Below are positions 1 to 64,000 of a stretch of 64,000 nucleotides of DNA, piece after piece; within the stretch, counting starts at the first letter, position 1; the number at the start of each line of letters is the position of its first letter. The DNA is from a virus. The position numbers and the translations under genes were made by a program. The notes beneath the pieces were generated by a model. The model ran no database searches, was not told the origin of the DNA, and saw only the letters and a list, made by a program, of their open reading frames with translations. The stretch lies in the IMG/VR virus record IMGVR_UViG_3300050147_000032; one strand, 5' to 3'.

Positions 1-232
1 GCTGTGTGTCCTTAGGCATCATTTTCCTTATAAAGATCCATCCCAATCTTCTTCACTGATAATATTGACTTCAACACTACCTTCTGCTATTTTAACAATC
101 TTCGTGCCATCCGGAGTCATCGACATAACCATCTTCAGAAGTTCTGGTTTTGCTTCTTGTCTGCTTTTTGCATACACATTCCCAATCCACCAGTGACCGG
201 TATATGGTTTCTCACAAGAACGATATAGCTTT

Positions 233-1342
233 TCATTGCTTCGATTTGCTTTCTTCGTAAGCACGAAGCTTGTTGATATAGAAATTCAATTTGTATCCTG
301 CAATTTCTCTACCAATAAGTCCATCAGGAATTTCGATAGGTTCAAATGCAAGTTCTTCAAAGATGTAATGAAATTGCCGACGTTCGATATCCGAAAGATT
401 ACAATCAATCAAATCCAGAAGATCTTTACGCTGTTCTACATTCTTTGTATGAAAAACTTTGTACTTGATGCAGAAATCAATCACATCAGTGTACGGGAAC
501 TTGAATCTTTCCATCGATTTACGAGCGCACCCAAGCCACTTCACGTTACTAGAAGCATTGCATTTATCAAAATTTCGACCGAGTCTATCAATAGACACAG
601 ACGCAATTATAACATCAACAGAAACATCTCTACCAATTGATTTGATATAATTTAGCGTATTCTTGATTTCAACAACATCCCATTCTCTAATCAAAACGCC
701 AAATACATCACCAATGAAATCGCAACGAAGAAAAGCATCAAAATCAAGAAGAACCTCAAAGAAGCGATATGCATAAGGTTCCTTCATAGCACGATTGATT
801 TCTTTCCAGAAACGATTAGAATCAATTGTATCAAGTTCTCCGGAAAGAACAATTTCTTTGCATAGTTCGACTGTTTCAGGTGCAATCTTGAAATCGTAAC
901 GAGCAGCGAATCGAGCAATACGAAGAACACGCATCGGATCTTCTTTGAAAGCATCGCTCACATGACGAAGGATACCGTTTTCGATATCAGACATCCCACC
1001 GAATGGGTCGATGATTTGATTATCATCACCAAGAGCCATTGCATTGATGGTCAGATCTCGTCGTTGGAGGTCCTGCTCAAGAGTTACGTCTTCTGTCTGA
1101 ACTTCAAATCCATTATATCCAATCCCAGTCTTCTTTTCTCGACGAGCAAGAGCATATTCTCCATTGAGGTCTGGATGCATATAGACAGGAAATGTAACAC
1201 CGACTTGATCATATCCGTTCTCGATCATCCATTCTGGATTTGCTCCAACAATGACATAATCCATATCTTTGGGATCAATGCCCATCGCCATGTCACGAAC
1301 AGCGCCGCCAACGAGATAAAATTCTGGATCAATGTGTTTCAT
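233..1342 (-). CDS. cca: CCA-adding enzyme (tRNA nucleotidyltransferase)
   Basis: Motifs YLVGGAVRD, PKDMDYV, EYALARREKK, DLQRRDLTINAMA, IDPFGG, EDPMRVLRIARFAAR are typical of class II CCA enzymes. Confidence 0.95.
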   Translation of the reverse strand: MKHIDPEFYLVGGAVRDMAMGIDPKDMDYVIVGANPEWMIENGYDQVGVTFPVYMHPDLNGEYALARREKKTGIGYNGFEVQTEDVTLEQDLQRRDLTINAMALGDDNQIIDPFGGMSDIENGILRHVSDAFKEDPMRVLRIARFAARYDFKIAPETVELCKEIVLSGELDTIDSNRFWKEINRAMKEPYAYRFFEVLLDFDAFLRCDFIGDVFGVLIREWDVVEIKNTLNYIKSIGRDVSVDVIIASVSIDRLGRNFDKCNASSNVKWLGCARKSMERFKFPYTDVIDFCIKYKVFHTKNVEQRKDLLDLIDCNLSDIERRQFHYIFEELAFEPIEIPDGLIGREIAGYKLNFYINKLRAYEESKSKQ

Positions 1343-1586
1343 AAAGAACTTTCTATGTCTTCAATAGATAGATTATACCATCACAGAAATAAACAATCAA
1401 CATCACCGCATGAAATGACGATTCATTTTCTTAATGAAAGATGATGCAATAAAAATCAATCCGATGAAAACGCCGAATATGATTCCAATCAAAAAAGATA
1501 ACATAATTTTCCTTACTTTAAGAGTAGTGTATAAATGCAAATCACAAGAACTAAAACAGAAATGGTCACGATAAAAATCAAATCCA

Positions 1587-2210
1587 TCATAGAATTTCCT
1601 CTCGTTTCAATTTTTCAATCAGCTTCCGACGAACAACCTTCTTGAACCCAGGATTGACTTGATTCACAAGAGGCATCATATCATGTCGAATAAGATTTCG
1701 TGTGAATTTCCGATCTTCGTTTGTTGGATCTTCAAACCATTGTACACCGATCTTCTGAAGGAAGTCAATACAATCTTGCTTCGTGTTCAAAAGAAACGGA
1801 CGAATGCAATTGTCACGTTGATATGGAATCAGATGACCTTCTCCGCATCGAATTGTGTAAAACAGAAATCCTTCTGCAACATCATCAAGTGTATGTCCCA
1901 GAAGAACGGTTCCATTCAGAGAACTTAGAAAAGCATAGCGCTTCTCTCGATAGAACTCTTTAGGTGACTTGCAATTTGGCTTCACTTCATGATTACTCAT
2001 CATGGTGAATTTGAAATTGTGTTCGATTATATGATTCATGAAGAAATGATGTTCATCTTTTTGTACATCATCTCCATGACCGAAGTATGCGATTTCTGGA
2101 TCTAGTCCTTGTGACCGAGCATAATGCAGAAGAGCCAAAGAATCAGCTCCTCCTGAACAAGCCACAAAGATTTTCCCAAGAGGAATATCACGTATGAATT
2201 TCAGATTCAT
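1587..2210 (-). CDS. tilS: tRNA(Ile)-lysidine synthetase, N-terminal catalytic domain only
   Basis: PP-loop ACSGGADS, LLGHTLDDVAEGFL, IRPFL, WFEDPTNED..TRNLIRH. Confidence 0.9.
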   Translation of the reverse strand: MNLKFIRDIPLGKIFVACSGGADSLALLHYARSQGLDPEIAYFGHGDDVQKDEHHFFMNHIIEHNFKFTMMSNHEVKPNCKSPKEFYREKRYAFLSSLNGTVLLGHTLDDVAEGFLFYTIRCGEGHLIPYQRDNCIRPFLLNTKQDCIDFLQKIGVQWFEDPTNEDRKFTRNLIRHDMMPLVNQVNPGFKKVVRRKLIEKLKREEIL

Positions 2211-2572
2211 ACGAACTTGCCATTCAACGAAACTCGAATTCCTGGTTCGATGCCAGCTGCCACGACGATACGATCAGTTTCATAACGGATAAGCACATTT
2301 CCGGCTACATGAACTCCATCATTATACATATCAACAGCATCTTTCAAAGAAAGATCAAGCCAGCATCGGAGTGTTTTAACGCCACTAAGCTTATATCCAG
2401 CCGGAATATGAAATTCCAGTATGTTGTTCTGAGTGATTCGACGCAACTTCAACAAACCAGACAGAAAATCAGTCGTACAATCTTCAATCTTCAAGTTAGA
2501 AAGAGCGTCATGCAAAGCACATGCTTCTTGCTTAGTCAAAGTGTTCATAATGTTCTCTCCAGTGTGTTTCAA
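2207..2572 (-). CDS. Hypothetical protein with a ribosomal L7/L12 C-terminal-like motif
   Basis: KLSGVKTLRCWLDLSLKDAVDM resembles the bL12 CTD pattern KI.VIK.VR..TGLGLKEAKDLV; judged by eye only. Confidence 0.35.
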   Translation of the reverse strand: MKHTGENIMNTLTKQEACALHDALSNLKIEDCTTDFLSGLLKLRRITQNNILEFHIPAGYKLSGVKTLRCWLDLSLKDAVDMYNDGVHVAGNVLIRYETDRIVVAAGIEPGIRVSLNGKFV

Positions 2573-2611
2573 TAAATCAATTATACAAAAACTTCTATGA
2601 AAAGTAAAGAC

Positions 2612-3736
2612 TTATTCGGCATTCTTCTGGAGATCGTTGAAGCCAAATTCTTTGTATTTGCGCTTCATGAAATCCTTATAATCATTGCTTCGACCGATGT
2701 AAAGATTCATCACCAAACCAAAAAGCAAGTCATTGATATCTGCCTTCATCTTGATAGCAAAGTCCTTACGAACAAGATGTTTGTTATCTTCGTATGCTTT
2801 TTCTACAGTATAGACAACATGATTGTAAAGAGTCGATACCTTCTCTTGCATATCATCGATTGTTTTCATTGCAAGAGCATCAGTAGCAAACATCGAACGC
2901 AGATCGTCAACACCTTCATCCAAGATACATTCATAAAGTCGACGAGGATTATTAATCGAATCCTTTGCATGATGCAGACTGATATATTTGTCAGTCTTGA
3001 TCTTCACTCGTTGACCATTTTTCATCACAAAGATGAAACCTTCGATATCATCGAGCATCGAAGGGACTTGCTCGATGAATTCCTTATGAGACAAACCGGA
3101 TTGCATGTTAACTAGTGCGTTCATCCATTCAGAAAACCACAAATCGATGTATCCTTTAAGATTCCAGTCAACTTGAATAACGTCAATAGAATTAAGAACA
3201 ATCAGACGTGGTTCCAAGTAGCCTAATACGATGCGATTCCAAGGAGCAACCCATTCCAAATTGACCGTATTACCGTGAACTTCGGCTGATTTAAGTTTCT
3301 TTTTCAAATCAGCATTTTCTGGTTGATCGAGCCACTTCATTGCATCAATAGCTTGCTCAGAGAACAGAGAACCTTTGCTCTTCAATCGAAGTTCACCGTT
3401 ATGCATGTAAGTCGACATCAATGAGCCATCAGACTTAACTTCAATCCAATCAATCTCATTCAGATCAAGATTCATCGTCATTGGATTCTCATTGATGTTG
3501 AAGAACTTTGGCATAGGCAAAGATGCCAAACGCACACAGTCGCCGTCCTTCGTAACTTCAAACATCGTACCACGACACCACAAAGCACCCGGCAACATGA
3601 AATCGGTATAAGTTGCCAGCCGATAGTTGAAGATCCAGTAGATCTTATCATCCAGCAAGAATTCTTGCTTATAGAAAGCTTCGGTTTCTTTCGTCAGCTT
3701 AACGAGTTGGTCAAACAATTCAATCTGCTTATTCAT
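2612..3736 (-). CDS. rnlA: RNA ligase 1 (T4 Rnl1/gp63-like)
   Basis: IFNYRLATY, CRGTMFE, MPKFFNINEN, motif I EVKSDGSL, EGFIF, KIKTDKY. Start moved to the ATG at 3736 behind a GGAG RBS. Confidence 0.92.
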   Translation of the reverse strand: MNKQIELFDQLVKLTKETEAFYKQEFLLDDKIYWIFNYRLATYTDFMLPGALWCRGTMFEVTKDGDCVRLASLPMPKFFNINENPMTMNLDLNEIDWIEVKSDGSLMSTYMHNGELRLKSKGSLFSEQAIDAMKWLDQPENADLKKKLKSAEVHGNTVNLEWVAPWNRIVLGYLEPRLIVLNSIDVIQVDWNLKGYIDLWFSEWMNALVNMQSGLSHKEFIEQVPSMLDDIEGFIFVMKNGQRVKIKTDKYISLHHAKDSINNPRRLYECILDEGVDDLRSMFATDALAMKTIDDMQEKVSTLYNHVVYTVEKAYEDNKHLVRKDFAIKMKADINDLLFGLVMNLYIGRSNDYKDFMKRKYKEFGFNDLQKNAE

Positions 3737-3769
3737 AACAATCTCCGTTATCACAATAAAGTGATTATA
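3734..3769 (-). promoter_or_regulatory. 36-bp promoter/leader/RBS cassette, copy 1
   Basis: On the minus strand TATAATCACTTTATTGTGATAACGGAGATTGTTATG; identical to 4809-4844. Confidence 0.8.
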
Positions 3770-3788
3770 AATGGATTTCTTAAAGAAG

Positions 3789-4085
3789 TCAATCTTCTTC
3801 GAAAATTTCAATCAATTCAGACGCTCGTTTCTTCGAGAATTCTTCTTCAATCCATCGATCTTGCTGTTTGATAAAGCTTGTATACTCATCTGCGAAAACG
3901 AAAATTGGAGTATCATTCGTCATCCAGTTATAATGAGCAAAGATCTTACCATAAAGAAGCAGAGAAGAATTTTCCGACAAAATCACTTCTGAAACGACAT
4001 GATTAGGAATACGAAGTACATCATTGAGTTGATGTAGGATACGTCCCAGAGAACGACCAGAATTTGCATATTGATAGTAGCTCAT
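3789..4085 (-). CDS. Hypothetical protein
   Basis: 98-aa ORF co-oriented with neighbouring genes. Confidence 0.6.
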   Translation of the reverse strand: MSYYQYANSGRSLGRILHQLNDVLRIPNHVVSEVILSENSSLLLYGKIFAHYNWMTNDTPIFVFADEYTSFIKQQDRWIEEEFSKKRASELIEIFEED

Positions 4086-4087
4086 GA

Positions 4088-4357
4088 TTATTCCAGTCCC
4101 AAGACAGCTCGATCTTCTTTGGACAACTTAGAAAGTGCCTTCAGTCGTTTTTGTTGATTCAAAAACATATCAACATCTTCTGGAGTCTCACAAATCAAAA
4201 GAGTCTTTGATGTGAATGAACTATCCAGATATGATGGACACTTGCTAACCCAATGATTAGCAGCATACATCGTTGAGCAGTAGCCAATCGTATAAGATGT
4301 GATGCCAACACCATCAGCTTCTTTGATTTCGCAGTATTCAAGTTTAATTTCTCGCAT
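4088..4357 (-). CDS. Hypothetical protein
   Basis: 89-aa ORF with GGAG RBS, tightly packed with neighbours. Confidence 0.65.
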   Translation of the reverse strand: MREIKLEYCEIKEADGVGITSYTIGYCSTMYAANHWVSKCPSYLDSSFTSKTLLICETPEDVDMFLNQQKRLKALSKLSKEDRAVLGLE

Positions 4358-4367
4358 AAAGATCTCC

Positions 4368-4811
4368 TTAAAATTTCATAAACATACCACAGATCGCATT
4401 CCCGCAATTAGCTGTCCCTGTCTTATTCAGACTCGAATTCCTGATCAAATCAAATATAAAAGACATAGCCGAACTATTATCTTTACACTGCATATCAAAC
4501 AAAGCTTTGTTCTCAGGAGTAACCAAAGATTTCATTTCTTCAAGTGTCAAAGTATTTTTGTTGATAACGGCAATATTTTTGTCGTATTGTTTCTGGCAAG
4601 CAAAACCAAATTCTTCTTCGGTCATTGGTTTGATATTTCTTTCCAATGCAATCGCAAAAGCAGCATTGAAAGCTTTCTTCGAAGAATATGCAAGCTTTGC
4701 ATAGCCAGAATGATATCCAACGAGATATTTTCCTTCTGTTTCTTTTGCAAAAGAAACGTGCTGAGCACCAGTCATTTCTTTTGCTGTCAATACAATAATA
4801 TGCTTGGCCAT
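4368..4811 (-). CDS. Hypothetical protein
   Basis: ORF starting at the ATG of the repeated promoter/RBS cassette. Confidence 0.65.
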   Translation of the reverse strand: MAKHIIVLTAKEMTGAQHVSFAKETEGKYLVGYHSGYAKLAYSSKKAFNAAFAIALERNIKPMTEEEFGFACQKQYDKNIAVINKNTLTLEEMKSLVTPENKALFDMQCKDNSSAMSFIFDLIRNSSLNKTGTANCGNAICGMFMKF

Positions 4812-4844
4812 AACAATCTCCGTTATCACAATAAAGTGATTATA
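4809..4844 (-). promoter_or_regulatory. 36-bp promoter/leader/RBS cassette, copy 2
   Basis: Identical to 3734-3769; contains TATAAT and GGAG. Confidence 0.8.
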
Positions 4845-4893
4845 CAATCAAAGATTCAAACAATCAACTAAAGACATTACATAGAACTAGGAA

Positions 4894-5631
4894 TTAAAGA
4901 AGTTCAGACCATCCATTGTTCGTTACATCTCCAGATTCTGTCGCATCCCAAGAGTGCATCTCAGAAAGCGTATCCATGGAAGAGCCAAGTTTGACTCTTG
5001 TATGAAGAATTGTGTTTCCACCTGTCTTAGCAGGACCAAGAAGTTCTGCTTTAGCAACGAATTCTAAGATGTATGTAACTGTTCTTTTTGTTTCAAAAGG
5101 ACCATCGTAGCTATCTTCCATCGAGACACCTTGAAGAACAAATGGAATGTCTTGATTGATTCCAACTTCAGGAAACATCTCTACGGTGACTGTATATCCA
5201 GGAGTAAAGAAAGGAAGAATCTGCTCAACAATCTGTAAAGCATCACCTTGTGTCTTTGAAACAACATACAATTTGAAAGACAAAGTATAAGGAACTGGTG
5301 AATATGCTGTTGTTATCTCATCAAGTTTTCCAGAAAGATTTCCAGAAAACTGTGTCATCGTCTGTAATTTTCTTGACGCATCATATTGAAACCCATCCAA
5401 CTCAAATCCAATTCTTGGAAGCGTGATTTGAGTCTTACCTGATAGGTTTGGATCTTCTTGTATTCTTGCTATCCATTTTTCCCTGGATCCAGGAGCAACA
5501 GGAACTTTGATAAGCTGAACTACATTTCCGCCCGAATCTTTACGCTCGAATTGAAGATCTGTAAAAAGACGACCGAAGGCGATTAAAATTGTTCGTATTG
5601 ATGAATGATAAAATGGCGATTCTGAAAGCAT
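4894..5631 (-). CDS. gp15: Tail sheath stabilizer / tail completion protein (T4 gp15-like)
   Basis: FYHSSIR...FGRLF, VPVAPGSREKW, TLPRIGFE, YSPVPY, LQIVEQILPFFTP match the T4 gp15 pattern. Confidence 0.88.
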   Translation of the reverse strand: MLSESPFYHSSIRTILIAFGRLFTDLQFERKDSGGNVVQLIKVPVAPGSREKWIARIQEDPNLSGKTQITLPRIGFELDGFQYDASRKLQTMTQFSGNLSGKLDEITTAYSPVPYTLSFKLYVVSKTQGDALQIVEQILPFFTPGYTVTVEMFPEVGINQDIPFVLQGVSMEDSYDGPFETKRTVTYILEFVAKAELLGPAKTGGNTILHTRVKLGSSMDTLSEMHSWDATESGDVTNNGWSELL

Positions 5632-5685
5632 AATAGGAAGTTCTCGTTTAAAGTAACTTCCTATTTAAAATTGAAAAGTGAGCTA

Positions 5686-6030
5686 TCAGAAGATAGGCAA
5701 CTTATATGCTTCTGTCATGAAGTAAAATCCAACAGTAACGATCGCCAATACAACCCACATCTTAGGTTTCACAAAACAAAAAATGATCAGAAGCCCATAT
5801 ACACAAGCAAAAACTTGAGAGAAGTGTTTCCAAATCATGTAATCAGTGAAAGCTGGGATCGAAAACAAAAGCATCAAGAAATAGTAGACAGATTGTCTCG
5901 TCTGAGATTGATCCGTTGAAATCAAACCATAGATTGGATTCTGTGTGAGATTAGCAGCAATGATGTCTGGATTTAGTGGGCTGTCTACTTCCACATAATC
6001 ATTGCCAACTTTCTTATAGACTTTTGCCAT
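5686..6030 (-). CDS. Hypothetical membrane protein
   Basis: Hydrophobic C-terminal half in a 114-aa ORF. Confidence 0.55.
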   Translation of the reverse strand: MAKVYKKVGNDYVEVDSPLNPDIIAANLTQNPIYGLISTDQSQTRQSVYYFLMLLFSIPAFTDYMIWKHFSQVFACVYGLLIIFCFVKPKMWVVLAIVTVGFYFMTEAYKLPIF

Positions 6031-6084
6031 TTCTGTCTCCTTGGACTTCCAATGATTGGAGTTTACAAGAAAGTTTCAAAGAAG

Positions 6085-7797
6085 TCAACTTAAATCTTCT
6101 AACCTCGAGAATCCATCCGATCTCTTATCTACATGATAGCAACGATCAAAATAAACAGGATCTGCTCCTCTGTGTGTGATGATCAGGGTGTTGGTTCCAT
6201 CTTGTTCACGGAGAATTTCAAGGAAACTTTGGATAGAATCATCATCCAAAGAACGATCGCAAGTTTCATCGAAGATCAAAAGATTTGTTGATACAGAATT
6301 CTTTCTTCGTGCAATGTCTCTCCATGTGAAAAGTATCGCGGTATCAATTCTTGCTTTTTCTCCCTCTGAGAAAGAGTCGTATGTAAATGCATCGCGATGT
6401 CTGCTCTTTATGGTTTCGCTGAAATTCTCATCCAATTCGAAGTTAACAAACAAATCAAAAGATTCCAGATAATGATTGATTCGATCATTTATCATGGGAA
6501 TGAACGTTGATATAATCTTAGATTTGATTCCTGTATCTTTAAGAATTGTAGCACAAACATTAATGTAATCCAGGTCTTCCAACAAAATAATCTTCTGAAC
6601 CATATTTGTTCTGAGTTCATCTGAAACTTGATTGCTTTGTTTGATCACCTTATCGGAATCATTCTCTCGGTTCAACTCTCGGTTCACGTTTGTCAGCAGC
6701 GATTCTTTTGCTCTGAGATCTGATTGTAGTTCAAGCAATTTGTTGGTTGCTTTATGCAATGCGTCTGCAAAAGAATCAAATTCTTCTATCTTTTTATTGA
6801 ATTCTTCTATCGTAGAATAAATTTCTTTGGAAAGTTTCATCGTATCTGAAACAATCTGTTTTTCTTTCGAAACAATCGAATGCTTATGATCAGCTGTAAT
6901 TTCTTGATTGCATGTTGAACACATGTCATTCGATTCGAAAAACTTCATCGTAGACTTCGACCTGGAAATTGTATCCAAATATCCTCGAAGTTCATTCTGA
7001 GAATCCAAATGAGATTTTCTAATCTTAGATTCATCTGCTGTTTTCTCGATCAACTGGGAGACAATCTTATTGTATTGATCAATCCGACTATTAATTTCAG
7101 TCTTCTCTTTTTCTAGCGAATCTATCTGATCTTTGAATTCTGTTTTCTTCCTTGATTCGGATTCTTGCATCTCGGATAGAATTTTATTCAGTCTCCCTAA
7201 TTCAGAATTCTTTGCATCAACAAGAGTAGAGATCAAATCAACATCTTTTTTCATCTTCTTCAGAAGTTCTTTTACTTTAAGATCCATTCTAGAGAAGACT
7301 GCGATATCAAGTAGTTCTTCAATCATGTTACGTCTTTCACTCGAACTAAGAGACATGAATTGTGTATATGCTGTTGATCCAATAACACAAACTTGCTTGA
7401 ATGTCTTATAACCAAAACCAAGAATAGATTCTTCTAAGAACTTTTGATAGTCTCTGGATGCTGCTTCTTCTGGTATCATCTCCCCATTCTTGTAAATTTC
7501 AAAGATAGCCGGTTTCATCCCTCTGATGACTTTGAATGTATCTTGATTGGATGTGAATGATATCGTTGTTAACATCCCTTTGCCATTGATAGAATTAATC
7601 AGCTGCGCTAACTTGATGTTTCTGTAAGGCTTACCAAAAAGACAATATGTCAATGCTTCAAGAATCGTTGACTTACCATTTCCAGATTTACCTCGCATCA
7701 TCGAAATTTGATTTTCTGATAGATCAATCTCAAATCCACCAGAACCAAAAGACATGATGTTCTTACCTGTTAAGACTCCAAAATTAAGCATTATCAT
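6085..7797 (-). CDS. gp46: Recombination endonuclease ATPase subunit (Rad50/SbcC-like, T4 gp46)
   Basis: KNIMSFG, Walker A GKSGNGKST, CSTC zinc hook in a coiled coil, signature FSEGEKARID, LLIFDE. Confidence 0.97.
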   Translation of the reverse strand: MIMLNFGVLTGKNIMSFGSGGFEIDLSENQISMMRGKSGNGKSTILEALTYCLFGKPYRNIKLAQLINSINGKGMLTTISFTSNQDTFKVIRGMKPAIFEIYKNGEMIPEEAASRDYQKFLEESILGFGYKTFKQVCVIGSTAYTQFMSLSSSERRNMIEELLDIAVFSRMDLKVKELLKKMKKDVDLISTLVDAKNSELGRLNKILSEMQESESRKKTEFKDQIDSLEKEKTEINSRIDQYNKIVSQLIEKTADESKIRKSHLDSQNELRGYLDTISRSKSTMKFFESNDMCSTCNQEITADHKHSIVSKEKQIVSDTMKLSKEIYSTIEEFNKKIEEFDSFADALHKATNKLLELQSDLRAKESLLTNVNRELNRENDSDKVIKQSNQVSDELRTNMVQKIILLEDLDYINVCATILKDTGIKSKIISTFIPMINDRINHYLESFDLFVNFELDENFSETIKSRHRDAFTYDSFSEGEKARIDTAILFTWRDIARRKNSVSTNLLIFDETCDRSLDDDSIQSFLEILREQDGTNTLIITHRGADPVYFDRCYHVDKRSDGFSRLEDLS

Positions 7798-8800
7798 CTC
7801 CCATCACAGCTTGATAGATACCAGACATGATGTTCTTCAATCTATCTTTATCAAGATTTGTTTCCGTTTCATCAATGAAATCGAAGATAAATTCTTCTGT
7901 AGATTTGATCTTATCCATGTTCACAGATGATGCATATGTTACTTGAGTCTTTTCTTGAAATTTTATATCATGTGGATTAAAAGCAAGGAGTTTTTCTTTC
8001 CAATTCTCGATAGCTTTTTTATCAGATAGATCTTCTATGATTCCTCTGATAAATTTCTTTGATACATCTCTTACTTCAGGAAACCGAATAAATTCATGAA
8101 AAGTATGGCTGTTCGGTTCAAACCGTATTGTATCTTCTCCAATGACATAAAATCCCTTTTCATCGTTAGCATCAATCCACGTTGTTTCATATGGTGTTCC
8201 TGTATAGATTACGTTGTCTTTCTCAGACTTTGTATGAAAATGTCCAGAGAAGATCTTCTTGAATTTTCCATAGCTAACATGGTCATGCTTTGTTTTTGCG
8301 ACAGATCCCTTATGCATGGGAAATCCATTGAATTCAAAGTGACCACATAGATATGAAGCTTTAGATTTCTTGATTGCCTTTTCTACATCTTCTTTATTTG
8401 ATTTTGCTATCCAAGGAACCAGAAGAAAGGTCTTACCATCAATAGCAACTTCTGTAGGTTTATCAATTACGTTGAATGTATCAGACCATTCAGATAAAAC
8501 TAGATTTGGCGTGTTCACTTCTAGTGATTCTCTATAGTGTATGTCATGATTCCCTATGATGACATGAACCAGAAGTTTTCTGTCAACACATTCTTTGACA
8601 AACTTTTCTTTGAACCATGAAAGACACCAAGTATCAACATGCTTACGCACATCAAACATGTCACCGAGTTGAATAAATTCACGAATGTCGTTATCATCTA
8701 CGAACTGAAAGAAATCTTTCAGCCAGAGAGAGAAATATTCATGATATAGCTTGTTGCCGGATCTTGCCCCGACATGCATATCTCCAACTATCGGGATCAT
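7784..8800 (-). CDS. gp47: Recombination endonuclease nuclease subunit (Mre11/SbcD-like, T4 gp47)
   Basis: GDMHVG, QLGDMFD, IGNHD, GHFE, SGHFH, YTGTPYE; adjacent to gp46. Confidence 0.96.
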   Translation of the reverse strand: MIPIVGDMHVGARSGNKLYHEYFSLWLKDFFQFVDDNDIREFIQLGDMFDVRKHVDTWCLSWFKEKFVKECVDRKLLVHVIIGNHDIHYRESLEVNTPNLVLSEWSDTFNVIDKPTEVAIDGKTFLLVPWIAKSNKEDVEKAIKKSKASYLCGHFEFNGFPMHKGSVAKTKHDHVSYGKFKKIFSGHFHTKSEKDNVIYTGTPYETTWIDANDEKGFYVIGEDTIRFEPNSHTFHEFIRFPEVRDVSKKFIRGIIEDLSDKKAIENWKEKLLAFNPHDIKFQEKTQVTYASSVNMDKIKSTEEFIFDFIDETETNLDKDRLKNIMSGIYQAVMGDDNA

Positions 8801-9381
8801 TCTTCTACGTCTTCTAAATCAAACGAATCAAAGATTTCATCCTCTTCGAGGAAATCGGACAATGGACCTCTTTGTTCCTTCAACTTCTTTTCTTTCTTTG
8901 TGTGAGAATTATCTATCCCATTCTTCTTTTCGTATTCGTCAACGTCAAAATATGGAACAGCAAATCCTTCAGATTGAACATCAACATCTTTATCATACTC
9001 CAGAGAGTCGAATGTTGCGGATGAATTATAGAAAGTTTTTGCTTTGATATAGCTTTGCTTTTCTTCTTCCTTGATGACGTTCAAGAACTCTCTCCAGATG
9101 ACTCTCGAGTAATACCCAAAGGGATTGTCTGACTTTGTTGGATCGAAGTAGTGAGCCTTCTTGATGCAAGAATAATTTGCTCTGGACTTCATTTCGTCCA
9201 AGAATGAGTAGCCATTGAAGTTAGGTCTTCGTGCTATTCCATCTGTTATCATCATGAACTTCTTCATCAATGAATTCGATAGAGATGGTTTATCTATTCC
9301 TTCCTCTTTTGCTTTCAAAACAGCTAGTCTGTACTCAAGAATTTCCGCTAACATTTCTTCTTTGTTGATGTAATCTGCCAT
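8797..9381 (-). CDS. gp55: Late-transcription sigma factor (T4 gp55)
   Basis: YINKEEML, IARRPNFNGYSFLDEM, FDPTKSDNPFGYYS; adjacent to gp47. Confidence 0.92.
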   Translation of the reverse strand: MADYINKEEMLAEILEYRLAVLKAKEEGIDKPSLSNSLMKKFMMITDGIARRPNFNGYSFLDEMKSRANYSCIKKAHYFDPTKSDNPFGYYSRVIWREFLNVIKEEEKQSYIKAKTFYNSSATFDSLEYDKDVDVQSEGFAVPYFDVDEYEKKNGIDNSHTKKEKKLKEQRGPLSDFLEEDEIFDSFDLEDVEE

Positions 9382-10044
9382 ACTTCCTCTACATTGTTAT
9401 TATTCTTATAAAACCATTCTACATTCATACATTCATCAAGTCAAGATCTTTTTACAAAATATTTTCATCTATCTTTACAGAAAGAGCTTGACATAGAAGA
9501 CACACTCATATAAACTATAAATCAAGGACTTCCTCCTTTAGTGAATGGACCACGTCTCGGTTGCTGGAAAGAAAAGAGATGATAGACAGATGATCAAAGT
9601 TCTGCAGAAGACATAAAATCTTCGCACCCTGTTCGAGAGTGAATGCAATACACTCTCACACGCACCCGCAGGAACAATCAGCTAATCTCTGATTGATGAA
9701 ACAGGCTCTATTGGTGATATTAGTCACAGTTGGCAATCTGTGTCCGCAAGGAATAAAAATGCGCCTGATAATGTGTTTAAAGCGATTCAAGAAAGTATCC
9801 ATAGAATAATAAGAACATCATGGCTTTCGTTTAATCATAACGATTTTTGCAACAATTCTATTCAGCATTTCTTTCTTCAGAAGGTCTTAAAGAACTTTTT
9901 CTTTTATTCCTTTAACGTTATAGGTGTCTTTATCACCATGACGGGTGCGTGCTATGGGAAATCTACTTATAAGAAAGATTAGCACTTGACAAAGAATGAT
10001 TATCAGTGTTAGAGTAGATGTAAGATTATTTCATAAGGAATGAT

Positions 10045-10341
10045 ATGCATGTTGGTATGTTGATGCCTATTCGTCAGAGTCTCTACAATTCTGTAATGAA
10101 AGAAGAACGACCAGAGACGAAACGTAAGATGAGTAGGCAAGCTAGATCAAGAGCAGCTGTTGATGCTTCTATTGCATCTGGTAAAGTTGTTCTTTCAGAT
10201 GAAGTTATTCTGGCTGTTCGTCGATCAAAAGAGATCGAAGGAAAGAAGAGAGCAGATATCATAGAAGAATTTAAGATTACGAAAGATCAATACAACACCA
10301 TCACACAATATGCAACTCGAAGTCACTTGGTTCCGGTTTAA
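10045..10341 (+). CDS. Hypothetical protein
   Basis: 98-aa ORF after TTGACA-type promoter and AAGGA RBS. Confidence 0.6.
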   Translation: MHVGMLMPIRQSLYNSVMKEERPETKRKMSRQARSRAAVDASIASGKVVLSDEVILAVRRSKEIEGKKRADIIEEFKITKDQYNTITQYATRSHLVPV

Positions 10342-10431
10342 TCTTTACCAGATCAACGTCAGTTGCATTTGTTTGGTTTGGATGTATCAATGTAGTCGAA
10401 TGCAGAAAATAACAATACAGAAAGGTTTATA

Positions 10432-11289
10432 ATGGATTTGAAATTTGGAGAAGTTCTTCGTATTGAGCATGAAGAGAATTTAGTCGGGAAAGATTACATT
10501 GTAGGAGATCTACATGGATCTGTTCATCTTCTGGAAAAGTTCATGAAAGAAGTTAGTTTTGATAAAGAAAAAGATCGTATGTTCTCTGTCGGAGATCTTG
10601 TCGATCGAGGCATCGATTCATTTGGGACACTGAAACTTATTCGAGAAAAGTGGTTTTTTCCTGTTCTAGGGAATCATGAACAAATGTTCTATTCATATGT
10701 GAAAAACAATCCAGATGGATATGGATATTCATTCTTGAACAATGGTGGTGATTGGATTCAACGATATGCTCATACAGATGACATGATGGAAATTCGAGAT
10801 TTGGCTGATGAACTCATAAGCCTTCCTCGTGTAAGAACTATCAAGGGTAAGAACAAAATTCATATTGTTCACGCAGAATTCAATGTCACGACTGGTATTG
10901 GTTTGACCGATGAAAACATCGAGAATGATGAAACGCTTAATCAACTCTGTAGAATTGCTAGATCAGATGGCGAAGATTTCTCTTTTTGGGGACGCAGTCT
11001 ATTCTATGACTTCTATGGGACAGATCCAAAGACGTGTAAAGTTTCCAAAGAAAAGTTCGATCGATACAATTCCGATGATCTTTCTTTGATCGTATCCGGT
11101 CACACTATCATGAACACTCCTGTGAAGATTGGCAAGTGTTTGAACATCGATACAGGAGCATTCAACAAATACAGAAGCTTGACCATTTATTCTGTAAAAT
11201 CAAAAGATCTGTTCAGCATCAATTTCGAAGATGTAACACAACAAATCGAACCTTTCGTTGTAATCCCAACAGAAGGAAATAAATCATGA
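10432..11289 (+). CDS. Ser/Thr protein phosphatase-like metallophosphoesterase
   Basis: GDLHG, GDLVDRG, LGNHE, VHAE, SGHT, IDTGA. Confidence 0.9.
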   Translation: MDLKFGEVLRIEHEENLVGKDYIVGDLHGSVHLLEKFMKEVSFDKEKDRMFSVGDLVDRGIDSFGTLKLIREKWFFPVLGNHEQMFYSYVKNNPDGYGYSFLNNGGDWIQRYAHTDDMMEIRDLADELISLPRVRTIKGKNKIHIVHAEFNVTTGIGLTDENIENDETLNQLCRIARSDGEDFSFWGRSLFYDFYGTDPKTCKVSKEKFDRYNSDDLSLIVSGHTIMNTPVKIGKCLNIDTGAFNKYRSLTIYSVKSKDLFSINFEDVTQQIEPFVVIPTEGNKS

Positions 11290-11478
11290 AATGTGTATGT
11301 GGATATGACGATTCGAAGGTAGAATACAAAGAGGATTGTCACGGATTTACCGTTGCTTCTGATCTTCTGCCATTTCAGATAGTCGAAGTAAAGATGGAGT
11401 ACAGTATTGGATGGAAATATTGGCAAGAAGTTTACCTTTGTCCTAAATGCGGAACATTAAAAATTGATAAGGAATAAC

Positions 11479-12420
11479 ATGAGTTTGATTGAAGATAGCA
11501 CAGAATATTTGTTTGTTGAAAAGTACCGTCCATCTGATATCAAGGATATCATCATGCCAGATCGGCTTCGTGATGAATGTACTTCGTATGTGAAGAATGG
11601 ACAGATTCCACATTTGCTCTTGACTGGTTCGGCCGGGATTGGGAAGACAACAGTTGCTAAAGCATTGGCAAAGATGCTCGATGCTGATCTGCTTTACATC
11701 AATGCATCGAATGAAAATGGCGTTGATACGATTCGAACGAAAGTATCGCAGTTTGCATCGACAGCTTCGATGGAAGGTAATTTGAAGATTGTTATGCTGG
11801 ATGAAGCAGATGGTATTTCGGATGCTGGGCAGAAAGCTCTGCGTGGTTTTATTGAAGAATTTAGCCAGAACACGCGATTTGTATTCACTGCAAACTTTAA
11901 GAATAAGATCATCGATGCTATTCAATCTCGATGTATTGCTATTGATTTCAGCACAACGAATGAAGAAAAGCAAGAGCTTACCATGAAAGCATGGAAGCGT
12001 TGCATGGAAATTCTGAAAGAAGAGAACATCGAATTTGACAAGAAAGCAGTTGCTACTATTGTTGCTCGATTCTTCCCTGATATGCGACGTGTCTTGAATG
12101 CTTTGCAAAAAGCAGGTGCTCGTGGAAATATCACTTCGGAATCTTTGGATGCTGCTATCCCAACGAATGCTCTTTATGAAGCTATGAAGAACAAGAAGTT
12201 CGGTGAAGTTCGAAAATGGGTTGCTCAGAATTCTGGAGATTACCAAGCAGTCTTCCGTGATATCTACGATCGTCTCCTGGATCTATTTGTTGGGCAATCT
12301 ATTCCTCAGATCGTTCTCCTTCTTGATACATATCAAGATCGAGTGACGCGAACAGCAGATGCTGAGATCACATTGATGGCTTGTATGACAGAAATCATGG
12401 CTACGGCTGAATGGAAGTGA
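11479..12420 (+). CDS. gp44: Clamp loader large subunit (T4 gp44)
   Basis: VEKYRP, GSAGIGKTT, INASNE, MLDEADG, QSRC, FPDMRR. Start moved to the ATG at 11479. Confidence 0.96.
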   Translation: MSLIEDSTEYLFVEKYRPSDIKDIIMPDRLRDECTSYVKNGQIPHLLLTGSAGIGKTTVAKALAKMLDADLLYINASNENGVDTIRTKVSQFASTASMEGNLKIVMLDEADGISDAGQKALRGFIEEFSQNTRFVFTANFKNKIIDAIQSRCIAIDFSTTNEEKQELTMKAWKRCMEILKEENIEFDKKAVATIVARFFPDMRRVLNALQKAGARGNITSESLDAAIPTNALYEAMKNKKFGEVRKWVAQNSGDYQAVFRDIYDRLLDLFVGQSIPQIVLLLDTYQDRVTRTADAEITLMACMTEIMATAEWK

Positions 12421-12423
12421 AAT

Positions 12424-12933
12424 ATGTACGATCCAAATGAATCATTTCAAATTTTGTCGATCATGCATTTGGATCGTACATTTGATCCATCTGTGATGAA
12501 TGTGATGCATTTCACAGAAACATTGAATAAATGTGGAAACTGGATTCATTCGTATGAATCAGATAATAAAACAGGTGTATCGTGCGTTCCTTCGATTACG
12601 ATGATGTTCATGTTTGATAACGATGAATCAAAGAGTCTCTACTCTTTTGTTATCACTCAGCCAAAAAGTTATTTTGAAAAGAAAGATGTAACATCTTTGG
12701 ATTTTAAATTCTTGGCTAACAACATTCATGTTCTGCTTTCGATGCTAGCTGAAGATAATGATGACGAAGGTCTCTATGATATCTTCGAATGGTTTGAAAA
12801 TAGTGCTCATGAATTCATGGGAAATGAATCTTATGTGCACTACATCATAAACGATGGTATACTAGAACCAGCATACATTCAAATGCCATATTGGATGACT
12901 AAGGAAGAAGCAGAGGCAAGCAGTGGAAGTTAA
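12424..12933 (+). CDS. Hypothetical protein inserted between the clamp loader genes
   Basis: 169-aa ORF abutting gp44 and overlapping gp62. Confidence 0.65.
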   Translation: MYDPNESFQILSIMHLDRTFDPSVMNVMHFTETLNKCGNWIHSYESDNKTGVSCVPSITMMFMFDNDESKSLYSFVITQPKSYFEKKDVTSLDFKFLANNIHVLLSMLAEDNDDEGLYDIFEWFENSAHEFMGNESYVHYIINDGILEPAYIQMPYWMTKEEAEASSGS

Positions 12934-13324
12934 ATCATTCTTTGACATAGCAAATAACATCAATTCTTCGTTCGAGCTTTTAACACAGCAACAAATCGAA
13001 GAAGTAAGTAATGCTTTCATGTTGAATAGAGCAATGTCAAATAATTTTGATACAGTCTTCTATTCAGATGAAGCAAATGGATTCAAGTACGTTGATCTGT
13101 ATTCGCAATATCTTTTCTACTTCTACTCTGTTAACAAGAAGAAGAGATATGGCAAGTGGGAAAAGAAGCAGGAAAAGACAGATCAGCTGCTGGATGTAAT
13201 GAAGTTCTACAATGTATCTGAAAAGAAAGCATTGGAGTACATTGAAATTCTTTCTGAAGAACAGCTTCAGAAAATTAAAGATTCTTTGTCAACAGGCGGC
13301 AAAGTAGGAAAGGCAAAGAAGTAG
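12923..13324 (+). CDS. gp62: Clamp loader small subunit (T4 gp62)
   Basis: FMLNRAMS, KKRYGKWEK, YNVSEKKALEYIEILS; sits between gp44 and regA. Confidence 0.85.
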   Translation: MEVKSFFDIANNINSSFELLTQQQIEEVSNAFMLNRAMSNNFDTVFYSDEANGFKYVDLYSQYLFYFYSVNKKKRYGKWEKKQEKTDQLLDVMKFYNVSEKKALEYIEILSEEQLQKIKDSLSTGGKVGKAKK

Positions 13325-13364
13325 GGCCTGATTTTTGTTTTGTAAAATAATAAGGAAGTACATC

Positions 13365-13838
13365 ATGACAGATAACACAATCATAGCATCTCCAGAATCG
13401 GTTCTTTATGACTGGAGCTTGGATAAGATGCTAGAAATAGATTTTAAAGGAGACGAAGAAGCCTTTCCTAAGATTCGAGAAACTTTGACTCGTATTGGGA
13501 TTCCTTCTAAGGGATCCAAGACATTGACACAGACATGTAACATTCTTCAGAAAGCTGGGAAGTATTACATCATTCATTTCAAAGAAATCTATTACTTGAA
13601 TAAGAAGCCATCTACGCTTACAATTGGTGATGTTGCTCGTCGAAATCGTATTGCTAATCTCTTGGAAGCATGGGGACTTTGCAAGATTGTGGATCCGTCA
13701 AAATATCAGAACATGGCTCCTATGGCTGATTTGAAGATTGTTCGGTCATCAGAGAAGAAAGATTGGGTGCTGGAATCTAAGCAGCAATTAGGAAACAAGT
13801 CACATCAAACGAAGGTAAATCATGCACCACGAATCTGA
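13365..13838 (+). CDS. regA: Translational repressor RegA
   Basis: FPKIRETLTRIGI, LTQTCNILQKAGKYYIIHFKE, RRNRIANLLEAWGL. Confidence 0.95.
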   Translation: MTDNTIIASPESVLYDWSLDKMLEIDFKGDEEAFPKIRETLTRIGIPSKGSKTLTQTCNILQKAGKYYIIHFKEIYYLNKKPSTLTIGDVARRNRIANLLEAWGLCKIVDPSKYQNMAPMADLKIVRSSEKKDWVLESKQQLGNKSHQTKVNHAPRI

Positions 13839-14605
13839 TATCAAATGGGTGCTTTCTTGCAAACAAGATGAAGTAAGAGAGATCTATATCAATTTGATCA
13901 CATTAAAATTTTGTCGAAGAATTAAGAAAAAGAGCTTTACATCCGATAAAAAATCTGTATAATTTGATTTTGTTAATAACTTTAGGAGATAGACATGCTG
14001 ACATATCGTTACATCGAACCGATCTCAAAGAAAGACTTCAAGGAAGAAGTTGCTCCTATGATCACTATTTCTGCTCGTACTACTTTCATGTTGAAAGAAC
14101 TGCGAGAGCTTTTCAAGCAAGACGAGTCTCCTGAAGTTGGTTGTTCTTTTGACCCGAAGAAGGATTGATTATGCAGAAAATTTCTCAAGAAACTAGATAT
14201 GAAGTATCTTTGACTGAAATCAAAGAAATGTATGCTGGAAGATTGAATGTTGACGAGGCAAAGATTACATTGATTCCCCATTACACATATCCAGATTATG
14301 ATGGTCCAGGTGTTTCTCAAAGAGATTTTGCTGGTTTTACTATTATTGTGAAGGAGGATTAAGCATGGCAACTGTACGTGATCCTAAGAGTGGAATGAAA
14401 AAGTTGACTATTCCTAATAAGGTAGCAATTAATATTTCCGAGACTTATGACGTGAAATGGACTCGAACCGATCGAGGCAATCTTGCTTTTGACATGCTAG
14501 AAGGCATTACAATCAAAGTTGGAATTATCACAGAATATGAACTATGCATCAATAAAGATGATTTAATTGTGATGGATTGAGCTTTACATCTGACAAGAAG
14601 ATTGT

Positions 14606-14632
14606 TATAATTGATTTATTGAAACTTAGGAG
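14606..14632 (+). promoter_or_regulatory. Repeated -10/leader/RBS cassette TATAATTGATTTATTGAAACTTAGGAG
   Basis: TTTACA-17-TATAAT; the same cassette recurs at 16544-16570 and, with one change, at 18048-18074. Confidence 0.8.
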
Positions 14633-14638
14633 TTTGTT

Positions 14639-15250
14639 ATGAACCATTTGACCAAAGATCATCTTCAGAGGATTAAATCTATTATGAGTTCCGAGTTGAC
14701 ATCTTTGTATGACGACAAGATTGATACAAAAACTACACGAAAACATTTCTATGGATTAGCAGACAAAGCTCATTCAGAAGAAACAAAATACTTTTATCTG
14801 ACAGCAAAGAGACTTTCTAATCGTCTGGGTGCTTTGAATCGGAAGATTTCAAAACTTGAAAGGACGATGCAAGCTCTGAATGATGAGTTGCATCAATCGC
14901 CGAGTTCTGGTAACTTTGTCGATTATGTTATTTCTGCATCATTTAAGATCGACAATTCTGAGATTGATGTTGAAGATGGTCTTGATCTCTTTAATCTTCC
15001 TAATTTGACAGGTTCAGTTGAATCTCGAGTAAAACAAATCATTGCTATGTATCTTGGTGTTGATACGAACAATATGAACGAATCAAATCGAATTATTGAA
15101 GATCTATACGCAGATTCTTTGGATGTTGTTGAGATCGTTATGGCGATTGAAGATGAATTTGGTATCGAAGTTAACGATACAGAAGTTAAAGAACAAGTAC
15201 GGACTGTTCAAGATGCGATTAATTTCGTTCATCGTTATTTGAACATGTAA
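14639..15250 (+). CDS. Coiled-coil protein with C-terminal acyl carrier protein domain
   Basis: C-terminus VKQIIAMYLGV...DLYADSLDVVEIVMAIEDEFGIEV...VRTVQDAINFV is ACP-like with the DSL serine intact. Confidence 0.85.
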   Translation: MNHLTKDHLQRIKSIMSSELTSLYDDKIDTKTTRKHFYGLADKAHSEETKYFYLTAKRLSNRLGALNRKISKLERTMQALNDELHQSPSSGNFVDYVISASFKIDNSEIDVEDGLDLFNLPNLTGSVESRVKQIIAMYLGVDTNNMNESNRIIEDLYADSLDVVEIVMAIEDEFGIEVNDTEVKEQVRTVQDAINFVHRYLNM

Positions 15251-15259
15251 GTACGAAAT

Positions 15260-15349
15260 GGAAGCGTGGCCGAGTGGTTTAAGGCTCTGGTCTTGAAAAC
15301 CAGCGTTCTCGAAAGAGGACCGTGAGTTCGAATCTCACCGCTTCCTCCA
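15260..15349 (+). tRNA. tRNA-Ser(UGA)
   Basis: GGAAGCG/CGCTTCC acceptor, loop CTTGAAA, long variable arm, CCA. Confidence 0.95.
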
Positions 15350-15355
15350 GAATGT

Positions 15356-15431
15356 TGGGGATTAGCTCAGTTGGTAGAGCAGTAGATTTTGATTCTACGT
15401 GTCATTGGTTCGAATCCAATATCCCTTGCCA
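15356..15431 (+). tRNA. tRNA-Gln(UUG)
   Basis: GTAGA-TTTTGAT-TCTAC anticodon arm, TTCGAAT T-loop, G73, CCA. Confidence 0.95.
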
Positions 15432-15436
15432 ATAAT

Positions 15437-15543
15437 GCGTCGTTAGCTCAGTTGGTAGAGCATCGGACTTACATCAAGTGCAGAGAAATACTGCACTTTA
15501 GTTAATCCGCAGGTCGCTGGTTCAAGTCCAGCACGACGCACCA
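15437..15543 (+). tRNA. tRNA-Lys(UUU)-like gene with a 31-nt insertion in the anticodon loop
   Basis: 107 nt minus 31 gives a canonical 76 nt. Body closely resembles enterobacterial tRNA-Lys. Removing 15471-15501 gives loop CT-TTT-AA. Confidence 0.8.
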
Positions 15544-15563
15544 ATTCAAAAAGAAAGATTATC

Positions 15564-15974
15564 ATGACAGAACTTGTTATCGTTCGTGGAATTCCTGGCT
15601 CTGGTAAGAGCACATATGCCAAGACTCTGGGCTATCTGAATTACGAAGCAGATCAATATTTTATTGATCCAGAAGGAAATTATCTTTTTGATGCAACTAA
15701 GCTTTATCAAGCTCATCGTTGGTGTCAGGAAAAGACTCGATCTGCTTTGAGCGATGGTCTTTCTGTTGTTGTGAGCAATACTTTCACAACTCGCAAAGAA
15801 ATGAAAGACTATCTTGAAATGGCGTATGAACTGCATATTCCGGTTCGCGTTGTCAAGGTTCTTGGGAATTTTCAGAATGTGCACGGTGTCCCAGAAGAAG
15901 CATTGGAACGTATGCGCAATCGTTGGCAAGACGTCGAAGGCGAATCAGTAGTCGACAATCGGATTATGATTTGA
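15564..15974 (+). CDS. P-loop kinase (polynucleotide-kinase-like, AAA_33 type)
   Basis: VIVRGIPGSGKST, EADQYF, VVVSNTF, NVHGVP. Confidence 0.85.
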   Translation: MTELVIVRGIPGSGKSTYAKTLGYLNYEADQYFIDPEGNYLFDATKLYQAHRWCQEKTRSALSDGLSVVVSNTFTTRKEMKDYLEMAYELHIPVRVVKVLGNFQNVHGVPEEALERMRNRWQDVEGESVVDNRIMI

Positions 15975-15975
15975 T

Positions 15976-16548
15976 ATGGCAAATATTTTCTTAATTTCAG
16001 ATCAACATTTTGGTCACAAGAATATCTTAAATTTCAAGCGTCGAGATGGGATCACGCCACTACGTTTGTTTGATTCGTCCGAAGAAATGGATGAACACAT
16101 GGTAGATTGTCATAATAAGGTCGTGAAGCCAAATGACAAAATCTACATGCTTGGTGATCTTGCGATGAACAAGAAATTTCTTCCTATTCTGGATCGTTTG
16201 AATGGTGAAAAGATTTTGATCAAAGGAAATCATGATCAAGATTCTTTGGCTGTATATGCAAAGTATTTCAAAGATGTTCGAGCATCACATCAACTTGCTG
16301 GTCATATCTTGACTCACATCCCAATTCATTCAAATTCTCTGAGTCGTTGGAAGAAGAATCTACATGGCCATCTACATGCAGATGTCGTTGGTGATCTTGA
16401 TACAGATGGTATTTGGCAACCAGATCATCGGTATGTCTGTCTCTCTGTCGAGCATACCAATTATTTTCCGATTGCACTCGAAGACATTGATACGTTTGCT
16501 AATGAACAGCACGATAAGGCTATACTTTCAACAAAGACTGTTGTATAA
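15976..16548 (+). CDS. Calcineurin-like metallophosphoesterase
   Basis: ISDQHFGH, LGDL, KGNHD, THIP, LHGHLH. Confidence 0.88.
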   Translation: MANIFLISDQHFGHKNILNFKRRDGITPLRLFDSSEEMDEHMVDCHNKVVKPNDKIYMLGDLAMNKKFLPILDRLNGEKILIKGNHDQDSLAVYAKYFKDVRASHQLAGHILTHIPIHSNSLSRWKKNLHGHLHADVVGDLDTDGIWQPDHRYVCLSVEHTNYFPIALEDIDTFANEQHDKAILSTKTVV

Positions 16549-17188
16549 TTGATTTATTGAAACTTAGGAGATTGATATGAAGCGAGTTGATTTTAAGAAG
16601 CCTTTGGTTTGCTCTAATGATGCATATGAAGTAATCGCCGTGTTGAATGTGAATTATTCAAATAGCATGTTTAAGCATTGTTGCCACATCAGGGATACGC
16701 GATCTGGCGAAGAGTTTACTCCATCTGTGAATGTATATGGAGAGATTTCGTCTGGTACTCCTCTTCATGGCGCGTTTGCAATTTGCAATCCAGAACCTGT
16801 TGTTATCAAGAAAATTTATACGCCTGTGTTGGCAAGTGGGTATGCCGCACCTTTCTGCTATGGTTCTTTTGAAGAAGCTATTGCAGTTAATCTGGTGAGT
16901 GAAACGATTGCACTTTTGCTCAGTAAGTATTATGACAATGGGAATGTAACAGTTGAATTGATCACTGATTTGACTGTTGGTCAATAAACATGATACAGAT
17001 CTTCGTCTTCAACGAAGATGCTATAAAATCTATGTTTAGTCGTGAACTTGGATTTCCTATAGAAAATATCAAACTGATTCCTGTTTATGCATACCAAGAA
17101 GATTTAGTTGATTGTCCTCAAGCAGCTTTACGTGGTAGGCATTTCGTTGGATATCATGTAGAAGCAGAATCTTAATTTGATTCTTACA

Positions 17189-17277
17189 GGGCGGGTAGCC
17201 GAATTGGTCTAGGCATCAGACTTAAAATCTGACTGAAGGTAACTTCACTGTGGGTTCGAGTCCCATCCCGCCCACCA
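17189..17277 (+). tRNA. tRNA-Leu(UAA)
   Basis: GGGCGGG/CCCGCCC, TCAGA-CTTAAAA-TCTGA, long variable arm, CCA. Confidence 0.95.
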
Positions 17278-17293
17278 TTCAAAGGAAGAATAA

Positions 17294-17695
17294 ATGAACA
17301 GTTCCACTATAACAATCTCAGAAGCAGAAGTATACAGAAAAAGCATGGCTTGTCTGAAAATATTGCATGCAGAACGAGTAACGCTAAAAAGAGAATTCTT
17401 AGATCAAGGGATTGCTCTTATCGAATCCCTACGGAATAAACCAAATCGTAGTTTCTTTTATTCAAAACTTCCAGATTATACAACTGACGAAAATGTAAAG
17501 AAATGGATGTATAAGAATGACATGCACGAATGTGCATATTATTGGTGGCGCGAAGAGGAATCGTTTCGTAGATTGATAGGTGCTATATCAGATCTTCCTA
17601 GAGATTCGACGAAAACAATGCAGCTATCAACAGAAGACGCTAATTTATTGAATACATGGATGAAAAAGGATCACAATGACACATCTAAAAGTTGA
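17294..17695 (+). CDS. Hypothetical protein
   Basis: 133-aa ORF with RBS. Confidence 0.65.
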   Translation: MNSSTITISEAEVYRKSMACLKILHAERVTLKREFLDQGIALIESLRNKPNRSFFYSKLPDYTTDENVKKWMYKNDMHECAYYWWREEESFRRLIGAISDLPRDSTKTMQLSTEDANLLNTWMKKDHNDTSKS

Positions 17696-18044
17696 ATCGT
17701 CCGATCGATCGCTTACTTTGAAAATTGATATCTTCGATTTGATCCACGAGAATCTAGATCCAGATCAACATGTCGAATTCGTCGAATCTCTGTCTTGTTC
17801 TGATAAAGTAATCGATCATGTCATGGAACAGATCTTTGATGGATATACATATAACGGATTTCGTGGAAATTTGTCCAGTAATCCAACATCAACTTACACT
17901 GCGCTTGATCGAGCGCGTAATCGCATTATCCAGCTTGCTGATAAAGAAGCGCAGGATAAAATCAAAGAGTTGTCAGATGCATATGATAAGTTACAAATTC
18001 GGTACAATGATTTGACCGAAAAGATGTACAAAACGGTTTATTGA
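17676..18044 (+). CDS. Hypothetical protein
   Basis: 122-aa ORF overlapping the upstream gene. Confidence 0.65.
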   Translation: MTHLKVESSDRSLTLKIDIFDLIHENLDPDQHVEFVESLSCSDKVIDHVMEQIFDGYTYNGFRGNLSSNPTSTYTALDRARNRIIQLADKEAQDKIKELSDAYDKLQIRYNDLTEKMYKTVY

Positions 18045-18080
18045 TGTTATACTTGATTTATTGAAACTTAGGAGATCGAT

Positions 18081-18275
18081 ATGAAGAAGCTTTTTATTGT
18101 TTGCGCTGTAACTTTTGCTTTGACTGGTTGCGGTAAGTTTGCTCAGTTGACGGCTCATTACACTGGCCAAGCTTCTGAAACATGTCATGATGGTATTGTG
18201 TATTTGCAGTGGACATCTGGCGCTACTGTAAAGATCGATAGCCATACGATGTTGCCAGAAAAGTGCCCTAAGTAA
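18081..18275 (+). CDS. Small lipoprotein
   Basis: Signal peptide with lipobox LTGC. Confidence 0.7.
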   Translation: MKKLFIVCAVTFALTGCGKFAQLTAHYTGQASETCHDGIVYLQWTSGATVKIDSHTMLPEKCPK

Positions 18276-18282
18276 ATCATAT

Positions 18283-18361
18283 TCCGCAGAATCCGAGCAA
18301 GGTGCATGGACGGGACTGTTAATCCCTGGTTAGACTGGATCGTTGCCAGTGTGCGGAGCCA
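18283..18361 (+). tRNA. tRNA-Asn(GUU) with atypical T-loop
   Basis: GGGA-CTGTTAA-TCCC, G73, CCA; T-loop reads ATCGTTG. Confidence 0.85.
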
Positions 18362-18368
18362 TATTTTA

Positions 18369-18438
18369 CGTTCCTATTCCAATGGCAGGATGCTGGATTC
18401 CAAATCCATGCGGTCAGGGTTCGAGTCCTTGGGAACGT
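18369..18438 (+). tRNA. tRNA-Trp(CCA), CCA end not encoded
   Basis: CGTTCCT/GGGAACG, TGGA-TTCCAAA-TCCA, TTCGAGT T-loop. Confidence 0.88.
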
Positions 18439-18440
18439 GC

Positions 18441-18518
18441 GCAGATATAGCTCAGTTGGTTTAGAGCAACGTGTTGATAACGCGTAGGTCCTTGGTTCAA
18501 ATCCAAGTGTCTGCACCA
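18441..18518 (+). tRNA. tRNA-Ile(GAU)
   Basis: GCAGATA/TGTCTGC, loop TTGATAA, CCA. Confidence 0.95.
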
Positions 18519-18627
18519 AAATATAATTCATCTAGTGACTGATTGAAGCGGTCGTATATTGTTTGGCTGGATGCCTGAGGTTCGATTCCTTAAACAATTA
18601 CTTCAAACTAGATGAATTATATTTTGG
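18516..18627 (+). ncRNA. Long-stem-closed RNA containing a T-arm
   Basis: 21-bp perfect terminal inverted repeat CCAAAATATAATTCATCTAGT/ACTAGATGAATTATATTTTGG; inner TTGAAG/CTTCAA, TTGTTT/AAACAA and AGG-TTCGATT-CCT. Confidence 0.75.
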
Positions 18628-18633
18628 TTCGTT

Positions 18634-18719
18634 GGAGCTGCGGCGCAGTGGGAGAGGCGCGAAAGACTGTAAATCTTTTCCTTCTAGGTGAGTAGATTCG
18701 AATTCTACTAGCTCCACCA
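18634..18719 (+). tRNA. tRNA-Tyr(GUA)
   Basis: AAAGA-CTGTAAA-TCTTT, long variable arm, CCA. Confidence 0.93.
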
Positions 18720-18726
18720 ATTTATA

Positions 18727-18815
18727 GGAAAGTTGGCAGAGTGGATTAATGCAACTGTTTGCTAAACAGTCGTTGCCCTATTGGGCGACCAAAGGTTCGA
18801 ATCCTTTACTTTCCA
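18727..18815 (+). tRNA. tRNA-Ser(GCU)
   Basis: GGAAAGT/ACTTTCC, ACTGT-TTGCTAA-ACAGT, long variable arm; CCA incomplete. Confidence 0.93.
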
Positions 18816-19165
18816 CAGATTTATTACGATGGTGGTCTGCATCCTTGTTATGATTGATTTTTGATTTCTTTAGAAAATGCTTGACCTGACCTTTGATCTT
18901 CGTTATAATTGATACATACCGAAACACAACGTAACCGGAGATTATTATGGAACAATACAAGCATTTGAAGTTTGGCGATAAGTTGGTTCTGAAGTCTGTG
19001 GATGATATCCCAGAAGAAAATGTGATCTTTGTTGAAGATTATGTTGGCACGGGTTGCTTTATCGCAGAAGCAGTAGACGGCGAACGATTTGATGTTCCGT
19101 ACGCTCAAATCAAGGTTGTTGTCTACGAGGAATGAAATCGAAGAATAATGAAGAGTAAGTAGAAT

Positions 19166-19216
19166 TAGGATATCTTTCAGCAACCATTAAACTCTTTTAC
19201 AGTTAATGATATCCTG
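19166..19216 (+). ncRNA. AGGAT/CAGCAA element copy 1, displaying a Lys(UUU)-like anticodon loop
   Basis: AGGATAT/ATATCCT basal stem, CTTTCAGCAAC bulge, upper stem closed by the 7-nt loop CT-TTT-AC. Confidence 0.75.
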
Positions 19217-19237
19217 TTAAAATGTTGGTGATAGTGT

Positions 19238-19311
19238 CAGAGCGTAGGCTAGTTGGTCAAGTCACTCGCTTTGGAAGCGAGAGATCGCAGGTTCGAGTCC
19301 TGCCGCTCTGA
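19238..19311 (+). tRNA. tRNA-Pro(UGG), CCA not encoded
   Basis: CAGAGCG/CGCTCTG, CTCGC-TTTGGAA-GCGAG. Confidence 0.93.
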
Positions 19312-19320
19312 CACTATCGC

Positions 19321-19458
19321 CCATTATCAAAGAGTTCTTTGTCTAAAATGACGGTCGAGTCAGCCGATTAATACATTTCTCACAAATTGATCATGTGACG
19401 AGTGTTAGGAAATGATAGATAGAGGATAGACTCTTTATCGGGAACTCTTTGATAATGG
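19321..19458 (+). ncRNA. 138-nt long-stem-closed RNA
   Basis: 17-bp perfect terminal inverted repeat CCATTATCAAAGAGTTC/GAACTCTTTGATAATGG between tRNA genes. Confidence 0.65.
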
Positions 19459-19464
19459 AATTTA

Positions 19465-19564
19465 TCGTCGAGAATAGAACGCGAAGTGGGCAGCGACTAC
19501 CCGGGAGGGAGGTATAGTAAAGTTCGAATCTTTACCTATTCAGCATAGACGTATGCATCGACGA
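19465..19564 (+). ncRNA. tRNA-like RNA without a canonical anticodon arm
   Basis: TCGTCGA/TCGACGA outer stem, GAATAG/CTATTC acceptor-like stem, D-like arm CGC..GCG, T-arm GTAAAG-TTCGAAT-CTTTAC. Confidence 0.7.
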
Positions 19565-19575
19565 ATTAGTTTTGT

Positions 19576-19652
19576 TGCGGGATAGAGCAGTCTGGTAGCT
19601 CGTCAGCCTCATAAGCTGAAGGTCGTGGGTTCGAATCCCACTCCCGCTACCA
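19576..19652 (+). tRNA. tRNA-Met(CAU), initiator-like
   Basis: 1:72 mismatch, body close to bacterial fMet tRNA, loop CTCATAA, CCA; anticodon stem lacks the three consecutive G-C pairs. Confidence 0.92.
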
Positions 19653-19654
19653 TC

Positions 19655-19730
19655 GGGGGTGTAGCTCAGTTGGTAGAGCAGGTGCTTTGCAAGCATCAGG
19701 TCGCAGGTTCAATTCCTGTCACCTCCACCA
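19655..19730 (+). tRNA. tRNA-Ala(UGC)
   Basis: G3:U70, loop TTTGCAA, CCA. Confidence 0.96.
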
Positions 19731-20010
19731 TTTTATTGTTATGAAGATAAATCCTTAGGATATATCATGAACATCGAATTTGTTTCAATTACGTCAAATA
19801 TGAATTCTAATCAATTGATAAATGATAGGATTCATTCTTTGTATTTGCATTGTCAAGAACACATGCAACGTCAGATTGATGGAGGCATTGCCGGTAAGCC
19901 AATCTCAGAATTGTACTCCGCTAGGCTCGAATTATGTCAGTATTCTAACTGGGTGATTGATGCAGAGGAAGACGACATGGATGAAGATGATCTTGACATC
20001 GATTTTTAGA

Positions 20011-20120
20011 GGGTGTGCTCTGGTGAGGTGTATGCATGGTGAGTAGCCATAGGAGCATTAACTGACATGTAGCCATACTGTTAGGGGGCAATTTGGGTTC
20101 GATTCCCAACATATCCACCA
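20011..20120 (+). ncRNA. 110-nt tRNA-like RNA with Ala identity elements (mini-tmRNA-like)
   Basis: GGGTGTG/CATATCC acceptor with G3:U70, A73, CCA; T-arm TTGGG-TTCGATT-CCCAA; no D stem or canonical anticodon arm. Confidence 0.7.
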
Positions 20121-20137
20121 TTTTAAACGAGGAAATA

Positions 20138-20467
20138 ATGAGCGAAAGAAAAACAGTTACTTCCAATGTTCATTTGTTTGGGACATATGAAAAATTCACA
20201 TTTGATGATCTTTTTGAACGTCTACAAACAGAAATCATAGATCGTCCTGAAATTGATCCTCAAACAATCAAATTTGGGATTGAAGAAGAACGATACGATT
20301 ATACTGATGGATCATATTTCTATTTCGCAATGTATTACGATCGTCCAGAGACAGATCAGGAATATCAAACCAGAATTGATCGAGAAAACAATAGGAAAGT
20401 TGATCAAGAAGAACGAGATCGTCGAGAATTTGAACGACTCCAAAAGAAATTTGGAGAAAAGGCTTGA
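20138..20467 (+). CDS. Hypothetical protein
   Basis: ATG at 20138 after a GAGGA RBS. Confidence 0.7.
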   Translation: MSERKTVTSNVHLFGTYEKFTFDDLFERLQTEIIDRPEIDPQTIKFGIEEERYDYTDGSYFYFAMYYDRPETDQEYQTRIDRENNRKVDQEERDRREFERLQKKFGEKA

Positions 20468-20500
20468 TCTTTCTTTGAAGTTGTTGTATAATTGATTTAT

Positions 20501-20577
20501 CGGTAGTTAGCTCAGTTGGTTAGAGCGGAGAACTCTAAATTCTTTGGTCATCGGTTCGAATCCGATACTACCGGCCA
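20501..20577 (+). tRNA. Amber suppressor tRNA (anticodon CUA)
   Basis: CGGTAGT/ACTACCG, canonical D and T arms, GAGAA-CTCTAAA-TTCTT, G73, CCA. Confidence 0.9.
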
Positions 20578-20584
20578 TGATTGA

Positions 20585-20724
20585 AAATTTTAGCGCAGAT
20601 GTTGGCAATTGGTTAGCCAGCTCTTGGGAGGTGGATGCAAGGTCCATCGAAGTGTCTTCTCGAAAGAGTGCCAAGTGCATAAGACATGATGTCAGTTCGA
20701 TTCTGGCCTTCTACGCTAAAATTT
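20585..20724 (+). ncRNA. Expanded tRNA-like RNA with a multibranched centre
   Basis: AAATTTTAGCG/CGCTAAAATTT outer stem, D-arm TGGC-AATTGGTTA-GCCA, T-arm GTCAG-TTCGATT-CTGGC, several internal hairpins. Confidence 0.7.
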
Positions 20725-21115
20725 CTTATTACGGAGATTGTAATGAAAACAAATCTTGAACTTGATACAAAGAAATTTCTGCTGAGCAGTTTGGGTCGAA
20801 TGATTCAGAGTTATGATTATGCTTATCCTAACAGTAGGCTAGATAAGGATCGAGCACATGTTGCATTATGTGCAATCAAAGCTCAGATTGATGTACTGCA
20901 GAATTTCTTGAATGCAATGAACGAGCAGAAGAATACGTCCTCCTCGGATTGAATCCTTAAGATTTAATGTGGATGCTTTACCAATCGAGTAAGGTAAAGA
21001 CGCAAAGAGTACGCGCTATAAAGAGGCTGTGGTAAGCCGCTAGTAACTCCAATGAAAGAAGTTCAAAAGAAGACTTTCTATGAAATTGCCCGATTTGTTA
21101 CCGTAAGTAACTTAT

Positions 21116-21190
21116 GCTTCCATCGTCTAAAGGTAGGACAGCGGATTTTCGATCCGCTAATTGCGAGTTCAATTCTCCATGGAAGTACCA
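21116..21190 (+). tRNA. tRNA-Glu(UUC)
   Basis: GCGGA-TTTTCGA-TCCGC, CCA; weak T stem. Confidence 0.88.
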
Positions 21191-21216
21191 TTTAACCATC
21201 AACAAAAGGAAAGAAA

Positions 21217-21558
21217 ATGCGATCGTAGATCAACAAAGAAAAGACTTGGGTGTATGTGTTTATTCGGAAGGATCTTCCAATAGAACAAATCATTGTGCAG
21301 ACAGCACATGCAGCCTTGGAGTCTGGAATCCATCTAAAACACGATAAAGAAAACGAACCATCTTCTCTGATTGTTCTTCAAGTGAAGAATCAAAAGGAAC
21401 TAGAAAAAGCTTATGAGAAGCTTAAAGATTCTGGAATCGAACTGATAAAGTTCTTTGAACCAGACTGGGATTATGGATTTACATCGTTTGCTTCTGAACC
21501 TGTAACACAAGAACACAGGAATAAATTCAAGAAGTATCGTCTTTTTAATGGAGGTTGA
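21217..21558 (+). CDS. Peptidyl-tRNA hydrolase (Pth2-like) with in-frame TAG at codon 4
   Basis: VFIRKDL...VQTAHAA...LIVLQVKNQKEL fits the PTH2 fold. AAGGA RBS precedes ATG CGA TCG TAG, in frame with the rest of the ORF. Confidence 0.75.
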
Positions 21559-21560
21559 TC

Positions 21561-22115
21561 ATGTATGCATAGACTTTTGATGATCTGATTGCAAAGATGC
21601 AATCGTGTTACCAATTTGAAAATATCAACATGTTGGATCATGGGAAGATGGTTGCTTCATCGTATGATGAATTGATCGATCAACTTGAATCTGGAACTCA
21701 TGAAATCCAATTGTTGAATGATTTATATGAACTACTGAAGAATAATCTTGTTGATTCTTTAGCAATCAGAAGATATCAAGTCTATCATGACTGTGGAAAA
21801 CCTTTCTGTGAACCTACAGAAGAACGGAAGTATCCAGATCATGCTAGACATTCTTCTGAACAATGGTTGACTCTTTTCCCTGAAGATGTTGACATTGCAG
21901 AGTTGATGAGGCTTGATATGGTCTTTCATGAAGGAGCTGATGAATCTTTTTATCATCATAGACTTGCTCCTACATTGTATTTGACTGCATGGGCGGAGAT
22001 CTATGCGAATTGTCAGATGTTTGGTGGAACGAATTCGACATCTTTCAAGATCAAGAAAAAGAAGTTGATTCAACAAGGTAAGAAATTCATTAAGCACTTG
22101 ACTAAACAAGAGTAA
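21561..22115 (+). CDS. HD-domain phosphohydrolase-like protein with in-frame TAG at codon 4
   Basis: LDHG...YHDCGKP...PDHA...DMVFH. GGAGG RBS precedes ATG TAT GCA TAG, in frame with the 21597 ORF. Confidence 0.7.
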
Positions 22116-22149
22116 CATGTTAAAATTGACACATACCGAAACATAATAG

Positions 22150-22392
22150 GTGAACATTATGAGCAAACAATTTACTGAAGATGACATCAAAGTTTGGAAA
22201 TCTATGATCGGCGAAAAGGTTTGGAAGAATCCAAAAACAACATCTAAATTTCAACCAAAGCCTTTCAAGTCTGGTTTGAAAGTGAATACGGTCAAAGATG
22301 TTGTTCAACATGATCATACTGTAAATCTTGCATTCGTGTTTCATGAAGATGAATCTCAGGTTGAATGTTGGCGTTGTAGCATTGCGCCATAA
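22150..22392 (+). CDS. Hypothetical protein
   Basis: 80-aa ORF. Confidence 0.6.
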   Translation: MNIMSKQFTEDDIKVWKSMIGEKVWKNPKTTSKFQPKPFKSGLKVNTVKDVVQHDHTVNLAFVFHEDESQVECWRCSIAP

Positions 22393-22398
22393 AGAATT

Positions 22399-22544
22399 TA
22401 GGATATTTGCAGCAAACAAAAAAGCTAATAGGACTTTCTGTCTCAATTGACGTGGTGGTTCGATTCCATCACTCCGGACCAATAAATCATATTTCGGAGT
22501 TGGCGAAACTGGTAGACGCGGAAAGAAGCAAAAAAGATATCCTG
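22399..22544 (+). tRNA. Circularly permuted tRNA-Leu(UAG) enclosed in AGGAT/CAGCAA element copy 2
   Basis: The 3' half (TAG GA CTTTC, variable arm, T-arm, ACTCCGG-A-CCA; 22429-22481) precedes the 5' half (TCGGAGT, Leu-type D-arm GCG-AAACTGGTAGA-CGC, GAAAG-AA; 22494-22527). Acceptor and anticodon stems are complementary across the halves. Confidence 0.82.
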
Positions 22545-22556
22545 TAAATATAAGAT

Positions 22557-22632
22557 GCCGATTTAGCTCAGTTGGTAGAGCAACTGCCTTGTAAGCAGTA
22601 GGTCGTCAGTTCGAGTCTGACAGTCGGCACCA
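22557..22632 (+). tRNA. tRNA-Thr(UGU)
   Basis: GCCGATT/AGTCGGC, ACTGC-CTTGTAA-GCAGT, CCA. Confidence 0.96.
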
Positions 22633-22641
22633 TGATTCAAT

Positions 22642-22719
22642 GGCTTTGATAGTTTGGAAAGATTTCCATCATGCAGGCTGATGGAAATTATTGTGGTTCG
22701 ATTCCACACGAAGTCACCA
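22642..22719 (+). ncRNA. D-stem-less tRNA-like RNA with a 10-bp central stem
   Basis: GGCTTTG/CGAAGTC-A-CCA, ATTTCCATCA-TGCAGGC-TGATGGAAAT, TGTGG-TTCGATT-CCACA. Confidence 0.7.
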
Positions 22720-22736
22720 ATAAAATAAAAGGCACT

Positions 22737-23870
22737 ATGAATTTTTTCAATAAGCTTTTCTCTTGTTTTCATAAGCAAGAACCTATAGAGTTCGATACAT
22801 CTGCTAGAATTCTGTTCATTCTGAAGTATCGTGAACCAGATGCTCTTTGGATTCCAGAAGATGAGAGTTATTCTTACTCAACAGGCCAATTGTCTTCTGG
22901 ACTTGCTAATTCTGCAGGATTTGCTAATGATTTCTTGAATCAGAATGGAATCAGTTCGAATCTTGTTCATGCAGTTGATAACAATTGCATCGATCGTCTG
23001 GTTAAAGAAAATAATCCAACTCATGTTATCATTGAAGCATATTGGGTTGTTCCAGAAAAATTTGAAGTTCTGACAAAGTTACATCCTAGTATCAAATGGA
23101 TCATTCGAAGTCATTCACATACACCATTCTTGGCAACTGAAGGTATTGCTTTTGATTGGTCGATGAAGTATATTTCATATCCTGGTGTATTCTTGGCGTG
23201 CAATCATCAAGAAGCATTCAAGGATATGAAGCATTTGGCTAGGGCAACATATCCTAGATGGAAGCAAAAAGATATCGATGCTAAAATTCTATATCTTCCA
23301 AATGTGTATCGACTTGATATCAGGACAAATCAAACAGAAGAGCCAACTACAGTTCTTAAGGTTTCGAGCTTTGGTGCTATTCGTCCATTGAAGAATCAAG
23401 TATCACAAGCAATTGCTGCCATTGCATATGCAGAAAAGCATGGATATTTCCTGGAATTCCACATCAACGGAACTCGCAAAGAAGGCAATGGAGAAGCTGT
23501 ATTGAAGAACATTCGTTCAATTTTCGCACATGCAAAGAATGCAAAGTTGATCGAACACGCTTGGTTGGATCATGAAGAATTCTTGAAACTTGTTGATACG
23601 ATGCACATTGGATTGCAAGTAACTTACACAGAGACGTTCAACATCGTTGCTGCAGATCTTGTTTCTGGTGGAGTTCCTGTTGTTGTATCGGATGCAATTG
23701 AGTGGGTTTCTGATGAACTGAAAGCCGATCCGAATAATGTTCGTGATATCATCAGAAAGATTGAACTTGCATTAAATGCTAGACATAAGCAAGATTTGTG
23801 TTACAATAACGTTGTTAGGTTGATAAAGACCGTCGAAAGCAACGGAAAATACTGGAAACGTTGGCCTTGA
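22737..23870 (+). CDS. Glycosyltransferase (GT-B-like)
   Basis: SSFGAIRPLKNQ, YTETFNIVAADLVSGGVPVVVS. Start moved to the ATG at 22737 because the track start lies inside an RNA gene. Confidence 0.75.
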   Translation: MNFFNKLFSCFHKQEPIEFDTSARILFILKYREPDALWIPEDESYSYSTGQLSSGLANSAGFANDFLNQNGISSNLVHAVDNNCIDRLVKENNPTHVIIEAYWVVPEKFEVLTKLHPSIKWIIRSHSHTPFLATEGIAFDWSMKYISYPGVFLACNHQEAFKDMKHLARATYPRWKQKDIDAKILYLPNVYRLDIRTNQTEEPTTVLKVSSFGAIRPLKNQVSQAIAAIAYAEKHGYFLEFHINGTRKEGNGEAVLKNIRSIFAHAKNAKLIEHAWLDHEEFLKLVDTMHIGLQVTYTETFNIVAADLVSGGVPVVVSDAIEWVSDELKADPNNVRDIIRKIELALNARHKQDLCYNNVVRLIKTVESNGKYWKRWP

Positions 23871-23888
23871 TAATTTGATTGGATCGAT

Positions 23889-24266
23889 ATGACAGTCTTG
23901 AGAAGTTCTAAATTTTTCGTTTCATATCGGAACAAATTGGATAGGTGGTTCAAGGAAAATAAAAATTCTTTGGATCTCAAGCATTGTAATGACCTCTACA
24001 TATCAGAACATGCATGCGAACGCATGTTAGAACGAGGTCTTGAAAAAGATAAGAATTTTGTTCTGGGAATCTCGAAATATTTTATGGAACATGTGTTCTA
24101 TGAAACGACATATAACACCAGAACTTATCAAATTTCTTTACGTGGTTTAAAGTGTATCTTTATGATTTGTCCAGGTGATGTTGGTGGCTCTAGGTTTGCT
24201 ATCTTGAAGACTGTTTTTGAATCTTCAGAAGATTATGATGTTGATGAAATGATCAACCTAAAGTAA
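23889..24266 (+). CDS. Hypothetical protein, possibly DUF4258-like
   Basis: ISEHACERMLERG motif. Confidence 0.4.
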   Translation: MTVLRSSKFFVSYRNKLDRWFKENKNSLDLKHCNDLYISEHACERMLERGLEKDKNFVLGISKYFMEHVFYETTYNTRTYQISLRGLKCIFMICPGDVGGSRFAILKTVFESSEDYDVDEMINLK

Positions 24267-24612
24267 ATAGAGCTTGACCAAGCAGCAGAACATAGTTATA
24301 ATTGATACATACCGAAACAACAAAGGTTAAACATTATGAACAAGACTACTGAAATTCGAAAGCTCGTTGAATCTGTTGGTTATCGTTGTGGTACAGTGTA
24401 TAACGATAAGCGGACAAATGGTCGTCGGATTAAGATCGTTGGTTCTTTTGATTCCAGTCTTTATCTTAAAGATGCCGAACGGATTGTCTATGAACGCTTC
24501 AAGAAAGAAGCGAAGAAATTGAATTTTGACATCACTGATTTTGGTTGGAAAGCAACAAAAAGTGATAATGGTTTTTACTACGATTACTTCTATGTAACGT
24601 ATTGATAAAGTT

Positions 24613-24670
24613 TAGGATGATTTCAGCAAACAATAAAACTTTTATTTGAAAAAGCAAAACAATCATCCTG
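24613..24670 (+). ncRNA. AGGAT/CAGCAA element copy 3
   Basis: AGGATGA/TCATCCT stem and TTTCAGCAA; AT-rich central hairpin with an ambiguous loop (AT-TTG-AA or CT-TTT-AT). Confidence 0.7.
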
Positions 24671-24974
24671 TTAATTTTTACAACAAACATCTGAAAAGAG
24701 AATATTATGATTACTGTTATTGACAAAACAATCCAAGAAGGTCTGAAATTCGAAGATCTGGTGCATAAACGTGCTTACAAGATCATCAGTGGAAAAAATA
24801 AGCTGGATCAAATCCACATCGGTTCTGTTGGAATTTTTCTTGAGCATAAGTTGCATACATTTGGTCATATTGTGTTTTTGAGCTGGACACAATCAGATGG
24901 TTCTGAATATGATATGCGATTTGTTGAAGTTGACATTGACATCATTGTGAAGAATAAGTAAAATTGATTTTAAT

Positions 24975-25060
24975 GCGGGGTTAGCTCAGTTGGTAGAGCA
25001 CTTGCCTTCCAAGCAAGAGGCGAATAGTTTACATCGGTTCGAGCCCGATACTCCGCTCCA
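24975..25060 (+). tRNA. tRNA-Gly(UCC) with a long variable region
   Basis: CTTGC-CTTCCAA-GCAAG, U73, CCA; 15-nt variable region. Confidence 0.9.
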
Positions 25061-25070
25061 ATTACAATTG

Positions 25071-25156
25071 GCATAGGTAGCCAAGTGGTCGAAGGCGATG
25101 GATTGCAAATCCAATGAAGAAATTCCACGTCAGTTCGAATCTGACCCTATGCTCCA
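25071..25156 (+). tRNA. tRNA-Cys(GCA) with a long variable region
   Basis: TGGA-TTGCAAA-TCCA, U73, CCA; 14-nt variable region. Confidence 0.9.
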
Positions 25157-25276
25157 TTGAAAGGTTTGATATGCAAGATTTTATCCACATTTTGAATACG
25201 TTGAATTATCCAGGAGCAATTGCAATCGTTGGTATTGCTGCAGCTGTTGCATATATTTCACGTTCTTAAAAAATGA

Positions 25277-25474
25277 TTTTAGTAGGAAGTTGGCTTAAAG
25301 GCAGCCATCTTTTAAAGAGTGAAGCGAAGTACCTAAGTGCTACAGAGATCAAACAGAAATACTAAGCGCATAGTTTTGTTTGATAGGGAGCGAGGACGCG
25401 ATACGGATAGTGACGAAGCACCCCGTAACTGGTAAGGCAGGCTCCTTCTTTGGCGTAGCAGCACACTACTAAAA
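25277..25474 (+). ncRNA. 23S rRNA L11-binding domain (GTPase-associated centre) mimic with an internal insertion
   Basis: AGTAG-GAAGTTGGCTTAAAGGCAGCCATCTTTTAAAGA...GCGTAGCAGCACA-CTACT aligns with E. coli 23S about 1051-1108 as recalled; closed by TTTTAGTAG/CTACTAAAA. Confidence 0.8.
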
Positions 25475-25478
25475 AGCG

Positions 25479-25664
25479 TATGTTTAGAGTTGATAGGGAC
25501 GGCAATCCCGTTGACAGTTGATACACGCAAAATCAGAATTCGTTGCCGCTGAATATTTGATATTTGCTACTTTGTCATCCAGTGGTTAGGATGGTCCCGC
25601 TGACAGGGAAGAACCTTGGTTCGAATCCAAGCAAAGTCATTAGGTGTTATCAACTCTAAACATA
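25479..25664 (+). ncRNA. Long-stem-closed bipartite RNA containing a degenerate tRNA (25568-25639)
   Basis: 17-bp perfect inverted repeat TATGTTTAGAGTTGATA/TATCAACTCTAAACATA; inner tRNA-like domain with loop GCTGACA. Confidence 0.7.
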
Positions 25665-25724
25665 TGATGCAACTCGGCGAGCAGCCCCTGAAAAGGGCAT
25701 CTGGTTCGATTCCAGAATTATATG
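25662..25724 (+). tRNA. Miniaturised 63-nt tRNA-Phe(GAA)-like gene
   Basis: ATATGAT/ATTATAT, GCCC-CTGAAAA-GGGC, TCTGG-TTCGATT-CCAGA; reduced D-arm, almost no variable loop, no CCA. Confidence 0.6.
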
Positions 25725-25749
25725 TTTCAAATTATGACTTCGTGTCATA

Positions 25750-25804
25750 TAGGATGATTTCAGCAACCTACTCTACAACCGTTAATTGTAAAAAGGTCAT
25801 CCTG
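25750..25804 (+). ncRNA. AGGAT/CAGCAA element copy 4, displaying an Asn(GUU)-like anticodon loop
   Basis: AGGATGA/TCATCCT stem; TACAA-CCGTTAA-TTGTA hairpin. Confidence 0.75.
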
Positions 25805-25889
25805 TTAAGCTAAAAATGCTTTACTTTTCTTTGAACTTTGTTATAATCAGATTTGGAATTTTCCAAATTAACCTTTGAAAGAGAATATT

Positions 25890-26597
25890 ATGATCGATTT
25901 TTCGGCTCTGAGCCTTGCTTCTATTGATTTCGCTGCTGTTGCCAAGATTATTGGCATCGATATCATGCTAGGTGGTGATAATGCTGTTGTCATTGCACTA
26001 GCATGTTCTGCTTTGCCTGTTGCTATGCGAAACAAAGGCATGTTCTTTGGCACTGCTGGTGCTGTAGTTATGCGAGGACTATTTCTTGCTATTGCAGGTC
26101 TTGTTCTTGGTATTCCTTTTGTCAAAGTCATCGCCGGTGCTTGGTTGTTCTGGATTGGCTATAGTCTACTGATTGCAAATGATGGAGATGAACACAACAT
26201 CACTCCAGCAGACAGTTTGCTTGGTGCAATCAAAACGATTATCATTGCAGATATCATGATGAGCGTTGATAATGTGATGGCAGTTGCATCTGCTGCAGAA
26301 TCTACTGGTGCTCATAGCACATTGTATGCAGTTGCTGGTATTTTGTTCAGTGTTCCTATCATTGTTCTTGGTGCTCAAGTTATCATGAAATTGATGGATC
26401 GATTCCCTGTCATTGTCTGGGGCGGAGCTGGTCTGCTGGGCTGGGTTGGTGCTGAGATGATTATTTCTGATCCCAATATGCACAACATCGTAAGTGATGA
26501 TCAACATCTGATTTTCAAGATTCTTGGTTTTGTTGTTGTGATTATTGCAGCTCTTGCTCAGAAAAAGTTCACCACAAAGCACGAAACTGCTGTATAA
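25890..26597 (+). CDS. terC: TerC/YjbE-family membrane protein
   Basis: IDIMLGGDNAVVIALAC, IIIADIMMSVDNVMAVA. Confidence 0.92.
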   Translation: MIDFSALSLASIDFAAVAKIIGIDIMLGGDNAVVIALACSALPVAMRNKGMFFGTAGAVVMRGLFLAIAGLVLGIPFVKVIAGAWLFWIGYSLLIANDGDEHNITPADSLLGAIKTIIIADIMMSVDNVMAVASAAESTGAHSTLYAVAGILFSVPIIVLGAQVIMKLMDRFPVIVWGGAGLLGWVGAEMIISDPNMHNIVSDDQHLIFKILGFVVVIIAALAQKKFTTKHETAV

Positions 26598-26621
26598 TTT
26601 GATTTTAACCGAAAAGGAAAT

Positions 26622-27263
26622 ATGATGACTAATCTTGTTTTGAATCTGACTAAGCCCAATGAAACTCCTGCTAAGTTGCAGTTGAATCTGAAGAAAGGTG
26701 AATCTTTTGTTGTTAAGCTATCCTGGGATGGCTCGACTGACTTGGATCTACATGCTATCTATTGTGTGAATACTGGTGCCGGAGCGAAGGTCAGTGCTCT
26801 CGAAGACATCTTGTCCACATATAATCTGAAGCGAACAATCCAAGGCCAAGAAGTTGGTACTTTGCCGAAGAATCCAGATGGTTCGTTCGAAATTCGTAAT
26901 GGTGCTTTGAAGCATTCTGCTGATGCTCTTGATGGTACTGCCGTTGGTGATGACGAATGGATTCGAATCGATCCATCGAAGCTGGTCGCATCAATTGGTT
27001 CGAATATCGAAATTCCTCTGATCGCCATGATCCACCCGCAATCTGCTGGTTTGAAGTTTGCTAATGTACAGAATGCGAAGGTCACTATCTTGAATGCAGA
27101 TAACGCAGTTTTGATGACAGCAACTCTTTCTTCGATGTTCGGTGAATTTGTTGGTGTTCAAATGGGATCCATTATCATCGAATCTGATGGGAAGTCTACA
27201 TTTGCTCAAGTTGGTGTCGGGTTCAATCTCGATTTCAATGGCGTTATCGCTAACTTTGCATAA
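26622..27263 (+). CDS. TerD-family stress protein
   Basis: LNLKKGE, LSWDGSTDLDLHA, HSAD...GDDEWIRID; adjacent to terC. Confidence 0.75.
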   Translation: MMTNLVLNLTKPNETPAKLQLNLKKGESFVVKLSWDGSTDLDLHAIYCVNTGAGAKVSALEDILSTYNLKRTIQGQEVGTLPKNPDGSFEIRNGALKHSADALDGTAVGDDEWIRIDPSKLVASIGSNIEIPLIAMIHPQSAGLKFANVQNAKVTILNADNAVLMTATLSSMFGEFVGVQMGSIIIESDGKSTFAQVGVGFNLDFNGVIANFA

Positions 27264-27272
27264 GGAATAATC

Positions 27273-28025
27273 ATGGCTCTGACACTTAATCTCCAAAAAT
27301 CCGAACAAACCTTGAAGCTGTGCCTTCAAAAGAAGGGTATTGCTACTCCACCTCCTGTTGACTTTGCTGTTCTTCTGGATGTATCTGGTTCATTTGAAGA
27401 TGAACATGCAAGCGGTATCACAAATGATCTGATTACTCGTCTTGTTCCATGGGGCATGACTTTTGATCCAGATCGAAAGCTTGATGTAATTACATTCAGT
27501 GATGGACAAGGACATGTCGAAAATGTTGGTTCCATCACCGAAGATAACTATCCTGGTTTTGTCAAGAAGTATGTAATCAACAAGGTTCGTGGCTGGTGCG
27601 GTGGTACAGACTACTCGTATGCTATCGAAGAAGCACTTCGTGTATTTGGTTGGCTATCGAGTGATTCTATCACAGAAAAGGCATCTGGATTCTTTGGTTC
27701 TCTGTTCGGTAAGAAGACTCCAGCAAAGGTAGAAGCACAACGACTTGCTGTTGCTTTCATTATCACAGATGGTCAGAACTATGACCAAACTCGTACTGAA
27801 CAAATCTTCCATGATTCAGAACTGCGTGGTGACAAAGTCTACTTCATGTTCATTGGTGTATCGAACAATCCAACAGAATTCCGTTTTGTTGATCAAATGG
27901 CCGATATGTTTTCGAATGTTGGTATTGTGAAGGTTCCGAACATTCGTAAATTTGTCGAGCAAACTGATGAACAATTGAATGAACAGTTTATCACCGATGA
28001 ATTTGTGAATTGGTTGAAGAATTGA
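27273..28025 (+). CDS. Ter-associated vWA domain protein
   Basis: MIDAS motif LLDVSGSF, GGTDY, FIITDG, FMFIGV. Confidence 0.85.
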   Translation: MALTLNLQKSEQTLKLCLQKKGIATPPPVDFAVLLDVSGSFEDEHASGITNDLITRLVPWGMTFDPDRKLDVITFSDGQGHVENVGSITEDNYPGFVKKYVINKVRGWCGGTDYSYAIEEALRVFGWLSSDSITEKASGFFGSLFGKKTPAKVEAQRLAVAFIITDGQNYDQTRTEQIFHDSELRGDKVYFMFIGVSNNPTEFRFVDQMADMFSNVGIVKVPNIRKFVEQTDEQLNEQFITDEFVNWLKN

Positions 28026-28092
28026 ACTTGACAGAATGATTGATACTTGTTATAATTGATACATGACAAAGATTAATAATTGATTGGTATAA

Positions 28093-28167
28093 CCCGATGG
28101 AGCACTACGGAAGTGCACCCTGCTCATAACGGGGAGGAAATTGGCTCGACACCAATCATCGGGACCA
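28093..28167 (+). tRNA. tRNA with CAU anticodon (elongator Met, or Ile2 after lysidylation)
   Basis: CCCGATG/CATCGGG-A-CCA, CCCTG-CTCATAA-CGGGG; atypical T-loop CTCGACA. Confidence 0.85.
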
Positions 28168-28174
28168 TAAAATT

Positions 28175-28230
28175 TAGGATGATTTCAGCAACCTACTCTT
28201 ACATTGATAAAGTAAAAAAAGGTCATCCTG
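28175..28230 (+). ncRNA. AGGAT/CAGCAA element copy 5, displaying an Ile(GAU)-like anticodon loop
   Basis: AGGATGATTTCAGCAACCTACTC identical to copy 4; TTAC-A-TTGATAA-A-GTAA hairpin; GGTCATCCTG. Confidence 0.75.
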
Positions 28231-28339
28231 CTAAAAGTTGATAGAAGAGTCGAATAAAATCAACGCCTTTCACATTGCTCTTTACGAACTCTTTTATCAA
28301 ATTATTTCTTCTGATTTCTTTCAAACAAAGGACTTTATT

Positions 28340-29743
28340 ATGACTCTCTATGCTGCTATTTCTACTGATCATTCTGGCTCGATGGACAACCGAACCAAGG
28401 CTGCGATGAATGACTTTAATCAAATTTTGAATTCGTTCAAGCAATCCGCGATCGATGATCATCAAGATATTCGTTTGACACACTTGCAGTGCTCGATTGA
28501 ACGAAATGGTAATAACCGTCTTGCCCAGAATGGTAAATCTGTACAATGTGTGCAAGAGTTGACATCCTACTCGTCTCCAGGTTGCTATACCCGACTGTAT
28601 GATTCTGTTGATACTATCATCAATAATCTCCATCAACTTTCTTTGGGAGATCAAAATCCAAAGTTCATTGTAATGGCCATCACAGACGGCGCAGACAATG
28701 CATCTAGTGTTTCGGCAATCAAGCTTGGTCAACGAATCAAGGAACTCCAGGCTACGGATCGTTGGACATTTGTTTTCCGTGTTCCTGTTGGTCATCGACA
28801 CAGTATCGCATCAAAGCTGAACATTCCAGTTGATAACATTCAAGAATGGGAACTGAGTTCTGCTGGTATGGAAAAGAGCTCGACGCAAACCCAAACCGCT
28901 CTGCGTGGTTATACGAAGAGTGTTGCTGCTGGTGCAACGTCTACAGACAAGTTCTATGCAAACTTGGACAACGTGAGTCAGAGTACAGTGAAAGCTGCTC
29001 TTCGTGATATTTCGCAAGAAGTTATGATTCTTCCTGTTTCTGGTGCAGAAGGTATGCAAATTCGTACATTTGTTCAAAATCGTACTGGCAAGACATACAA
29101 GAAGGGAGCAGCTTTCTACCAATTGACTAAGACGGAATCAGCTGTTCAAGATTACAAGAAGATCATCATTCGAGATAAGTCATCGAATGCAATTTATGAA
29201 GGAGCGGCTGCTCGTGATTTGCTTGGTGTTCCACATAATGGTAATATCCGTCTTGCTCCAGGTAAGCATGGTAACTACGATATCTTTATCCAATCAACAT
29301 CCGTAAATCGAAGCCTGGATAAGAACACTCAGGTGATCTATTGGGAAAATTTTAATGTGACGTATGTTGCTCCTATCCCTAACGTTCAGGCTTCACCGGC
29401 ACAATCCCCTGCTCCTGTGAATACATGGCCATTTGCTAATCTCCGTACCAAGAACGTCCAGCCTATTGCTCCGAAGACGCCTACGAAGAAGACAACTAAG
29501 CGTGTGCGCAATCGTAACACTGTTCAGGATCAACTTCGTAAGATTTTGGTTGCCAATTCTCGTAATCATGTTACGGTCAAGAATACAACCAACACCAAGA
29601 ATCTTGCAGATCACCTTGGATTCGATAAGATTGATCTGGTGAATCTTCATGGTACATTTGAATCGACATTCGGTAAGGCTGTGTCGCTGGCGAGTTGGCT
29701 GAAGGCATCGACTGTCGGTGATTTGATGAATTTCTTGAAGTAA
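28340..29743 (+). CDS. vWA domain protein with a C-terminal ACP-like domain
   Basis: STDHSGSM, TRLYDSV, MAITDGADNAS; C-terminus LADHLGFDKIDLVNL...TVGDLMNFL. Confidence 0.8.
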   Translation: MTLYAAISTDHSGSMDNRTKAAMNDFNQILNSFKQSAIDDHQDIRLTHLQCSIERNGNNRLAQNGKSVQCVQELTSYSSPGCYTRLYDSVDTIINNLHQLSLGDQNPKFIVMAITDGADNASSVSAIKLGQRIKELQATDRWTFVFRVPVGHRHSIASKLNIPVDNIQEWELSSAGMEKSSTQTQTALRGYTKSVAAGATSTDKFYANLDNVSQSTVKAALRDISQEVMILPVSGAEGMQIRTFVQNRTGKTYKKGAAFYQLTKTESAVQDYKKIIIRDKSSNAIYEGAAARDLLGVPHNGNIRLAPGKHGNYDIFIQSTSVNRSLDKNTQVIYWENFNVTYVAPIPNVQASPAQSPAPVNTWPFANLRTKNVQPIAPKTPTKKTTKRVRNRNTVQDQLRKILVANSRNHVTVKNTTNTKNLADHLGFDKIDLVNLHGTFESTFGKAVSLASWLKASTVGDLMNFLK

Positions 29744-29826
29744 GAAAACGATGGCTTAGAAAGTGCTTGACATAATCTAAGCCATCGTGTTAGAATAGTG
29801 AACAATAATAAAAACAGGGAGCAGAA

Positions 29827-30507
29827 TTGAGTACACAGTTACAACTACAAAAGATCAGGGAAGTTTTAGTTCTACAAGATAATTTCAACAAGATAGTGAA
29901 TCCGAACTGGCAGACAGCAGGATATCCATTTTATCGAGCTGTTTGGCTTGAACTTGGCGAGTTTGTAGACGGCATTGGAACGTGGAAGTGGTGGAAGAAA
30001 GCTGAGAGAGGTAATCGAGAACAATGTGTCTTGGAACTTGTTGATGTTTTTCACTTTGTTCTATCTGATGCGATTATACACCGAAGAAATGAAGATGTCA
30101 TCCAAGGATGTTACATTAAAGCATTGAAGGCAAAGAACACCAATGCAAAAGACAAAGATGAATATGTATTTGAAGAAGTTGAAACATTCATTGAATTCAT
30201 GTTATCGTCTGTCCGTCAAGGTTCTGGAATTCCGCTAAATTCTTTCTTTGATGTTCTGGTTTCATTTGATGTTACATTGGATGAACTACTTGAAAAGTAT
30301 GTTGGTAAGAACGTTCTGAATAAATTCCGTCAAGACTTTGGTTATAAGTCTGGTGGATATATCAAGAAATGGGATGCCGATAACAACGAAGACAATTTTT
30401 ATCTTGTGAAGTTCCGAGATGAACTAGGTGATTCGTTGACATTTGACCTTTTATACGACAAGCTTCGGGAGAAGTATCAAGAAGTCGTACTAAGCAAGAA
30501 AGGTTGA
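29827..30507 (+). CDS. Dimeric dUTPase/dCTPase
   Basis: ELGEFVD..GTWKWWK, LELVDVFHFVLS, YVGKNVLNKFRQDFGY. Confidence 0.9.
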   Translation: MSTQLQLQKIREVLVLQDNFNKIVNPNWQTAGYPFYRAVWLELGEFVDGIGTWKWWKKAERGNREQCVLELVDVFHFVLSDAIIHRRNEDVIQGCYIKALKAKNTNAKDKDEYVFEEVETFIEFMLSSVRQGSGIPLNSFFDVLVSFDVTLDELLEKYVGKNVLNKFRQDFGYKSGGYIKKWDADNNEDNFYLVKFRDELGDSLTFDLLYDKLREKYQEVVLSKKG

Positions 30508-30509
30508 AC

Positions 30510-30851
30510 ATGACAAGAATCCATACAGATCACAATGGCGTTTATGCTAATGCAATTTCTTCTCTAGCAGATGGAACAAATGTTGAAGGACATCAATATC
30601 ACATTGTAGCCGGAAAAGAAAGAGTTGATTTGAACTTCCAATTTGGAGGTGTTGCAAACAACGGAGTAAACGGAATTACGAACGAAGCACTGCTTGCTAT
30701 CTTGATTCATCGAATGCACTTCTTGAATCGACAATTCTGGTCCAGAGAAAACGAGCGAGTCATAACAAGTCTAGAAGATGCATTAGCTTTCCTGGAAGTT
30801 CGAACAGCCAGACGAATTTCTCGTGGCACTGAAGGTAAAGACGTTCTATGA
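30510..30851 (+). CDS. Tad1/Acb2-like immune signal sponge protein
   Basis: FQFGGVANNGVNGITNEALLAILIHRM...RENERVITSLEDALAFLEVRTARRISRGTEG matches the recalled Tad1-type pattern. Confidence 0.75.
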   Translation: MTRIHTDHNGVYANAISSLADGTNVEGHQYHIVAGKERVDLNFQFGGVANNGVNGITNEALLAILIHRMHFLNRQFWSRENERVITSLEDALAFLEVRTARRISRGTEGKDVL

Positions 30852-31315
30852 CAGCAACAGAATTGTACTTCCAAGATCAGATAGAAAACGAAAAGATTTT
30901 CTATTGGTTGCTAAAATTTGAAGAATACGAAAAAGAAGTAAAACAACTATCTATGAAGATTTTATCGATCACGAAAGAAGACATCGATTCTTATGTTCCG
31001 GAAAATCTCGTATTTGTATACAGAGGATCGTTGGATCCATTTCCTAGATTCTATCTGAAGACAGATGTTGATGCAGGGTATTTCCGAGTTCCAAAATGAA
31101 CATTGACATAAAAGTTATTTCAATTGGCCCACTTCTGTGGCATCCTGTATCGATAGATCTTTGGCGAGAAATTACGATTCAGTTTTATGACTGTTCCGTT
31201 ATGATGATGAATTACAAAGATTCTCCCTTGAAAAGATCTGTAATCGAGCAAGAAATAGGACATCAAATAATGTCTCAATTATTAAATGTAAACCAAGAAA
31301 AGGAAAATAATAAAA

Positions 31316-31969
31316 ATGAAGATCTCAGCACGCACAAAGCAAATTCTTAAGAACTTTGCATCAATTAATCAAAACGTACTTCTTTCGAAGGGTAACAAGA
31401 TTCGTACAATTTCGCCATCGCGTACAGTTTACGCCGAAGCAGAAGTTGAAGAAGAATTTCCATCGGAGTTTGGTATCTATGATCTGAACGAATTCCTGGG
31501 CGTCATTAGTTTATTCACAGACCCAGATGTTCTGTTTGATGATAATGTTCTAACAGTTGTTCAAGGAAAGAATTCTGTTCGATATCTCCCAGCAGATGCA
31601 TCTGTACTGATCGCACCAAAGAAAGCTCTTTCTCTGAAGGAAGAAACAACGAAGTTCGATCTGGAACTCGAAGCTCTGGGCTCTGCTCTGAAGGCAGCAG
31701 CAGTTTTGAAGAGTCCAATCGTTACTTTCCAAGGTAATGGAACATCGATTTCTTTGATTGCACATGATAAGACAAATGTGAACTCGAATAGCTTCTCTGT
31801 TGAAGTTGCAGACAATACGACAGAATTCGAATTCCATGTGAAGACAGAATTCCTCAGCAAGCTGCTTGCTGAAAAGTTCGAAGTGAAGATTCTTGAGAAC
31901 AAGATGCTTGTATTCCAAGGCGATGCAAAGCTCTACATCATTGCAGCAGAGTCTGACTCGACTATCTAA
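31316..31969 (+). CDS. gp45: Sliding clamp (T4 gp45)
   Basis: ILKNFASINQ, AEAEVEEEFPSEFGIYDLNEFL. Confidence 0.93.
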   Translation: MKISARTKQILKNFASINQNVLLSKGNKIRTISPSRTVYAEAEVEEEFPSEFGIYDLNEFLGVISLFTDPDVLFDDNVLTVVQGKNSVRYLPADASVLIAPKKALSLKEETTKFDLELEALGSALKAAAVLKSPIVTFQGNGTSISLIAHDKTNVNSNSFSVEVADNTTEFEFHVKTEFLSKLLAEKFEVKILENKMLVFQGDAKLYIIAAESDSTI

Positions 31970-31983
31970 AAATAATCGAAGAT

Positions 31984-32021
31984 AGACCCGTTAGATTTTA
32001 GGCGATCTAACGGGTCTTTTT
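31984..32021 (+). terminator. Rho-independent terminator
   Basis: AGACCCGTTAGAT/ATCTAACGGGTCT hairpin followed by a T-run. Confidence 0.85.
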
Positions 32022-32085
32022 GCTTTGGACATACAACGACACTAAAGATAGAAAATAATCGACGAGAGACGGTTTAAACAAGGAT

Positions 32086-34683
32086 ATGACAGTAAAAAAC
32101 AACTATTCGATCTATACATCTGTATCCAGAGAAGGAAACAACATCCTTTTCATGGGATACAACAATGAAGGAGCACCAGTAAAGGAAAAGATTCGATTTG
32201 CACCAGAACTTTTCATCGAACGTGCAGGAGGTGAATTTCATACACTGAAAAAGACATCATGCGTTCGTAAAGAATTTGATACGATGAATGATTGTTATGA
32301 TTTTGTAAAAACTCATAAAGATGTCTATAACTTGTACGGATGTTCAGACTTTGTTCGTCAATTCACAGGACGACATTTTCGTGGAGAACTGAAGCCACGC
32401 AATGATTTGATTCAAGTCTGGTTCTTTGACATCGAGACAAAGATTGGCGGAGGAGCTACTGGAGAAATTGACGAAGAAGGAAATGACATTCTTTCTAAAG
32501 GAGGTTTCCCGGATCCAAAATCTGCAGCAGAATCAATTTCTTTGATTACGATGTATAATCGTTCAAAGAAACAGATCACCACATGGGGACTATATGCAAT
32601 TGATGCCCCTGATGTAAATTCTAAACAAACAGAAGAACAGATCCAAGAAGACATCGATTGGATTCGCAGCAAGAATGTCGATTATCGCATGTTCTCTGAT
32701 GAAACATCCATGCTCAAAGATTTTTTGATGTTCGTGAAGACAAACCGTTTAGATATTCTTTCTGGATGGAATTCGGAATTCTTTGACGTCCCATATCTCT
32801 ACAATAGATTGGTGAATCTTCTTGGAGAAGCACTAGCTGCACATCTTTCACCCTGGAAGATTGTCAATGAACATAAAAAGTTCGTAAATGATAAAGAGAA
32901 GTTGACATATGAGATTGTTGGTGTTGGTCATGTTGATTTGCTTGATCTGTATAAGAAGTTCAATCCAGGATCTAAAGAATCTTTCGCACTTGGATTCATT
33001 GCAGATGTTGAACTTGGAGTTACAAAGGTAGAACTGCCAGGGGAAGATTTCAAGGATTCTTATGAGAATTATTGGTCTACATTTGTAAAGTACAACATTG
33101 TAGACGTGCTTCTTTTGGATGATCTTGACAAGAAGAAACAGATTGTTGATCTTTGTATGTCTATTGCATACATGGCAAAGTGTAATTACGAAGATGTCGT
33201 CTCAGCCATGCGTACATGGGAATCTCTGATTTATAATCATTTCTTGGATTTAGATATTGTTGAAGACTGGACTAAGCCTCATTCTAAGAAGTTGCCGTTG
33301 GAAGGAGCATATGTTCATGTTCCTAAGCCAGGAGCATATCGATGGGTTGTTTCTGTAGATGCAACATCAATGTATCCTTCTATCATGATGCAGAATAATC
33401 TTTCCCCAGAAACAATCCAATACAAGATCGACTATACCGTTCAAGATGTATTGGATGGTAAGATTCCAGAATTGAAATCGAATGAAATTCTTTCATGCAA
33501 TGGTCTTGTTACGCGATCTGACATCAGCGGATTTATTCCTATCTTGACGAAGCAAGTTTTCGATGGACGTAAAGAAGCGAAAAACAAGATGTTGGATCTA
33601 AAGAAAATTGTTAAGTCTATTGAAAATGCTCTAGAAAAATCTAGCACAGAATCTGATATTTCTGCATTGAACATGAAGCAAAATGTGCTGAAGGTGTTAG
33701 GTAACAGTCTGTATGGCGTTTGCAGTTTGCAGCACTTCCGTTATTACAATCATTACATTGCAGAAGCAATTACGTTATCTGGACAAGCGTATCTGAAGCT
33801 GACGATGAAGATCATAAACGATGTTTTGAATAAGCTATGTGGAACTGTTGGTAAGGAATATGCTTTCTACGGTGATACAGATTCGATCTTTTTTACTGCT
33901 GATGCGATGGTCAAGAAGATGTGGTCGAACAAGACAGATGATGAAATTGTCGCTGCTCTGGAAAAGTTTGTTATGAAAGTTCTGCAACCAGAAATCAATG
34001 ATAAGCTGTCTGTTTTGACTAAGAAAATGGGAGCTCCGGAAAATTACATGTTCTTCAAGTTGGAAGGTATTTCCAAGAATGCAATCTGGTTAGCTAAGAA
34101 AAGATACATTGCTGCACTTCGTTATAATGAAGGTGTCTGGTATAATCCACCAGAAATGAAGATCATGGGAATGGAAATTGTCCGATCATCTACACCGAAG
34201 TTCATCAAAGAGCAACTTCGTAAAGCTGTTCAGATTTGCATTGATGGCGAAGAATCTGATCTTCAGAAGTTCGTATCTGTTTGTAAGTCTGATTTCATTA
34301 AGAAAGATGTAGAAGATATCAGTTTTCCTCGTGGATGTAATGGACTGGGAGTTTATTCTGATGAAAAGACAATCTATAAATCTGGAACACCAATCCACGT
34401 TCGAGCTGCTCTGATGCACAATCATATTATTCACGAAAAGAATCTATCAACAAAGATTCAAGCAATTGGCGACGGAGATAAGATTAAATTTGTTCATTTG
34501 AAGATGCCGAATCCAATTCACGAGAACATCATTGGATATACATCTAAGCTTCCTGTTGAATTTGGTCTTCACAAATACGTAGACAAGAACATGATGTTTG
34601 AAAAGGGATTTGTCGGACCTCTTGAAGGTGTACTGAAGGCGATTGGATGGACCTCAGAAGAGCAGAATACGTTGGACTTTTGA
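32086..34683 (+). CDS. gp43: Family B DNA polymerase (T4 gp43)
   Basis: Exonuclease FDIET, GWNSEFFD, YNIVD; polymerase DATSMYPS, KVLGNSLYG, YGDTDS, KKRY. Confidence 0.98.
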   Translation: MTVKNNYSIYTSVSREGNNILFMGYNNEGAPVKEKIRFAPELFIERAGGEFHTLKKTSCVRKEFDTMNDCYDFVKTHKDVYNLYGCSDFVRQFTGRHFRGELKPRNDLIQVWFFDIETKIGGGATGEIDEEGNDILSKGGFPDPKSAAESISLITMYNRSKKQITTWGLYAIDAPDVNSKQTEEQIQEDIDWIRSKNVDYRMFSDETSMLKDFLMFVKTNRLDILSGWNSEFFDVPYLYNRLVNLLGEALAAHLSPWKIVNEHKKFVNDKEKLTYEIVGVGHVDLLDLYKKFNPGSKESFALGFIADVELGVTKVELPGEDFKDSYENYWSTFVKYNIVDVLLLDDLDKKKQIVDLCMSIAYMAKCNYEDVVSAMRTWESLIYNHFLDLDIVEDWTKPHSKKLPLEGAYVHVPKPGAYRWVVSVDATSMYPSIMMQNNLSPETIQYKIDYTVQDVLDGKIPELKSNEILSCNGLVTRSDISGFIPILTKQVFDGRKEAKNKMLDLKKIVKSIENALEKSSTESDISALNMKQNVLKVLGNSLYGVCSLQHFRYYNHYIAEAITLSGQAYLKLTMKIINDVLNKLCGTVGKEYAFYGDTDSIFFTADAMVKKMWSNKTDDEIVAALEKFVMKVLQPEINDKLSVLTKKMGAPENYMFFKLEGISKNAIWLAKKRYIAALRYNEGVWYNPPEMKIMGMEIVRSSTPKFIKEQLRKAVQICIDGEESDLQKFVSVCKSDFIKKDVEDISFPRGCNGLGVYSDEKTIYKSGTPIHVRAALMHNHIIHEKNLSTKIQAIGDGDKIKFVHLKMPNPIHENIIGYTSKLPVEFGLHKYVDKNMMFEKGFVGPLEGVLKAIGWTSEEQNTLDF

Positions 34684-34744
34684 TATGACTTGACACCACG
34701 ATCTCTTTGTCGTACAATTGAACCATTGTAATAAGGAGATCGTT

Positions 34745-35149
34745 ATGAAAATGAATCCAACTATCAAGCAACTTTGGTGCGAACATCTTCGATCTGATTG
34801 GTACGATCAGAATTTCCAACGAGATTCTGGTGGATACATTCCGCTTCGTACAGAAGATAACAAGTGGAATGCCTTTGGTGTTCTTTGCAACATTCATGCT
34901 CAAACTTTCCCAGATGTTGCAGTAGATGAAACACGAATTGATGAATATCTTGAATACGAATATATCATTCCAAACGATGTTGCTGCATGGGCTGGCCTCA
35001 AGTCTCATGGTGTTGATGCTAAATACAAATCTGTTCTACCTATCAAAGAAACTGAAATTTTTGGTTTCTTCTACAATTCGATCGAGTCTCTTTTCTTGAA
35101 TGGCATTCCATTCTTCATGATTGCAGACATCATCGATATCAATTTTTAA
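34745..35149 (+). CDS. Hypothetical protein
   Basis: ATG after an AAGGAG RBS. Confidence 0.65.
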   Translation: MKMNPTIKQLWCEHLRSDWYDQNFQRDSGGYIPLRTEDNKWNAFGVLCNIHAQTFPDVAVDETRIDEYLEYEYIIPNDVAAWAGLKSHGVDAKYKSVLPIKETEIFGFFYNSIESLFLNGIPFFMIADIIDINF

Positions 35150-35159
35150 AAGGAAATAA

Positions 35160-36020
35160 ATGATAAAGATCTCTGAGATTTTTGGAGGAACTGGAGGATC
35201 ATCTCCTACTCTGCAAGGAGAAGGCAAGTATGCTGGGGTTCCTTCTATCTTCATTCGAACATTTGGATGCAATCATCGCTGTCCAGGATTCGGTCTTCCT
35301 GCTGGGACGACTGAGAATGAAGAAGTGAAGGAATACATCAAGAACATTCCAATTTACAAGAACATTCTTGAAATGCCAATTGCAAAGACTGGATGTGACA
35401 CCTATATGGCAGTCTATCCAGAATTTAAGAACTTTGCTCCGAAGATGTCAATTGATGAAATCGTTGCAGATGTTGTTGGTCGAGTAAATCCGAATGCATA
35501 CGAACGTCCTCATATCGTCATTACTGGCGGTGAACCTTTGCTTCCAGGTTGGCAGAAAGAATTCCATGATCTCATCATTCGTTTGATGGTGTCGGAGGTT
35601 GGATTTACAGATTTTACATTCGAGACAAATGCAACTCAAGTTCTTAATCATGATATGTATGAATTTGTCAAAGAATTTACTTCTATCGGGACTAATATCC
35701 TTTTCTCGATGTCACCGAAGCTATCTTGTTCCGGAGAAAATCCAGAAGCAGCAATCAAGCCAGATGTGATCAATTCTTACTTTGAAATTGCTAGAAATTC
35801 TTATCTGAAGTTTGTTGTCGGGAATCAAGCTGATGTTGATGAAGTTTTTGACGTTCTAAAGAAAATCAACAATCGAGCAATTCCAGTTTATCTGATGCCA
35901 GTAGGTGGTGCTTCTGTTGAATTGACAGAAAAAGATGTATATGATCTTGCTAGATTGAATGGTTTCCGTTTCAGTCCTCGTTTGCAAGTTTCCATTGCTG
36001 GAAACGGAGCAGGTGTATGA
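35160..36020 (+). CDS. queE: 7-carboxy-7-deazaguanine synthase (radical SAM)
   Basis: LQGEG, IFIRTFGCNHRC...CDT, ITGGEPLL, FETNAT, SPKL, KFVV, FSPRLQ. Confidence 0.92.
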   Translation: MIKISEIFGGTGGSSPTLQGEGKYAGVPSIFIRTFGCNHRCPGFGLPAGTTENEEVKEYIKNIPIYKNILEMPIAKTGCDTYMAVYPEFKNFAPKMSIDEIVADVVGRVNPNAYERPHIVITGGEPLLPGWQKEFHDLIIRLMVSEVGFTDFTFETNATQVLNHDMYEFVKEFTSIGTNILFSMSPKLSCSGENPEAAIKPDVINSYFEIARNSYLKFVVGNQADVDEVFDVLKKINNRAIPVYLMPVGGASVELTEKDVYDLARLNGFRFSPRLQVSIAGNGAGV

Positions 36021-36532
36021 TTCCAGTTGCATATAAGTACACATCAACAAAAGAATGGGTGGATGCTTTCCCATGTGCATATCGACAATGGCGAGCAGAT
36101 GACAAACCAGATGGGCGTCCAGGATGTAACCGAATCCACGGCTACGCATTTTCGATCAAAGTCTACTTCGGTACAGACAATCTAGATGCACGAAACTGGT
36201 GCGTTGATTACGGATCGCTCAGAGATCTAAAGACAACGCTAGAAGATCAATTTGATCATACACTCATTGTTGCTCAAGATGACCCGCATCTTGCTTGGTA
36301 CGAAGAAGCAAATCGTCTAGGAATTGCAAAGGTCGTTGTTCTTCCAAAGCTAGGATGTGAATGTCTTGCTGATATGATCTACAAATATATTAACAGCGTT
36401 TTTATTCCTGATCAATGGGGAACAGGCGAAGCAGAACGGATCTGGTGCTATCGTGTTGAAGTCAGAGAGACTCAATCAAATATGGCTTTCCGAGAAGGTC
36501 ATCGAGAATGGAAAGAGGACTTGATTGAATGA
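36017..36532 (+). CDS. queD: 6-carboxytetrahydropterin synthase
   Basis: CNRIHGY, VDYGSL, QFDHTL, GCECLA, VEVRET. Confidence 0.9.
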   Translation: MIPVAYKYTSTKEWVDAFPCAYRQWRADDKPDGRPGCNRIHGYAFSIKVYFGTDNLDARNWCVDYGSLRDLKTTLEDQFDHTLIVAQDDPHLAWYEEANRLGIAKVVVLPKLGCECLADMIYKYINSVFIPDQWGTGEAERIWCYRVEVRETQSNMAFREGHREWKEDLIE

Positions 36533-36577
36533 ATTGATCATGGTATAATGCAAACAGAATAATAAGAAAAGGAAGAC

Positions 36578-37270
36578 ATGAGTAAAAATTTGAGTCAAGC
36601 TCTTCGCGAGAAGATGCATTTAGATGGTAAGCGTTTCTGGGCTGGCGATAACATCTCAGAATACATTGATGAAAAAACCAAGAACAAGTTAATTGATGAA
36701 GCCGAGAAGGCTTTTGAAAAGGTTCTGGATTCGTTGCTGATCGATCGAGAAAATGATCCAAACAGCAAGGGAACTGCTCGTCGTTTGGCGAAGATGTACT
36801 TCAACGAGATCATGAGTGGTCGCTACGACAAAGCACCAGATGCTACTGCATTTCCAAATGATTCTTCTGATCGTTATGATGGAATGCTTGTTGTTCGTAG
36901 CGAACTCAAGAGCATGTGTTCCCATCACCATCAACCAGTGACTGGCGTTGCTTATATTGGCATCATCGCAGCACAAAAGTTGATTGGTCTTTCGAAATAT
37001 ACACGCATTGCCCAATGGTGTGCTCGTCGAGGAACCCTGCAAGAAGAACTTGCAAATGATATTCTTCGAGAAATTAGCAAAGCAACTGAAGCAAAAGATG
37101 TCGGTGTTTACATTCAGGCAGTTCATGGGTGTTGCGAAAACCGCGGTATTATGGCTCATAGCTCTCTAACTCAAACTACTGTTCTAACTGGTTCGTTCAA
37201 GACAGATCCAGATACGAAGAAGGAATTCTTCGATAACATCAAGCTACAACAGGAGTTTGCTCCACGATGA
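36578..37270 (+). CDS. folE: GTP cyclohydrolase I
   Basis: GTARRLAKMY, SMCSHHHQP, GLSKYTR, LQEEL, HGCCENRG. Confidence 0.96.
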   Translation: MSKNLSQALREKMHLDGKRFWAGDNISEYIDEKTKNKLIDEAEKAFEKVLDSLLIDRENDPNSKGTARRLAKMYFNEIMSGRYDKAPDATAFPNDSSDRYDGMLVVRSELKSMCSHHHQPVTGVAYIGIIAAQKLIGLSKYTRIAQWCARRGTLQEELANDILREISKATEAKDVGVYIQAVHGCCENRGIMAHSSLTQTTVLTGSFKTDPDTKKEFFDNIKLQQEFAPR

Positions 37271-37785
37271 AAAGAACATATGATGTGGGTGTTTCATCCG
37301 AAGTAAATATTTTCATAGGTAACGAAGTTGAATCTTCAAAAGCATATGAACTAAAAACATTGTTTATTGTACCAGAAAACATTGTTGATATCATAGAAGT
37401 TATCAAGAAATATGAAGATCAAGTAGAGCATATCTATTTGAATGCAAATCATACAATCATTGAATCAGATGTTCTTGCCGGAAAGTATTACGATGTTTTG
37501 AACTATATCGAACAATCTGATAAAATCAAGCATGTAACTCTGGAAATTTTCTTCTATGAGCCAACGCATCTGGAACTTTTACATGCTTATCCAAAACTTC
37601 TATTGAATATCTCTATTCAGATTCCTCGTGTTGACAAAATTTCTAGTAGAATCGCAATCAAGATTGATGATGTCGATTTTGATGCAACAAATGCAGGAGT
37701 ATGGACATCAAGAGTAGATGATCTTCTGAATAAAAAGATGAGATTCACTCCATGGATTTCTTATACGAAGGATGAAATTCAATGA
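37267..37785 (+). CDS. Hypothetical protein in the deazaguanine cluster
   Basis: Translationally coupled between folE and the TGT-like gene. Confidence 0.7.
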   Translation: MKRTYDVGVSSEVNIFIGNEVESSKAYELKTLFIVPENIVDIIEVIKKYEDQVEHIYLNANHTIIESDVLAGKYYDVLNYIEQSDKIKHVTLEIFFYEPTHLELLHAYPKLLLNISIQIPRVDKISSRIAIKIDDVDFDATNAGVWTSRVDDLLNKKMRFTPWISYTKDEIQ

Positions 37786-39059
37786 ATAAAACAAACGGAA
37801 ATTATTTTGAATACGTTCTATCTGGGCCTTCATATACTCGTATCACGTATCAAGAATGCGTAGAAGATCCAGCATTGAATGAATGGATTCATCGAACACT
37901 GAACAAGATGAATACGGAAACAAATCACAAGTTTTCCTTTCTATACAATGCTTGGACCGAAAAAGAGTTTGGATCTACTCTTGCAGATTACAAGAAATCG
38001 ACAAATTCACTTTATACAGACTCTGGCGGTCTTCAAATTGTTACACGAGGAATGACAGCAACTCCAGAAATCAAGAAGGAAGTTTATGTTGATCAAGCTA
38101 AGTTTTCTGACCTAGCGATGTCTTTTGATGAAATTCCTGTTTCTATTGCTGGTGAAAAATCAACTAGACTAGATACTTCAAATCGTTGGTTTGACAAGAC
38201 AAAGTTTGAAGAGTGCGCCAGACAAACAGGAAGAAACATCGATCAACAAATCGAACATTTCTTAGAAAGCAAGTCCGATACAAAACCTGTAGCAATTGTG
38301 CAGGGTAATTGTTACGACACTTATATGAAATGGTGCGAATACATGATTTCAGAGATTGCTCCAAGCAGACGAGATTACATCGGCGGCATTGCTATGGGAG
38401 CAGCTTCTTTCGGACATGGATTCCTAGAAGACATCCAACGAGCGTACTACTTCACGCAACTGCCATTCAAAACAACAGAAAGTCATTGTCACTTTCTTGC
38501 TGTTGGATCTATTGAACGAATTCTTCCTGCTGTGATCTTTGCTCAAACAGGAGTCTATTCCGATACAAGAATTTCTTATGATTCGACATCACATGCTTCT
38601 GCAATGTTGTATGGTCGAATGTTCTTGCCATCTTCAAAGGGAAATTATGTAAATTTCACTCGTGTATACGACAAGACAGTGTATACTATGATGTATGATG
38701 CAATCGACAAAGAATTTGATCTGGGATTTTCTGTCGATGATTTCCACTACTTCTTGAATAATCCATCAGGCAAAGTCAAAGAAGCAAGAGGAGATCGAAT
38801 CAATCAAATCAAGACATTCGTAGCTGGATCTATGATGTCCGTTATATGCTTCATGAGAGAATTGGATCGGTTAGTTCTTGCAGATCACGATCAAGTAATC
38901 AAGAAAATGGGTAAATCTGGAAAGGCAAACGTATTTTCTTCTTTGTATGAAATCAAGACATTTGATGATTTCAAGCATTGGGATAAGCACTTCTCCAGAT
39001 ATATCCCAAGCGAACGTATTCCATCTTCTTTAGTTCATCCTAACATATTAGATCTATGA
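37782..39059 (+). CDS. TGT-fold transglycosylase (DpdA-like, DNA 7-deazaguanine insertion)
   Basis: TDSGGLQ, MSFDEIP, AIVQG, GGIAMG, HFLAVG, SYDSTSH; downstream of queE-queD-folE. Confidence 0.75.
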   Translation: MNKTNGNYFEYVLSGPSYTRITYQECVEDPALNEWIHRTLNKMNTETNHKFSFLYNAWTEKEFGSTLADYKKSTNSLYTDSGGLQIVTRGMTATPEIKKEVYVDQAKFSDLAMSFDEIPVSIAGEKSTRLDTSNRWFDKTKFEECARQTGRNIDQQIEHFLESKSDTKPVAIVQGNCYDTYMKWCEYMISEIAPSRRDYIGGIAMGAASFGHGFLEDIQRAYYFTQLPFKTTESHCHFLAVGSIERILPAVIFAQTGVYSDTRISYDSTSHASAMLYGRMFLPSSKGNYVNFTRVYDKTVYTMMYDAIDKEFDLGFSVDDFHYFLNNPSGKVKEARGDRINQIKTFVAGSMMSVICFMRELDRLVLADHDQVIKKMGKSGKANVFSSLYEIKTFDDFKHWDKHFSRYIPSERIPSSLVHPNILDL

Positions 39060-39439
39060 AAACAAAAAGCCAAATTAATAACAGAACACAATCATATATT
39101 CGAGTTCGAACAGAATTTGAAGGATTTCATTGCTATCCAGAAGCATCAAAGATTGATCCACGTATCAAGTTCCTTGAAGATGTGCATCGACATATTTTCA
39201 AAGTTGAAGTGAAGATTTCTGTAACACATGATGACAGGGAACTTGAATTCTTTTTGGTAAAATGGGATCTCAATGAATTCATCAAAGGTGGGGATATGAA
39301 TAGGAAGTCGTGTGAAATGATGGCAACCGATATCTTGTATCATCTTCTGTTCAAGTATGGTGATGATCGCTACTATGAAATTACAGTTTCTGAAGATGGC
39401 GAATCCGATGGTATTGTTGAATACATTCCAACTCTATGA
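39056..39439 (+). CDS. Small tunnelling-fold (QueD-like) protein
   Basis: EGFHCYP, HRHIFKV, SCEMMA, VSEDGE. Confidence 0.55.
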   Translation: MKTKSQINNRTQSYIRVRTEFEGFHCYPEASKIDPRIKFLEDVHRHIFKVEVKISVTHDDRELEFFLVKWDLNEFIKGGDMNRKSCEMMATDILYHLLFKYGDDRYYEITVSEDGESDGIVEYIPTL

Positions 39440-40503
39440 AAAAACTTTACATTGTAGACCTCGAATATATCGAGAGTCGATACACTGCTCAATGGAAGAC
39501 AGAACTTCCGAAATATCTTCGAGATAAGTTGAAGACATATGAGGTTGTCGTCATCGATGGAAATGATGTTCCTCAAATGACGACGCCAGGAGCATTCTTG
39601 AATTTTGGCGGAACAACAGTATACAAAGCTCAACAAATTGAAAAGATTGGGCGTATGTTTTGTTCTGATCAAATTCAAGAAGGCGATGAATTCTTGTTTA
39701 CGGACTTCTGGCATCCTGGAATTATCTTCGTGAAGTACATGAGTACTCTTCTGAACAAAAAAGTCATTACACATGGTTTAATTCATGCTGGGAGCTATGA
39801 TCCGCATGACTTCTTAGGCAGAGTAGAGCCAAATAAATGGCTCAGACAAACAGAGATGGCTATGTTTGAATCTTTTGATCATGTTTACTTTGCTACATTT
39901 TTTCATTACACTTTGTTCTGTGAGACATATGGTGAAGACATTTTTAGAATGAAATCTAAAGTTCGTTTTACAGGCTGGCCATTCGATTTCATGAAAGATA
40001 AGATCGAAAAAGACATCTATCATATTTCCGAAAAAAAGAACATTGTTGTTTTCCCTCATAGACTTGCACCAGAAAAACAACACTGGACATTTCTTAGATT
40101 GAAAGAAGCACTTCCAGAATTTGAATTTGTTACATGTCAAGATAGGAATCTGACAAAGAAAGAATATCACGAACTGCTTGGATCAGCTAAAGTTGTTTGG
40201 TCTGCAGCATTACAAGAAACTCTTGGTATCTCTACTTGTATCGAAGGCCCATTGGCTGGCTGTATTCCTATTTGTCCGAATTCTCTGTCATATGCTGAGA
40301 TTTTCAGAGGCAGACCGTTTGTTTACAATGCAGCATTTGTATCTTCTGAGCAATCATTTGAAGACAACATACCTTTCTTCAAAACATTGATACAATCATG
40401 CATGTACGACTATCCATTGTGGAAGAAATCTATTGATCTATATGTGGAAGAAAGACTTCATCTGTATTCTTCTTTTGATTCTTTTGTTGATTACCTAGAA
40501 TAA
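39436..40503 (+). CDS. Glycosyltransferase (GT-B)
   Basis: VVFPHRLAPEKQ, SAALQETLGIS..EG, PICPNSLSYAE. Confidence 0.8.
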   Translation: MKKLYIVDLEYIESRYTAQWKTELPKYLRDKLKTYEVVVIDGNDVPQMTTPGAFLNFGGTTVYKAQQIEKIGRMFCSDQIQEGDEFLFTDFWHPGIIFVKYMSTLLNKKVITHGLIHAGSYDPHDFLGRVEPNKWLRQTEMAMFESFDHVYFATFFHYTLFCETYGEDIFRMKSKVRFTGWPFDFMKDKIEKDIYHISEKKNIVVFPHRLAPEKQHWTFLRLKEALPEFEFVTCQDRNLTKKEYHELLGSAKVVWSAALQETLGISTCIEGPLAGCIPICPNSLSYAEIFRGRPFVYNAAFVSSEQSFEDNIPFFKTLIQSCMYDYPLWKKSIDLYVEERLHLYSSFDSFVDYLE

Positions 40504-41284
40504 CCATACATAGAAGTAGGTCATTTCTTGACTAGATGGTTCAACGATCCTACAATAAGAACTGTTGAAACTTACTAAGGATTTTGAAAATGAACAATCT
40601 TATGATCTTCTTTGTGATCCAGAATTTCTTGCTGGGTTTTGTCTGGACACGAAGCAACTGGTTCAATGTGTTCATCAAGTTCACTCTGTTTGCTACGGCG
40701 TCTGCCGGTGCTTTTCATGTTCTGCAATCTCTTGGTTATGTTGTGAAAGGCTAAAATGAAAGTTCCTGTCTATACAATTCGGATTGTCCATAAAAGTGGG
40801 TATGTTCACGAATTCGATGCTTACTATTTCAAGAAGACACCCGATGGGTTTTCTTGGGAAAGTGTTTCTTCAGGTAATCATCCAACGCATCTTGATGTTG
40901 ATTCTATCGAAGCAATCTATCAAGTAGGTACGCGCATGGAAGAAAAGAATGAGGAAGAAGATGCAGAATGAAATCGATGTTGGTAGAATTTACTTCAATG
41001 AAAGTGGTCATCTTGTTCAGATCAAATCATATGATAAAATCTATGATTTTTACGACGGAGAAATGATCAAGTCTAAAGAAATTTTCTGGTTTCATCCAAC
41101 AGGCGTTGCATGTGGGAATATCACTAATTCAGAATTTGATTTGGTACGAGAACATTCTTCTTTTCATGATCTTGTTGCTCAATGCATCCAGTTTGATTCT
41201 CTCTGGAAGCTGAACTAATTCTTCTTGACACCATCTATGAATGATGGTAAAATTTAATCACTGAAACTTTATAAGGATAATTTT

Positions 41285-41902
41285 ATGACTATTTCTAATG
41301 AACTGATCAAGGCTGTTGCTCGGAACATCAACGAACAACCTGATCAAAATCCAAACGATCGAGTGAAGTACATTCATATTCGGAAGGATGTTCTCTTGAA
41401 TGATTTTGATGTTTCTTTGGATGGTAAGACTTTCAATGGTCGTGATCATATGAAAGCAAAGTTCTTTCCGATGCTTCGTGATTCGGATGGGAATGTAAAA
41501 CTCAACACTGTCACATTCAACTTTGATGCTTTTACATTTGCATACAAGCAAAATGATAATGGTGATTTGGACGTTGCTATTGTCTTCAAGTCTCCTAAAG
41601 ATGAATACCGAAAGCGAATTGGTGCAGAACTTGCAAATACAGTCTTGCAAAGGTATCTGAACAGCAACAAGAAAGCATACGAAGTGCACTACACCGATGT
41701 ATGTGGATATCATGCCTTTGTCTACACCATCGAGACTGCTGATATTGTCCGGAATAACTTCATTCTTCCGGAGTCGTATACACGAAAGTTGAGTGTATCT
41801 GATCTGAAGAACTCGCTTGTCCTTGGTATCCTGAAGGACAATGCACATCAGCTTTTGAAAGGTATCAACATTGATAGTAAAGTCGAAACTTTTACCTTTT
41901 GA
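41285..41902 (+). CDS. Hypothetical protein
   Basis: 205-aa ORF with RBS. Confidence 0.7.
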   Translation: MTISNELIKAVARNINEQPDQNPNDRVKYIHIRKDVLLNDFDVSLDGKTFNGRDHMKAKFFPMLRDSDGNVKLNTVTFNFDAFTFAYKQNDNGDLDVAIVFKSPKDEYRKRIGAELANTVLQRYLNSNKKAYEVHYTDVCGYHAFVYTIETADIVRNNFILPESYTRKLSVSDLKNSLVLGILKDNAHQLLKGINIDSKVETFTF

Positions 41903-42132
41903 TCATGAAAAATAAAGGTCAAAAATTCTTGAAGTCTCTTCAAACAGGCAAGAAGATTTCACGTAAACAAGCAACTGCTCGTTGGAAAATGGGCAATCCA
42001 TCTGCCTGGATCAAGATCTATCAAGAAAATGGAATCAAGATCAGCCGCCAATATAAGTCAAAGGTGACAAATGGTGTAAATACTCGAACAGTTTCGTACA
42101 CATTAATTCAAGATCCTGCTTGACGAAACACA

Positions 42133-42165
42133 AATAAGAGGCTATCATTGGCCTCTTATTCTTTT
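42133..42165 (+). terminator. Rho-independent terminator
   Basis: AATAAGAGGC/GCCTCTTATT hairpin followed by CTTTT. Confidence 0.7.
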
Positions 42166-42189
42166 ACAATCTAAACGAAAGGAAAAGAG

Positions 42190-42612
42190 ATGCGATTTTT
42201 TCGATATCTAATTCTTTGTGTTTTTGTTCTTTTTTCTGTAAGTTCGAATGCGCAAAACCTAACAACCCAAGACAAAGAATGTCTTACGAAGGCTCTGTAT
42301 CACGAAGCCCGTGGCGAACCTCATAAAGGAATCGTTGCTGTTGCATCTGTTATTCTTAATAGAATCGAAGCAGATGGATATCCAGATAGCGTATGTGGTG
42401 TGATTGAACAGAAGGGTCAATTCACATATGACAAACGTAAGAAGATGACAGAAGAATCTTCTGTTGCTAAGATCAAATACGTCGTTGCTTCGATCGAAGA
42501 TAATTTGATCCCGAAGTATCCATTCTTGTATTTTCATCGTGTAGATGTTCCGGGACCCTGTTCAAATAAGAAGAATCGGGTTGTCATTGGTAATCATTTT
42601 TTCTGTAGGTGA
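42190..42612 (+). CDS. SleB-like cell wall hydrolase (Hydrolase_2)
   Basis: Signal peptide, CLTKALYHEARGE, VASVILNR, YPDSVCGVI.QKGQF, IGNHFF. Confidence 0.92.
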   Translation: MRFFRYLILCVFVLFSVSSNAQNLTTQDKECLTKALYHEARGEPHKGIVAVASVILNRIEADGYPDSVCGVIEQKGQFTYDKRKKMTEESSVAKIKYVVASIEDNLIPKYPFLYFHRVDVPGPCSNKKNRVVIGNHFFCR

Positions 42613-42615
42613 TAG

Positions 42616-43218
42616 ATGAAACTTCCTATTCTCGTTGATTTGGATGGTGTTCTCTTTGATTTTGTTGATGGATTTTATTCCATCGCAATGGAGAAATATC
42701 CAAATCTTTATGCGATTCTTCCTGACATTGTAACAACATTTTACATCGAAGAATCAATCGATCAAACTTTGCTGACCAGAGAACTTCGTCGTCAAGCATA
42801 TGCAATTGTCGATGATAAAGATCTATTTCGTCGATTGTCATTGATTGAAAATGCTGTAGCTGGGATCAACTATCTGAAAGAATTATCTGGAAGAGAAGTA
42901 AAGTTTGTCTCTGCACCACACTGTTCTAACTTCAATTCTTATAGTCAGAAAGCCGAAAGCATTCATGATAAGTTCGGGAGACAATGGGTTGATAATTTAA
43001 TCTTGACACGAGATAAATCTTTGGTTTCAGGAATTGTTCTTATTGATGATAAGCCATTGCCAATGGGATCATATAAAGAAAATTGGGAACACATCGTATT
43101 CGATCGATCATATAACATGACTCAATCGGAAGTTAAAGGCAAATATCGTATGTTCGGATGGAGCAATTCAGAAGTAGAACGTCTAGTGGAATATATCAAT
43201 CAGAAAGGTGATAAATGA
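42616..43218 (+). CDS. 5'(3')-deoxyribonucleotidase (HAD)
   Basis: LVDLDGVLFDF, LTRDKSLV, LIDDKP. Confidence 0.88.
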   Translation: MKLPILVDLDGVLFDFVDGFYSIAMEKYPNLYAILPDIVTTFYIEESIDQTLLTRELRRQAYAIVDDKDLFRRLSLIENAVAGINYLKELSGREVKFVSAPHCSNFNSYSQKAESIHDKFGRQWVDNLILTRDKSLVSGIVLIDDKPLPMGSYKENWEHIVFDRSYNMTQSEVKGKYRMFGWSNSEVERLVEYINQKGDK

Positions 43219-43715
43219 AATTGCTTATCGTCGGACATGGACGACATGGAAAAGATACCGTATCAGCGTACTTGAAAGAAAAGTATACTCTTGATTTTTT
43301 ATCAAGTTCAGAATTTTGTGCAGAGAATGTAATCTTTCCGGTACTATCCGAAAAGTACAGCTATAAAACTGTTCAAGAATGTTTCGATGATCGTCATAAT
43401 CATCGAACAGAATGGTATAATTTGATTCATGCTTACAATGAAATCGATCATGCAAGACTTGGACGTGAGATTTTTTCCAAATACGATATCTACTGTGGAC
43501 TTCGGAACGCCAAAGAAATGATTGCAATGAAAGATCAACATGTTTATGATCATGCAATCTGGGTTGATCGATCGGAACATCTCCCTTCAGAAGATATTTC
43601 GTCTATGACGATTTCTAAAGATATGTGTGATATCGTCATTGATAACAATGGAACATTGGATGAATTGTATGAAAAAATCGATGACATGATGAAGATCTTC
43701 TTGACTTCTGACTAG
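43215..43715 (+). CDS. Deoxynucleoside monophosphate kinase-like P-loop protein
   Basis: IVGHGRHGKDTV, GLRNAKE, DIVIDNNGTL. Confidence 0.75.
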   Translation: MKLLIVGHGRHGKDTVSAYLKEKYTLDFLSSSEFCAENVIFPVLSEKYSYKTVQECFDDRHNHRTEWYNLIHAYNEIDHARLGREIFSKYDIYCGLRNAKEMIAMKDQHVYDHAIWVDRSEHLPSEDISSMTISKDMCDIVIDNNGTLDELYEKIDDMMKIFLTSD

Positions 43716-44133
43716 GAAGATGATACAATAGAAACACATTGAACATGGAGATTGTTATGGCAAAGAATTTTGAAACTCTTGAAGTTGGCAAGTCTTACAA
43801 AAATGGTGCTGGCCTGATCGTTAAAATTATTAAATTCGAAATTGAATACAACGGCGATGAATGGCCTTATTGTGGCGATGATTTATCATTCTATAGAAAA
43901 GATGGTTTTTATGACAATGAAAACCCATCATCAAGAGATCTTGTCGAACTGATTGAAGATAATCTAGTCTCGAACGAAACATTGTTCTTGATTGAGCAAA
44001 ACAATACACTTGTCTTGGTGAAAGATCTTCCGATTGGAAAGTCTATTAAGGTTTTTCAAGTAAATGCAACTCCTCGAGATCTTGATACTGCTTTCAATGT
44101 TTATCAAGCTATAAACTTCACTTGGATCACGCG

Positions 44134-45408
44134 ATGATCAAAATCGAATCAACAAATCCAAAGTTTTCTTGGATTCTCAGGAAAAATCCTGAGACACAAC
44201 GAACAAAGAATGAGCCATTCTCAAAAGCATTGCGTAAAGGAATGTCGTATGGATGGTTCACAACGGATCAACAATTCAATCTTTTGTTCATCGATTCGAA
44301 GACAGAGACATCCTTCAATACGATTGGCGACTTCGAATATCTCGATCGGACACGCTACTGTTCGCCATATCTTCCGATTGCATTGATTGCTAATCTTTTG
44401 GCATCTGCACAAAAAGAAGATGTTCCGGAAGATACAGCTGACTTTCAAACGACTATCGAGTTCATTTCAGAATTTTCTGATCCAAAACTTGCACATCGAG
44501 TCATCAAAACAGTAACAGATGCAAAGATTGAGCTTGTGCAGATGCAACACCATCTATACAATGTGAAAATCAGTGCAACCGGAGTTCGAAAAGCTCTGAA
44601 TTGGACTATTGCTTTCTTGATCACACAAGCTGTCTTGGATCCGATGATTTACATTCCCATGGATGATGAATCTGTGAAGAAGTACATCAATGCACTGAAT
44701 ATCGTTGACGCGCCGTATTACATGCGTTACATCACAGCAAACAAATGCATTAAATCTCCTGTTGTTTTTGACACGGTGAAGAATTCTCTGGAAAACGAAA
44801 AGTTCCAGATGAACTTTGGAGATTCACAGAATCATCGTTGGCTTGCTATTGAGAAGCATTTGAATGGTGGCGCTGCTCTTTTTGATATTGGTTGCGGTGA
44901 GTTGTATTATACTCGTCGTCTATACAATCGATATGAGAAGTTCTTTGCTTTTGATGCAGATGAAAAGATCCAAGATCGAAATAAACATCTAGTAAATCTA
45001 CGTTGTCAAGATAAGATTGATCTACTGGGGAAATTTGATTCGACGTATGCAGATGGAAGTATCACAGATAAAGATGATGTTCTATTGACAGAAGTGTTGG
45101 AACACATGCCCAAGGAAACTGCTGTGGAACTACTGGATCAGGTTCTACGTGGTGATTTCCGTCGAGTTGTTGTCACTGTACCTAATGTTGATTTTAATCG
45201 ATTTTACGGCCTCTACGGCGATGATAAACGACATCCAGATCATCATTACGAACCGACTCAAACAGAATTCGAAACTTGGATGAAAAATGCAGCATCAAAA
45301 GTTGGATGTGGTGTTGAATTCTTCAATGTTGGAGATGGAGTAATTGTAAATGGACAATCGATCTATGCTTCACTTGGAGCAACTTTTAAAAAGGAAAAGA
45401 ATGAGTAA
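44134..45408 (+). CDS. hen1: Hen1 RNA 2'-O-methyltransferase (bacterial type: N-terminal ligase-activating domain plus C-terminal MTase)
   Basis: FDIGCGE, LTEVLEH, TVPNVDFN, RHPDHHYE.T..EF..W, F..VG are Hen1 MTase motifs. Confidence 0.85.
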   Translation: MIKIESTNPKFSWILRKNPETQRTKNEPFSKALRKGMSYGWFTTDQQFNLLFIDSKTETSFNTIGDFEYLDRTRYCSPYLPIALIANLLASAQKEDVPEDTADFQTTIEFISEFSDPKLAHRVIKTVTDAKIELVQMQHHLYNVKISATGVRKALNWTIAFLITQAVLDPMIYIPMDDESVKKYINALNIVDAPYYMRYITANKCIKSPVVFDTVKNSLENEKFQMNFGDSQNHRWLAIEKHLNGGAALFDIGCGELYYTRRLYNRYEKFFAFDADEKIQDRNKHLVNLRCQDKIDLLGKFDSTYADGSITDKDDVLLTEVLEHMPKETAVELLDQVLRGDFRRVVVTVPNVDFNRFYGLYGDDKRHPDHHYEPTQTEFETWMKNAASKVGCGVEFFNVGDGVIVNGQSIYASLGATFKKEKNE

Positions 45409-46411
45409 TTTCACTTTGGCTAACAATGTGATGCTCGAGATCCAAGATATCTCAGAGTTGCGTTTTGTTAATTTCATCAATGATCTAGCAAAGAAGAATC
45501 TTTCGACGCTAATGCGAAAGTTTAACTTCATGAAGAATACTGATTTTTCATTCCATCGTTTTGCAACACTTCATGGATTCGTTGTGATTGAAGGCGAGGA
45601 TCGTTATTCTTCTGATACGAACTATGTGATGATCAATGAGAATGAGAACGTTGCTATCAAAGTGGAAACAAAGTCTGCATTTCTTCCATTCAAGTTCTAT
45701 GGAGAAAGCTCGAAGGTGAATCATTACATTTCTTTCTTCAAGGAACATTTCACAGAAACAGGACCGATGATTCGCTGGGTATATGATGAACATGGAAGTT
45801 ATACAAACGTTCCTCTTGTTTCTCGTGGTCTTGTGAAATCTGCATATCCATTCATCGAAGGAAATGTATCAGATTACATTGATGACTATATCAATTCGGA
45901 TGCCTCGATCATTGTTTTTATTGGGCCACCTGGAACAGGAAAGACATCTTTGATCAAAGAAATCATTTCTAGATCAACTCGTCCTGCTCATGTTTCATAT
46001 GACATGAAGGTCATGAATGGCGAATCTCTTTTTACAGAATTTATGACATCTGATTCGATGTTCTTGGTTATGGAAGATGCAGACGCTTTCCTTGCTTCGC
46101 GCAAAGAAGGTAACACTATGATGCATCGATTTTTGAATGTTGGTGACGGTTTGATTTCAACGAAAGGTAAGAAGATCATCTTTTCGACGAATCTTCCGAA
46201 CATCGAAGAAATTGATCCTGCTTTGCTTCGTCCTGGGCGTTGTTTTGATGTAATGAGTTCCAGAGAACTGACTCGTTCAGAAGCAGAAGCAGTACGTGAA
46301 GAATTGAAGATTCCTTTTGAACTCGAAGATAAAGAATCGTTCTCTCTTGCAGAAATCACGAACAAGATGCGCACACATAAACAAAAAACAAGAACAGTAG
46401 GATTTTATTGA
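45401..46411 (+). CDS. AAA+ ATPase
   Basis: GPPGTGKT, LVMEDAD, FLNVGDG, FSTN, IDPALLRPGRCFD. Confidence 0.9.
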   Translation: MSNFTLANNVMLEIQDISELRFVNFINDLAKKNLSTLMRKFNFMKNTDFSFHRFATLHGFVVIEGEDRYSSDTNYVMINENENVAIKVETKSAFLPFKFYGESSKVNHYISFFKEHFTETGPMIRWVYDEHGSYTNVPLVSRGLVKSAYPFIEGNVSDYIDDYINSDASIIVFIGPPGTGKTSLIKEIISRSTRPAHVSYDMKVMNGESLFTEFMTSDSMFLVMEDADAFLASRKEGNTMMHRFLNVGDGLISTKGKKIIFSTNLPNIEEIDPALLRPGRCFDVMSSRELTRSEAEAVREELKIPFELEDKESFSLAEITNKMRTHKQKTRTVGFY

Positions 46412-46755
46412 TGGAAAAGATTTTACAACTAGATGTTCCAACTAAAAATGGAACCACATATACAACTGAATGTATCTCAGCAATGTTGAAAACCATTAAA
46501 CCTGAAATATTCGGTCAAATTGGAATGGCTACATTCGTAGATTTAGAGAAAGTGTCGCATGTTTGCACAAATTTCAAAATTGAAGACGGATGGCTACAAT
46601 GTGATATCAAAGTTCTAGATACGCCATGCGGTAAGATTTTGAAAGATATGAATGGTGGCAATTTTGCTGCTTCTGGAATAGGAAATATTGATACAGATAA
46701 AATTGTCTCAAACTACGAGTTGACAGGCGTGCATTATGTCATGAATAGATCATGA
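46408..46755 (+). CDS. Short prohead-protease-like (gp21-like) protein
   Basis: DVPTKNG..Y, VDLEKVSH, IKVLDTPCGKIL resemble T4 gp21 segments. Confidence 0.5.
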   Translation: MMEKILQLDVPTKNGTTYTTECISAMLKTIKPEIFGQIGMATFVDLEKVSHVCTNFKIEDGWLQCDIKVLDTPCGKILKDMNGGNFAASGIGNIDTDKIVSNYELTGVHYVMNRS

Positions 46756-47174
46756 CTCATTGGGATAAACGATATCTTGATCTAGCAAAGCATATCTCGA
46801 CATGGAGCAAAGATCCAAGCACGAAAGTCGGAGCTGTGATAACAAAGAACAACAAAGAGATTGCTCTGGGGTTCAATGGAATTCCATCTGGTCTTGATGA
46901 TGGGAAATATCTAGGATCCAGAGATATCAAAATCGCTTGCGTTCTTCACGCAGAGATCAATGCAATCTTCAGTACATCTCAAGATCTGGAAGGAGCAACG
47001 ATGTATACTTCATCTGCGCCTTGTTCAAATTGTGCTGCTGCTATTGTTCAGAAAAAGTTTGCTCGTGTTGTCATGCCACCTGTTGATTTTGAACTTGCAA
47101 AGAGATGGAACTATCATCTGTCAAAGCAGATGTTTGATGAAGTTGGAATTGAAGTAGTTGAGATCGAGGATTGA
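46752..47174 (+). CDS. dCMP deaminase
   Basis: WSKDPSTKVGAV, LGFNG, HAEINAI, PCSNCAAAIVQ. Confidence 0.93.
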   Translation: MTHWDKRYLDLAKHISTWSKDPSTKVGAVITKNNKEIALGFNGIPSGLDDGKYLGSRDIKIACVLHAEINAIFSTSQDLEGATMYTSSAPCSNCAAAIVQKKFARVVMPPVDFELAKRWNYHLSKQMFDEVGIEVVEIED

Positions 47175-48890
47175 ATGTCAAATTATCGTAAAATTGTTCG
47201 TCAGCAAATTTCACACCAGACATCATCTGGAATAAATGTAGCTTTCTATCCAAAGACAAATATTATCGAGATTGATGGCTTCTACGATTCATGTGTTCAT
47301 ATCGAAGGTAACGTCTTTCGGCTAAGAGAATTCTTTGATTTGATGAACATAACTATGGAAGACTGTGAAGAAGCATTCGGTAAGAAATCTTCAAAAGTTC
47401 TATGAAATCTGCTTGACTCGTTGGTTGGATCATCATACAATAGAGACATGTTGAAACAAACGAAAGAACATTATGATTCACGATCTGACTACTAAAACTA
47501 TCCAGATGACTCAACAAGAAGCAATTGATATGATTACTCTTCTTTCTTTGGCTCTGACGGATTCTAATTCATTGGATCGTGGAGTCTTTGCTAAAAACGT
47601 TGTTGCAGAATCCACTGACAAGCAATTTGCATCGAAGATTATTTTTGTTGTTAATAAGGAATAATCATGGAAAATCCATTCTTTATCAAAAGAAATTCAG
47701 ATGATATGATCACTGTCTTCCTTGGAAATCCAGATGAAATTGGTGCAGAAGCAGAACATATCATGACTATTAACAATTTCTGGTTGAAGATGTTCCAAGA
47801 AAAGTTACAAGATCATATCAAGGAGACTAATCATGTGTGATTGTTACAAAATCGGCGGACCTTGGATTGCCGAAGATCCAGAATGTCCAATTCATGGTCA
47901 GCGAGCTCAAAAAAATGAAAAAGAACAAGCAGAACGAGATACACAGTATCAAGAGAAGATCGAATCATTGGAAGCGAGAGTTCTTGATCTGGAAGAGAAG
48001 TTGACTTTCATTGTTCTTTTGCAATCTATGATATCTGTATCAGATAATCCTTGATTTCTTTTGATCAATCTGGTAAAATTTTAAATCCTAACATTTTGGA
48101 GATTATTATGGACGATAACGTTGTTCACTTGTTGATGAAAAAATATGAGAGAAAAGAAGAAGAAGCTCGTGCACAGGCTAATGCGTATGCAGTTTCTTAC
48201 ACAAAGACACTTGATGCAAAACATCGTGTTTGTTATGAAATTTATGAAAGCAAAGCCGAGTTGTGGAAGGAAGCCGGTCGTCTTCTCAGAACTGCTCGTT
48301 TTAGTTCAACTGTTGATTAATTGGAGATTATCATGAGTTCTGTAAAAATTGGTGATTTCATTCGTGTGAGTTCTGATGTTATTGATTCATATTCACATCT
48401 GGCAGGAGAAGAATTTGAAGTTGTGAAGGTTGTTCCTTCTGCTATTATTGTTGTTAAATATTCTATTCGGTATGTTCTTTTGGATGGTGAATATGAATTG
48501 ATCGATAAAAATATTGTAGAAGAAAAGATCGAACAGAAGGTTAGCCAAATCAGTCAATCTTCTTTGGATATTTCAATCAACGCACTTAAATTGTCATTAC
48601 GTCTTCTCGAAGAAGAATTCCGGAAAAACAAGCGATTGATTCGTGATATCAAGAAATCTGAATGGTGGGATGCTGTTTGTCAAGAAGCAAAGAACGCAAT
48701 CAACAAAGATCATGCTCGTTTCTTTTCTAAGAATCGTGAAGATCGCAAGAAGATTGCGATTGCTCTGAAAGAAATCAAGAATGCTAAGACTTTCAAGTGA
48801 AATCTGCTTGACTCTCTGAAGAATCAATCATATAATTGAGACATGTTGTGATAGACAACAAAACTTTTAACCTGATTGGAGATTATTATG

Positions 48891-49856
48891 GCCCACGAAT
48901 TGACACAACGAAAGAACGGTTTCATCGAATTTGCTGCTCTTGGCGAACGTAAGAATGTCTGGCACAAGCTTGGTCAATACCTTGAAGAAGGTGCTTCCAT
49001 TGAAACTTGGAAGGAACAAGCTGGTATGGAATGGATGGTGAATTCTTCTCCTTTGATGTACAGCGGTAAGGCAGACATCATTGTTGATGATTCGAAGCAA
49101 ATCTTGCATCGTTCAGATACCGAAGAACTCCTGGGCATTGTTTCGAAGGATTACAAGATTGTTCATCCTGGCGAAGTTCTGGAATTCTTCCGTGACCTGA
49201 CGGAACAGAATCAAATGAAGCTGTCTGCAGCTGGCACGTTGTTCGGTGGCAAGCGTTTCTGGGCTACTGCAGAAATGGGCAAGTCTGCTCATATTGTTGA
49301 TGGTGATCGAATCGATGGTTTCCTTCTGTTGACTAGCTCGGCAGATGGTTCTGCTTCGACTACAGCAAAGTTCGTTTCTACTCGTGTGGTTTGCAATAAT
49401 ACGCTGCAGATTGCAATGAACGAAAAGGCCCGTAACGCTATCAAGATCACACACGCAAGCACATTTGATCCCAAGGAAGTCAAGATTGATTTGGGTCTTC
49501 TGGATGTTGCATGGGATAGCTTTATCGGCAACCTGAAGACGCTGGCTTCGAAGAAGGTTTCTGATGATCTGGCTCAACAATTCTTTGCCAAGCTGATCAC
49601 ACCTGATAACTCTGCTATTGATATGGAACTGTTGAAGACTCAACGTCATGTTGATGCTCTGATGCATTTTTACCGTTCAGGTGCGGGTGCTGAGTTCAGC
49701 TATGGTACGCAGTATGGTCTGCTCAACGCAGCTACTGAACTGTGGACTCATGGTACGGGCAAGACCGATGCATCCAAGCAGTTCGAAAGTTCCGAATTCA
49801 AGGATGGTTCGAAGATGAAGACTTTGGCTATGAACCGTCTGCTGGCTTTGGTATAA
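48891..49856 (+). CDS. DUF932-family protein
   Basis: WHKLG, RSDT.ELLGIVSKDYKIVHP, AGTLFGGKRFW, SADGS, RVVCNNTL, KITH. Confidence 0.85.
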   Translation, partial: AHELTQRKNGFIEFAALGERKNVWHKLGQYLEEGASIETWKEQAGMEWMVNSSPLMYSGKADIIVDDSKQILHRSDTEELLGIVSKDYKIVHPGEVLEFFRDLTEQNQMKLSAAGTLFGGKRFWATAEMGKSAHIVDGDRIDGFLLLTSSADGSASTTAKFVSTRVVCNNTLQIAMNEKARNAIKITHASTFDPKEVKIDLGLLDVAWDSFIGNLKTLASKKVSDDLAQQFFAKLITPDNSAIDMELLKTQRHVDALMHFYRSGAGAEFSYGTQYGLLNAATELWTHGTGKTDASKQFESSEFKDGSKMKTLAMNRLLALV

Positions 49857-51265
49857 GAATAGAGGGGACTTCTTTCAAAGTTCCCCAATTTCGTATTGAT
49901 TCTTTTGGAAAACTTCTGTATAATCAATTTATTGGTTAACGAAGAGGAGATTGAGATGACATACGTTAAAGCTGAAGAAGGCAATACATTCACAAAGAAT
50001 GATCGACAATTTGTCTTCTTGATGATTGCCAATGATACACTGAAAATCTTTTCTGTTGGTTCTTACAATCGTTACAGCGACGTAGAATATCGTCTGTTCC
50101 AGATGGTCGACATCGATGCTCTCTTCAACACAAAATGAAAGAATTGAAAATGATCAAAATCACAAACTATCCAGGCAAATTTACTCGAGAATTTTTGCTG
50201 AAATCACAAAAAGATCTTGGTGAGATTTTCCTTTATGAAGGAACATCTGGCACTATGGGATTTTATCATATATACAGCATCCATCATTCCAAAATCGGTG
50301 CATTCGACAAATACGTGAAAGAAAATATGAAGATCCCACATCCACATGCTGATCTGATGATCGCTTTTGCCAAAGATTCTTCTTTGGAATTTGAAAATTC
50401 TATCGATGGCCGTCGTTGGACACTTTGTAAGAATCCTTCTTGGCTTCCAGGTACGAAATATCGTATCAAGAAGAATTATGTGAAACATTATCAGGTTGTT
50501 TTGTTCAATACATCAACTCAACATGCATTCATTTCAGATGATCGATTTATTTCTTTGGAAGTTGCTCGAAAATTTTACGAAGATCATATTAAGGTTCTAT
50601 ATCTTATTGAAGAATCCGGTTTCGATGTTGAGGTGTAATCATGAAACTCTATTGCATTGTATGTGAAATTGAAGTACTCAATCAAACAGCAGGATGTCCT
50701 GAATGTGGTCGTCTTTCGACAACATCAGTTAAGCCAATAGATGTGACGCGTCAAGAATCTAATTTGTATGCAATTCGAGCGTCGAAGGATTATGTTCCAG
50801 AATTTCCACCAAGTCGACTGATTGATGATTCTGTTGAAGGATGTGTTAGCGCATATAACGCTATAAGGAGATGGTGATATGTCACTGGATGATTCGATCA
50901 AAGATGCATTCAAATACGCTTTTGAAGAGGGATACTTCTCAAAATCAACATACAACGATGTAGATGTTGGTTCGTGTGAAGAGTCTTGGGAATCATCTGA
51001 AGCAAAAGAAAAATCCGATAGAATGAAAGTCTTCGGATGGGCGATAGTTGATAAGGATGGATCGGAATACAAAATTCGTCCAAAAATCCATAACTTCTTT
51101 GGTGCTGTAATGGAAAGAGAGTCTTATACTTCAGAAGACATCAAGAAAGCTAATCAAGAATTTCCTGGATGTGCTCCTCATAAAATTATCACACTCTACA
51201 CAGATAGTTGACTTTACATCTTCTGTAGATCATTGTATAATCAATAAATTGAACATGGATACAAA

Positions 51266-53632
51266 ATGAAACAACATACAATCGTTCTACTCGTTGGTCC
51301 TTCTTGTTGCGGAAAGACAACGTTTGCCAAGAAGATCCAAGCAGCAATCGTCGAAGAAAATCTGAAATGTGTGATCATTTCATCAGATGACATTCGACGT
51401 GATCTGCTTTGCGACAATGAGATTCATAAGCTCGATGCATCGATGTCTTCTGTATCAGCCGAAGCCCATCATATCCTGAAGACAAAGGTTGATTTTCACT
51501 CGAAGTTTCCTATCAATACGGATGTCATCATCGTTGATACGACTGGATTGTCTGCTCATTTCCGTGAAGAAATGATCGAGATTGCAAAGAAGAATCATTA
51601 CAACATTGATATGTTCGTGTTTGATTATCCTCGTTCTGATCTCGAAGGATTTGTTGCTTTGAATCACGGCGACATGTATGTTACTGGTCATCAAATGAAA
51701 CGCCTCCGCGAAGAGGTTATGCCCAATCTAAATCGCAAGGCATATGGAATGGTTCAAATTTTCAAGAAGCCAGAAGATGCTGTTGCTTGGATTCCTACTA
51801 TCGAGAATCGTGATGTTGTCATTCAAGCAAATGAAGATGATAAGATCGTCGTCATCGGAGATGTGCATGAATGTGTCGATGAGCTAGTTGCTCTGTTTGA
51901 TAAAATTCCAACTAACGTCAATCATATCGCTCTTCTAGGGGATATCGTTGATAAAGCTGAAGACACAGAACGTCTGATCAACTTGATTTTTGATATGACA
52001 AAGAGTCAGAAGAATTACGATTTCTTCTTGATTCGAGGAAATCATGAACGATATGTTTACAAGCGACTGAAGGGGATTCTTGCTCCCAACGAAAAGCTTG
52101 ACAATGAATTCTTCCAATCATTCAAAGTGCTTTCTGTAGATGAAAATCTTCGAGAAAAGTTCTTCTTCCTGTATGAAAATGTGATGGTGGATCATCTGAA
52201 GTTTATTCGTGGACGAGAAAAAGCTATTATTCTGACTCATGCTCCTTGCTCCAATGTTCATCTGGGAAAGCATGACAGCAAGTCATCTGGTAAACAGATC
52301 AACTTCTACTTCACTTCTCGTGATCAAGAAAAGATGCTCGATGAACTGAAATTCATCGAAGATGAAGCAGATAGCAATCATCCTTGGCATCTGTTTGGTC
52401 ATGTTGCTCATGATGGTCGTCAACCTAAGATGATCAAGAACAAGATCTTCATGGATACTGGCTGTGTTCATGGCGGGAAACTGTCTGCCGCAGTATTCAA
52501 TGGTCGTCATGTTGATTTCATCACAGTTGATTCCAAACGTGAAGTTCATGGTTTGATTTCTCTGGAAAAGAAAGAAACGAAACTGGAGAAGATTGTTCGT
52601 TCTGATATCAATCTTTCCGAAGAAGATCAACGATCGGTAGATAAAATTGCAAAGAGCGGAGCGAAGTTCATTTCCGGGACAATGGCTCCTGCTCCTTCAA
52701 AAGATATGGATATCGAGTCTCTGGAAGCTGCTGTTTCATATTTCAAGGAACGAGTGACAGATGTTGTAATTCAACCGAAATATATGGGATCTCGTTGTCA
52801 ATTTTATCTCTACAAGGATCGAGCAAAGAACTTTGCAACTTCCAGGAATGGATTCAAAATCAAGATTGATAAACTTCAAGAATACATGGATGTGTATCAA
52901 ACATGGATCGAGAAGTCTATCAAATTTGAAGATGAGTTGATTTTGGATGGAGAACTTCTTCCTTGGTCAGCACTCGGTAAAGGTCTGATTGATGGTGCTT
53001 TTGGTCAATATCAAAGCGCTATCAGTTGGACTCTAGATAACCTGAGTCTCGATGAAACTTTTGCTGGATTTGATATTTGCAAGAAACTGAACATCACAGA
53101 GCAACAAAACAATCTTGTTCAGTTTCAGGAACAGCTTGCTCTATATGGCCAAGATCGTCATCTGGAATATAAAGCATTCGACATCCTTTCTATTGATGGG
53201 AAGATTGTTGCTGGTAAGCAAAATGATACGAGCTTCTTTGTGTTGAATTCAGATAAGACTTTGAAGATTAATCTGAACGAACCAGATGCACTTTTCCGTA
53301 TTCAGAATTTCTTTGATGTGCTTGTTTTTGATAAGGGATTTGAAGGTATTGTGATCAAGCCTGTTTCTTATGATTCGAGCAAGAATTGTGTTCCTTACAT
53401 GAAAGTCCGCAACAAAGAATATCTGCGTCTTGTGTATGGTTTCAACTATGCATCGCGCTTGTCCGAACTATGCAAGCAAAAGAATACTCGTGGAAAGATG
53501 AACTTGTCGATTGATGAATTTGAACTTGGTCAGGCTATTCTTGCTGAGAAGGATGATGTAAAGCGTAAGCATCTGATTTCTGCGATGTTCGGTAAGATCG
53601 CTAAAGAACGCACTTTGGATCCACGTCTGTGA
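51266..53632 (+). CDS. pnkp: Polynucleotide kinase-phosphatase Pnkp (kinase, phosphoesterase and ligase domains)
   Basis: GPSCCGKT, SSDDIR; GDVHE, GDIVD, RGNHE, FGH, DTGCVHGGKLSA; ISGTMAP, KYMGSR, DGELLPWS, EGIVIKP, KVRNKEYLRLVYG; ends DPRL. Confidence 0.9.
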   Translation: MKQHTIVLLVGPSCCGKTTFAKKIQAAIVEENLKCVIISSDDIRRDLLCDNEIHKLDASMSSVSAEAHHILKTKVDFHSKFPINTDVIIVDTTGLSAHFREEMIEIAKKNHYNIDMFVFDYPRSDLEGFVALNHGDMYVTGHQMKRLREEVMPNLNRKAYGMVQIFKKPEDAVAWIPTIENRDVVIQANEDDKIVVIGDVHECVDELVALFDKIPTNVNHIALLGDIVDKAEDTERLINLIFDMTKSQKNYDFFLIRGNHERYVYKRLKGILAPNEKLDNEFFQSFKVLSVDENLREKFFFLYENVMVDHLKFIRGREKAIILTHAPCSNVHLGKHDSKSSGKQINFYFTSRDQEKMLDELKFIEDEADSNHPWHLFGHVAHDGRQPKMIKNKIFMDTGCVHGGKLSAAVFNGRHVDFITVDSKREVHGLISLEKKETKLEKIVRSDINLSEEDQRSVDKIAKSGAKFISGTMAPAPSKDMDIESLEAAVSYFKERVTDVVIQPKYMGSRCQFYLYKDRAKNFATSRNGFKIKIDKLQEYMDVYQTWIEKSIKFEDELILDGELLPWSALGKGLIDGAFGQYQSAISWTLDNLSLDETFAGFDICKKLNITEQQNNLVQFQEQLALYGQDRHLEYKAFDILSIDGKIVAGKQNDTSFFVLNSDKTLKINLNEPDALFRIQNFFDVLVFDKGFEGIVIKPVSYDSSKNCVPYMKVRNKEYLRLVYGFNYASRLSELCKQKNTRGKMNLSIDEFELGQAILAEKDDVKRKHLISAMFGKIAKERTLDPRL

Positions 53633-53956
53633 AGGAACTTTTATGATTTATTTTTATGGAATTTTATACATCATCTTTGCTATTAGTTGTTCTATAGCAA
53701 CGTATGGAATGCTTTATGCTTATTGGACTAGCTTTGCGCAATATGATTATGATCTAACATACATCAAGGCTGTTTGTGTATGGATGGCTTTTGTAATTTT
53801 GGTCGCACCAATTTTGATTATTCTTCCTATAGTAGAAACAGAATTCGTAAAATACGGTTTTAAATACAAATGAATACACAGATACCAATTCTGTGAAACA
53901 ATTGAACCTAGAAGGTTCTCGTAAGTCCTAGAAGTACAATAATAAGAAGGAACTAC

Positions 53957-55453
53957 ATGGAATGTAATCACTGTGGAAGCACGAACATTAGATCAGCTGG
54001 TGTTCTTATCAGAGGCAAGGACCTCGTTCGTTATCGTCAATATGTTTGTTCGGACTGCGGTCGCCGAGATGAGTATGCAGAAGGCGTGAAGAATGTAGGG
54101 CATTCGGTTCAGGGTAAGAAATCGCGATATGTCGTGACTTCCGCTTTGAATAACAAGTCGATTGATAAGAATTTCTTGAAAGTTCTGGAATCATACTGCA
54201 AAGCTATCAATGCTACTCTTCTTGTCATTCCTGTTCGTTACATCAACGAGATGCAAGGCGAAGAGGTTTGGTATCCAGAAGAAATCCATGATTATTTGAT
54301 CGAAGATAATTTGACAATCCCAGATGCAAAATGTAAGATTTTAGGTGGACTTCGGATTTCTGCAACTGCTGAAAATCCTCTTTCTGGAATTGATCCAATG
54401 TCCAAAGGAGATTCTCTTATCATTGGACATCCTCAGGTTCAGATGAGAACACTTCCGGTTATCTCTGGAAATGCTCCTATTCTCTGGACAACAGGAACAG
54501 TTTCTGAAAGTGCTTATTCGGATACAAAGTTAGGATATAAAGCAACATTTAATCACTCGCAATCTGCTCTTTTCGTTGATTTTTCTGATGGAACGCTTCA
54601 TATCCGAAATCTAAACTATGATGGAAAAGGTTTCAATGATCTGGGCTGGCGATATGAATCCGCCATCCTAGCTAAACAAGAAAATATTCATGCTCTAGTA
54701 ACAGGAGATGAACATGCAATGTTTGCAGACAATGGAGTAAAGAATGCAACGTATCTTGATTGGCATTCGATCGTAAAAATTCTGAAGCCATCGTATATCG
54801 TTCGACATGATGTCTTAGATTCATACTCTATCAGTCATCATGATAAAGGGAACTTCATCAATCGTTTTAGAAAGCATGTAACTGGATTTGATAGCTTGAC
54901 AGATGAGCTAGAGATCACAAGAAAGCATATCGAAGAAACAACTCCGTTCGGAGCTATCAATGTAATCGTATCAAGCAACCATAACGATCATCTCATCAAA
55001 TGGTTGAACGAATGCGATCCAAAGCAAGATCCAGAAAATGCAATTCTTTATCATGAACTGATGTATCATGTTCTTTGCTTAATTCGAGATGGAGCAGGAA
55101 CAGTTGATCCATTCCAAATCTGGATGAAGTTGAATTCTAGCTTGAATGATGTGATTTATACACATCGAGAATCAATCAAGATATTTGATATCGAAATCGG
55201 ATTGCATGGCGATAAAGGATCAAATGGAAGTCGAGGTACTAGATCATCGTTTGCTAAGCTTCCAGAAAAATGTATCGTTGGCCATAGCCATTCTCCTGGG
55301 TGGGAAAAGGGATGTGTTCAAGTAGGAACTTCTGGAATTCTTGATGTTGGCTATGCCAAAGGTTCTCCGTCATCGTGGCGTCATTGTCATTGTATCATTC
55401 ACAAGAATGGAAAGCGACAGATCGTTTTTGTAACAGATGGTAAGTGGAGATAA
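53957..55453 (+). CDS. T5 A1-like metallophosphoesterase with an N-terminal Zn ribbon
   Basis: CNHC/CSDC; YVVTSALNN, ATAENPLSG, GHPQ, TTG, GDEH, SNHND, HGDKG, GHSHSP. Confidence 0.65.
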   Translation: MECNHCGSTNIRSAGVLIRGKDLVRYRQYVCSDCGRRDEYAEGVKNVGHSVQGKKSRYVVTSALNNKSIDKNFLKVLESYCKAINATLLVIPVRYINEMQGEEVWYPEEIHDYLIEDNLTIPDAKCKILGGLRISATAENPLSGIDPMSKGDSLIIGHPQVQMRTLPVISGNAPILWTTGTVSESAYSDTKLGYKATFNHSQSALFVDFSDGTLHIRNLNYDGKGFNDLGWRYESAILAKQENIHALVTGDEHAMFADNGVKNATYLDWHSIVKILKPSYIVRHDVLDSYSISHHDKGNFINRFRKHVTGFDSLTDELEITRKHIEETTPFGAINVIVSSNHNDHLIKWLNECDPKQDPENAILYHELMYHVLCLIRDGAGTVDPFQIWMKLNSSLNDVIYTHRESIKIFDIEIGLHGDKGSNGSRGTRSSFAKLPEKCIVGHSHSPGWEKGCVQVGTSGILDVGYAKGSPSSWRHCHCIIHKNGKRQIVFVTDGKWR

Positions 55454-55466
55454 CCAACTAATCTAC

Positions 55467-55495
55467 AAGGGCTTCGAAAGAAGCCTTTACTTTTT
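55467..55495 (+). terminator. Rho-independent terminator
   Basis: GGCTTC-GAAA-GAAGCC hairpin followed by TTTACTTTTT. Confidence 0.8.
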
Positions 55496-56380
55496 GTTGA
55501 ATTGATGTCATAATAGAGATGTTGTGAAAATGATTGTAAACAAACCTTACTTTTGGAGATTATTATGAAGAATCAACGTGGTTATGCTACCGAATTGATT
55601 GTCGTTACCATTTGGCTTGCTTTTGTTGGTGGTTGGATTGCAAACATCTATAAGCTTGCTAGTTCGAATTTTGAATTTGTTCATATGACACTGTTTCAAC
55701 TTCTTCGAATCATTGGTATCTGTGTTGCTCCTCTTGGTGCTGTTCTTGGTTTCATGTAAGGATTTATATCATGCTTCCAATCTTTTCCGTTATCACATGT
55801 TTGAGTTCTGGAATTCTTTTTGATACAAAATATCACAATACAGCAATTGCTTTTGCTGTAATAACAGGAGTTACTTTGTTCTGGATGGCTCTTTGTTATT
55901 TGAACAATGAAAAATTTGACGGTACTCCTAAAAATCGATAATTGAAGGAAATATCATGCAATATTGGAAAGTATATCTAGCAAAAGCTTTTGAAGAAGCA
56001 AACATCAATAAAAACGACAGTCTTCCTATTGTTCGAGAGTCCTACCGAGCAATGACAAAATCTGGAGATGTTCTTAATACAGATGTGAAAACTGAAGCAG
56101 ATAAGTTTGCAGGCAGAGCAGGGTTTGTTGCTACCATCAAAAATGAAGAAGACAAAAAGGCACTTCAAGAATATTGGGATGTTCGTACACATGCTGAAGT
56201 TAAAGCGCAAATTGCTTGGTATGAAGATCTTCGGGAAGAAAACAAACATTATAACGAAGGTATTTTCAATCTGATCTATAGTCGAGCATATGACAGAGGC
56301 CATAGTTCTGGTTATGATGCTGTTGCTATTGAATTTGACGATATCGCAAATTTTGCCTATGACATCCTGGCTGCAGCAAA

Positions 56381-56755
56381 ATGAAAATTCTTATTTTATT
56401 TGCATTGTTCGTTACAAAGCATTTTATTGTTGATTTTGTTCTTCAGAAGCCATATCAATGGATGAACAAAGGAAATTATGGACATCCAGGTGGAATTCTT
56501 CATGCTGTCCTTCATGGCATCGGAACATGGGCTATCTTGAATTCTTCGCACATTCCGGTTGATCTTATCATAGAGTTGTGCTGTATGGATATCATTGTCC
56601 ATTATCACATCGACTGGGCAAAGATGAACATCAACAAGAAAATGGGATGGGCATCGAACACGCACGAAGAATTTTGGATTTTGACTGGATTTGATCAATT
56701 CTTGCATTACATGACATACATCTTGATTTTGTATTTTGTCATTGACAAGATTTGA
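56381..56755 (+). CDS. DUF3307-like membrane protein
   Basis: KHFIVDFVLQ, HAVLHG, HYHIDWAK, GFDQFLH. Confidence 0.8.
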   Translation: MKILILFALFVTKHFIVDFVLQKPYQWMNKGNYGHPGGILHAVLHGIGTWAILNSSHIPVDLIIELCCMDIIVHYHIDWAKMNINKKMGWASNTHEEFWILTGFDQFLHYMTYILILYFVIDKI

Positions 56756-56792
56756 CATTGTTTGTATAATCTGTTCATAGAGGAGATTAACT

Positions 56793-57110
56793 ATGACGTA
56801 TAAACTTTTTATCGATGACGAAAGATTTCCAGTTGATGATTCTTGGGTAATTGTTCGAACTTCTGAAGAAGCGATCCAACACGTCAAAGAAAACGGAATG
56901 CCAATCTACATCTCGTTCGATCACGATTTAGGTGGAGATGATACATCAGTGAAATTCATTTGGTGGATGATTGATTTATTTCTAGATGGCAACATTGAGA
57001 TATCAAAAGATTTCGATTTCTATGTTCATTCTCAAAATCCAATTGGTGCTGAAAATATTCGGAAGCTTATGCAAGGCTTTTTAATGCATTATTGTAAGGA
57101 AATATCATGA
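56793..57110 (+). CDS. Cyclic-phosphate-processing receiver domain protein
   Basis: KLFIDDERFP, VRTSEEAI, ISFDHDLG, HSQNPIG. Confidence 0.75.
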   Translation: MTYKLFIDDERFPVDDSWVIVRTSEEAIQHVKENGMPIYISFDHDLGGDDTSVKFIWWMIDLFLDGNIEISKDFDFYVHSQNPIGAENIRKLMQGFLMHYCKEIS

Positions 57111-57306
57111 AATGTCCACATTGTGAATATAAGAACGGCTGGTCTCCAGAAAAATTAGATGTTGTTCGAGGAGAACACGGCGAATTCTATGAAGTGAGCA
57201 ACGATATAAAGATGGAACGAGAAGATAAAGGATCGTATCATCGAAGAACAGAAACTCGCAGTTTAATTGGATGTCCATCATGTAATAAGATTTTCATGGG
57301 CGAGTC

Positions 57307-57549
57307 ATGCTAAATTGTCCATTTTGTGGTAAAATTCCATACATGGAAGGCGATGATACTCTTTATCCGACATCTCGTTGGAGAGAAGATCGCGGATTTC
57401 GCCATTACATTCTTCCAGATGATCAAAGAGAAGAACACGGAAGGCATTGGACTATGCATTGTCCGACTGTTTATGGTGGATGTGGTGCTGAAGTCGGAGG
57501 CGATTCCAAAGAAGAAGCAATTGCTGCTTGGAATCGAAGATCAATCTAA
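57307..57549 (+). CDS. Lar-family (restriction alleviation) Zn-finger protein
   Basis: CPFCG...C....CGAE...EEAIAAWNRR. Confidence 0.7.
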   Translation: MLNCPFCGKIPYMEGDDTLYPTSRWREDRGFRHYILPDDQREEHGRHWTMHCPTVYGGCGAEVGGDSKEEAIAAWNRRSI

Positions 57550-58033
57550 AGAAAGAATTTCGTGGTTTATATCTTACTGTTTCTGTATGCTTTTCCAGCA
57601 ATTGTCAATGCAATCTTTATCTATTTTGAGATCAGAAAGACTGGATTGAAATTATCCGATGCATGGGTTCCTCTAGCTGTAATTCCGATCCCATTCTTGA
57701 ATATTATCTGTATGTTCGTTATGCTGAATGAATATGCTGAAAACAACGATCGCATGATCATCAAACCATGGAGCAAGAAATGACATTCTATCTTTTTTAT
57801 CTTTTTTATCTTTTCCCTGCACTTGTTATTGCAATTTTGCACATCAATCTTTTCTATCAAAGTAAATCAATGTCGGTCGAGTGTGGTAAGTTCAGTACGT
57901 TCAAAGTAACGCCATTGATAGCAGCAATTGCATCGCTTACTCCGATTGTCAACATTGCTACGACAGTTGCTATCTTGACAATTGCGATTAAACAATGGTA
58001 CAATAAGAAATAAACCAAACGAAGGAATACAAA

Positions 58034-58564
58034 ATGATTCAACTCAAGACTCAACAAGAACTTATCGATTTCTTGACAAACTTCAAGTCCACAAAGACTG
58101 CAACTATTGTTTCGAAGACTTCTTTGAAGATGAACAAGAAGGATATCGCAACAAAGACGATCAAGAATCCTTATGAAAATATCTCGAAGGTTGCTCTGTT
58201 CGAAGCAGAAGTCAACTTCAATTACGAAGACAAGGTAAACGATGCTCTGCTTATGGAAGGCAAGCCACAAGAATTCGAAGCACAAGCTTCTAAGTGGGGA
58301 GAATATGTTTCGAAGTCTCTGACAAAGAAGGATGATACATATTACATCAAGCTCATTCCTCAGAAGTCTCTAACCAAGACGACATACGAAAACGAAGCTG
58401 GTGCAAGCATTGACTATGAAGAACTGAAGCCGTACACGCCTCAACCAAGTGGTACTGCTAGCGCAAATCAAAATCTGGAGAAGGCTGTTCCTTTCCGCAC
58501 TTTCAAGCTGGAATCGATCATTCACTTCAAGATTCCAGATGTTGTTGAATACACTCAGGAGTAA
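58034..58564 (+). CDS. Hypothetical protein
   Basis: 176-aa ORF with AAGGA RBS. Confidence 0.7.
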   Translation: MIQLKTQQELIDFLTNFKSTKTATIVSKTSLKMNKKDIATKTIKNPYENISKVALFEAEVNFNYEDKVNDALLMEGKPQEFEAQASKWGEYVSKSLTKKDDTYYIKLIPQKSLTKTTYENEAGASIDYEELKPYTPQPSGTASANQNLEKAVPFRTFKLESIIHFKIPDVVEYTQE

Positions 58565-58927
58565 GAAAATGTCAAACGACAAGAAAGAAACATTCGAAGA
58601 AACTGCTGGTATTCAAAATGAACTGATGACTTTTTGCGCAACAGGACAAGATACAGAATCAAAGCTTCTCTTTCGTGCTGCTGTTGAACTGATTACTCTT
58701 CGTTTGGCTTTGGAACAGACACAAGAATATGCATTGAATACGATTCCTTCTTTGACTATTGATTCCGATCGTTGGAAGAAAGTTGAATCAATCATTTCTG
58801 CGGAAACTATGTCTGGTGGAACTCAGCGATTTGTGTTCAATATGTTGCATCCAATTCCTGATACAGATATTATGCGAGGTTCTGTTTCGGAACATTTTCG
58901 TAATGCTGTTGATTCTTATCAGATTCG

Positions 58928-59701
58928 ATGATATCAAGTCCATTACCATCTTTTGATGATATGTATAAGAATGTATCATCAAAACTAACATATCCAGCAA
59001 CTAAGATATCAATTCCATCTTTGCCAATTCTTCCATCTCCGATGATTCCAGGATTTAAGATTCCAAATTTTGAAATCGTACATTTTGTGTCCGAGTTACA
59101 AAGTCTACAAATACTGACAACATCATTGGCTATGATCTTTCCACTGGCTTCGTTTCTGAATCAAAACATCAATTCGATTATCCCAAAAATATCAGGATCT
59201 TCGATTGGTTTAGTAGAACTATTGAACGGAAATCCAGCAAGTTTAAAATCTTTGGCCATACAAAATAGTTCGATTCCATATGTTCCTAATCAACTATACC
59301 AGAGCTTGAAAATTCCAGAGATCGATATTCTGCAAAAAATGTCAATTGCTGTCAAAGGATATCTTATCTTGATTCCTTCTTTGATTTTTAGTCTGATCAG
59401 TCAAGTCACATCAAATCTACATATTTCAAACATACAAAGTCCACCTACAATCCCAGATCAAACTACGATCATGAATGCTGTAAAGAACAAAAGTCAACTT
59501 TCAGGATTCCCAGGTATGCCAACATTTCCAACAAATTTATTTCCTTCTTTTGCTATGCCAGAGATAGAACTCATAGAAATGTATGGTATCGTTATGAACT
59601 ATCTGACAACATATTGTTTAGGGCTTCTGATGACATTTTGCACTGGTGCGCTCAGTCATTACATTGGATTTTCTTTTCCAATTCTTCCAATAAAAATCTA
59701 A
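58928..59701 (+). CDS. Pro/Ser/Ile-rich hypothetical protein
   Basis: 257-aa ORF with low-complexity P-x-x-P repeats. Confidence 0.6.
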   Translation: MISSPLPSFDDMYKNVSSKLTYPATKISIPSLPILPSPMIPGFKIPNFEIVHFVSELQSLQILTTSLAMIFPLASFLNQNINSIIPKISGSSIGLVELLNGNPASLKSLAIQNSSIPYVPNQLYQSLKIPEIDILQKMSIAVKGYLILIPSLIFSLISQVTSNLHISNIQSPPTIPDQTTIMNAVKNKSQLSGFPGMPTFPTNLFPSFAMPEIELIEMYGIVMNYLTTYCLGLLMTFCTGALSHYIGFSFPILPIKI

Positions 59702-59703
59702 AA

Positions 59704-61002
59704 ATGAATCAAATTAAACGCATTGGAATTCTTGTTCTAGGCAGACATATTTCTAGTCTAGGTGGGATTGGATTCTATATCGATTCTTTCATTGCTGCAT
59801 CAAAAGGTCGTTACATATGCGATATCATAGTCGATCGACCAATCAAGAAGACAGACATCCCATTTCAAAATATCAAAGCCTGCGATATCATATGCTCGAA
59901 TGAATCTGTTTCGTACGGGAAATCTTCGGAATTCTTCATGTTCTATGGTGAGAAATCATTCTTTGAGCTAGGTATCAACATTATTGCTTCGATCAAAGAA
60001 GCATATAAGACTAGAATTTATGATTGTCTCTTTGTAAACAGCCATGAGATCGGAACTTACATGGCGCATGTCGGTTTCAATGATTTTGTTCCGACTGTTG
60101 CATATACACATCATAACATATTTTATCGAGGATATCCAGAAAGCATCGATGAATGTGGAGCAATCAATCTTGGTCTTCTAGAATTGCCTCATATCACCCA
60201 AGCGCCAGGAAAAAGATTTGACTTTATCAAGGAACTGTATCATGTTCCGATGGTAACATCTGAATACGATCTATTCGTAAAGACATATCCTAAGCCAGAA
60301 CCGAACACTGTATTCTACAATGGAACATTTCGAGACATCAAGCGTCCCAAAGATTTCTTAGAGCTTTGCATCAAGTTCAAGAAGAAAGGGTTGATCATTA
60401 CAAACAGCAAAGGCAAGGATTTCTTCGAAAAAGAATTCGCAAAAGCTGGTCTAGAATGTGAAATTAGAACTAGCATTTTTGGTCAAGAGAAGGTAGACTT
60501 TATATCAAGAGGCGAAGTGATGTTTCATCCTGCAAAGAACGAAATGATGAGTCTAGCTGTTCTTGAAGCATTGTTCTTTATGCCGGTCTTCGTGTATCAA
60601 GAGAATTGGGTTGATATGTGTCCACCCGGAATACTTACTGTTTTGGATAACATGGATCACTTTGAGTTCAGAAAACCAGAAGTGATGGATCGACGAGCAT
60701 GGGTTACATCATATTTTGATCCAGAATGGAATATGAAATTGTTCGACGATGTGCTGCTTGATTTAGATCGATTGACACCAAAAACAACATCTTCAACTTT
60801 GCAAGATGTTCAGACAGAAATTGAAAATTTTGGTGGAGTTTCTGTTGAAAATTATTGGGGAAAAATCAAGAACAGATCAAGCATTACGCTGGCTGATCTT
60901 GTTACGTTCTATAAAATTTCAAAGAATGTGAAAGTTACACATACCGAACACGAATCATTCTTTGGAGATCAAGTCAAAACAGGATTGGATTCTTTATTTT
61001 GA
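59704..61002 (+). CDS. Glycosyltransferase (GT-B), possibly DNA-modifying
   Basis: YNGTFRDIKRP, FHPAKNEMMSLAVLEAL. Confidence 0.7.
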   Translation: MNQIKRIGILVLGRHISSLGGIGFYIDSFIAASKGRYICDIIVDRPIKKTDIPFQNIKACDIICSNESVSYGKSSEFFMFYGEKSFFELGINIIASIKEAYKTRIYDCLFVNSHEIGTYMAHVGFNDFVPTVAYTHHNIFYRGYPESIDECGAINLGLLELPHITQAPGKRFDFIKELYHVPMVTSEYDLFVKTYPKPEPNTVFYNGTFRDIKRPKDFLELCIKFKKKGLIITNSKGKDFFEKEFAKAGLECEIRTSIFGQEKVDFISRGEVMFHPAKNEMMSLAVLEALFFMPVFVYQENWVDMCPPGILTVLDNMDHFEFRKPEVMDRRAWVTSYFDPEWNMKLFDDVLLDLDRLTPKTTSSTLQDVQTEIENFGGVSVENYWGKIKNRSSITLADLVTFYKISKNVKVTHTEHESFFGDQVKTGLDSLF

Positions 61003-61148
61003 TGGATATCTGCTAGAGTCATTCAAATAAATCATACAAAGACAAAGGGTCTTTCATTAGATTTCTTTGTCTTTTCTTTCATCTAATGTATAATCACTTT
61101 ATTGGTTAGGTTGTTAAACATTTTAATTTTGATATTGAAGGATACGAT

Positions 61149-62174
61149 ATGCGCCAACAAACTCTTTCCCAGATGATTACTTTGATCGCAGCTCTGCGTG
61201 ATATGTTCAAGAAGGATGTTGTTACTACCATCGAAGTACAGAGCTTCCGTGGCAATCGCCCAGATGTATATATCCCTAACGCGTTCTGGCATATTTGCCG
61301 CGCAGAACGTGGCACAGCAGATATGAAGAAGTTTGACTCGTTCTTGAAGGCAAATGGACAAGCGATCGAATCGTCTGTTACTGATGTTCAGATCGCAGTC
61401 GAAGAAATCATCAAGATTGAAGAAACAGATGAAGAAATCGAAGCTCGTATCAATCTGCGATTTGATGTGATGGACATGATGGCACGTGCTGCAGTCCAAG
61501 GCGATTGCCGTTCGATGATTGTGTCTGGTTCTGCTGGCATTGGTAAGTCGTTTACTGTGTTGTCTTCTGCATCCGAGTTGCCTGAAGAACGTTGCTCGAT
61601 CCTGAAGGGTAAAATTACTCCAACAGGCTTGTTCCGTACTCTTTGGAAGCATCGTTTTAATAACCATCTGATTGTAATGGACGATGCTGATAGCGTTTTT
61701 GACAACGAGACATCTTTGAACTTCTTGAAGGCTGCTTGTGATTCTTCTGACGAACGGTTCATTACTTGGGCTTCGAATGCTCAGCAAATTGACGAAGACG
61801 GTGATGAAATTCCAACTACATTTGAATTCCGTGGTGCTTTGGTGTTCATCACCAATAAGGATTTCAAGGCAGAAATTGCTCGCGAAACTCGTTTGTCTGT
61901 TCACTTTGAAGCAATGATTAGCCGTTCGCATTACATCGATTTGGCTATCAAGACTGAACGCGAATACATGGTGCGTATTCGTTCTGTTGTCTACAAGTCT
62001 GGTATGCTTGATGAATATGGTGATCGTATGCGCGATGAAATTGTCCAGTTCATCGACATGAACAAGACTTCTATGTCCGAACTGAGCCTGCGTATTGTGA
62101 AGAAGATTGCAGACCTGACCCGTATCTCTCCTGACAACTGGCGTCAGATTGCTTCTGTAACTTGCATGAAGTAA
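61149..62174 (+). CDS. AAA+ ATPase
   Basis: VSGSAGIGKS, VMDDADSVF, FEFRGALVFITN, SRSH. Confidence 0.85.
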   Translation: MRQQTLSQMITLIAALRDMFKKDVVTTIEVQSFRGNRPDVYIPNAFWHICRAERGTADMKKFDSFLKANGQAIESSVTDVQIAVEEIIKIEETDEEIEARINLRFDVMDMMARAAVQGDCRSMIVSGSAGIGKSFTVLSSASELPEERCSILKGKITPTGLFRTLWKHRFNNHLIVMDDADSVFDNETSLNFLKAACDSSDERFITWASNAQQIDEDGDEIPTTFEFRGALVFITNKDFKAEIARETRLSVHFEAMISRSHYIDLAIKTEREYMVRIRSVVYKSGMLDEYGDRMRDEIVQFIDMNKTSMSELSLRIVKKIADLTRISPDNWRQIASVTCMK

Positions 62175-62642
62175 AGGAGACTTGACGGATATGATTCCGT
62201 CAAGTATAATCAAATTTTTTATAATGAACTGTCAATTATGCAAAAAATTTACAGAGTTGAATGTGAAGAAGGCAAAGGTCCGTTTGTAAGATATAACGAA
62301 GCTTTAAGCGATCATCCAAACTGGAATGAGTTGTATTACAACAATCAAACAACTCATCCAACTCCAAAAAACGACGAACTACTCAAGGCAATTTGGGGAG
62401 AATGTCGAAGAGATAGTTTGAATTCTTGGATCTTCGGATTTGAATCAATGGCAAGTCTAGATCGTTGGTTTGATGTTGATGCACATGTCCATGCTTTGAG
62501 TGTGTCTGGCTTCAGTATTTCTGTCTACGAAGTTGAACATAGATGGTATCATATCGGAGAAAGACAAGTGATTTTTGTCAAAAATTACAGCAGAAAAATT
62601 CAGCAAATCAGTCTTTTGACTTTACTTTCAGAATAAGTTCTC

Positions 62643-62681
62643 GTATAATCCATTTATTGAAACACACTGGAGAACATTATG
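62643..62681 (+). promoter_or_regulatory. Repeated promoter/leader/RBS cassette
   Basis: GTATAATCCATTTATTGAAACACAYTGGAGAACATTATG; near-identical copy at 63009-63047. Confidence 0.8.
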
Positions 62682-63395
62682 GGCTATCGTACTGTTGTTA
62701 TCTTGAGCAATGATCAAATGCATGAATGGGAAAATGATCCAATGCTTGGCACAAAGATTGCTAATGCTTCTGGCAAATTCCTCACATTTCACGATTGTAA
62801 GAATTTCCAATATGGTTCTATCGTAGAAACAGTTCATGCTGATCGTCAAAGTCTTGTTGTTCTGGATTCTTTGTCTTCGGATAAGATTACTTTTGATAAT
62901 TGGTCTCGTTTTGATACCAAGGAAAGCGTTCGCCTGAAGTTGCTCCAACGTGCGGCAGAAGAACTTGGATATAAACTCGTAAAGAATTGACATTTCATCG
63001 AAGTTCTTGTATAATCCATTTATTGAAACACATTGGAGAACATTATGAGCAAGTTTAAAGTTGGAGATCGTGTTCGTGTTGTTAACATCTCTTCTAGCGC
63101 AAGTGCCGCTTTGCAGTCTATGAGAGGGACTGAAGGAGTCATCGAAGCCATTCGATCAGCAGGAGTTTGCACGATCAAAGGTCGAGTCTTCTATGAAGAA
63201 GAACTTCAGTTGATCACAGATGTAAAGACTGAATATTGCATTGCTCTGCATACATCTAATGGTGATGTTCGAACATGTTATCCATTCTCGATGGAAAAAG
63301 AAGTTTTCGACTTGATGAAATTTTATCGAGAATCAGGTAAGAATTTTACTGTAACAATCGAGTGACACTCGATAACAATTGAAAAAGGAAATATC

Positions 63396-64000
63396 ATGAA
63401 TCAGAATGTTGAAAAGTATTTGAAATATGGTCTGGGTGCTGCAGCAATTGGCGTAGGTGGCTTTGCTGCGTTATTCCTTATCAAGAGCATTATTGCGCTG
63501 GCGATTGTTGGTTTTGGTGGGCTTGCCATTGTGAACTTTCTTCCTGTGTTTGCTCAGTGGGCAGCACAAATGAAGATCAAGGCCATCAAGTTCAATTCTT
63601 CTCGAAATCCGGTTGAAGATCTTCAGCTGCTGTATGCAAAGAAGACACAAGAACTCACAAAGTCTGCAGAAGCAATTGCTCAGTTTTCCACTGAAGTGAA
63701 AGATTATCGAGACAAGTTGAATGAATTCAAGCAGCGACGTCCGCAAAAGGCAGTTGAATTCCAAGATACATATGACAAGATGAATCATGTTCTATCTGTT
63801 CGAACTGCAAAGTTGAAGCAAGCAAAGGAAAAGCTTGGTGAGTTCAACCAGATCATTGTCGAGGCGCAAGATATCTGGGATATGACTCAAGCTGCAATGA
63901 AGGCCAATCGAGCAATGAAGAAGTTCGATAACATTGATCCGATGGATGAGATTCGACAGAAGACTGCTCTGGATTCCGTAACATCTTCTTTGAATGAAGT
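63396..64000 (+). CDS. Membrane-anchored coiled-coil protein (possibly PspA-like), truncated by the window end
   Basis: AAGGA RBS, ATG at 63396, two hydrophobic segments then a long heptad-rich region open to 64000. Confidence 0.6.
   Translation, partial: MNQNVEKYLKYGLGAAAIGVGGFAALFLIKSIIALAIVGFGGLAIVNFLPVFAQWAAQMKIKAIKFNSSRNPVEDLQLLYAKKTQELTKSAEAIAQFSTEVKDYRDKLNEFKQRRPQKAVEFQDTYDKMNHVLSVRTAKLKQAKEKLGEFNQIIVEAQDIWDMTQAAMKANRAMKKFDNIDPMDEIRQKTALDSVTSSLNE

Follow-up and report, generated by a model that had tools for sequence, protein, structure and literature searches.

A split Hen1-Pnkp gene pair in an uncultivated T4-like phage and its probable role in RNA repair

Together, the hen1 and pnkp genes of an uncultivated T4-like phage (IMG/VR record IMGVR_UViG_3300050147_000032) probably specify a functional two-subunit Hen1-Pnkp machine for RNA repair, a reading to which we assign a probability of about 0.65. 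The machine would most likely serve in a repair-and-immunise counter-defence of tRNA. In the analyzed stretch of 64,000 nucleotides, termed the window, both genes are intact, the domain order and the catalytic residues are retained, the two proteins co-evolve, and an interface between them is predicted. Kits of this family are widespread in phages and were noted earlier, in the 2018 annotation of phage XacN1; the split gene order is the sole oddity of this one.

Domains, catalytic residues and predicted interface

The two genes and their domains occupy the following positions of the window.

44134..45408, plus strand: hen1 (Hen1, 424 aa); its ATG shares ATGA with the stop codon of the preceding ORF
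44134-44811, plus strand: N-terminal ligase-activating domain of Hen1 (approximately aa 1-226), Pfam Hen1_N
44836-45363, plus strand: C-terminal RNA 3'-end 2'-O-methyltransferase of Hen1 (approximately aa 235-410), methyltransferase part of TIGR04074
51266..53632, plus strand: pnkp (788 aa, C-terminus ...LDPRL), kinase, metallophosphoesterase and ligase in one chain
51266..51805, plus strand: 5'-OH polynucleotide kinase domain of Pnkp (aa 1-180), Pfam AAA_33
51821..52600, plus strand: 2',3'-phosphatase domain of Pnkp, dinuclear metallophosphoesterase type (aa 186-445), Pfam Metallophos
52628..53632, plus strand: ATP-dependent RNA ligase (adenylyltransferase) domain of Pnkp (aa 455-788, with the stop codon), PNKP_ligase

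The original prediction named a Hen1-type methyltransferase at 44134-45408, a three-domain Pnkp ending in DPRL and a T4-type Rnl1. All of their coordinates proved correct, and the E-values exclude chance as a source of the three identities. Hen1 residues 6-226 match Pfam Hen1_N (1.5e-43, 149 bits against a cut-off of 27 bits), and the methyltransferase half aligns to positions 271-451 of TIGR04074 (1.8e-19). The Hen1 chain of PDB 4xrp_C is matched at 2e-31, and with a profile at 1.7e-60 over the full length; the methyltransferase can be aligned to both 3JWG and 4XRP. The ORF thus retains both the ligase-activating N-domain and the metal-site 2'-O-methyltransferase.

The kinase domain of Pnkp matches AAA_33 at residues 7-126 (2.8e-11) and, in a profile search, the Clostridium thermocellum kinase 4jst (4e-8); TIGR04075 is aligned over positions 8-429. 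The phosphatase domain matches Metallophos at residues 193-335 (2.3e-13) and the phosphatase of C. thermocellum Pnkp, 4j6o, at 8e-22 by profile search, the motifs GDVHE, GDIVDK, GNHE, THAP and GH lining up with that structure. The ligase domain matches PNKP_ligase at residues 468-769 (2.1e-24), and its profile scores 5e-72 with the Capnocytophaga gingivalis ligase CgiRnl (4xru_B) versus 3e-33 with the C. thermocellum Pnkp ligase.

The catalytic residues of all four active sites are invariant or nearly so across 13 Pnkp and 13-22 Hen1 sequences sharing only 25-57% identity. Invariant in Hen1 are the SAM motif (D251, G253, G255), the metal site (E320, E323, H324, H367, H370) and the motifs DxGCG, ExxEH and RHxDH. 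In the Pnkp kinase, G11, P12, G16, K17, S40 and R44 are invariant and D41 is near-invariant; the same holds in the phosphatase for D199, H201, D226, D229, N259, H260 and H379, with H325 near-invariant. Lys230 is constant across the clade and is taken here to be the counterpart of Arg237 of the C. thermocellum enzyme. The ligase retains motif I (K505-Y-M-G-S-R), motif III (D561, E563), motif IV (E693, G694, K698), motif V (K713, R715) and the C-terminal DPRL without variation.

The Pnkp ligase domain (residues 440-788) and Hen1 (residues 1-235) were modelled as a complex with an ipSAE of 0.81, versus 0.02 for the best control; among solved complexes 58 of 80 attain the ipSAE mark, among mismatched pairs 2 of 110. 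At least 72% of the contacts are common to the model runs, and the pLDDT of the partners is at least 76. The invariant Hen1 residues W41, D54, D71 and Y75 fall in the predicted ligase interface. Like complexes have been solved, and the score may reflect likeness to these rather than prove binding by this particular copy.

Split gene order and co-evolution

The start of pnkp lies 5.86 kb beyond the stop of hen1 on the same strand, close to the 6 kb originally estimated, and about 14 ORFs lie between them.

45401..51211, plus strand: spacer between hen1 and pnkp with about 14 ORFs, not assigned to the system
45401-46411, plus strand: AAA ATPase in the spacer, its start overlapping the hen1 stop
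46752-47174: dCMP deaminase in the spacer
48876-49856: DUF932 gene in the spacer
51213..51241, plus strand: sigma-70-like promoter-like site (TTTACA, 17 nt, TATAAT), 25 nt 5' of the pnkp start

Nucleotide-metabolism genes (NT5C, dNMP kinase and the dCMP deaminase) surround hen1 and pnkp. PADLOC and Pfam returned no match of note for the small spacer ORFs, only P-loop noise; an RNase or toxin nested between the two genes, as in some bacterial operons, was rejected on this result.

Elsewhere the two genes form an adjacent cassette. In all 14 other viral IMG/VR records where a Hen1 relative was found, hen1 is directly followed by a full three-domain pnkp, and the stop codon of the one often overlaps the start codon of the other; the genes are also adjacent in about 27 bacterial loci. 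The split order, with 3.3-6.8 kb between the genes, was found only in one T4-like lineage comprising the window and three metagenome relatives (L039, L098 and L099). It is kept down to 42% Hen1 identity, and a DUF932 gene is interposed in four of the four members. The 6-kb gap is a lineage-specific split of an otherwise adjacent cassette. The 14 adjacent-cassette records are not T4-like (no gp43 match at 1e-10) and contain no Rnl1 above the cut-off; therefore they are uninformative about joint inheritance of Rnl1 and the cassette.

The promoter-like site before pnkp agrees with the consensus at 11 of 12 positions and is among the two best in 15 kb. The scan gave 59 such sites versus 45.7 +/- 7.9 in shuffled sequences, that is, no overall enrichment, and the site has no conserved counterpart in L039; as a promoter of pnkp's own it is suggestive only. 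Genes on the opposite strand separate hen1 and pnkp in L039. The pair does not form a single operon in the window, and stoichiometric co-expression is not guaranteed.

The trees of Hen1 and of the ligase domain are congruent and contain the same clades. The window and L039 group together with an SH-aLRT support of 100 in both, and an identical phage clade of 11 rows appears with supports of 100 and 97. This congruence implies continued co-evolution of the pair despite its unlinked genes in the window. In both trees the classical Pnkp and Hen1 group is set off by the longest branch. The window proteins belong to a separate clade common to phages, Bacillales and Bacteroidota, and the Bacteroidota Rnl and Hen1 sit in the same major clade, apart from the classical group; here the operons L090, L092 and L093, together with PDB profile scores, served as a proxy for Capnocytophaga. 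Full-length matches better than 1e-90 were obtained for over 150 representatives of clusters at 50% identity; along with the full-length ORFs and the conserved catalytic residues, they speak for strong purifying selection.

A single Hen1 sequence used as the query retrieved no related loci, and an alignment was needed to find them. Among 50,697 phage records, the 9.5-kb region had no megablast match and no full three-domain Pnkp like that of the window was found.

Proposed function and competing explanations

The wider tRNA context of the phage includes the following genes.

2612..3736, minus strand: rnlA-type RNA ligase 1 (T4 gp63 family), 374 aa, TIGR02308, Pfam RNA_lig_T4_1 and T4_Rnl1_C
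233-1342 of the window: CCA-adding enzyme
4236-5090 of L095: Thg1

Rnl1 scores 289.5 bits with TIGR02308 (4e-86), above the cut-off of 242.25, and has the nucleotidyltransferase motifs I (KSDG), IV (EGFIF) and V (KIKTDKY). Homologues occur in 1715 phage records, and the gp43-type polymerase of the phage is 38% identical to cyanomyovirus ones, which marks the phage as T4-like. As the gp63/RnlA inherited with the T4-like backbone, Rnl1 is ordinary for such a phage. The original prediction spoke of two independent ligation routes. This is an undercount, since an Rnl2-type ligase is encoded just beyond the window edge and the RNA ligase types of the phage number three (Pnkp ligase, Rnl1 and Rnl2-type); nor is it unusual, as T4 itself has two RNA ligases. 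Strong pressure from host RNA-cleaving defences, which the prediction drew from these routes, is plausible. None of the results connects the system with the split and permuted tRNAs in whose maturation the prediction offered it an alternative role. The phage has at least 17 tRNA genes, with a stand-alone AAA_33 kinase encoded in the tRNA region.

The predicted heal-methylate-seal reading is borne out by the intact genes, the four conserved catalytic centres and the predicted interface between the Hen1 N-domain and the ligase. From these we infer the enzyme activities, a complex in vivo, its substrate and the counter-defence role, with reaction steps taken from the biochemistry of homologous systems (Wang et al. 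2015, PMC4411300). The kinase domain of Pnkp would transfer a phosphate onto the RNA 5' end, and the metallophosphoesterase domain would take off the 2',3' phosphate. Hen1, its N-domain docked on the Pnkp ligase domain, would methylate the new 3' end at its 2'-OH, and the ligase domain, expected to be active only with the Hen1 N-domain, would then seal the RNA. A second transesterifying cut at the junction would be prevented by the 2'-O-methyl left there. The likeliest substrates would be tRNAs of host or phage that anticodon nucleases of the host, or its other RNA-cleaving defences, have cut, and the system could be viewed as a counter-defence of the T4 Pnkp and Rnl1 kind with added "immunisation". 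In keeping with this, cassette-bearing phage records are rich in tRNAs: the five with a completeness of 90% or more have 9-22, and tRNA arrays usually lie no more than about 10 kb from the cassette, although large phages often carry tRNAs anyway.

The same proteins could act in RNA maturation rather than repair, if Hen1-Pnkp, Rnl1 and the Rnl2-type ligase join the ends from phage RNA processing and leave a 2'-O-methyl, for instance in a tRNA-Lys gene with an anticodon hairpin insert or in Y-RNA-like tRNA mimics. The wealth of tRNA-processing enzymes (CCA-adding enzyme, Thg1, three ligase types and the AAA_33 kinase) fits such a role, and so does the position of the cassette in relatives, usually about 10 kb or less from tRNA arrays and in G012 followed by a tRNA that begins 11 nt past pnkp. 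We nevertheless consider it unlikely: the cassette is present in many unrelated phages and bacteria, it would be unusual for each round of maturation to require a methyl in the anticodon loop, and no splicing endonuclease was identified.

The distance of 3.3-6.8 kb in all four lineage members and the signs of separate transcription raise the question of uncoupling. Hen1 alone might methylate 3' ends, shielding small RNAs of the phage from 3' exonucleases or tailing, while Pnkp replaces T4 PseT as the end-healer for Rnl1 and Rnl2. A dCMP deaminase lies near hen1 and pnkp, as cd does near pseT in T4. Moreover, a T4-type HAD Pnkp (HAD_PNKP, PF25109) has no match in the 97-kb record, yet Rnl1 is there; with a completeness of only about 44%, the record does not establish that pseT is absent. 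Uncoupling is made distinctly unlikely by the whole ligase-activating N-domain retained in Hen1, with its invariant interface residues, by the invariant ligase motifs and DPRL tail of Pnkp, and by the congruent trees. We can also conceive, as a long shot, that an acquired Hen1-Pnkp displaced a T4-type PseT and works in a three-ligase network, the methyl-marking route being kept for particular targets such as phage tRNAs or the hairpin-interrupted tRNA-Lys, with DUF932 as a new accessory part and the AAA ATPase, where present (three of the four relatives), as another. That the genes are decaying passengers, or that they act on DNA ends, is barely credible. Their neighbours are nucleotide-metabolism genes and T4 Pnkp is active on DNA ends as well, but full-length ORFs with every catalytic residue conserved, the more than 150 clusters with full-length matches and a Hen1 methyltransferase family specific to the RNA 2'-OH all argue otherwise.

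Relation to known repair systems

The classical Pnkp-Hen1 systems are those of Clostridium thermocellum and Anabaena variabilis (TIGR04075 and TIGR04074; PDB 4DRF, 3TY5, 4J6O, 4JST and 3JWG). The window proteins share with them the fused kinase, metallophosphoesterase and ligase order with a DPRL end, and the Hen1 architecture of a ligase-activating N-domain and a Mn-type 2'-O-methyltransferase C-domain; the relatives of the window also have hen1 upstream of pnkp. In the window the genes are unlinked. The term "bacterial-type" in the original prediction calls for qualification: the domain order is that of classical Pnkp, but the proteins are not of the classical bacterial type. The window proteins are just 22-27% identical to the classical ones, and the phage Hen1 profile recovers only the methyltransferase half of C. 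thermocellum and A. variabilis Hen1. The HMM searches suggested with the prediction matched the Pfam Hen1_N and Pnkp domains but fell far below the NCBIfam equivalog cut-offs, with 164.7 versus 750 bits for Pnkp (TIGR04075) and 69.6 versus 340 bits for Hen1 (TIGR04074); the range for genuine classical genes of Bacillota is 364-692 bits. Curated models of the classical system thus miss the clade of the window.

The nearest solved relative of the window Hen1 and ligase is Pnkp1-Rnl-Hen1 of Capnocytophaga gingivalis (PDB 4XRP/4XRU; Wang et al. 2015, PMC4411300), with similar operons in Bacteroidota (L090, L092 and L093). As in the window, its hen1 is apart from the ligase gene. It has a stand-alone ligase and a T4-like kinase-HAD phosphatase, whereas the window ligase is fused to a kinase-metallophosphoesterase; the window thus has Capnocytophaga-type ligase and Hen1 sequences but neither the stand-alone Rnl nor the HAD Pnkp1 of the three-protein system. 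The ligase domain of the window clade is without an insert of about 40 aa found in Capnocytophaga-type Rnl and in Bacillales forms, and the position of this insert adjoins the predicted Hen1 contact region. The clade bridges two characterised architectures, the fused Pnkp and the Capnocytophaga-type ligase with Hen1.

T4 PseT (Pnkp) and RnlA (Rnl1), which repair PrrC-cut tRNA-Lys, are a phage heal-and-seal counter-defence. Both phages are T4-type with a true Rnl1 and have an end-healing gene close to a dCMP deaminase. Unlike the window phage, T4 has neither Hen1 nor the methyl mark; it uses a HAD-type phosphatase, and its ligase stands apart as a protein of its own.

On which RNAs Pnkp-Hen1 systems act in nature was described as unknown (Wang et al. 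2015, PMC4411300). In a phage, the system has an evident opponent in host defences that cut RNA and an evident readout in plating efficiency; the phage-borne genes are members of an extensive clade, with over 150 clusters at 50% identity, to which Bacillales and Bacteroidota also contribute. The window by itself is incremental, adding one more phage with the kit, uncultivated and with a split gene order. PNKP and Hen1 were already annotated in ORF197-199 of Xanthomonas jumbo phage XacN1 (Yoshikawa et al. 2018, PMC5852040). Hen1 and a Pnkp-type ligase occur in XacN1, Stenotrophomonas phages RAS14 and CM1, and Vibrio phages RYC and sm033, all of them cultured, tRNA-rich large phages, with a stand-alone ligase adjoining hen1, unlike the fused Pnkp of the window. 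The kinase is a separate gene in XacN1 and is seemingly fused to Hen1 in RYC, where a 717-aa ORF is annotated as 'polynucleotide kinase'.

Phage backbone, domains and catalytic residues

The window comes from a 96,962-bp IMG/VR viral record, which CheckV estimates to be about 44% complete. A gp43-type DNA polymerase (32086-34683), with about 38% identity to cyanomyovirus polymerases and matches in 2669 phage records, and a gp44-type clamp loader encoded by the same phage point to a distant T4-like backbone. The three genes of interest are found exactly where the original prediction placed them.

44134-45408: hen1, its start codon overlapping the upstream ORF's stop (ATGA)
51266-53632: pnkp, whose product has the C-terminus LDPRL
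2612-3736, minus strand: Rnl1 RNA ligase

Rnl1 scores 289.5 bits against the TIGR02308 cut-off of 242, and its motifs I, IV and V are present. The profile searches proposed for Hen1 and Pnkp gave a divided answer. Pfam domains were matched in both proteins: Hen1_N (1.5e-43) in Hen1 and, in this order, an AAA_33 kinase, a calcineurin-type metallophosphoesterase and PNKP_ligase in Pnkp; the C-terminal half of Hen1 matches the methyltransferase part of TIGR04074 (1.8e-19). However, neither protein reaches its NCBIfam equivalog cut-off (Pnkp, 164.7 vs 750 bits; Hen1, 69.6 vs 340 bits), whereas genuine classical genes (Clostridium thermocellum/Anabaena type) from Bacillota genomes score 364-692 bits on the same models.

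Catalytic residues were compared in 13 Pnkp and 13 Hen1 sequences from the window, one metagenome relative and 11 viral records, with near-duplicate records excluded, and in a second alignment of 22 Hen1 sequences. All residues expected for catalysis are invariant or nearly so in each. The 13-sequence Pnkp alignment conserves the P-loop, D41 and R44 of the kinase, the five metallophosphoesterase motifs of the phosphatase, and K505 in KYMGSR, motifs III, IV and V and the DPRL tail of the ligase; both Hen1 alignments conserve the DxGCG SAM motif and the E-E-H...H-H metal site. Because this conservation persists at pairwise identities of 25-57%, both genes are under purifying selection as enzymes.

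A non-classical Pnkp-Hen1 lineage

The phage Hen1 profile matches the solved Hen1 structure of Capnocytophaga gingivalis over its full length (1.7e-60), but the Clostridium and Anabaena structures only in the methyltransferase half (~1e-24). Similarly, the ligase match of the Pnkp profile is stronger to C. gingivalis Rnl (5e-72) than to the C. thermocellum ligase domain (3e-33); in its N-terminal half, this profile hits the phosphatase (8e-22) and the kinase (4e-8) of C. thermocellum. The Capnocytophaga system consists of three proteins, Pnkp1 (a T4-like kinase-HAD phosphatase), a stand-alone Rnl and Hen1, that form a heterohexamer, and its hen1 is remote from the genes for the other two (Wang et al. 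2015, PMC4411300). Taken together, these matches indicate a mixed type, with a classical domain architecture and a ligase and Hen1 of the Capnocytophaga lineage. Thus, the predicted "bacterial-type" system is of the classical bacterial type in architecture but not in lineage or by the equivalog scores.

The ligase domain (47 rows) and Hen1 (37 rows) give concordant maximum-likelihood trees, in which the longest branch sets the classical sequences apart (SH-aLRT 100). All other groups fall on the non-classical side: phage sequences, both fused and as stand-alone ligases (XacN1, RAS14, RYC, L094), Bacteroidota Rnl, and a further fused form that occurs in one Bacteroidia MAG and about 27 Bacillales genomes (Bacillus, Paenibacillus, Listeria, Gottfriedia and others). 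The window pairs with the metagenome relative L039 (100) within a phage-only clade of 11 rows (support 97 for the ligase, 100 for Hen1), whose compact ligase domain is devoid of a ~40-aa insert found in most others. Since fused and split architectures are interleaved, module fusion or fission has occurred several times. The Hen1 family is also large: its profile detects 519 representative clusters among 1.84 billion at E <= 1e-30, more than 150 of them with full-length matches better than 1e-90.

Several other carriers were noted. Scores of the Bacillales clade (L042-L069) fall well short of the TIGR04074/04075 cut-offs; in Listeria monocytogenes (L047) a 729-aa RING-domain protein (NF041916, under its cut-off) is encoded immediately upstream of hen1-pnkp. 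Rhizosphaericola mali (L090) and Dysgonomonas sp. (L092) each encode Hen1-Rnl-Pnkp1 in one operon, close to RlaP nucleotidyltransferase genes; in 2015 the three-protein type was known from 10 species, and its distribution in Bacteroidota is much wider. Hen1 forms of about 700 aa occur in Vibrio phage RYC (L003:5167-7320), P0317 (716 aa) and P0361 (702 aa). The RYC protein is annotated as "polynucleotide kinase", and therefore the kinase is probably fused to Hen1 rather than to the ligase there; if true, this is another mode of module shuffling.

Gene order and predicted Hen1-ligase contact

The Hen1 alignment retrieved 14 IMG/VR records, and in every one of them a complete three-domain pnkp lies directly 3' of hen1, often with overlapping stop and start codons. 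These carriers are not T4-like, as they contain no gp43-type polymerase match; neither a T4-type HAD Pnkp nor an Rnl1 over the cut-off was found in them. The metagenome contigs L039, L098 and L099, of the window's own T4-like lineage, share the order polB ... endolysin - NT5C - dNMP kinase - hen1 ... DUF932 ... pnkp - 500-aa protein, with hen1 and pnkp 6.8, 3.3 and 5.4 kb apart, respectively. Their identities to the window are 57, 48 and 42% for Hen1 and 55, 53 and 40% for Pnkp. Because this order is shared, the split is old and stable, with variable gap content around a constant DUF932. The gap in the window contains a dCMP deaminase, small ORFs without any family match, and the following genes.

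45401-46411: AAA ATPase (phrog_14322, unknown function); its ATG overlaps the hen1 stop, ATGAGTAA
48876-49856: DUF932 gene, between hen1 and pnkp in 4/4 members of the split lineage (62-68% identity)

The AAA ATPase is also directly 3' of hen1 in L039 and L098; it was detected neither in L099 nor, up to 10 kb from hen1, in any of the 14 IMG/VR loci. DUF932 may be an accessory part or merely a synteny anchor. A sigma-70-like site (11/12 matches) is located 25 nt upstream of pnkp in the window, and L039 has opposite-strand genes between hen1 and pnkp; the two genes are likely transcribed separately.

Despite this separation, the Hen1 and ligase trees are congruent for the split lineage. In a structure model, Hen1 residues 1-235 dock on ligase residues 440-788 with an ipSAE of 0.81 (best control 0.02); the ipSAE mark used was attained by 58/80 solved complexes and 2/110 mismatched pairs. 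The runs have at least 72% of contacts in common, partner pLDDT is at least 76, and the modelled Hen1 contacts include the invariant W41, D54, D71 and Y75. As Hen1-N/ligase complexes have already been solved, the model indicates that likeness to them is kept and does not itself show binding.

RNA-ligase repertoire and putative function

Rnl1 has homologues in 1715 phage records, mostly T4-like, in which it corresponds to gp63/rnlA; to find it here is ordinary, and the gene is ancestral. T4 has two RNA ligases. Further RNA-related genes are encoded within the window and, on L095, in the flank past its end.

L095:1670-2653 (G000:C1:84933-85916), ~1.7 kb beyond the window end: Rnl2-family RNA ligase (PF09414, 1.1e-14)
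L095:4236-5090: Thg1 tRNA-His guanylyltransferase (Pfam Thg1, 4.6e-29)
15564-15974: stand-alone AAA_33 (polynucleotide-kinase-like) P-loop protein, 136 aa, inside the tRNA region

The ORF that follows the last of these (15976-16548) has no Pfam or PADLOC match. A CCA-adding enzyme is also encoded within the window, and Thg1 is shared with XacN1. The phage has three RNA-ligase types, and not the two independent ligation routes originally proposed. In a Saprospiraceae MAG (L093:2648-6185), a T4 Rnl1-type ligase gene (PF09511, 344 aa) lies immediately upstream of hen1-rnl, a second case of Rnl1 plus a Hen1-dependent-type ligase, here bacterial and in the same operon.

The best-supported reading, by analogy, is that the hen1 and pnkp products would act as a heal, methylate and seal machine in counter-defence of tRNA or other translation RNA. 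T4 PseT and Rnl1 provide an analogous counter-defence against PrrC; the distinguishing feature here is the extra 2'-O-methyl, which would block re-cutting at the repaired site. In T4, pseT is located ~1.3 kb from cd (dCMP deaminase), near rnlA. The dCMP deaminase gene adjoins the cassette in L014, L015 (both IMG/VR carriers), XacN1 and RAS14, and in the window it sits between hen1 and pnkp, a pattern that is suggestive, though not proof, of the cassette filling the PseT niche; a HAD-type PseT was not found in the available 97 kb of the incomplete record.

Counted in carrier records alone, tRNA richness provides circumstantial support for tRNA or translation-RNA counter-defence. Five near-complete viral carrier records have 9-22 tRNAs each, as a rule no further than about 10 kb from the cassette, and most viral relatives have tRNA arrays at this distance; in the record behind L016, a tRNA gene (G012:C1:20345-20427) starts 11 nt after the pnkp stop. 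Nothing in these analyses spoke for the alternative role in maturing split or permuted tRNAs.

The paper on XacN1 (Yoshikawa et al. 2018, PMC5852040) already annotated a phage-encoded PNKP/Hen1 and was the sole match in a literature search for Hen1 together with jumbo phage. The modest novelty here lies in the placement of phage genes in a non-classical clade bridging two characterised systems, the split gene order conserved in a T4-like lineage, and the three-ligase repertoire of the window's phage. L039, the closest relative, also has a gene of the Acb2/Tad1-hairpin family (2891-3226; Pfam), an anti-CBASS/Thoeris sponge family, near a GroES-like gene.
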